Shown in pieces: positions 1-32,000 of a stretch of 32,000 nucleotides of DNA. Each line of letters opens with the position of its first letter. Within the stretch, counting starts at the first letter, position 1. A model generated the notes under the pieces. That model was not told the DNA's origin. It searched no databases and was given only the letters and a program-made list of their open reading frames with translations. The position numbers and the translations under genes were made by a program. This DNA comes from Wolbachia endosymbiont of Cimex lectularius. GTDB taxonomy: Bacteria > Pseudomonadota > Alphaproteobacteria > Rickettsiales > Anaplasmataceae. The stretch spans positions 390,001-422,000 of the forward strand of contig NZ_AP013028.1 of assembly GCF_000829315.1 (NCBI RefSeq). The letters run 5' to 3'.

Positions 1-1488
1 GATGGACGCTATATCACACAAGCTCGCAATCAGCTCGATCAGGGTAGTTTTCAAGTATATAATATACAAGAAGAGGATCCATGCGAATGGGTAAAAGCAA
101 ACTTAACATTGACCACCTCACTAGGTTACTATTTGCAATATTTTACCGTAAAAGAGATAAGAAAATATGAAGATATTTATAAATTGGTACCCTATTCAAT
201 TAAAAAAGAAATTAGTCGTAGAGAACAAACGATAGTTTCGCATACATCCGGTAAAAGTAGTAAGAATAAATGTGAAAAAGTCGCTAAAAGCATAGATAAA
301 GAAGCTGAGGCAGTGCTTTTGACTGATCCAAATTCAATTTCATGGTTATTAAATTTAAGAAATGAAAATGCTAAATATACTCCATGTATACTAGGCCGCG
401 CTGTATTATATAAAAGCGGCAATGTTGATTTGTTTGTTCAAGACAAAGAACATTCAACTATAGAAGCAAATTTAGATAACCATATAAACGTTTTTGATGT
501 CAGTGAACTGGAAAGTTCGCTGTGCAAGCTAAATTCAATAATGATAGATCCAAGCACAACTCCAATGAGTATTATGACTGTAATACAAAATAAGCAGGTA
601 GTTGAAAGAGAGGATCCTTGCTTGATTCATAAAGCAGTAAAAAATCAAATTGAAATAACTGGGGCTATAAACGCACACATTCGAGATGGAGTAGCAGTTA
701 CAAATTTTCTATGTTGGCTTGAAAATAATATTGGCAATGAAGTCACTGAACTTAATGCTGAAGAGAAGCTCTTAGAATACAGAAAAGAGCAGGATTTGTT
801 TAAACAACCAAGTTTTCCAACAATTTCTGCATTTAATGAAAATGGAGCAATCATTCATTACCGTGCAAGCAGTAAAACGAATAAAGCAATTCAGAAAGAT
901 GGACTGTACTTAATTGATTCTGGTGGTCAATATCTTGACGGCACAACCGATGTTACAAGAACTGTAGCAATTGGCAATCCAACCAGTGAACAGATAGCCC
1001 ACTATACGATAGTACTCAAAGCTCACATTGCTGTGGCAAATGCCGTCTTTCCTCTTGGCACTACTGGTGGCGAATTGGATATCTTGGCACGTATTCACCT
1101 ATGGAAATTTGGAATAGATTACATGCACGGTACAGGACATGGAGTGGGAAGCTATCTATCAGTACACGAAGGACCACAGGCAATATCAAAAGGAAATAAA
1201 GTGAAACTTATGCCAGGGATGATACTCTCCAACGAACCTGGTTATTACATTCCAGGAGAGTATGGAATAAGAATTGAAAACCTGATGTATGTTGAAAGGC
1301 AAGAAAACGGCTTCTTAAACTTTAAACAATTGACCTCTATTCCATATGATAGAAGGCTAATAGATGTGCAAATGCTTGCCCAAGATGAAATTAAGTGGAT
1401 AAATAGCTACCATCAATTTGTCTATGAAAACTTAGAAAATAGTGTCAAAGATAAGAAGTGGTTAAAGGGAGTATGCAGTTCCTTATGA
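1..1488 (+). CDS. pepP: Xaa-Pro aminopeptidase (M24B family), 5' end lies off the left edge
   Basis: Frame 1 is open from base 1, with no stop before the listed 109 start, so the gene is 5'-truncated by the window. The C-terminal M24 signature is present: HGTGHGVGSYLSVHEGP, SNEPGYY, GIRIEN. Confidence 0.85.
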   Translation, partial: DGRYITQARNQLDQGSFQVYNIQEEDPCEWVKANLTLTTSLGYYLQYFTVKEIRKYEDIYKLVPYSIKKEISRREQTIVSHTSGKSSKNKCEKVAKSIDKEAEAVLLTDPNSISWLLNLRNENAKYTPCILGRAVLYKSGNVDLFVQDKEHSTIEANLDNHINVFDVSELESSLCKLNSIMIDPSTTPMSIMTVIQNKQVVEREDPCLIHKAVKNQIEITGAINAHIRDGVAVTNFLCWLENNIGNEVTELNAEEKLLEYRKEQDLFKQPSFPTISAFNENGAIIHYRASSKTNKAIQKDGLYLIDSGGQYLDGTTDVTRTVAIGNPTSEQIAHYTIVLKAHIAVANAVFPLGTTGGELDILARIHLWKFGIDYMHGTGHGVGSYLSVHEGPQAISKGNKVKLMPGMILSNEPGYYIPGEYGIRIENLMYVERQENGFLNFKQLTSIPYDRRLIDVQMLAQDEIKWINSYHQFVYENLENSVKDKKWLKGVCSSL

Positions 1489-1610
1489 GCGAAAGAGCAG
1501 CCTTTTCATTGTTTAACAAAGTATTAATGTAGCTGCGATGGGCATTTTGTATTGTTTTTAATTTGAGAACGATGTATAATAGAAAATACGTATTTTAAGT
1601 AGGTGTAATT

Positions 1611-1982
1611 ATGACAGATAAAGCGCAAGGCGATGAATTTATGAAGCAGTATATGGATACTTGCAAAGAGCAAATAGAAAAATTAGCCAAGGATCCTGAA
1701 TTGCTTAATCAGACCTTAAAGCCATTCATGCAAATGTCTCAGCAGCTTATGGCTGGTGGTATGTTAGACGGAGCTATGCCTGACATGATACCTAGTTTAG
1801 GTAATATGGATATTAACAAGATGATTACTCAGATGAAGGAGATGATTGACTACATAAAGGGTAATTATAAGGAGCTCATGAAAAAGGATAACTCGCAGAT
1901 TCAAGAACTTGATGAATCCAGTAGAAAACTGAGAGGTTTGGTCAAGAAATTGATAGAAAAGATCGAAAGTAGCAATAGCTGA
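1611..1982 (+). CDS. hypothetical small Met/Lys/Glu-rich, probably helical protein
   Basis: 123-aa ORF with an AGGTG-type RBS 8 nt upstream of the ATG. I recognise no motif. It is convergent with fabH across a 5-bp gap. Confidence 0.5.
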   Translation: MTDKAQGDEFMKQYMDTCKEQIEKLAKDPELLNQTLKPFMQMSQQLMAGGMLDGAMPDMIPSLGNMDINKMITQMKEMIDYIKGNYKELMKKDNSQIQELDESSRKLRGLVKKLIEKIESSNS

Positions 1983-1987
1983 AGTTG

Positions 1988-2968
1988 TCAGTAGCGTAGC
2001 AACACAGAACCCCAGGTTAAGCCCGCGCCTATTGCAATCAATAATCCCAGACTTCCTGGTCTTATTTTTGATTTTTGTATTGCATAATCAAGTGCTAGCG
2101 GAATTGATGCTGCTGAAGTATTTGCGTGTTGATCAACTGTATTAGCTACTTTTTCCATAGGAAAATCTAATTTCTTTACTACAGCTTCAATGATACGGAT
2201 GTTTGCTTGATGAGGAATCAGCCAATCAATATCAGCAATTTTCAAATTATTGCATCTTAGTGTTTCTTCTATTGAGGCTGTTAACTTATCCACTGCACAT
2301 CTAAACACTTCTCTTCCATTCATGCATATTTTTCCAGAATCACCAGTTGAAGATATTCCTCCGCTAGTACACAATACATCTACATTGCCATCAGAATATA
2401 GGTTAGCTGATATTATACCCCTTGTGGAGTGCTCTGTTGTTTCATTACAATGTACCGCGGATTTTATTACCACCGCGCCTGCACCATCACCAAAGAGTAC
2501 ACAAGTTGACCTGTCTTTCCAATCAACAATCCTAGACATTATTTCAGCACCTATAACCAGTGCATATTTAATTCTATTGTTAGTTTTTATAAGCGAATCA
2601 GCAACTGTAACTGCATATATAAAACCAGAGCATGCTGCTTGCACATCAAAGGCGAATGCGTTTTTACATTTTAACTTACTTTGCACAATAGTTGCACAGC
2701 TAGGAAAAGTTTTATCAGATGTTGTTGTTGCCACTATGATTAAACTAACCTCATCTACCGAGATTTGAGCTTTCTCTATAGCATTTTCTGCTGCACTGAC
2801 AGCTAGATCTGACGTTAATTCTCCTTCGTCTGCTATATGCCTTTGAGTTATTCCTGTGCTCTGTCTAATCCATTCATCACTTGTCTCAACCATTAGTGCA
2901 ACTTCGTCATTACTCAATGTTTTTTTTGGCAGGCAAGATCCAGTGCTTAATATAAAACTTTTATTCAA
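1988..2968 (-). CDS. fabH: 3-oxoacyl-ACP synthase III (KAS III)
   Basis: 326 aa with KAS III motifs (AACSGF active-site Cys context, HQANIRI, GNTSAASIP). The TTG start overlaps the plsX stop. It sits in the classic rpmF-plsX-fabH order. Confidence 0.9.
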   Translation of the reverse strand: MNKSFILSTGSCLPKKTLSNDEVALMVETSDEWIRQSTGITQRHIADEGELTSDLAVSAAENAIEKAQISVDEVSLIIVATTTSDKTFPSCATIVQSKLKCKNAFAFDVQAACSGFIYAVTVADSLIKTNNRIKYALVIGAEIMSRIVDWKDRSTCVLFGDGAGAVVIKSAVHCNETTEHSTRGIISANLYSDGNVDVLCTSGGISSTGDSGKICMNGREVFRCAVDKLTASIEETLRCNNLKIADIDWLIPHQANIRIIEAVVKKLDFPMEKVANTVDQHANTSAASIPLALDYAIQKSKIRPGSLGLLIAIGAGLTWGSVLLRY

Positions 2969-3998
2969 CGTGACTTACCTCACTGATTATCTTCTGGTTT
3001 AAATTTTCACTAATGGCATTTACTGCAAATTTTATAGCATGAGCAAAAGAAATAGCATCAGAATTTCCATGACTTTTAATGACGATACCATTTAGCCCTA
3101 AAAACATAGCACCACTTCTAATTTTAGGATTAAAACGCATTAATGCTTTATTTAGCTTGGGTTTCAACAATATGCCAACAAGTATTTTTGCTGCCCATGA
3201 GTTGAATACCTCCTGCCTTATTAAATTAATGAAAGTACTAGCGGTTGCCTCAGCCGTTTTGAGCATTACATTGCCAACAAAACCATCAGCAACAATCACA
3301 TCTACATTACCCTCTAAAAATTCACTTGCCTCTACATATCCTTTGAAGTTAATACTTGGAGCATTCTTGAGTAACTCAAAGGCTCCTCGTACTGAGTCAT
3401 TGCCTTTAACTTCTTCTGTACCAATATTTAGCAGAGCGACCTCAGGATTGTCAACTTTTAATGCTATTTTTGCAAATATACTCCCCATTAATGCAAATTG
3501 AAATAGTGAGTCAGCATTACAATCAACATTTGCACCTAGGTCAAGCAGTGCAAAGCTTTTTGTCTTAGTTGGACAAACAGATACAATAGCGGGACGATAA
3601 ATGTTTGGCAATGTTCCCAAAACAAACCTGGAAATTGCCATTAACGCTCCGGTGTTACCTGAGGATACTATCCCAGAAGCTTTGCCTTCTTTCACTGCCT
3701 CAATAGCCGCTTTCATACTTGAGTCTTTACGATGCCTCAGCGCAAAAGATGGCTTATCATTTGCAAGAACATTATCAGAGCAATGAGTAAACTCAGAATC
3801 GTTACTTACCTTCTTATATTTCGAAAGCAGAGGAGATACTTCTTTTTGATCCCCATAAATATGAAAAAAAACTTTAATACCTGGGTCAACAAGGTTATCT
3901 AAAAAAAAACTAGCACCTTGAATCAGTGAGAGAGGTGCAAAATCACCTCCCATAGCGTCAAGTGCAATGACTATGTTATTGTTGACTGTGGGTAACAT
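2961..3998 (-). CDS. plsX: phosphate acyltransferase PlsX
   Basis: Contains ALDAMGGDFAP and SSGNTGALMA motifs. I prefer the ATG at 3998 (MLPTVNN...) because the longer ORF to 4061 would overlap the rpmF coding end. Confidence 0.88.
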   Translation of the reverse strand: MLPTVNNNIVIALDAMGGDFAPLSLIQGASFFLDNLVDPGIKVFFHIYGDQKEVSPLLSKYKKVSNDSEFTHCSDNVLANDKPSFALRHRKDSSMKAAIEAVKEGKASGIVSSGNTGALMAISRFVLGTLPNIYRPAIVSVCPTKTKSFALLDLGANVDCNADSLFQFALMGSIFAKIALKVDNPEVALLNIGTEEVKGNDSVRGAFELLKNAPSINFKGYVEASEFLEGNVDVIVADGFVGNVMLKTAEATASTFINLIRQEVFNSWAAKILVGILLKPKLNKALMRFNPKIRSGAMFLGLNGIVIKSHGNSDAISFAHAIKFAVNAISENLNQKIISEVSHVE

Positions 3999-4008
3999 AT
4001 CATGATAG

Positions 4009-4191
4009 TTATTCTGCCTGTTGTTTGATGAAAACCCGTTTTCCTTTGTAACTGCCATCAACTGCTATATTGTGAGGTAACATAAACTCCCCAGTTGTTG
4101 TGCATACCACAATGTTCTTAGGCTGAACAGCATGATGAGAACGATGCATATCACGCCTTGACTTTGACTTTTTTCTTTTTGGAACTGCCAA
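4009..4191 (-). CDS. rpmF: 50S ribosomal protein L32
   Basis: 60 aa starting MAVPKRKKSKSRRDMHRSH, the typical L32 N-terminus. It lies upstream of plsX. Confidence 0.9.
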   Translation of the reverse strand: MAVPKRKKSKSRRDMHRSHHAVQPKNIVVCTTTGEFMLPHNIAVDGSYKGKRVFIKQQAE

Positions 4192-4357
4192 AACTTCCTC
4201 CGTTATCTACCGAAAATTCTACCAATCTACTAGTAACATGTTTTTTACAAGAAGTAAACAGTGATAGTAAAATAAGTAAGGTTTATCTATGCTCCTAAGC
4301 TTTAAACTGGGCATCTCAGTCAAAAGACCTCTTGCATTATGGTTTTAGGAGAAACGT

Positions 4358-4458
4358 ACAGTTGTACGAACGTTGTGATTTGAGCCACCAAGAGGGCGTC
4401 ATGAAAGTAGCCCCTTCTTCTGTCATTCCAGCGCGTGACGCATAGCTGTACGAACATT
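4358..4458. repeat. WPE-like short palindromic repeat cluster
   Basis: The unit CTGTACGAAC(A/G)TT..AGCC.ACCAAGAGGG.GTCATGAA recurs at 23307-23359. The unit CTGTCATTCCAGCGCGTGACGCATAGCTGTACGAACATT recurs at 14950-14988. Partial copies occur at 21054-21079 and, inverted, at 27873-27900. Confidence 0.6.
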
Positions 4459-4487
4459 CTTAAAAAGAGTATAATGAGAGAAAAGTA

Positions 4488-5614
4488 TTGAGGTATGAGA
4501 CGTTTTACTATAAAGAAATAATATCAAAATTGCCAAAGGTAGAGCTGGACAAAATAGGTAAAGCTGTTGGTGTCGATTACAAGGTTAGCAAACTTACAGG
4601 GGAAAATATATTTAATTTGCTATTATATAGCATATTGGAGAAAAATGAGCTGAGTTTGCGCACTATTGAGGAAAATTATCGCCGCATGTTTAACTTAGAT
4701 ACACGTCATTCATCAGCTGCAAGTCGTTTGAAAACAATACCTATTGAGTACTTTGAAAAGATTTTTTTGTTTATTTTACAGAGTTTTTGCAGCTAAAAAG
4801 ATCAAAAGAAATTGATGATCGTAGATTCAACAACACTTCAGCTATCAAGCAAATTATTGCAGCTTGGCATTCCCTGCAAAAACACAAAATATTGCCAAAA
4901 AAACATGATAAAATGCACAATTGCAACAGATGGAAGATTTGCAAAGCTGCTTAATTTATGTACTCAAGCAGAGGGTTTTTCAGATAACAAATTGTTCCGA
5001 GAAGTGTTGCTCAATCACGGTAAAGAGTCGATTTGCATATTTGATCGTGGATTACAAAAACGTGCAACTTTTGAGGAGTTTATAAAGGAAGGCATACATT
5101 TTATTACCCGCGACAACGATAATATTCGCTATAAAATAGTACAAACCCACCAAGAGGTCAAAGGTCTGAGAACGGAAGCACTTGAGCTGATGGAGGATGT
5201 CATAGTCAGATTGGAGCAAAATGGTTCGAGATTTTTGTCATTTGAGATCAGGTTGATTAAAGCAAAAAGTCAGGTAAATGGTGAGGTTCTCACATTTCTA
5301 ACTAATATTTATGGAGTGTCTGCTATAGAGATCTGTGACCTCTATAAAAAACGTTGGTCAATAGAAGTGTTCTTTAAATTTATCAAGCAGGAGCTCAATG
5401 CAAAGCATTTTCTTGGTACAGCAAAAACACCATTATGGTTACACTGTACATGATTCTCATAGCTTCCATTTTACTAACAGAGTACAGAAAACGCAGTGGA
5501 ATGGAGAGCTACAAGTTCGTTAGGCGTGCTTTCATGAACGAGCTTATACCAACCTTCATTATTGGGAAAACAAATAGGACATATTACAAATTTGCTTATA
5601 TCCCCCAATTATAG
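4488..5614 (+). pseudogene. IS4-family (DDE) transposase, decayed
   Basis: ORFs 4488-4796 and 4812-5453 share a frame and are separated by an in-frame TAA (4794-4796). The C-terminal 54 codons (MILIASILLTEYRK...) continue in another frame from 5450 to the stop at 5612-5614. The YKKRWSIEVFFKFIKQ motif is typical of IS4-type DDE transposases. Confidence 0.75.
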
Positions 5615-6101
5615 ACAAGACGGCATCTTTTTAATTTGTCCTATTACCAGTGAAATTTGGTATTAGACTTGAAATCCTGAAACCAGTCATTGAATACTGT
5701 GGTGGAAATCCGGACAAAATCTACGATTATTACCTTGTATCTTGTAAAAAGCATCTAATGTTTTAAGCTTAAGCATTAGAACCTGTTTAAAATCTTGGAA
5801 ATGTGAGGTAAAGTAAGCATAGATTAATAATGAGGTGTCTATGCAGAAAAGTTATCCAAGTAATATAAGTCAAGAGCAGTTTGAAAAAATCAGGCCAATT
5901 TTGGAGAGTAGCAAGCAGAAAACAAAACCAAGAAAACTTGATTTGTATGACGTATTTTGTGGGGTGTTGTACGTCTTAAAAAGTGGTTGTCAGTGGAGGA
6001 TGTTACCAAAGGGTTTTCCAAGATGGGAAAGCGTATATTACTATTTTCGAGTGTGGAGTAAAAAGAATGGAGAAGAGCCAAGCTTGTTGGAATTAGTCTT
6101 A

Positions 6102-6961
6102 GAACCTGTTTAAAATCTTCGTAACAGGAGAGAAATGAAGGAGAGGACTATCATCTGTAAGCTAGTGTTGAGCTTCCGCTCGCAATTTTTCCACAATCGC
6201 CTGCACTTTTCTAACCAGGCAAAAGAGCGTTCAACAACCCATCTTTTTGGCAATACGACGAAAGTGTGTAACTCACTTCGCTTATTACTTCAACAGTCGC
6301 ACCAATGATAGCTTTTATTTGTGTTGCAAAATTTTCTCCTGTGTAGCCAGCATCAACCAGTATGTTTTTAACTTCAGAGAGGTTTGCTTTAGCATTTTCG
6401 ACCATTTTCACAGCACTGCTACGGTCAGTTGCTTCTGCCGTTGTTACATAAATTGCATGTGGCAAACCTTGTGTATCAACTGCAATATGGCGCTTTATCC
6501 CTGAAATCTTTTTACCTGCATCATAGCCTTTTTTTTTCAGCAGTATCTGCGTTTTTAACGCTTTGAGAATCAATTATACAAAAGCTAGTTTTCTCTTTCC
6601 GACCATTGCTGATACGGACCTCTCCAACTAATTTTTTTTAAGACTAATTCCAACAAGCTTGGCTCTTCTCCATTCTTTTTACTCCACACTCGAAAATAGT
6701 AATATACGCTTTCCCATCTTGGAAAACCCTTTGGTAACATCCTCCACTGACAACCACTTTTTAAGACGTACAACACCCCACAAAATACGTCATACAAATC
6801 AAGTTTTCTTGGTTTTGTTTTCTGCTTGCTACTCTCCAAAATTGGCCTGATTTTTTCAAACTGCTCTTGACTTATATTACTTGGATAACTTTTCTGCATA
6901 GACACCTCATTATTAATCTATGCTTACTTTACCTCACATTTCCAAGATTTTAAACAGGTTC
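6102..6961 (-). mobile_element. IS5-family IS copy B, nested in copy A in inverted orientation; TTA duplication at 6099-6101 and 6962-6964
   Basis: It is 860 bp with the same terminal inverted repeats as copy A, flanked by the two halves of copy A. Confidence 0.88.
6110..6905 (-). pseudogene. IS5-family transposase of copy B (orfA intact, orfB with two indels)
   Basis: Relative to copies A, C and D, the second homopolymer run is 9 nt (6529-6537) instead of 8. One base of a T3 run is missing near 6282, changing [11 protein letters not shown] to [11 protein letters not shown]. Confidence 0.75.
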
Positions 6962-7528
6962 TTAAAAAAAATTAGTTGGAGAGGTCCGTATCAGCAATGG
7001 TCGGAAAGAGAAAACTAGCTTTTGTATAATTGATTCTCAAAGCGTTAAAAACGCAGATACTGCTGAAAAAAAAGGCTATGATGCAGGTAAAAAGATTTCA
7101 GGGATAAAGCGCCATATTGCAGTTGATACACAAGGTTTGCCACATGCAATTTATGTAACAACGGCAGAAGCAACTGACCGTAGCAGTGCTGTGAAAATGG
7201 TCGAAAATGCTAAAGCAAACCTCTCTGAAGTTAAAAACATACTGGTTGATGCTGGCTACACAGGAGAAAATTTTGCAACACAAATAAAAGCTATCATTGG
7301 TGCGACTGTTGAAGTAATAAAGCGAAGTGAGTTACACACTTTCGTCGTATTGCCAAAAAGATGGGTTGTTGAACGCTCTTTTGCCTGGTTAGAAAAGTGC
7401 AGGCGATTGTGGAAAAATTGCGAGCGGAAGCTCAACACTAGCTTACAGATGATAGTCCTCTCCTTCATTTCTCTCCTGTTACGAAGATTTTAAACAGGTT
7501 CTTACACAAATTTATTGAATGTAGTTGG

Positions 7529-7605
7529 TTAGTGTATATGTTGATAAGTAAATTGGTTTTATACATATAAGACAGCAGAAATTTACTTATCAACATATAC
7601 ACTAA
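7529..7605. repeat. perfect 26-nt inverted repeat (long hairpin), 25-nt loop
   Basis: TTAGTGTATATGTTGATAAGTAAATT (7529-7554) is the exact reverse complement of 7580-7605. One more G-C pair is possible at 7528/7606. Confidence 0.85.
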
Positions 7606-7780
7606 CTATAATTTGTATGCCGCTACACAGTTGGAAGTATTTTTTGATTTCACAATACAGCTAAGGCAATTTAGATCCAATTTTTATAATTTTCTTGTTG
7701 ACTAACAAGACGGTTGTAAGTTGGAAATGTGATATAAAAGAAGCAAGAAGGAAGATAACCTATAAAAATGTGGTTATCAC

Positions 7781-7926
7781 AGGCTTGAGCGACCGTAAGA
7801 CAAGTAGTATTACACATATGTAGATATCAAGGTACTCAAGCCTATCCTTCGAGACGTTTGAATAGTTGTTTGGGACATACATATGCACCCGTTTACAATC
7901 TTAAATTTTAACTTAAACTCTCGAGG
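7781..7926 (+). ncRNA. candidate IS110 bridge (guide) RNA in the 5' non-coding end
   Basis: Stem AGGCTTGAG (7781-7789) / CTCAAGCCT (7835-7843) encloses a 45-nt loop containing AGATATCAA. A second stem, CCTTCGAGA (7846-7854) / TCTCGAGG (7919-7926), encloses a 64-nt loop with stretches resembling the IS ends. The call is inference only. Confidence 0.35.
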
Positions 7927-7932
7927 TTCTTT

Positions 7933-8879
7933 ATGATTACATCTTATCAAAATTTTATTGGCATTGATATCGGAAAACTTGAATTCGTTACTGCAGTTAA
8001 TGAACAAAAAGGTGTCATCAAGTTTGACAATAATTGTGCTGGTTGGAAGCAATTCTACCAGAAATTTTCAGATATCCTACCTAATTCCATGGTAATCTTG
8101 GAAGCTACAGGAGGTTATGAGCTTGGCTTATTGTATTTTCTTATTGACAGAAATATTGCTGTACACCGTGCTAATACTCGTCAAGTTAAAAACTTCATTC
8201 TATCTCATGGAACTTTGGCAAAGACTGACAATCTGGATGCAAAAGCGCTTGCTCAATATGGTTCTGAGCGTTATAGACATTTGCAGCTATTTACACCTAT
8301 CTAAAAAGAGCAAACCACCTTGTTCGCACTCTGTCAACGTCGTGACGATATCACAAAAATGCTTGTTCAAGAAAAAAATAGGCTAAAAACTCCTGAAAAT
8401 GATTACATCAAGGAAAGTTGTCAACACACTATTGAGTTCCTTAACAATCAGGTAAAAAATCTCGACCAAGCTATACAAAAAATAGTCAATGAAAATCCTG
8501 AATTACAACGATGCCAAAAGATTCTTGAAACAGTTCCTGGAATTGGTAGAAAAACCTCTCAATGTTTATTATGCCTTATACCAGAACTTGGTTCTTTAAA
8601 CAAAAAGCAAGTTGCAAGTCTTGCAGGTGTTGCACCTCATCCCAAGGAAAGTGGCAAAGCTATTGGTTACCGGAAGATTACAGGTGGTAGAAGTAACGTT
8701 CGTTCAAAGCTTTTTACAGCTCTATGGCTGCTAGGAACTCCAAGTCTGAGCTTGCCGCCTTTTATTGCAAGCTTGTTGATAATGGTAAAAGAAAAATGGT
8801 AGCACTTACTGCACTTATGTGTAAAATTATAGTTATTGCCAATTCCAGACTTAAAGAAGCAATTAATTTGAACATTTAA
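7933..8879 (+). pseudogene. IS110-family DEDD/RuvC-like transposase carrying an in-frame stop and a frameshift
   Basis: Motifs present are N-terminal GIDIGK and ILEATGGYE, then VPGIGRKTS and PKESGK. There is an in-frame TAA at 8305-8307 (..LFTPI*KEQTTL..). The conserved C-terminus (MAARNSKSELAAFYCKLVDNGKRKMVALTALMCKIIVIANSRL) is in the -1 frame from about 8721 and stops at 8877-8879. Confidence 0.8.
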
Positions 8880-9078
8880 AAATTTACACAGCAGTAACTG
8901 CAATGAATATTGTGAATAAGTACGTTCACACAGACTTAAAGTACTTATTCACATATTCATTGGCTTAAGTAAAAATTGCTGTGGTAGCTGTCTGATATAA
9001 AATCTATTTCTATGACAAGCGGGTTTTTATTGCCCATATGACTGGGTAAAGTTGCAAAATCACACAAATAAAAAATTT

Positions 9079-9345
9079 TTAAAAAACATAATTGATATCT
9101 CTATGTCCTATCTCTGTGACAATTACTGTGCGTTCTGATTGATTTACTCTGTAAACCACACGATAGTTACCTACTCTTAACCTTCTACGCCCTTTTAAAC
9201 TATAATATAGTGGTTCACCAAGGTTTATTGGATCAACTGTAAGTAGTTCATTTATTGCCTTTACTATCCTTAACCTTATTGTTTTTGGAAGATTTTGGAG
9301 ATCTTTCCTAATAACTTTTCCTACGAAGATAATAGTGTATCCCAA
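9079..9345 (-). CDS. relE: RelE/ParE-family toxin (relE-1); its last codons and stop come from the IS110 end
   Basis: 88 aa, paralogous to relE-3 (..LTVDPI.LG.PL......RRLRVG.YR..YRV......V..IGHRD). After GHRDIN(Y) the sequence enters IS110 copy 1. The gene overlaps relB-1 by 25 nt. Confidence 0.7.
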   Translation of the reverse strand: MGYTIIFVGKVIRKDLQNLPKTIRLRIVKAINELLTVDPINLGEPLYYSLKGRRRLRVGNYRVVYRVNQSERTVIVTEIGHRDINYVF

Positions 9346-9551
9346 TCTATATCCTCACTTTTAATCATTTCTGCGCTTTCAACATCACGCTCATCGGAGA
9401 TTTTAGATACTAGAAAATCCTCTATTTCACGATCTATTGCTTCTCTAAATAGCCTTTCTGCTAGTTCTTGAGTAGGCTGCTTAGTAAGCTCAACCAGTTT
9501 AGCAAAGTGCTGTAGAGTTTCTCTACTGAAAGCTACATTAGCGTTTGCCAT
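9321..9551 (-). CDS. relB: RelB/ParD-like antitoxin (relB-1)
   Basis: 76 aa (MANANVAFSRETLQHFAKLVELTKQP...) located upstream of and overlapping the toxin gene. It has an acidic C-terminus and two paralogues in the window. Confidence 0.7.
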   Translation of the reverse strand: MANANVAFSRETLQHFAKLVELTKQPTQELAERLFREAIDREIEDFLVSKISDERDVESAEMIKSEDIDWDTLLSS

Positions 9552-9580
9552 AAGTTTTACCGAAGTCTATTACTATAATA

Positions 9581-9609
9581 ATTCTACAATATCTTTCTGA
9601 ATTTTTCAA
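9581..9609 (-). promoter_or_regulatory. putative relBE-1 promoter, TTGAAA-17-TAGAAT
   Basis: On the minus strand the -35 is at 9609-9604 and the -10 at 9586-9581. The same TTATTGAAAA..TGTATACT architecture precedes relB-2 and relB-3. Confidence 0.5.
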
Positions 9610-9699
9610 TAAAAAAAGTTGTTAATATATAGAACAACTATATGAAAATATATACTATAGTAACTTTTATTAGTGATACTCGTAACTGTGAAGTTAAAA

Positions 9700-12072
9700 T
9701 TAGCTATACCTCAAAACCCCTCCAGTATTTTCACGTACTAAGTTAACTATAGCACTTGATTCTTTTTGGATTTCCTCTTCGGTTAAAGTGTGAGTTGGAG
9801 AGCAGAAAGTAACTGATAATGCTATGGACATCTTGTTTGGTTCCATGCTATCTCCATGGTATACATCAAACACTAAAACCTCCGTGATGAGTTCTGAACT
9901 TTTTTTCACCATATTGATTATATTACCTGCTGCTACATCTTTATTTACAATAAACGCAAAGTCGCGTTTTACACTTTGATATTTATAATCGATAAATTTT
10001 TTTCTACTTACAGGTAAATTTCCGATATTTTCTAATATCAACTCAAAGCCTACAACTTTTTGCTTGATATCAAAAAAATCCAGTATGCTTGGATGTAGTT
10101 CCCCAAAATGACCAACTATTTTACTTCTAAAAGATAAGGTGCCTGATTTCCCTGGGTGGTAATATTCTTTTTCTGCTCTCTCTATCGTTAAATTATCACA
10201 ATTGACATTTAAGAATTCCAAAGCTGTTATAAGGTCAGCCTTTGCGTCAAAAACATCTATTTTCCTGTCAGTATTATAATGGTTTCTTGGCAAATTATTT
10301 CCTGACCTAATTCCACTTAAAACATATTTAGGCTGATTGAGACTATCGTACACTGGTCCAATTTCAAAAACTGCAAGGTCAGACGTTCCATGGGCAATAT
10401 TATCTGCGATGACTTGCAATAAATTTGGTATGATGCTTGGTCTCATTATATTGAAGTTGTTATTAAATGGATTATCGATGATAAACAACTTATCTGAGTA
10501 ACCAAACTTTTCAGCTGTTGATTCACTCATAAAAGACCAGGTGAATACTTCATGAAATCCTCTACTTGTCATTAAAATGCGCAAATCATCTTGAGCACTG
10601 GTTTCTGTCTCAATATTTCCTGTTAGTTGCTCTTCCTTTATTTTATCATAGCCATATATTCTCACTACCTCTTCAACTAGGTCAGCAGGTATGGCAACAT
10701 CTGGCCTCCAGCTTGGTACTTGTACACTCCAATTATTTTCAGTTTTCTTATCAATGCTGAACCCTAGTTTTGTTAAAATATCGAATGTCTCGTCAGGTGA
10801 TGCAGATACACTTCCAAACTTGTTTATGTCTTGATAATCGAAGTTCACTTTGGTGTCAGCCCTATCCAAACTGCCAGCAGACACCACACTTGAAGCTTCT
10901 CCACCACATAACTCTAAGATCATCTGAGTTGCAAGACTTAGTCCATCAAGGGTAAATCCAGGGTCAACTGAACGTGCAAATCTATAGCTTGAGTCTATGG
11001 AGATGCCGAGCTGCCTTGAAGATTTAGTAGTAGAGATAGGGTCAAACCAAGCAGACTCTAAAAAGATATCAGTAGTTTCAAGCGTACATTCGCTACACTT
11101 GCCACCTATAATTCCAGCAATTGCATGAATATTTTTATTATCAGAAATAACGCTTATGTCTTTGTTTAATAAGTATTCTTTATCGTTTAAACCAGTAAAT
11201 TTTTCTCCGCTATTTGCTTTGCGTACTACAAGCTCTCCCTCTATCTTTTTTGCATCATATGCGTGCATTGGGCGGCCAAAAGATATCATAATATAATTAG
11301 TAATATCAACTATTGCAGAAATACAGCGCATTCCTATCGACTCTAGCCTATCTTTTAGCCATTTTGGGCTCTCTTTATTTTTTACATTGGCAATGTATGT
11401 GCCACTAATAAAACTTTCTCCGTCAGTGACTTTGATATTTATAGGAGAATCCCTTTTTATCAAGGTAGCCAGTTGGATTCGAGTGTCACGCGCTGGAGTG
11501 ACACCAAAGCAAGTTAAAGCCTTTAGTGTCCCGATTCCGGTTGCTGCCAAATCGCGGGCTATTCCGTAAACGCCTAGGCAATCTCCACGGTTTGGAGTAA
11601 CGTTTATATCAATTACAGGATCACAATTGAAAAATTTATCTCCTACTTTATAATCATCAGAAAGCTCGATTATTCCTTCACTTTCTTCTTGTACCAGCGC
11701 GAGTTCAAAAGCAGAGCAGAGCATTCCTTCACTTAGCACTCCTCGTATTTTTACAGGCTTAATTGTAAAATCACTTTCTGGCAATGTGTTACCAAGAGAC
11801 GCGAGTACAGTTTTCATGCCTTCTCTGACGTTGTTTGCCCCGCAAACTATCTGCAGAACTTTACTTCCATCATCTACTTTACATAGTTTCAATTTATCAG
11901 CGTTTGGATGAGGTGCGACTTCTAATACTTTTGCAACAACAAATCCAGCCAACTTGGCATTGTCGATTACATCTTCTACTTCCAGTCCTATATGGGTTAA
12001 CTTATCGGTAATTTCTTCTAAACTAGCATTGGTTTCTAAGTGCTCTAGCAACCAAGATAATGTGAATTTCAT
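9700..12072 (-). CDS. pheT: phenylalanine--tRNA ligase beta subunit
   Basis: About 790 aa with the N-terminus [21 protein letters not shown] typical of PheT. B3/4 and B5 regions are recognisable. I prefer the ATG at 12072 over the TTG at 12090. Confidence 0.92.
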
Positions 12073-12184
12073 CGATCTAAAGAGAAACAAAAAAGCTATT
12101 GTAATATAAAATGTAGTGGTTTTAAAGTTTGTTGTAGTGGAATACTTCTACATCACGAGCAATGATGTAGAAACTGTTGTAATT

Positions 12185-12472
12185 TTATATATCCTTGCGT
12201 AGCGAATTTATCTTCCTCATATCACCTTTTAAATCCATCTCAATGTAGAGTTTAGTATTCATATTTTGGTCATCTATATGGAAGTTATAAATGTAAGTAT
12301 CAATAGTGAAGTTTCCTATCATCTGATGGCTTTCATCTAGTATTTCGCTTTCTATGTGGTAGTGGCCAGCGCCTTCGTTAAAGGAATGATTTGTCAATTT
12401 GATGTACCCGTTGCCTAATTCCTGTTCTAGGTTTAGAGGTTGATTAAAGTTGATAAAATCTATTTCATTCAT
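12185..12472 (-). CDS. hypothetical protein (95 aa)
   Basis: The ORF has an ATG start in an otherwise empty intergenic slot. I recognise no motif. Confidence 0.4.
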   Translation of the reverse strand: MNEIDFINFNQPLNLEQELGNGYIKLTNHSFNEGAGHYHIESEILDESHQMIGNFTIDTYIYNFHIDDQNMNTKLYIEMDLKGDMRKINSLRKDI

Positions 12473-12634
12473 GATATACCTCGCTAAAAAATCAAATTAT
12501 AATGAAGGTAACATGTGAAGTCAAGTTATTTAACAACTCTAACTATGGATTAGGCAATGAGTTTAGGTAATTTTAATGTAAATCTTTTAATTCTTGTTCT
12601 TTATCCTCTATAATTAGACTTTTTGAATGAAGAA

Positions 12635-13615
12635 ATGAAAATTCGTGTAGGGATTAACGGTCTTGGCAGAATAGGCAGAAGCGTATTGCGTGCTATTTTC
12701 GAAATAGAAAAATATAATAAGCAGATAGAAGTTGTGGCAGTGAATGGGTCACTCAGTGCTAAGCAGCATGCACATTTGATAAAGTATGATTCCGTTCATG
12801 GCAAATTCAATGGTGATGTTGATTATAACGAGTCTGAAAATTGGATTTCTATAAATGGCAGAAAATTTTCTCTATATAGAGAACGGAGCCATGAAAATAT
12901 CCCTTGGAATGTTGATGTAGTGCTTGAATGCACAGGTGCATTTAACAGATATGCGGAAGCAACAAGGCATAATGCGGCAAAAATAATTGTCTCTGCTCCA
13001 GTTTCAGATGCCGATGTAACTATAGTTTATGGTGCGAATAACGATATGCTCAAAAAAGAGCACAAAGTGATATCAGCTGGTTCTTGTACTACAAATTGTC
13101 TGGCTCCGGTTGTGCAGGTTTTACACTCCAACTTAGGTATAAAAAGCGGCTTCATGACTACTATACACGCCTATACGAATGATCAAAATATTCTCGACGG
13201 TAATCACAGGGACTTACGCAGGGCAAGGGCTTGTAGTTTATCTATGATACCAACAACAACTGGAGCAGCAAAAACAATTGGTTCTGTCATTCCTGAGTTA
13301 AAGGGAAAGCTAGATGGCACTGCCATCAGAGTTCCGGTTAGCAATGTTTCTCTGGTTGATTTTAAATTTACAACCGATAAGAGAGCAATAGCTGAAAAAA
13401 TAAATGAAATATTTGAGAATTCAACAAACGATGTGCTTTCCGTATGCAAGGAACCTTTAGTTTCAATAGACTTTGTTCATAACCCCTATAGTGCGATTGT
13501 AGATCTAGCCGGTACATACGTCACAGGTGATGTTTGTAGAGTTGCGGCGTGGTACGATAATGAATGGGCTTTTTCGCTAAGAATGTTAGACATAGCATTA
13601 TTGTGCTATATATAG
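12635..13615 (+). CDS. gap: glyceraldehyde-3-phosphate dehydrogenase
   Basis: Contains INGLGRIGR (NAD binding) and the SCTTNCLAP active site, plus WYDNEW near the C-terminus. I prefer the ATG at 12635. Confidence 0.92.
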   Translation: MKIRVGINGLGRIGRSVLRAIFEIEKYNKQIEVVAVNGSLSAKQHAHLIKYDSVHGKFNGDVDYNESENWISINGRKFSLYRERSHENIPWNVDVVLECTGAFNRYAEATRHNAAKIIVSAPVSDADVTIVYGANNDMLKKEHKVISAGSCTTNCLAPVVQVLHSNLGIKSGFMTTIHAYTNDQNILDGNHRDLRRARACSLSMIPTTTGAAKTIGSVIPELKGKLDGTAIRVPVSNVSLVDFKFTTDKRAIAEKINEIFENSTNDVLSVCKEPLVSIDFVHNPYSAIVDLAGTYVTGDVCRVAAWYDNEWAFSLRMLDIALLCYI

Positions 13616-13618
13616 AGT

Positions 13619-14386
13619 ATGAATAAGAACCCAAACAAATATGCTTCATTTTATGAGCACTTTGCAGAACTCAGGAGAAGGGTTATTTTTTGCTTTCTAT
13701 TTTTTTGCATTGCTTTTGGTTTTTGCTACTACTTTAAAGAAAGCATATACCGTTTTTTACTTGCACCTTTAATAGAAGTTACAAAAGATAGCGATGATTT
13801 TTCTCTAATCTATACAGACTTAACAGAGGCGTTTTTTGTATACCTCAGAGTTGCAGTAATGAGCGCGCTTTTGTTTTCTTTTCCCGTGTTTGCATGGCAA
13901 TTTTATATGTTTTTAGCACCTGGCTTATACAAAAGCGAAAGGGCAGTGCTGTTGCCATACTTGATTGCAACGCCAGTTTTGTTTATAACGGGAGCCGCGG
14001 TAGTTTATTACTACATATTTCCTTTAGCCTGGAAGTTTTTTATAGCTTTCGAACATAGCGGCAAATCTTTCGGTATACCAATAGAGTTTATGCCATCAGT
14101 CAGTGAATATTTAGACCTTGTTCTCCAATTCATGTTTGCGTTTGGTACTGCATTTCAAATTCCAGTCATACTCACGTTAATGGTCAGAGTTGGGCTGCTT
14201 ACCGCGCAAAGTTTGTCAAACAAACGCAGGATCGCGATAGTGGTAATTTTTATTATTGCTGCAATCTTAACTCCTCCTGATGTATTGAGCCAAGTAGGGC
14301 TTGCTGTACCAATGTTGATTCTATACGAATTGTCCATTTTAGTTTGCAGATATATTGAGAAGAAGAAAACAAAGAGTAATGCTTGA
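13619..14386 (+). CDS. tatC: twin-arginine translocase subunit TatC
   Basis: 255 aa, polytopic. The sequence HFAELRRRVIFCF..., the LAPGLYKSER loop and the PPD motif are typical of TatC. Confidence 0.9.
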   Translation: MNKNPNKYASFYEHFAELRRRVIFCFLFFCIAFGFCYYFKESIYRFLLAPLIEVTKDSDDFSLIYTDLTEAFFVYLRVAVMSALLFSFPVFAWQFYMFLAPGLYKSERAVLLPYLIATPVLFITGAAVVYYYIFPLAWKFFIAFEHSGKSFGIPIEFMPSVSEYLDLVLQFMFAFGTAFQIPVILTLMVRVGLLTAQSLSNKRRIAIVVIFIIAAILTPPDVLSQVGLAVPMLILYELSILVCRYIEKKKTKSNA

Positions 14387-14434
14387 CGTTTGCATAACCA
14401 TATAGTTTTTAACAGCGCACTAGGCATATTATCC

Positions 14435-14900
14435 AGAAACAAAAAACTGCTTGACAACCTTCACCAGTTCTATTATCATAAGGTTAGAGGTATTTAGTTA
14501 TCTTCATCTGTGCAGATTAAACGATAAGAGTATTAAGGTTGGCGTCTTATGTTTAATTTTTTGCACTATGTGCACCTTATGTCTTTATTAGTTTTACCTA
14601 GACTTCTAGGTTTTTCCTTACACAGCTGAAACGCGCTTATAAGTCGTTTAAGACAGTATAGAACGTCAAATAGACAAGGGAAAATTTGAATACTAGCTGC
14701 TCTAGGTTTCTTTTGCCTTTTTTTCCGCTCAGTAAAATTCTTAACGTTTACAGTTTTGGTTATTTGCATTTAAAAGTAGCTGAATCGTAGCGCTGAAAAT
14801 AAAAACGCCGATATTTGAGGTACATATAAATAATTAGCCACCGACCGGGGCTTCTTTTGCTTTTTTCTCACTTGGTAAATTTCTTAAATATTTATGACTA
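14435..14900 (+). repeat. ~470-bp non-coding repeat family, copy X1 (sense on + strand)
   Basis: It aligns by eye with the reverse complement of 21080-21565 and 27939-28415. This copy is more diverged and has an extra ~30-nt segment near 14590-14630. Confidence 0.75.
14451..14479 (+). promoter_or_regulatory. sigma70-like promoter inside X1, TTGACA-17-TATCAT
   Basis: The -35 is at 14451-14456 and the -10 at 14474-14479. The position is conserved in all three X copies. Confidence 0.5.
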
Positions 14901-14988
14901 AAGTAGCGTCCTGAGTCCCAGTGCCAGCTACTTGGATGACACCATAGACCTGTCATTCCAGCGCGTGACGCATAGCTGTACGAACATT
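14900..14988. repeat. WPE-like palindromic repeat
   Basis: GCTACTTGGATGACACC...CTGTCATTCCAGCGCGTGACGCATAGCTGTACGAACATT has the same 39-mer as 4421-4459. The GCTACTTGGATGA part recurs, inverted, at 21034-21046. Confidence 0.6.
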
Positions 14989-15090
14989 AATTATGGAAAA
15001 GAAAAAAGATACTATCTACGATAGATAAATATATCTGTAGACAATTAAATGTATTTTTATACAGCCCCTTCTCCTGATCCATTTTCTTTA

Positions 15091-15119
15091 TTGAAAAATT
15101 AAAAGAAATGTTGTATACT
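15091..15119 (+). promoter_or_regulatory. putative relBE-2 promoter, TTGAAA-17-TATACT
   Basis: The -35 is at 15091-15096 and the -10 at 15114-15119, about 30 nt upstream of relB-2. Confidence 0.5.
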
Positions 15120-15148
15120 AACTACAGTAATAGACTTCAGTAAAGCAT

Positions 15149-15370
15149 ATGGCAAACTCAGGGATTAACATAGCTCTTGATCGCAAAACTTCACACCACC
15201 TTGCTAGACTAGCTGAAGTTACCAAGGAGCCTATCCAAAAATTAGCAAAAAGGCTAATTGTAGAAGGAATAGAGTGTGAGATAGAGGAGATTGCATTAGC
15301 TGATATTGTTAAGGAATGTAAAGCTCCAGGCGCAGAAACAATTAAGTATGAAGACTTCGAACAGGAGTGA
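15149..15370 (+). CDS. relB: RelB/ParD-like antitoxin (relB-2)
   Basis: 73 aa (MANSGINIALDRKTSHHLARLAEVTKEP...), a paralogue of relB-1 and relB-3. Confidence 0.7.
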   Translation: MANSGINIALDRKTSHHLARLAEVTKEPIQKLAKRLIVEGIECEIEEIALADIVKECKAPGAETIKYEDFEQE

Positions 15371-15767
15371 AGTATTTACAAAATTGAGCTTTCAAAGAGG
15401 TATGCTAAAAAGGATTTTCCAGCTCTGCCAGAAGAAACAAAATCTGCTATTAAAAAGCTATAGAAGAGGAGCTCAAAGTTAAACCAACCAAAGTCGGTAA
15501 ACCATTACGTGGTAAATTACGAGGATATAGAAGACTAAAATTCGATAAATATCAACTGTGTTTTTTAAAAATTTTTTATTTGTGTGATTTTGCAACTTTA
15601 CCCAGTCATATGGGCAATAAAAACCCGCTTGTCATAGAAATAGATTTTATATCAGACAGCTACCACAGCAATTTTTACTTAAGCCAATGAATATGTGAAT
15701 AAGTACTTTAAGTCTGTGTGAACGTACTTATTCACAATATTCATTGCAGTTACTGCTGTGTAAATTT

Positions 15768-16714
15768 TTAAATGTTCAAATTAATTGCTTCTTTAAGTCT
15801 GGAATTGGCAATAACTATAATTTTACACATAAGTGCAGTAAGTGCTACCATTTTTCTTTTACCATTATCAACAAGCTTGCAATAAAAGGCGGCAAGCTCA
15901 GACTTGGAGTTCCTAGCAGCCATAGAGCTGTAAAAAGCTTTGAACGAACGTTACTTCTACCACCTGTAATCTTCCGGTAACCAATAGCTTTGCCACTTTC
16001 CTTGGGATGAGGTGCAACACCTGCAAGACTTGCAACTTGCTTTTTGTTTAAAGAACCAAGTTCTGGTATAAGGCATAATAAACATTGAGAGGTTTTTCTA
16101 CCAATTCCAGGAACTGTTTCAAGAATCTTTTGGCATCGTTGTAATTCAGGATTTTCATTGACTATTTTTTGTATAGCTTGGTCGAGATTTTTTACCTGAT
16201 TGTTAAGGAACTCAATAGTGTGTTGACAACTTTCCTTGATGTAATCATTTTCAGGAGTTTTTAGCCTATTTTTTTCTTGAACAAGCATTTTTGTGATATC
16301 GTCACGACGTTGACAGAGTGCGAACAAGGTGGTTTGCTCTTTTTAGATAGGTGTAAATAGCTGCAAATGTCTATAACGCTCAGAACCATATTGAGCAAGC
16401 GCTTTTGCATCCAGATTGTCAGTCTTTGCCAAAGTTCCATGAGATAGAATGAAGTTTTTAACTTGACGAGTATTAGCACGGTGTACAGCAATATTTCTGT
16501 CAATAAGAAAATACAATAAGCCAAGCTCATAACCTCCTGTAGCTTCCAAGATTACCATGGAATTAGGTAGGATATCTGAAAATTTCTGGTAGAATTGCTT
16601 CCAACCAGCACAATTATTGTCAAACTTGATGACACCTTTTTGTTCATTAACTGCAGTAACGAATTCAAGTTTTCCGATATCAATGCCAATAAAATTTTGA
16701 TAAGATGTAATCAT
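15768..16714 (-). pseudogene. IS110-family transposase, with the same stop and frameshift as copy 1
   Basis: ORF translations (123 aa + 160 aa) are identical to copy 1. The lesions are therefore shared. Confidence 0.8.
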
Positions 16715-16720
16715 AAAGAA

Positions 16721-16866
16721 CCTCGAGAGTTTAAGTTAAAATTTAAGATTGTAAACGGGTGCATATGTATGTCCCAAACAACTATTCAAACGTCTCGAAG
16801 GATAGGCTTGAGTACCTTGATATCTACATATGTGTAATACTACTTGTCTTACGGTCGCTCAAGCCT
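16721..16866 (-). ncRNA. candidate IS110 bridge RNA (copy 2)
   Basis: This is the mirror of 7781-7926 with identical sequence. Confidence 0.35.
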
Positions 16867-17089
16867 GTGATAACCACATTTTTATAGGTTATCTTCCTTC
16901 TTGCTTCTTTTATATCACATTTCCAACTTACAACCGTCTTATCTATCATGTGAATATTTCAAAACGCAAAGTACTTCTCGTTACAGCAGGACATAGAGAT
17001 AACATTTATAACCAGGCAGGATTGTTAGATTTACTACCAAAACTTTAAATATATTTTTATACACCACTTTCCCTGATCCATTTTCTTTA

Positions 17090-17117
17090 TTGAAAATTAA
17101 AAAAGATGCTGTATACT
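17090..17117 (+). promoter_or_regulatory. putative relBE-3 promoter, TTGAAA-16-TATACT
   Basis: The -35 is at 17090-17095 and the -10 at 17112-17117. Confidence 0.45.
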
Positions 17118-17146
17118 AATCATAGTAGTAGATTTTGGTAAAACCT

Positions 17147-17362
17147 GTGGCAAATGCTAACATAGCTTTCAGTAAAGAAACCTCACAACACTTTGCTAAA
17201 CTAGTTGAGCTCACTAAGCAGCCCGCTCAAGAACTAGCAGAAAGGCTATTCAAAAAAGCAATAGAGCGTGAAGAGGAAGATTTCTTATTATCTGTGGTTG
17301 CTAACGAGTACGATGTTGATGGTGTGGAAGAAATAGAAGATAGTGAAGAAATTTGGAAATAA
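17147..17362 (+). CDS. relB: RelB/ParD-like antitoxin (relB-3)
   Basis: (V)ANANIAFSKETSQHFAKLVELTKQPAQELAERLF is nearly the same as relB-1. I prefer the GTG at 17147 by alignment with relB-1; the ORF track starts at TTG 17135. Confidence 0.7.
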   Translation: MANANIAFSKETSQHFAKLVELTKQPAQELAERLFKKAIEREEEDFLLSVVANEYDVDGVEEIEDSEEIWK

Positions 17363-17657
17363 ACTATATACCATAAAACACCTTGAGCATGTTTGTAAGA
17401 AACATATACCAACCTTACCAGAAACTATAAAAAAAAGAATTAAAAAAGCAATAAGGGAGCGACTTACAGTTGATCCAATCAAACTTGGTAAACCATTACA
17501 TTACGGCTTTAAAGGACACAGAAGGTTAAGGGTTGGTACTTATCGTATCATATATCGCGTAAACATTGCAGAATATAAAGTGATTACTGTTGCAATAGGA
17601 CACAGAGACACCATTTACGAAGAGGCTCTGAAAATAATCAATAAATATTTTCAATAA
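17343..17657 (+). CDS. relE: RelE/ParE-family toxin (relE-3), the only uninterrupted copy
   Basis: 104 aa (...LTVDPIKLGKPLHYGFKGHRRLRVGTYRIIYRVNIAEYKVITVAIGHRDTIYEEA...). It overlaps relB-3 by 20 nt. Confidence 0.72.
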   Translation: MKKFGNKLYTIKHLEHVCKKHIPTLPETIKKRIKKAIRERLTVDPIKLGKPLHYGFKGHRRLRVGTYRIIYRVNIAEYKVITVAIGHRDTIYEEALKIINKYFQ

Positions 17658-17794
17658 CACATTTTCTATCAAGTCAAATTATACTGTAGAGACTATATAT
17701 TTTTATACAGCTCCTTTTCCTGATCCATTCTCCATCTTAGGCGGCTTTGCTCAGCTCAAAAAATTGAGACTTTTTGGACCTTATATACTATTTA

Positions 17795-18654
17795 GAACCT
17801 GTTTAAAATCTTGGAAATGTGAGGTAAAGTAAGCATAGATTAATAATGAGGTGTCTATGCAGAAAAGTTATCCAAGTAATATAAGTCAAGAGCAGTTTGA
17901 AAAAATCAGGCCAATTTTGGAGAGTAGCAAGCAGAAAACAAAACCAAGAAAACTTGATTTGTATGACGTATTTTGTGGGGTGTTGTACGTCTTAAAAAGT
18001 GGTTGTCAGTGGAGGATGTTACCAAAGGGTTTTCCAAGATGGGAAAGCGTATATTACTATTTTCGAGTGTGGAGTAAAAAGAGTGGAGAAGAGCCAAGCT
18101 TGTTGGAATTAGTCTTAAAAAAAATTAGTTGGAGAGGTCCGTATCAGCAATGGTCGGAAAGAGAAAACTAGCTTTTGTATAATTGATTCTCAAAGCGTTA
18201 AAAACGCAGATACTGCTGAAAAAAAAGGCTATGATGCAGGTAAAAAGATTTCAGGGATAAAGCGCCATATTGCAGTTGATACACAAGGTTTGCCACATGC
18301 AATTTATGTAACAACGGCAGAAGCAACTGACCGTAGCAGTGCTGTGAAAATGGTCGAAAATGCTAAAGCAAACCTCTCTGAAGTTAAAAACATACTGGTT
18401 GATGCTGGCTACACAGGAGAAAATTTTGCAACACAAATAAAAGCTATCATTGGTGCGACTGTTGAAGTAATAAAGCGAAGTGAGTTACACACTTTCGTCG
18501 TATTGCCAAAAAGATGGGTTGTTGAACGCTCTTTTGCCTGGTTAGAAAAGTGCAGGCGATTGTGGAAAAATTGCGAGCGGAAGCTCAACGCTAGCTTACA
18601 GATGATAGTCCTCTCCTTCATTTCTCTCCTGTTACGAAGATTTTAAACAGGTTC
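17795..18654 (+). mobile_element. IS5-family IS copy C (860 bp), TTA duplications at 17792-17794 and 18655-18657
   Basis: It has the same inverted-repeat ends as copy A and matching 3-bp flanks. Confidence 0.9.
17851..18646 (+). CDS. IS5-family DDE transposase, orfA + orfB joined only after a +1 frame change at an A8 run (18117-18124)
   Basis: orfA (106 aa) ends in ..KKISWRGPYQQWSEREN*. The +1 frame reads LVGEVRISNGRKEKTSFCIIDSQSVKNADTAEKKGYDAGKKISGIKRHIAVDTQGLP...DAGY...[11 protein letters not shown], which are IS5-family hallmarks. Confidence 0.8.
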
Positions 18655-18884
18655 TTAGATTAATACAGTTTTTTTGGCATCCATTTAGTAAGAAAATAAC
18701 TAATAAATTCAGTTGCTTATAGTAACTAATTAGAGCTTTTCTTAAGGAGAGCGCGCAGCGAATCATGTGGTTATAACAATTGAAAATGAAAAAGTGTGGA
18801 GATGAGTTTTTGCCATATTATATAAAATCCTTGACTTTATACTGTCAATCATGTAACATTAAGTAAAAATTAAGCGATGGAAAT

Positions 18885-19670
18885 ATGCTTGGCAATCAGG
18901 AAGAGGAATTACAAAATAGACTAACTAGACTAGATAGAAGAGCAAATGATATTATAGATCATCCAAATAAAATAAAACGTACGTTCAATAAAATAATATG
19001 TTACTTTATTTACATTACTTTCTTATGTACAATATTTTTTGTCGTATTGCCTATAGCAATCCTTTTAGGGTTAATATCTCGTTTATTGAGATTACAGCCT
19101 AATGAGGCAGATCTAAGGCCGTTAGCTATAGTAAAGAAAGTAATAAATACAATTTTTACTATTATAGTATTTTTACCTATCCTACTGTTTCTTATTCTTA
19201 CTTCTCCATTATTATTGTGTTTTGCTCTTGTAAATTACTCAGAACTAAGAGAGTTGATAGGCGTCATGCGTGAGGTTCAGCAACTTATTGCTCACAATTT
19301 TCACGTGTTTGCCGGCAGTCAAAGTACCCATGATACACAAGTAAATGACCATATTAAATCAGCTATTGATAATTTAGTTAAAAAGTATGGCATACCTTCA
19401 GAAAGTTTTGACGAGACCCTTTTAACGTATGTCAAAGAGATAAAAGATTTTCCCATTAATGTATCCTCTAAGGAGATTGCTGAAAAAATCATGCAAAACC
19501 AACTAATACAAGCACTAAGTCAGCATAACTCAACAGAATTTACGAAAGTTTTGATTGAGGCAATAGAAGAAGCAAAGAGTAATAATTCTTCTTTAAGAGT
19601 GCATGGAGTGGATTTTTCTAGCAGAAAAATTATCAATGAAATTAAGGAAGAGAAGAGAAGAAAAGATTAG
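18885..19670 (+). CDS. hypothetical membrane protein, probably the 5' fragment of a larger broken gene
   Basis: 261 aa. Two long hydrophobic segments (IICYFIYITFLCTIFFVVLPIAILLGLI and INTIFTIIVFLPILLFLILTSPLLLCFALV) are followed by a soluble domain. A TTGACT-17-TAACAT promoter-like site lies about 40 nt upstream. Confidence 0.55.
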   Translation: MLGNQEEELQNRLTRLDRRANDIIDHPNKIKRTFNKIICYFIYITFLCTIFFVVLPIAILLGLISRLLRLQPNEADLRPLAIVKKVINTIFTIIVFLPILLFLILTSPLLLCFALVNYSELRELIGVMREVQQLIAHNFHVFAGSQSTHDTQVNDHIKSAIDNLVKKYGIPSESFDETLLTYVKEIKDFPINVSSKEIAEKIMQNQLIQALSQHNSTEFTKVLIEAIEEAKSNNSSLRVHGVDFSSRKIINEIKEEKRRKD

Positions 19671-19671
19671 T

Positions 19672-20310
19672 GGTTAAATGCTTAGAACGTATAAAGCAAA
19701 ACAACGATACACGCCATAATTTAACACTAAGACAAGCTATTAATTTAGTGATGAAGGCCCTTGAAGATGTCTCAAGCAAAGTGACGAAGAAAGAAAAACT
19801 ACGTTAATAATACACTTACTCGACATTCAAACGACCTATGACGGTAATCAGGAAGCATGTTTTGTTGGTAGTTTTAATAAAATTATAGAAGTATTAGATC
19901 ATGTACATCCTCTTGTTGCAACACCTTCAGGTAGTGATAGAATAAAACAGGTAGTGGCATATAAAGCTCCAATAATAGTTAATGGACTTTTCGAAGAGCA
20001 ATCTGAAACCGATAAAGAAGCTATAAAAGAGTGTTGGGGCGATGACGAAAAAGCTGATGATGCCAACAAAATTTATGTTAAATTTTTAGAAGAGGTAAAG
20101 CAAGAGGTTAAAAAGAGATTAAGTGAAGAATTCACAGAAATATCAGACTATATAGAAAAAGAGGTTGTAGAAAATCTTAAGTATGTAGAGTTACTATCTC
20201 TTAATTTAACAAATACATCTTTAACAAATATATCTATAGACTACGATCATAAGCAAGAAATGCGAAAAAAATATCAGATAGAAGTTAAAGGTTCCGAAAT
20301 AAGCATATAA
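19672..20310 (+). pseudogene. downstream fragments of the same gene in two other frames
   Basis: An open frame at 19672-19806 reads VVKCLERIKQNNDTRHNLTLRQAINLVMKALEDVSSKVTKKEKLR*. The 19954-20310 ORF is open upstream to about 19808 (IIHLLDIQTTYDGNQEACFVGSFNKIIEVLDHVHPLVATPSG...). Three abutting frames suggest frameshift decay. Confidence 0.5.
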
Positions 20311-20335
20311 TAAATGATATAGGGTATGCAGCAAT

Positions 20336-20893
20336 TCACTTTACCAACGGCAGAGTAATACCGCACTGCTTCATATACTTTCCTTTCATGTCATCATATG
20401 ATTTTTCGCACTCGCTTTCACCACTTAAAAACACAAATTGGCACGCCCCTTCATCAGCGTAAATTTTTGCAGGAAGTGGAGTAGTGTTTGAGAATTCGAG
20501 TGTGACATGACCTTCCCATCCAGGCTCCAAAGGAGTAACGTTTACTATAATCCCACACCTTGCATAAGTCGATTTACCAACACAAATAACTAGTACATTC
20601 CTTGGTATACGAAAATATTCAACTGTACTTGCAAGTGCGAAGCTGTTTGGCGGAATTATGCATATATCTGTTTCCTTATCTATAAAACTATTCTCGGAAA
20701 AATTCTTAGGGTCCACCACAGCTGAATTGACGTTAGTAAAAATCTTGAATTTATTGCCAACTCTCGCGTCATACCCATAAGATGATAGTCCAAAAGATAT
20801 AACACCTTTACTGCTTTTGTGATCCACAAAAGGCTCTATCATTCCAAAGTTTTCAGCTTTTTCTTTTATCCATTTATCCGGCATAACCGCCAT
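20336..20893 (-). CDS. dcd: dCTP deaminase
   Basis: 185 aa. MPDKWI..., SSYGYD and [21 protein letters not shown] are typical of Dcd. Confidence 0.92.
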
Positions 20894-21026
20894 AATTTTC
20901 CTCTAAAGTTGTGTAATACTTACAATAATATAAAATAAAATTTAAATGTAAACTACAGACCTAGCAACTTGCATTATTCCAGCATCAGTTAAATAACTGC
21001 ATGAATATTGTGATATAAGCTCCAAA

Positions 21027-21079
21027 GTGATATCATCCAAGTAGCCCCCATAATGCCATTCCAGCGCGTGACGCTGGTC
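21027..21079. repeat. WPE-like palindromic repeat with CCAGCG-N5-CGCTGG hairpin (21061-21077)
   Basis: ATCATCCAAGTAGC...GCCATTCCAGCGCGTGACGCTGG shares both halves with the 14900-14988 element in rearranged orientation. Confidence 0.55.
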
Positions 21080-21565
21080 AGCTATAAAATTCAAGAAAAT
21101 ATTTAAGAAATTTACCAAGCGAGAAAAAAAGCAAAAGAAGCCCCGGTCGGTGGCTAATTATTTATATGTACCTCAAATATCGGCGTTTTTATCCTCAACG
21201 CTACGATTCAGCTACTTTTAAATGCAAATAACCAAAACTGTAAACGTTAAGAAATTTACTAAACAGGAAAAAGGGCAAAAAAACTCTAGGGCAGCTAGTA
21301 TTCAAATTCTCCCTTGTCTATTTGACGTTCTATACTGTCTTAAACGACTTATAAGAGCGTTTGAGCTTGTATAGGTAAAAACCAGAAGTTTTAAAAAGAC
21401 GTGAGGTGCACATAGTGCAAAAATTTAAACATGAGACGCCAAATACCCTAAGTTTTTTGTCATTAACCTGCACAAATTGCGAAGATAAATAAATAACTTC
21501 AGTATCATTATAAGGGTAACCGCGAAGGTTGTCAAGTAGTTTTTTTAGTTCTGTTTCTATGGCCG
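21080..21565 (-). repeat. ~470-bp non-coding repeat family, copy X2 (sense on - strand)
   Basis: It is near-identical to X3 (27939-28415) apart from small indels. It contains an internal degenerate direct repeat starting with TTAAGAAATTTAC at 21103 and 21247. Confidence 0.8.
21507..21535 (-). promoter_or_regulatory. consensus sigma70 promoter inside X2, TTGACA-17-TATAAT
   Basis: On the minus strand the -35 is at 21535-21530 and the -10 at 21512-21507. It points toward dcd. Confidence 0.55.
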
Positions 21566-21631
21566 GTGTTACGCATTGGAGTGACATAAATCTTGTGTTG
21601 TTTAAAAAGAGTGCTTAGGGCAGCAAAAAAT

Positions 21632-22543
21632 ATGACAATTCTCAGTATCATTGGAAGGTTTTGCTTAAAAATATATTTTATTTCATTTAGAATATCTTAC
21701 TTGGTTTGTTTATATATAGTGAATAAGTTACTACAGAAGTTTTACAGCATTATTTATTGTCTTTACCGTGCTTTGATTGACACAATTTATAATGACGGAA
21801 TGGAGCATGCTGGATATTTATCATTTTTAATCCTGTTGTCAATATTCCCTTTCCTCATCGTTTTAATAGCTTTAGCGTCAACATTTGCAAATTTCTTAGA
21901 CCAATATAACATTGGCTGGGCATTTATAATTGATCACATGCCACAGGACATTTTAGCATCCTTAATGCCGCGTATTAGGGAGATAATATCTGGTCCGCCA
22001 CAGAGTTTATTGACTTTGGCAATCGTGGGTGCTGTTTGGACAGCCTCGTCAACGATTGAAGGGCTGAGAACAATATTGAATAAAGCCTACAAAGTTCCAG
22101 TTTCGCCACCTTATATATTGAGAAGGGTGCTCAGTATATTGCAATTTTTGGTAATTACGCTTATTATAACTCTGACTATAGTGTTCTCTACATTAGTGCC
22201 AATGCTGATTGATTTTTCCTATCATGGGCTAAGTTATACTAAATATCTCCTCATCGAATTTGTACTCTTTATAGTGGTTTCCTGGCTATACTTTATGCTA
22301 CCCAGCGTAAAACAAAATATGTCAGATGTATTTCCTGGATCTTGTGTAGCTGTTATGCTTTGGACAGCTTCTGCTTCAGCTTTCAAACAATACCTAAAAG
22401 CTTCCTTTGGCCAATTGGACTTAATATACGGAAGTTTAGGTGGTGTGGTGGTGTCATTACTATTTTTCTATATAGTGAGTTTAATTTTTATATATGGAGC
22501 AAAGTTTAATTTTCAGCTAAAATGTCTTAATGAGTCTCGCTAA
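21632..22543 (+). CDS. YihY/BrkB-family membrane protein (formerly annotated RNase BN)
   Basis: Polytopic. AGYLSFLILLSIFPFLIVL and GSLGGVVVSLLFFYIVSLIFIYGA are typical of the YihY family. I prefer the ATG at 21632; the listed TTG start at 21593 lies inside repeat X2's flank. Confidence 0.72.
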   Translation: MTILSIIGRFCLKIYFISFRISYLVCLYIVNKLLQKFYSIIYCLYRALIDTIYNDGMEHAGYLSFLILLSIFPFLIVLIALASTFANFLDQYNIGWAFIIDHMPQDILASLMPRIREIISGPPQSLLTLAIVGAVWTASSTIEGLRTILNKAYKVPVSPPYILRRVLSILQFLVITLIITLTIVFSTLVPMLIDFSYHGLSYTKYLLIEFVLFIVVSWLYFMLPSVKQNMSDVFPGSCVAVMLWTASASAFKQYLKASFGQLDLIYGSLGGVVVSLLFFYIVSLIFIYGAKFNFQLKCLNESR

Positions 22544-22552
22544 GGAGAAAGA

Positions 22553-23302
22553 ATGGGTAAGTTAGAAGGCAAAATAGCTTTAATTACCGGGGCTTCAGGT
22601 GGAATTGGGTCTGCTGTTGCAAAAAGGTTTGTAAAGGAAGGTGCGTGTGTAATTTTAATTTCAAGGTCTATTGATCATCTCAAGCCACTGTACAATGAAA
22701 TTGAGGAATTTGAAGAATTCAAAGAAGGCTCTGTTAAGCTAATTCAACTTGATCTTTTGGACTTTGAAAACGTAAAGATACTAACAAACATGATAGAAAG
22801 CCTAAAATTATCAGAGTCTGGGGCACTTGATATATTAGTTGCATGTACTGGAATTTTAGGTAAATTGAATCCTGTTCATGATTGTGAGCTTGAGGAGTTG
22901 CAGAATGTAATGAATACAAATTTTACTGCCAATTGGTACTTGCTAAAAAACTTGGATCCAATGCTGAAAAAATCTAATTCTGGAAGAGTGATATTCATGA
23001 CTTCAGAAGTAACACTTTCTCCTTCTTCTTATCCGTATTGGGTACCTTATGCTGCAAGTAAAGCTGCACTAGAAATCATGGTAAAGATATATGCATCTGA
23101 GACAAAACATACAAAGCTGTGCGCGAATGCTGTATATCCAGAAGGACCTGTTGACAGCGAAATGTACAAGCAAGCGTTTCCTGGAAAGGATACGCCTGAA
23201 CTAGTGCTGCCTGACAAACTAACAGACAAATTCGTGGAGTTAGCTTCTGAAGATTGTAGCGTATCAGGACAAATTTTACCATTGAGCAAATCTCTTGAAT
23301 AA
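22553..23302 (+). CDS. short-chain dehydrogenase/reductase (SDR)
   Basis: Contains the TGASGGIGSAVA Rossmann motif and the YAASKAALE (YxxxK) catalytic motif. An AAGGAG RBS is present. Confidence 0.85.
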   Translation: MGKLEGKIALITGASGGIGSAVAKRFVKEGACVILISRSIDHLKPLYNEIEEFEEFKEGSVKLIQLDLLDFENVKILTNMIESLKLSESGALDILVACTGILGKLNPVHDCELEELQNVMNTNFTANWYLLKNLDPMLKKSNSGRVIFMTSEVTLSPSSYPYWVPYAASKAALEIMVKIYASETKHTKLCANAVYPEGPVDSEMYKQAFPGKDTPELVLPDKLTDKFVELASEDCSVSGQILPLSKSLE

Positions 23303-23306
23303 GTTG

Positions 23307-23359
23307 CACAACTGTACGAACATTATGACTCTAGCCTACCAAGAGGGTGTCATGAACTA
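23307..23359. repeat. WPE-like repeat unit
   Basis: CAACTGTACGAACATTATGACTCTAGCCTACCAAGAGGGTGTCATGAACTAC parallels 4358-4410. Confidence 0.6.
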
Positions 23360-25156
23360 CTAGTCATTTATCTTCAAAGCTTGAATAAAAGCATTACGCG
23401 GAATATTGACATTTCCTATAGAATGCAATCTTTTCTTACCTTTCTTTTGTTTTTCTAAAAGCTTCATTCTTCGCGTTACATCCCCACCATAGAGTTTAGC
23501 TGTCACATCCTTTCTGTATGGATTAATCGTTTCCCTGGCAATAATTTTGCTACCCACTGCTGCTTGAATTACAATCTTATATTGCTGACGTGGTATCAAA
23601 TCCTTCAAACGCGCACATATCTCACGTCCCCTTTTTTCTGCCCTACTTTTGTGAACAATGCATGCCAATGCATCCACAGGCTCTCCATTAACTAAAAAAC
23701 TCAATTTATCTATTTGACTTTCTCGATAATCGGAAATTTCCCAATCCAAACTTGCGTATCCCTTAGAAATCGATTTTAGCCTATCGTAAAAATCAAAAAC
23801 AACCTCAGATAGCGGTAACTTATACTTCATCAGTGCTGTTGTTGTGCTACCAACATAAGATAAATCTTTTTGCTCTCCCCTTCTTTCTTCACACAGAGAT
23901 AGAATTTCTCCTAAATATTGATCAGGTACCATTATGGTTGCAGTAATCCACGGCTCTTCCACCATCTCAACCTTTGTAGGATCTGGCATATCACTTGGAT
24001 TATGAATATTCAGAATTTCGCCATTCCATGTTGTAACTCTATATATAACACTCGGCGCGGTTGCCGTTAGGTCTAAATCAAACTCTCTCTCAAGCCTTTC
24101 TTGAATAACCTCAAGGTGTAACATTCCCAAAAAACCGCAACGGAATCCATAACCCAGCGCATTTGAGGTTTCAGCCTCAAAGGTAAAGCTAGCATCATTT
24201 AAATGTAGTTTTTCCAGCGCCTCTCTTAAATATTTAAAGTCATCTGTTTTGTTGGGAAAAATGCTACAGAATACCACAGGGTGCACTTCTTTAAATCCAG
24301 GAAGTGCTTCACTACAAGGCCTCTTTTCCTCGGTGATGGTGTTCCCTACCCTACAGTCTGCCACTTCTTTCATTGAAGCAGTTATAAAACCAACTTCACC
24401 TGCTGAAAGTTCACCAGTCATTACCTTTTTAGGAGTAAAAATACCGATATTATCCACCTGGTATGTGGCATTGTTGGACATCATAACAATCTTCATGCTT
24501 TTTTTTAGCACTCCATTTTTAACTCGCACTAAAATTACTACTCCCAAATAAGGATCATACCAACTATCAACTAAAATTGCCTGCAGTGGAGCGTTTGCAT
24601 CACCCTGTGGAGCTGGAAGTTTCGTCACTATTGCTTCCAGTACATCCCTTATTCCAAGTCCAGTTTTTGCCGATATTAAAACTGACTCGCTTGCGTCAAT
24701 ACCAATTACTTCCTCAATCTGAAGCTTTACCTTTTCTGGATCTGCAGCAGGAAGATCAACTTTATTGAGCACAACTATTATCTCATGATTATTATCAACA
24801 GCTTTGTACACATTCGCAAGAGTTTGAGCTTCAACTCCCTGGCTGCTATCTACCACCAAAAGTGAACCTTCGCACGCAGCCAAGCTTCGACTCACTTCAT
24901 ACGAAAAGTCAACATGACCTGGGGTATCCATAAGGTTCAAGCAATATTGATTCCCATCATTTGCAGTGTAGTTGAGTCTTACCGTCTGTGCTTTGATTGT
25001 AATTCCACGTTCGCGTTCTATCTCCATTGAATCAAGCACTTGATTGGTCATTTCCCTTGCCTCAAGACCATTACATTCTTCTATTAAACGATCGGCAAGC
25101 GTTGACTTTCCGTGATCTATATGTGCTATTATTGCAAAATTTCTTATATTATCCAT
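23360..25156 (-). CDS. lepA: translation elongation factor 4 (LepA)
   Basis: 598 aa. [21 protein letters not shown], the DTPGHVDF GTPase motifs and the LepA C-terminal domain are present. Confidence 0.95.
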
Positions 25157-25220
25157 TGATGGCTATTCTACATATTTAAGTAGAACTATTTTACATTTGA
25201 AGTGCTGTAAGGGCAATTAT

Positions 25221-26618
25221 TTACTTTCCCTTCAACATAGACGACACCTGCTTCGAGTGAGAAACCACCTTATTAACCATATAGCTCTCATGATTATTAT
25301 CTATTTTAGACAATTCATATAGGTAATTCACCATCATTCCAGCCGACTGACTAATCCCCTTTTCAGAAACATCTGCCATCCAGTTTAGTTGTTTTATTGA
25401 TGCACCATTGCTGAAATGAAAATGCGCTACCGGATCATAAGCACCGCCACTACTGTTTTTAACCTTCAGCAAGTAATGTGCACAGAGCTTCAGCAAGCAT
25501 TGTTTTTCGCATTCAGTATTGGTTTTTAACTGCTCTATGCTTTCTAAAATTTCTGCACTAGATTGCTTTATATTCAGTTTACTCAATAAAGTAATGTCTT
25601 GGCTTAAACTTTCTTTCAGCCATTTTGTAAAGCCAGGTATTGGGGAAAGAGTTACGTATGTTTTTATACTCTTAAACTCCTGCGACAGCTTTTCCACAAC
25701 CCTTTTGATCAAAAAATTACCCAGGCTGATTCCAGACAACCCTGCTTGGGTATTTGATATTGAATAGAATATGGCAGTGCTTGCACTGCTTGGATCACTT
25801 GAAGGTACCGACTCATCTAAGAGATGTTGAATGCTATCTGCAATTCCATCCATCAATGCAACTTCTACAAAAATTAGAGGCTCGTTTGGTATTTTGTAAT
25901 GAAAAAAGGCAAAACATAGACGATCAGAATCCAGCCTGTTTTTTAAGTCACCCCAAGAAGAAATTTTATGCACAGCTTCATATTTTATAAGTTTTTCTAA
26001 CAACGATGCAGGTGAATCCCAGGTAATTTGACGAAGATCGAGTAGATCAACGTCAACCCAGGAGAGAAGTATGCTTTTCAATTCACTTTCTAGTCGATTG
26101 AGCTCTTTATATTGGTTCTTTAACTTAAGCACGTCAGAACGCATATCGACAATAAACTTAAGGCCTTCCGGCAAAGAAATAAATTGCTTCAATATTTTAG
26201 AACGTGGTGATTCAAGAACTTTTACCAAGTCTTGTTCAAATTTATAGTTTAATTCGGGATTCTGATTTTCCCTATATTCTTTTATTTTTTCATCTATTTC
26301 CGCTTTATTCAGACTAAATTTTTCTGCCAGGGTTTGCAGAAATTTTATTTTACCCTTCTCTGATAAACTTAAATACAGATTACCAAGAGATACGGTGTTC
26401 TTACGTGCTGAGACCTCCCCTCCCTTTGGGTTTAAGCACTCGTTCATCTTCAAGACTAAGCTATCAATATCGCGGCTATTGCTTAAATCAGGGCCAATAT
26501 TGCCAATCCACGATCTTACAGCATCTGCAACTCCACCAAATATCTTAAAAAAGCCACTTACTGCTTTCTTATCTTCAACTTGCGCTATATCAGTTTTAAC
26601 TAGTGATTCTTTCGTCAT
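25221..26618 (-). CDS. malonyl-CoA decarboxylase family protein
   Basis: 465 aa. The C-terminal DPVAHFHFSNGASIKQLNWMADVSEKGISQSAGMMVNYLY matches the MCD catalytic-domain motif as I recall it. This gene is common in Rickettsiales. Confidence 0.72.
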   Translation of the reverse strand: MTKESLVKTDIAQVEDKKAVSGFFKIFGGVADAVRSWIGNIGPDLSNSRDIDSLVLKMNECLNPKGGEVSARKNTVSLGNLYLSLSEKGKIKFLQTLAEKFSLNKAEIDEKIKEYRENQNPELNYKFEQDLVKVLESPRSKILKQFISLPEGLKFIVDMRSDVLKLKNQYKELNRLESELKSILLSWVDVDLLDLRQITWDSPASLLEKLIKYEAVHKISSWGDLKNRLDSDRLCFAFFHYKIPNEPLIFVEVALMDGIADSIQHLLDESVPSSDPSSASTAIFYSISNTQAGLSGISLGNFLIKRVVEKLSQEFKSIKTYVTLSPIPGFTKWLKESLSQDITLLSKLNIKQSSAEILESIEQLKTNTECEKQCLLKLCAHYLLKVKNSSGGAYDPVAHFHFSNGASIKQLNWMADVSEKGISQSAGMMVNYLYELSKIDNNHESYMVNKVVSHSKQVSSMLKGK

Positions 26619-26811
26619 AGATTTCTTTTACCGTACATCTATATTAAACCAAAGAAAAATCTTAGTCTATACAGCAGGCATCGTTATCAGATTATTAGTA
26701 ATTTTTATGATATAATTGTGTCAATGGAGAGTAATACTATGGCAGAGGCAAAGGGAAATCCAATAGTTACATTGAAAGCCCAAGCTGAAAAGTTTGACTT
26801 CAGCAAACTAA

Positions 26812-27671
26812 GAACCTGTTTAAAATCTTGGAAATGTGAGGTAAAGTAAGCATAGATTAATAATGAGGTGTCTATGCAGAAAAGTTATCCAAGTAATATA
26901 AGTCAAGAGCAGTTTGAAAAAATCAGGCCAATTTTGGAGAGTAGCAAGCAGAAAACAAAACCAAGAAAACTTGATTTGTATGACGTATTTTGTGGGGTGT
27001 TGTACGTCTTAAAAAGTGGTTGTCAGTGGAGGATGTTACCAAAGGGTTTTCCAAGATGGGAAAGCGTATATTACTATTTTCGAGTGTGGAGTAAAAAGAA
27101 TGGAGAAGAGCCAAGCTTGTTGGAATTAGTCTTAAAAAAAATTAGTTGGAGAGGTCCGTATCAGCAATGGTCGGAAAGAGAAAACTAGCTTTTGTATAAT
27201 TGATTCTCAAAGCGTTAAAAACGCAGATACTGCTGAAAAAAAAGGCTATGATGCAGGTAAAAAGATTTCAGGGATAAAGCGCCATATTGCAGTTGATACA
27301 CAAGGTTTGCCACATGCAATTTGTGTAACAACGGCAGAAGCAACTGACCGTAGCAGTGCTGTGAAAATGGTCGAAAATGCTAAAGCAAACCTCTCTGAAG
27401 TTAAAAACATACTGGTTGATGCTGGCTACACAGGAGAAAATTTTGCAACACAAATAAAAGCTATCATTGGTGCGACTGTTGAAGTAATAAAGCGAAGTGA
27501 GTTACACACTTTCGTCGTATTGCCAAAAAGATGGGTTGTTGAACGCTCTTTTGCCTGGTTAGAAAAGTGCAGGCGATTGTGGAAAAATTGCGAGCGGAAG
27601 CTCAACACTAGCTTACAGATGATAGTCCTCTCCTTCATTTCTCTCCTGTTACGAAGATTTTAAACAGGTTC
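26812..27671 (+). mobile_element. IS5-family IS copy D (860 bp); flanks TAA (26809-26811) versus TTA (27672-27674)
   Basis: It has the same ends as copies A to C. It differs by a few SNPs, for example Y to C in AIYVTT. Confidence 0.9.
26868..27663 (+). CDS. IS5-family DDE transposase (orfA/orfB, A8 run at 27134-27141)
   Basis: The organisation is the same as in copy C. Confidence 0.8.
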
Positions 27672-27789
27672 TTAGACGTTTTACTTTCTCAAAATCACCA
27701 TTCTTAGCAGCATCAAGTAATTCAGTATTTAAATTGCTCATCCCACCTCCGTTGTAAAGTTGCATTATTATGGTAAAGTCATTAACAAT

Positions 27790-27938
27790 CTATGAGCTCT
27801 GATGTACAACTACAAAAATACAAGAAGTTCTCGCGACCTTCGGTTTCGGGCGCTGGAAATTGTATGGTCCCAGAGTGTTACGCGCTGGAATGACAACATT
27901 TGTTGTAAAAACAAATGTTCGTTCATAAATTGCAACTA
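27790..27938. repeat. WPE-like palindromic repeat region
   Basis: It contains the inverted TGTCATTCCAGCGCGTAAC motif (27873-27893) and the hairpin AACATTTGTT-N5-AACAAATGTT (27895-27919). Confidence 0.5.
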
Positions 27939-28415
27939 GCTATAAATATTTAAGAAATTTACTAAATGAGAAAAAAAGCAAAAGAAACCCCGGTCGGTGG
28001 CTAATTATTTATATGTACCTCAAATATCGGCGTTTTTATTCTCAGCGCTACGATTCAGCTACTTTTAAATGCAAGTAATCAAAACTGTAAACGTTAAGAA
28101 ATTTACTAAGCAGGAAAAAAAGACAAAAAAACTCTGAGGCAGCTAGTATTCAAATTCTCCCTTGTCTATTTGACGTTCTATACTGTCTTAAACGACTTAT
28201 AAGAGCGTTTGAGCTTGTATAGGTAAAAACCAGAAGTTTTAAAAAGACGTGAGGTGCACATAGTGCAAAAATTTAAACATGAGACGCCAAATACCCTAAG
28301 TTTTTTGTCATTAACCTGCACAGATTGCGAAGATAAATAAATAGCTTCAGCACTATGATAAAAGGAATGGCGAAGGTTGTCAAGTAGTTTTTTGTTTCTA
28401 TTGAATGACGGCTAG
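27939..28415 (-). repeat. ~470-bp non-coding repeat family, copy X3 (sense on - strand)
   Basis: It is near-identical to X2. Confidence 0.8.
28355..28383 (-). promoter_or_regulatory. sigma70-like promoter inside X3, TTGACA-17-TATCAT
   Basis: On the minus strand the -35 is at 28383-28378 and the -10 at 28360-28355. Confidence 0.5.
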
Positions 28416-28534
28416 GGATTGCTCTCGAATTACAATTTGTATAGCTGTATTGTCGTCACACCTAAGTTGCTTTAATAAATTTTGATTGAAAAATAGTTTC
28501 TCTATTATATAAATGCTACTTTAGAGTAATCAAA

Positions 28535-29056
28535 ATGGAAGACAATAAATATAGCTTAGGTTTAAGGATTATTCATTGGTTGATGGCTGTTTTTATTATT
28601 GGTATGCTCTGCTCTGGATTTTATATGAAAAGCTTGCCAGTTAGCAATGAAATTAAGTTCAGCATATACGCTATTCACAAGGCTTGCGGGGTCACTGTTT
28701 TTGGGTTGGTCGTAATACGCATACTTTTTCGCGCCTTTACTTACGTTCCGCCACTTCCAGCAAATTTTTCTCGGCTTATAATCAATGCGAGTAAAGCAGT
28801 ACGCTTTGGTTTATATTCTTTGATGATACTAATGCCATTATCTGGTTATGTCATGTCTTCTGCCTCTGGTAAAGGGATCAAGTATTTTTTTCATATTCCC
28901 TTGTTGATCAGTAAAAACAAAGAGCTAGCGAGTGCTGTAAATGGGCTACATTCAATACTTGCGTACTTTATAATATTCTTTATAGTCTTGCATATACTTG
29001 CTGCTTTAAAACACACATTGATAGATAAGCAAAACATTTTTAAACGCATTATATAG
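28535..29056 (+). CDS. cytochrome b561 family protein
   Basis: 173 aa with four hydrophobic helices. Conserved His positions (RIIHWLMA.., AIHKACG.., LHSILAYF.., LHILAALKH) are typical of CybB-type b561. Confidence 0.72.
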   Translation: MEDNKYSLGLRIIHWLMAVFIIGMLCSGFYMKSLPVSNEIKFSIYAIHKACGVTVFGLVVIRILFRAFTYVPPLPANFSRLIINASKAVRFGLYSLMILMPLSGYVMSSASGKGIKYFFHIPLLISKNKELASAVNGLHSILAYFIIFFIVLHILAALKHTLIDKQNIFKRII

Positions 29057-29061
29057 ATTAT

Positions 29062-30108
29062 ATGTTGAGCAATCTCTGGAAAAAAGGAACGGATTTTCTT
29101 GGTAGTGAGTTTGCAATAATGGGTGGTGCTATGAGCTGGGTCTCAGAAAGAAGCTTGGTTTCAGCAATCTCAAACGCTGGTGGTTTTGGCGTAATTGCAT
29201 GTTGTGCCATGTCTCCAGACTTACTGAAAAAAGAAATCACAGATACACAGAAACTGACTAGTAAGCCATTTGGCGTCAATCTAATCACTATGCACCCAAA
29301 CTTGAGTGAGTTGATAGATGTATGTATTGAAGCAAAAGTAAGCCACATAGTTCTTGCCGGTGGGTTACCGACAAAACCTAGTATAGAAAAAATCAAGAAT
29401 GTGGGCACTAAAGTTATGTGTTTTGCACCATCATTAAGCCTTGCGAAAAGGTTAGTGAAAATAGGGGTGGATGCCTTAATAATAGAAGGAATGGAAGCAG
29501 GTGGGCATGTAGGTCCAGTTAGCACTTCTGTTCTCGCGCAAGAGATATTGCCTTACTTTAAAAATGAGCAAACACCAGTGTTTGTTGCAGGTGGAATAGG
29601 AAGGGGCGAAATGATAGTGAATTACCTAGAAATGGGAGCAAGTGGTTGTCAAATAGGTACATTATTTGTCTGCACAAACGAGTCGATTGCCCACAAAAAT
29701 TTTAAGGAGGTATTTATTAAATCAGCCGCGCGTAACGCGGTTTCTTCTGTACAAATAAGTTCTGATTTTCCTGTAATTCCAGTAAGAGCCATAGCTAACA
29801 AAGCGAGCGATGACTTTGTGAAGCACCAAAGAGAAGTTATTGATAAGTACCAAAAAGGACAGATTTCAAAAGAAGATGGGCAACTTGAAATAGAAAAATT
29901 CTGGGCTGGAGCTCTAAGAAGAGCAGTGATTGAAGGAGATATTGAAACGGGATCTTTAATGGCAGGCCAAAGCGTTGGCATGGTTGATAAGGAAAAGCCC
30001 GTAAAAGAAGTGATAGATATGTTAATTCAACAGGCAAACAATTATATCGAAAACAAATCTGTAGAAGTGGAAAACTCAATCATTAGCAAAGCAAATATCA
30101 ACCAATAA
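29062..30108 (+). CDS. nitronate monooxygenase / FabK-like NAD(P)H-dependent flavin oxidoreductase
   Basis: 348 aa. IMGGAMSWVS, SNAGGFGVIA and EGMEAGGHVG are typical of the NPD/NMO (FabK) TIM-barrel family. Confidence 0.78.
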   Translation: MLSNLWKKGTDFLGSEFAIMGGAMSWVSERSLVSAISNAGGFGVIACCAMSPDLLKKEITDTQKLTSKPFGVNLITMHPNLSELIDVCIEAKVSHIVLAGGLPTKPSIEKIKNVGTKVMCFAPSLSLAKRLVKIGVDALIIEGMEAGGHVGPVSTSVLAQEILPYFKNEQTPVFVAGGIGRGEMIVNYLEMGASGCQIGTLFVCTNESIAHKNFKEVFIKSAARNAVSSVQISSDFPVIPVRAIANKASDDFVKHQREVIDKYQKGQISKEDGQLEIEKFWAGALRRAVIEGDIETGSLMAGQSVGMVDKEKPVKEVIDMLIQQANNYIENKSVEVENSIISKANINQ

Positions 30109-30212
30109 GCAAATCGCCGTAATCGTCCATAATAGGGCATAATCGCCCAGTTTTAATGTAAAATTAACACTGATGAGGTATCTATACATTTTGTTATGTA
30201 TGGAGGAATGCT

Positions 30213-31412
30213 ATGCCTGCTTTACTTGGTAAAAAAAATGTTTTACCCGCTAAAATACAAGAGCTTATTCAATCTTTGAATAATAAAGAAGATTGTGATC
30301 TGTGCGGAGCTATATACAACAAGGCAACGAGAAAAAATCATAAAGGTAAAACTCTCACAAAGTACAGAGAGTTATTCGAGCAAGGGACTAGTCCTGAGGT
30401 GTTAACTAAATTAGAAAAATCGCTGAGAGAACAAATTGAATTAGAAGAATCACCAGAAGAAAAAAAGGAACATCAAAGACATTACAAGTATTATATCAAA
30501 ACCTTTCTTCCACCATTGCTACAAGAAATAACACAATCAAAAGAATTAGAACCAGAAAAAATAGAGCAAGTATTAAGAATAACTTCAGGCATTGTTAAGC
30601 AGAGTAGCGAAGAAGAATGCAGGAGCCTCCTTTTAGAGTTGCAAAAAGAAATAATAAAGTCAAAAAGGTCGACAACGTCAAAAGAGCTAATGGCAAAAAA
30701 AACGGAAATAGAAGCAACAGTTATGAGACTAATAGCTTCAGATGCTATTAGCAAGATCGTTGGTGAAAATCATCCTAATAACATTATTCAAAATCAAGGC
30801 CCTGAAAATTTAGAAATAAATGATGAAGAAGAGTTAGAGAAACCTATAGAAACTCTTGAGCTCAGTGGTGATCCAGGTAGTAGAGCAAGTTCACCCGTAC
30901 CGAGTGAGAAAAGCCCACCATCACCAGTAAGTAGGAGTGTAAGCCCAACATTAAACCATGCTAAAAAAGACGCTGGTCCACAAAAAAAAGAAACTAAGCA
31001 ACCAAAGCAGCCTGCAAAAGAAGAGCCAAAGAAGCAAGAAAATAAAATTTCAGGTGACCAAGCAGATCCAATCAGTAATGGTAATCCACAAAAAGAGGAT
31101 GAGAATCAAATGCAACCACCAAAGCAGAATCCAGAAGAAAAGCCAAAGAAGCAAGAAAATGAAAACTCAGAGCCTACAAAGCAACCCAATAACAGAAATT
31201 TTCGCATTGCACTTGCAACAGGTTGCGCTCTCTCTGCAATAGGATGTCTTATTGCCGGAGTGGTGACTTTGGGGATGGTAGGGGCAGGATTGTTGGTTAT
31301 GTCTGTAGTGCTTGCTATAGCAGCAGCAGTCACACGGTATTTAACCCCTCCTTCAAGTGAATTAACATCCACCAATTTGAGTCCTCTTATTGATGATGGT
31401 AAACAGCGGTAA
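30213..31412 (+). CDS. hypothetical protein, low-complexity, with a C-terminal bilobed hydrophobic hairpin
   Basis: 399 aa with a GGAGGA RBS. The N-terminal half is helical and charged. An S/P-rich stretch (SRASSPVPSEKSPPSPVSRSVSPT) is followed by the repeated E(E/K)PKKQEN motif and then about 50 hydrophobic residues (FRIALATGCALSAIGCLIAGVVTLGMVGAGLLVMSVVLAIAAAV). Confidence 0.65.
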   Translation: MPALLGKKNVLPAKIQELIQSLNNKEDCDLCGAIYNKATRKNHKGKTLTKYRELFEQGTSPEVLTKLEKSLREQIELEESPEEKKEHQRHYKYYIKTFLPPLLQEITQSKELEPEKIEQVLRITSGIVKQSSEEECRSLLLELQKEIIKSKRSTTSKELMAKKTEIEATVMRLIASDAISKIVGENHPNNIIQNQGPENLEINDEEELEKPIETLELSGDPGSRASSPVPSEKSPPSPVSRSVSPTLNHAKKDAGPQKKETKQPKQPAKEEPKKQENKISGDQADPISNGNPQKEDENQMQPPKQNPEEKPKKQENENSEPTKQPNNRNFRIALATGCALSAIGCLIAGVVTLGMVGAGLLVMSVVLAIAAAVTRYLTPPSSELTSTNLSPLIDDGKQR

Positions 31413-31513
31413 AAATTAAATATATGTTACTCGTAGTGAACAAACAAATTCAGTTCTTGCCTGTTGATGTGAAAGTTGTTATAATCAGGTGGTGTTTAAA
31501 AGGTATTTAGTTG

Positions 31514-31876
31514 ATGCGCATTCAATTGAATAGAGTTTTAGTTTTTATAGCCCTATTAAGCTTCATTTTTACATCATACTCAGGCGAGGCGATTCCAGTG
31601 GATAATGAACTAAAGGATATACAAGAAACGGTAAAAAATTTTATTTCTTCATTTTCAGTTAAGGATACCTTAGAAAATATGAGTCCTTCGACAATCATAG
31701 GATTATGTATAGCTGCAGTGATACTTGCAATATTGTTTAGGGGCCTGATCTTTTTCATGATAATGTTTGGTGTACTGGTCATGATGTTTGGTAGCACGGA
31801 AAGGGCAACTGACTACTTGAAAGAGAAGTTTAGTTTTGTAAAAGTAAAACCTGACAACGAAAAAGATAAAAATTAA
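31514..31876 (+). CDS. hypothetical small membrane protein with a signal-peptide-like N-terminus
   Basis: MRIQLNRVLVFIALLSFIFTSYSGEA is followed by a long hydrophobic segment, IIGLCIAAVILAILFRGLIFFMIMFGVLVMMFG. Confidence 0.5.
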   Translation: MRIQLNRVLVFIALLSFIFTSYSGEAIPVDNELKDIQETVKNFISSFSVKDTLENMSPSTIIGLCIAAVILAILFRGLIFFMIMFGVLVMMFGSTERATDYLKEKFSFVKVKPDNEKDKN

Positions 31877-32000
31877 GTATCACTGCCTTTATTGAACGCA
31901 CATGATGTTGTATGCAGCCAAAAATACCAGCAATTAACACTAAGCTTGAAAAAAAGAATAATCTAGCATTATTAGAAAGCATTGATTTAGACTTTATCCC

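What the first reader, a model, noticed from the sequence alone, without database searches (positions are those of the whole stretch)
7781..7926. Candidate bridge RNA in the IS110 5' non-coding end, with a loop matching the insertion-site flank
The 225-nt region between the IS left end and the transposase ATG contains two long-range stems: 7781-7789/7835-7843 (9 bp) and 7846-7854/7919-7926. Each encloses a large internal loop, which is the architecture described for IS110-family bridge RNAs (target-binding and donor-binding loops). Loop 1 contains AGATATCAA (7822-7830). This is identical to the 9 nt flanking copy 1 in relE sense and matches 8 of 9 nt of the copy 2 flank. Loop 1 also contains ACCGTAAGAC, which resembles the IS left end (AAGACGGT) on both strands. 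Loop 2 contains GTTTACAATC and TAAATTTTAAC, which resemble the reverse complement of the left end (CTTACAACC) and the right end (AAATTTTTAAAA). A 9-mer match to the very site of insertion is unlikely by chance, even in AT-rich DNA.
Basis: inference. Interest (0 to 1): 0.7.

Follow-up and report, generated by a model that had tools for sequence, protein, structure and literature searches.

The report
Decayed IS110 bridge RNA in Wolbachia
The non-coding stretch in front of this broken Wolbachia IS110 transposase gene encodes a bridge (guide) RNA of the kind described in 2024, whose loops spell out the insertion site and the element's own ends; it is a new but ordinary and decayed member of a known class.

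Summary

- **Boundaries.** Real empty sites and restored reading frames fix copy 1 at 7715-9096, with one shared T and an (A/G)T core. The target is LT7-(A/G)T-RT5.
- **The 9-mer.** AGATATCAA (7822-7830) is the reverse complement of TTG (element end), AT (core) and ATCT (flank) at 9092-9100. It is therefore right target guide plus core plus handshake nucleotides.
- **Left target guide.** The 5' strand of loop 1 reads TAAGACGGT in intact relatives. This equals the left flank plus core in sense.
- **Covariation.** Across 11 related elements and 36 sites (52-90% transposase identity), loop 1 changes with the flanks. The cognate guide set ranks first at 32 of 36 sites, and 0 of 20,000 permutations reach the observed score.
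- **Donor loop.** Loop 2 carries ATAGTTG (right end, sense) and TTACAAT (reverse complement of core plus left end).
- **Structure.** The three-hairpin fold is conserved: 95% of cells pair and 12 pairs show compensatory changes. A model built without the window hits both copies at 180 bits.
- **Decay.** Both window copies are decayed, with a stop and a frameshift in the gene, an indel in the guide and mutated right ends.
- **Prior knowledge.** Durrant et al. 2024 already list relative ISWpi12 as an IS110-group element with its bridge RNA in the left end.

The parts
7706..7712 (+). Left target half (LT7) of copy 1, CAAGACG. This is host/target DNA, not part of the element.
   Evidence: Boundaries come from empty sites. 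It matches 6 of 7 of the intact guide TAAGACG of the 90% relative.
7713..7714 (+). Core dinucleotide GT at the left junction of copy 1.
   Evidence: T7714 is the single base shared by both junctions.
7715..9096 (+). IS110-family element, copy 1 (1382 nt, counting the right-hand core AT at 9095-9096). It starts TGTAAGTT and ends CATAATTGAT.
   Evidence: It is 89% identical to the intact Wolbachia (Armadillidium arcangelii) element L020.
7730..7738 (+). Extended -10 box TGATATAAA, nearly invariant in all relatives. In the excised circle it lies 17 nt downstream of TTGATT (TTG 9092-9094, AT 9095-9096, T 7715), which would serve as the -35.
   Evidence: Invariant columns. The junction sequence was assembled. 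No promoter is called here in the integrated state. Promoter function is inferred.
7739..7932 (+). Bridge RNA region of copy 1: full-length match to model R1, which was built from relatives only.
   Evidence: 179.8 bits, E 6e-41, model positions 1-200 of 200.
7754..7778 (+). 5' stem-loop: GATAACC 7754-7760 pairs with GGTTATC 7772-7778.
   Evidence: Helix 1 has compensatory changes at 4 pairs.
7781..7843 (+). Target-binding loop domain: outer stem 7781-7789/7835-7843, plus ACC 7792-7794 pairing with GGT 7831-7833, and a distal hairpin at about 7807-7819.
   Evidence: helix 2 is 100% paired, with 2 compensatory pairs.
7796..7805 (+). Left target guide plus core on the 5' strand of loop 1. It reads TAAGACAAGT here, a decayed form of TAAGACGGT (G replaced by AA).
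   Evidence: The intact form equals the left flank plus core in sense.
7821..7830 (+). 3' strand of loop 1: right target guide TAGAT (7821-7825), core AT (7826-7827), handshake-like CAA (7828-7830).
   Evidence: covariation with the right flank. CAA is the reverse complement of the element's last TTG.
7846..7926 (+). Donor-binding loop domain: outer stem about 7846-7853/7919-7926, distal hairpin TGGG 7871-7874 pairing with CCCG 7888-7891. The Shine-Dalgarno GAGG (7923-7926) lies in the 3' strand of the outer stem.
   Evidence: helices 4 and 5 are 99% paired, with 5 compensatory pairs.
7862..7868 (+). Left donor guide ATAGTTG on the 5' strand of loop 2. It is the sense copy of the last 7 nt before the core at the right end of intact relatives.
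   Evidence: invariant columns.
7893..7899 (+). Right donor guide TTACAAT on the 3' strand of loop 2. It is the reverse complement of core AT plus the left end TGTAA.
   Evidence: invariant in all families.
7933..8879 (+). Transposase pseudogene (DEDD_Tnp_IS110 plus Transposase_20), with an in-frame TAA at 8302-8304 and a frameshift near 8722.
9088..9094 (+). Left donor half (LD7) at the right end of copy 1. It reads ATAATTG, one change from the family-invariant ATAGTTG.
9097..9101 (+). Right target half (RT5) of copy 1, ATCTC, inside the 3' end of a relE/parE gene on the minus strand.
15551..16932 (-). Copy 2 of the element. Its bridge RNA region is 16908-16715. The flanks are LT7 TAAGACG 16941-16935, core GT 16934-16933 and RT5 ATTTA 15550-15546. 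It interrupts a second relE/parE paralog.
   Evidence: Removing the element restores ...KFDKYRLIYHVNISKRKVLLVTAGHRD.

Best explanation
Window 7739-7932, and its twin at 16908-16715 on the minus strand, is the bridge RNA gene of an IS110-group insertion sequence of Wolbachia. The element is a relative of ISWpi12.

**Architecture.** The RNA is about 185 nt and has three parts: a 5' stem-loop, a target-binding loop (TBL) and a donor-binding loop (DBL).

**Guide rules.** These are taken from IS621 (Durrant 2024).
- The 5' strand of each loop has the same sequence as the top strand of the left half-site plus core. It therefore pairs with the bottom strand.
- The 3' strand is the reverse complement of the core plus the right half-site.

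**Assignments here.**
- TBL 5' strand: TAAGACG-GT in intact relatives.
- TBL 3' strand: TAGAT-AT, followed by CAA. CAA pairs with the last TTG of the element, which is the position of a handshake guide.
- The specified target is TAAGACG-(G/A)T-ATCTA.
- DBL: ATAGTTG (right end of the element, sense) and TTACAAT (reverse complement of core AT plus left end TGTAA). Together these recognise the junction CATAGTTG-AT-TGTAAG of the excised circle.

**Expression (inferred).** The circle junction would also create a -35 (TTGATT) 17 nt upstream of the conserved extended -10 TGATATAAA. The RNA would then be made mainly from the circle.

**Shown versus inferred.**
- Shown: the boundaries, the guide-flank covariation, the guide-end identities and the conserved fold.
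- Inferred: transcription, promoter use, pairing in a synaptic complex and strand exchange at the core.

**State of the window copies.** Both are relics.
- The transposase gene carries a stop and a frameshift.
- The left target guide carries an indel.
- Each right end has one mutation in the 7 nt read by the donor loop.

Their 99.9% identity therefore points to gene conversion, or to mobilisation in trans by an intact copy.
For: **Boundaries.**
- For relative L032, the empty site in a 98% identical phage WO record reads ACGCCATGTAAAAATTC. The occupied site reads ACGCCATG|TTGTAAG...CATAGTTGA|TAAAAATTC. A second case, L044 against WOVitA4, has the same geometry.
- With these boundaries, excising copy 2 restores a RelE/ParE frame. 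Excising L043 restores MutL.
- An unoccupied paralogous arm in L020 differs from the predicted target by one base and has the same length.

**Target-loop covariation.**
- The test used 11 guide sets and 36 distinct insertion sites.
- The mean cognate match is 9.5 of 12 variable positions, against 4.7 after permutation. None of 20,000 permutations reaches it. The left and right halves are each significant on their own.
- The cognate guide set ranks first at 32 of 36 sites.
- Examples of right-flank changes with the guide: GATATCT with AGATATC, GATGAG with CTCATC, GATAAAAA with TTTTTATC, GATCGAAG with CTTCGATC, GATCCAGA with TCTGGATC.

**Donor loop.** ATAGTTG and TTACAAT are invariant in all families, and so are the element ends they match.

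**Fold.**
- All 16 representatives fold on their own into the same three domains.
- 95.1% of cells pair, against 29-39% for slid controls. 12 pairs show changes on both sides, against 0-3 for slid controls. None of 500 shuffles reaches the observed values.

**Model.** R1 was built without the window. It matches 7739-7932 (+) and 16715-16908 (-) at 179.8 bits over its full length.

**Protein.**
- It has DEDD_Tnp_IS110 plus Transposase_20 domains.
- D12, E57, D99, D102 and S240 are invariant. They parallel IS621 D11, E60, D102, D105 and S241.

**Literature.**
- The guide rules come from PMC11208160 and the handshake guides from PMC11208158.
- Supplementary file 8 of PMC11208160 lists ISWpi12 as 'LE, IS110'.
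- NCBI names several relatives 'IS110 family RNA-guided transposase'.
Against: - There are no expression data, and no Rfam 15 family matched.
- Donor ends and donor guides never vary among the relatives. The donor loop therefore rests on identity and position, not on covariation.
- The two bases at the core position of the left donor guide are TT here and CA, TG or AA elsewhere. They do not match the donor core AT.
- In this window the left target guide (TAAGACAAGT) no longer matches its own flanks: 5-6 of 9, against 8-9 of 9 for the intact form.
- One relative, P0017, sits at a site that does not fit its own guides (3 of 12).
- Two families need a 1-nt register shift of the left guide.
- Left half-site matches are looser (4-7 of 7) than those reported for IS621.
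Confidence: 0.9

Rival explanations
1. The region is only a structured 5' leader of the transposase mRNA. On this view it acts as a translational attenuator that hides the ribosome-binding site, has no guide function, and its matches to flanks arise by chance in AT-rich DNA.
For: The Shine-Dalgarno GAGG (7923-7926) lies in the 3' strand of the outer stem of loop 2. Short AT-rich matches are common: the 9-mer has a window-wide expectation of 0.59.
Against: Loop 1 changes in step with both flanks in 11 related elements, and 0 of 20,000 permutations reach the observed match. Both strands follow the strand rules published for IS621. A leader role would not explain this. RBS occlusion could still be an added feature.
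Confidence: 0.04
2. The loop-flank identities reflect target-site preference set by the protein, or by homology between the element ends and the target. The loop sequences would then be copies of the ends rather than guides.
For: Element ends and targets do resemble each other near the core: TTGAT|TGTAAG against ...GT|ATCT. The constant parts of loop 1 (TG after the core, CAA after AT) equal the element ends.
Against: The variable 7 + 5 positions of loop 1 match the flanks, not the element ends. The ends are invariant while the targets differ between families. Transposases 70% or more identical use unrelated targets that track their loops.
Confidence: 0.03
3. The functional guide RNA is encoded in the long, strongly folding 3' non-coding end (8880-9096), as in IS1111-group elements. 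The 5' region would then be secondary.
For: The 3' end is 217 nt, unusually long for the IS110 group, and folds with z = -5.2. Its hairpin is conserved within the Wolbachia clade.
Against: Relatives with 52-54% transposase identity keep the whole 5' RNA and the same ends, yet have only 5-21 nt after the stop codon. No stretch of the 3' end covaries with the flanks. All four guide segments were found in the 5' RNA.
Confidence: 0.03

Closest known systems
IS621 bridge RNA (IS110 group; Durrant et al. 2024, PMC11208160; Hiraizumi et al. 2024, PMC11208158)
   Same: - It is encoded in the left end, upstream of a DEDD/Tnp recombinase.
- It has a 5' stem-loop followed by two internal-loop domains.
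- In each loop the 5' strand is the sense of the left half-site plus core, and the 3' strand is antisense to the core plus right half-site.
- The first loop reads the target and the second reads the donor.
- The bases just 3' of the right target guide pair with the donor, as handshake guides do.
- A promoter is probably completed by the circle junction.
   Different: - The core is (A/G)T, not CT.
- The half-sites are 7 + 2 + 5.
- The left donor guide does not cover the core.
- The handshake-like segment is three bases (CAA).
- There is no sequence similarity detectable by Rfam.
- The host is an obligate intracellular alphaproteobacterium.
- The copies in this window are decayed.
ISWpi12 (ISfinder; Wolbachia pipientis)
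   Same: - It belongs to the same clade, with about 71% transposase identity (P0014 is named an ISWpi12-family transposase).
- It has the same element ends, the same donor loop and the same RNA architecture.
- Durrant et al. list it as IS110 group with the bridge RNA in the left end.
   Different: - The target guides differ: GCAGAAT-AT-GGACA in the P0014 family against TAAGACG-GT-ATCTA here.
- The 5' stem-loop here is shorter.
- DNA identity is about 75%. By my recollection of ISfinder practice that makes it a distinct IS, but I did not check the naming rule.
IS1111-group seekRNA / bridge RNA elements (for example IS4321/IS5075, which target the ends of other transposons)
   Same: Both are RNA-guided DEDD transposases. 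The habit of inserting into the terminal sequence of another mobile element is also shared: 8 of 10 copies in the Armadillidium arcangelii Wolbachia, and copy 1 here, sit in the end of an ISWen2-like element or MITE.
   Different: In the IS1111 group the RNA lies in the right end, downstream of the gene, and there are long subterminal inverted repeats. Here the RNA lies in the left end and no such repeats were seen.

Membership tests
IS110-group bridge RNA | Encoded in the non-coding left end, upstream of a recombinase with a DEDD RuvC-like domain and a Tnp domain carrying a catalytic Ser. | tested here: met
   PF01548 and PF02371 hits. D12, E57, D99, D102 and S240 are invariant in the family. 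The RNA lies between the left end (7715) and the ATG (7933). The gene itself is a pseudogene in this window.
IS110-group bridge RNA | Target-binding loop: the 5' strand equals the left target plus core (sense), the 3' strand is the reverse complement of core plus right target, and both covary with the flanks. | tested here: met
   11 guide sets and 36 sites. The cognate set ranks first at 32 of 36 sites. 0 of 20,000 permutations reach the observed match, for each half alone as well.
IS110-group bridge RNA | Donor-binding loop: the 5' strand equals the right end of the element (left donor), and the 3' strand is the reverse complement of core plus the left end (right donor). | tested here: met
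   ATAGTTG (7862-7868) equals the last 7 nt before the core in intact relatives. TTACAAT (7893-7899) is the reverse complement of ATTGTAA. This rests on identity only; covariation cannot be tested because the ends are invariant.
IS110-group bridge RNA | The core dinucleotide is represented in all four guide segments. | tested here: inconclusive
   The core is present in the left target guide (GT or AT), the right target guide (AT) and the right donor guide (AT). At the matching place the left donor guide has TT, CA, TG or AA instead of AT.
IS110-group bridge RNA | Conserved secondary structure: a 5' stem-loop plus two stem / internal-loop / hairpin domains. | tested here: met
   Each of 16 sequences folds this way on its own. 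95.1% of cells pair and 12 pairs show compensatory changes, against 0-3 in slid controls.
IS110-group bridge RNA | Handshake guides: the bases 3' of the right target guide pair with the donor rather than with the target. | tested here: met
   CAA (7828-7830) is the reverse complement of the element's terminal TTG (9092-9094). The matching donor-loop bases (CTT) are constant and do not track the left target.
IS110-group bridge RNA | The circular intermediate rebuilds a promoter across the right-end/left-end junction, and this promoter drives the RNA. | tested here: inconclusive
   The junction gives TTGATT, a 17-nt spacer, then TG-n-TATAAA. The integrated copy has no -35. This is sequence evidence only. 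That IS621 uses such a promoter is recalled from the literature and was not re-read here.
IS110-group bridge RNA | Match to a published bridge-RNA covariance model. | not testable with these tools
   Rfam 15 gave no hit at the gathering threshold or at E up to 10. The models of Durrant et al. are not available here. Their table lists relative ISWpi12 as 'LE, IS110'.
IS110-group bridge RNA | The RNA is expressed, binds the recombinase and directs recombination. | not testable with these tools
   This needs RNA-seq or a Northern blot, plus recombination assays.
IS1111 group (RNA in the right end) | Guide RNA downstream of the gene, a long right end, a short left end and long subterminal inverted repeats. 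| tested here: not met
   All guides lie in the left end. Distant relatives have right ends of only 5-21 nt. The long right end of the Wolbachia clade shows no relation to the flanks.

The most novel reading that the evidence does not exclude
The ISWpi12 clade may be a mechanistic variant of bridge recombination. Its possible departures from IS621 are:
- an (A/G)T core in which the left target guide alone sets G versus A, while the right target guide tolerates G through a U-G wobble;
- a left donor guide that stops short of the core;
- a clade-specific 170-240-nt right end whose conserved hairpin and second TGATATAAA-like box might form an extra regulatory or RNA module.

In addition, decayed copies such as these two might still be moved in trans by intact copies elsewhere in the genome. 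That would explain their 99.9% identity.
Probability: 0.15. Interest if true: 0.4.

Novelty: new member of a known kind. Interest (0 to 1): 0.25.

Why it matters
**What it adds.**
- It gives a worked natural example of bridge-RNA targeting in Wolbachia, with boundaries, core and all four guide segments assigned. It covers 11 natural guide/target pairs from one clade.
- It explains why this element sits in relE/parE genes and in the ends of other insertion sequences.
- The guide table could be used to predict insertion sites and to annotate such elements correctly. The true ends lie 7-8 nt inside the left limit, and 2 nt inside the right limit, of the identity shared by the two copies (7707-9098).

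**What it does not add.** It does not change the understanding of the mechanism. The class was described in 2024, and a close relative was already listed as carrying such an RNA.

Tried and rejected
- **Element ends from copy identity (7707-9098).** Rejected. The shared AAGACGG on the left is target DNA that matches the guide, and the last two shared bases on the right (AT, 9097-9098) are flank (RT).
- **A 'GA core' model** (..AA-GA-CGGTTG / ..GTT-GA-TATCT). It seemed to restore the relE frame. It was rejected because it gives a RelE one residue short and fails on the MutL frame and on the phage WO empty sites.
- **A 'TT core' model** (ends TT-GTAAG / CATAG-TT). Rejected because it breaks the frame in both relE and MutL.
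- **Rfam 15**, at the gathering threshold and at E up to 10. There was no bridge-RNA hit. The only hits were spurious miRNA matches to an 81-nt palindrome at 7527-7607.
- **The genome-contig scan** returned only 19 loci. Most useful copies came from exact-protein look-ups instead.
- **The near-match to the predicted target at 5616-5629** (CAAGACGGCATCTT). Its context is unrelated, so it is a chance hit.
- **RNAalifold on the raw MAFFT alignment** missed the 5' stem-loop and paired the two donor guides with each other. I used a hand-drawn structure instead and tested it by pair counts.
- **The 3' non-coding end as the guide RNA.** Rejected (see rival explanations).

Full report
**What is in the window**

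The window is AT-rich (36% GC) and carries many insertion sequences. Its close relatives are all Wolbachia. An IS110-family element is present twice, as an inverted repeat. The two arms, 7707-9098 (+) and 15549-16940 (-), are about 99.9% identical.

The transposase gene (7933-8879) has DEDD_Tnp_IS110 and Transposase_20 domains. It is broken in both copies by an in-frame TAA at 8302 and by a frameshift near 8722.

The region folds better than shuffles (z = -3.15). The 9-mer AGATATCAA lies at 7822-7830, and its reverse complement lies at 9092-9100. Rfam 15 has no family that matches.

**Where the element really ends**

Ten intact copies of a 90% identical element from Wolbachia of Armadillidium arcangelii (L020-L029) all continue through ...CATAGTTGAT before their flanks diverge. 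About 70% identical elements from eight other Wolbachia genomes, and 52-54% relatives from metagenomes, share the same ends: TGTAAGT... and ...(CA)TAGTTGAT.

Two real empty sites fix the junction.
- For L032, a 98% identical phage WO record reads ...ACGCCATGTAAAAATTC...
- The occupied site reads ...ACGCCATG|TTGTAAG ... CATAGTTGA|TAAAAATTC...
- L044 against WOVitA4 shows the same geometry.

So the element is (T)TGTAAG...CATAGTTGA(T). One T is shared by both junctions, and the core dinucleotide is (A/G)T.

Three independent checks agree with this.
- An unoccupied paralogous arm in L020 (GCAAGATGGTATCTTTCTT) has the length of the predicted target and differs from it by one base.
- Removing copy 2 restores a RelE/ParE frame...KFDKYRLIYHVNISKRKVLLVTAGHRD.
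- Removing L043 restores MutL.

Two earlier models, with a GA core and a TT core, failed these checks.

In window coordinates:

| Feature | Copy 1 (+) | Copy 2 (-) |
|---|---|---|
| Left target half (LT7) | CAAGACG, 7706-7712 | TAAGACG, 16941-16935 |
| Core at left junction | GT, 7713-7714 | GT, 16934-16933 |
| Element | 7715-9096 (core AT at 9095-9096) | 16932-15551 |
| Right target half (RT5) | ATCTC, 9097-9101 | ATTTA, 15550-15546 |

**What the loops say**

Durrant et al. state the guide rules for IS621. [quoted passage not shown] Loop 1 of this family has a fixed frame: CGACCG-[7 variable]-[A/G]T-TGG...ACCG-[5 variable]-AT-CAA-GGTA.
- In the intact 90% relative the 5' strand is TAAGACG-GT. 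The left flanks read CAAGACGGT, ATAGACGGT and CTAGGCGGT, and TAAGACGGT at window copy 2.
- The 3' strand is TAGAT-AT. The right flanks read AT-ATCTT, ATCTG, ATCTC and ATTTA.
CAA is complementary to the last TTG of the element. That is the position and partner of the handshake guides of IS621.

**Covariation**

I took 11 guide sets and 36 distinct insertion sites. I scored only the 12 variable positions and allowed one register shift on the left.
- The cognate score averages 9.5. After permuting guide sets among families it averages 4.7 (sd 0.6).
- None of 20,000 permutations reaches the observed value. The same holds for the left half alone and the right half alone.
- The cognate guide set is the best of the 11 at 32 of 36 sites.

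The exceptions are three P0014 sites, which tie with or lose to a similar guide set, and the single P0017 insertion, which does not fit its own guides.

**Donor loop**

The 5' strand of loop 2 carries ATAGTTG (7862-7868). This is identical to the last seven bases before the core at the right end of every intact relative. The 3' strand carries TTACAAT (7893-7899), the reverse complement of core AT plus left end TGTAA.

Together they describe the circle junction CATAGTTG-AT-TGTAAG. Both the ends and these guides are invariant, so the evidence here is identity in the expected place and strand, not covariation. The two bases that follow ATAGTTG (TT here; CA, TG or AA elsewhere) do not match the core.

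**Structure**

Each of 16 representatives folds on its own into a 5' stem-loop, a first stem / internal loop / hairpin and a second one.

I drew a 37-pair structure by hand on an alignment that excludes the window.
- 95.1% of cells form pairs, against 29-39% when partners are slid by 1-3 columns.
- 12 pairs carry changes on both sides, against 0-3 in the slid controls.
- No shuffle of 500 reaches the observed values.

A covariance model built from that alignment matches the window over its full length at 7739-7932 (+) and 16715-16908 (-). The score is 179.8 bits, E 6e-41.

**Expression (inferred)**

An extended -10, TGATATAAA (7730-7738), is nearly invariant across the family. In the integrated copy there is no -35. 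In the circle, the hexamer TTGATT, built from the right end, the core and the first base of the left end, lies 17 nt upstream. The Shine-Dalgarno GAGG lies in the 3' strand of the outer stem of loop 2.

**State of the window copies**

Besides the broken gene, the left target guide reads TAAGACAAGT instead of TAAGACGGT. It therefore matches its own flanks worse than the intact relative's guide does.

The only two differences between the copies inside the element are at 9089 and 9091. Both lie in the seven bases that the donor loop reads.

Copy 1 is an old insertion. The same site is occupied in another Wolbachia genome (L010), where the element is 92% identical and the flanks are about 90% identical. 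The near-identity of copies 1 and 2 therefore suggests gene conversion or mobilisation in trans. I could not decide between the two.

**Comparison with what is known**

This is the IS621-type bridge RNA system in all tested respects except three: the identity of the core, the missing core match in the left donor guide, and the lack of a curated model to score against.

Durrant et al. already list the relative ISWpi12 as an IS110-group element with its bridge RNA in the left end. NCBI already names several of these proteins 'IS110 family RNA-guided transposase'. No paper in the searchable library links Wolbachia, IS110 and bridge RNA.

I therefore file it as a new member of a known kind, of modest interest.

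Noticed in passing
window 8880-9096 (hairpin about 8902-8961; outer stem 8887-8895 / 8975-8983; TGATATAAAA box 8994-9003): The right non-coding end is 170-238 nt in the Wolbachia clade but only 5-21 nt in the 52-54% relatives. It folds strongly (z = -5.2). It holds a hairpin, AATGAATAT...ATATTCATT, conserved across the clade with two compensatory pairs. It also holds a conserved box that resembles the left-end -10. Function unknown.
   Followed up: partly
window 9089 and 9091, against 15558 and 15556 in copy 2: Inside the 1382-nt element the two copies differ at only two positions. Both lie in the 7-nt right-end segment (ATAGTTG) read by the donor loop: copy 1 has ATAATTG and copy 2 has ACAGTTG. 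A gene-conversion tract stopping short of the end is a mundane explanation, but it was not tested.
   Followed up: partly
window 7515-7712 (palindrome 7527-7607); loci L020, L022-L024 and L026-L029 upstream of the element: The left flank of copy 1 is homologous to the right end of a different IS110-family element (ISWen2-like) or a MITE derived from it. That element precedes 8 of 10 copies in the Armadillidium arcangelii Wolbachia. The usual natural target is therefore the tip of another mobile element. The 81-nt palindrome produces spurious sub-threshold miRNA hits in Rfam.
   Followed up: partly
window 9079-9551 (-) and about 16941-17320: Both element copies sit in relE/parE toxin genes of two paralogous toxin-antitoxin pairs, whose antitoxin regions are 78% alike. 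Copy 1 replaces the toxin's C-terminal end. Copy 2 splits the YRLIY motif. The second toxin also has an upstream frameshift.
   Followed up: partly
window 5778-7512, 17791-18664, 26809-27677: Several identical copies and nested or inverted fragments of an IS5-type element (transposase starting MSMQKSYPSNISQEQFEKIRPILE...). One complex arrangement lies directly left of copy 1.
   Followed up: no
loci L056-L058 (P0017 element): The only insertion found for this element matches its own loop-1 guides at 3 of 12 variable positions. Its right flank (GATGAG) would fit the guide of the wStri element. Either the guides changed after insertion or the element was mobilised by a different RNA.
   Followed up: no
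loci L001-L006 (wStri) and L061-L065 (P0094): In these two families the left flank matches the left target guide only after a 1-nt register shift. In wStri, the spacing between the matched block and the element start varies by 1 nt between copies.
   Followed up: partly
window 7923-7926: The transposase Shine-Dalgarno GAGG is part of the 3' strand of the outer stem of the donor-binding domain. Formation of the bridge RNA fold could therefore occlude translation initiation on read-through transcripts.
   Followed up: no
locus L010 (Wolbachia sp. C61_2, JBPETD010000001.1): This is an orthologous, independently decayed copy of window copy 1 at the same relE site in another genome. The element is 92% identical and the flanks about 90%. 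Its right end still reads the canonical CATAGTTGAT.
   Followed up: partly
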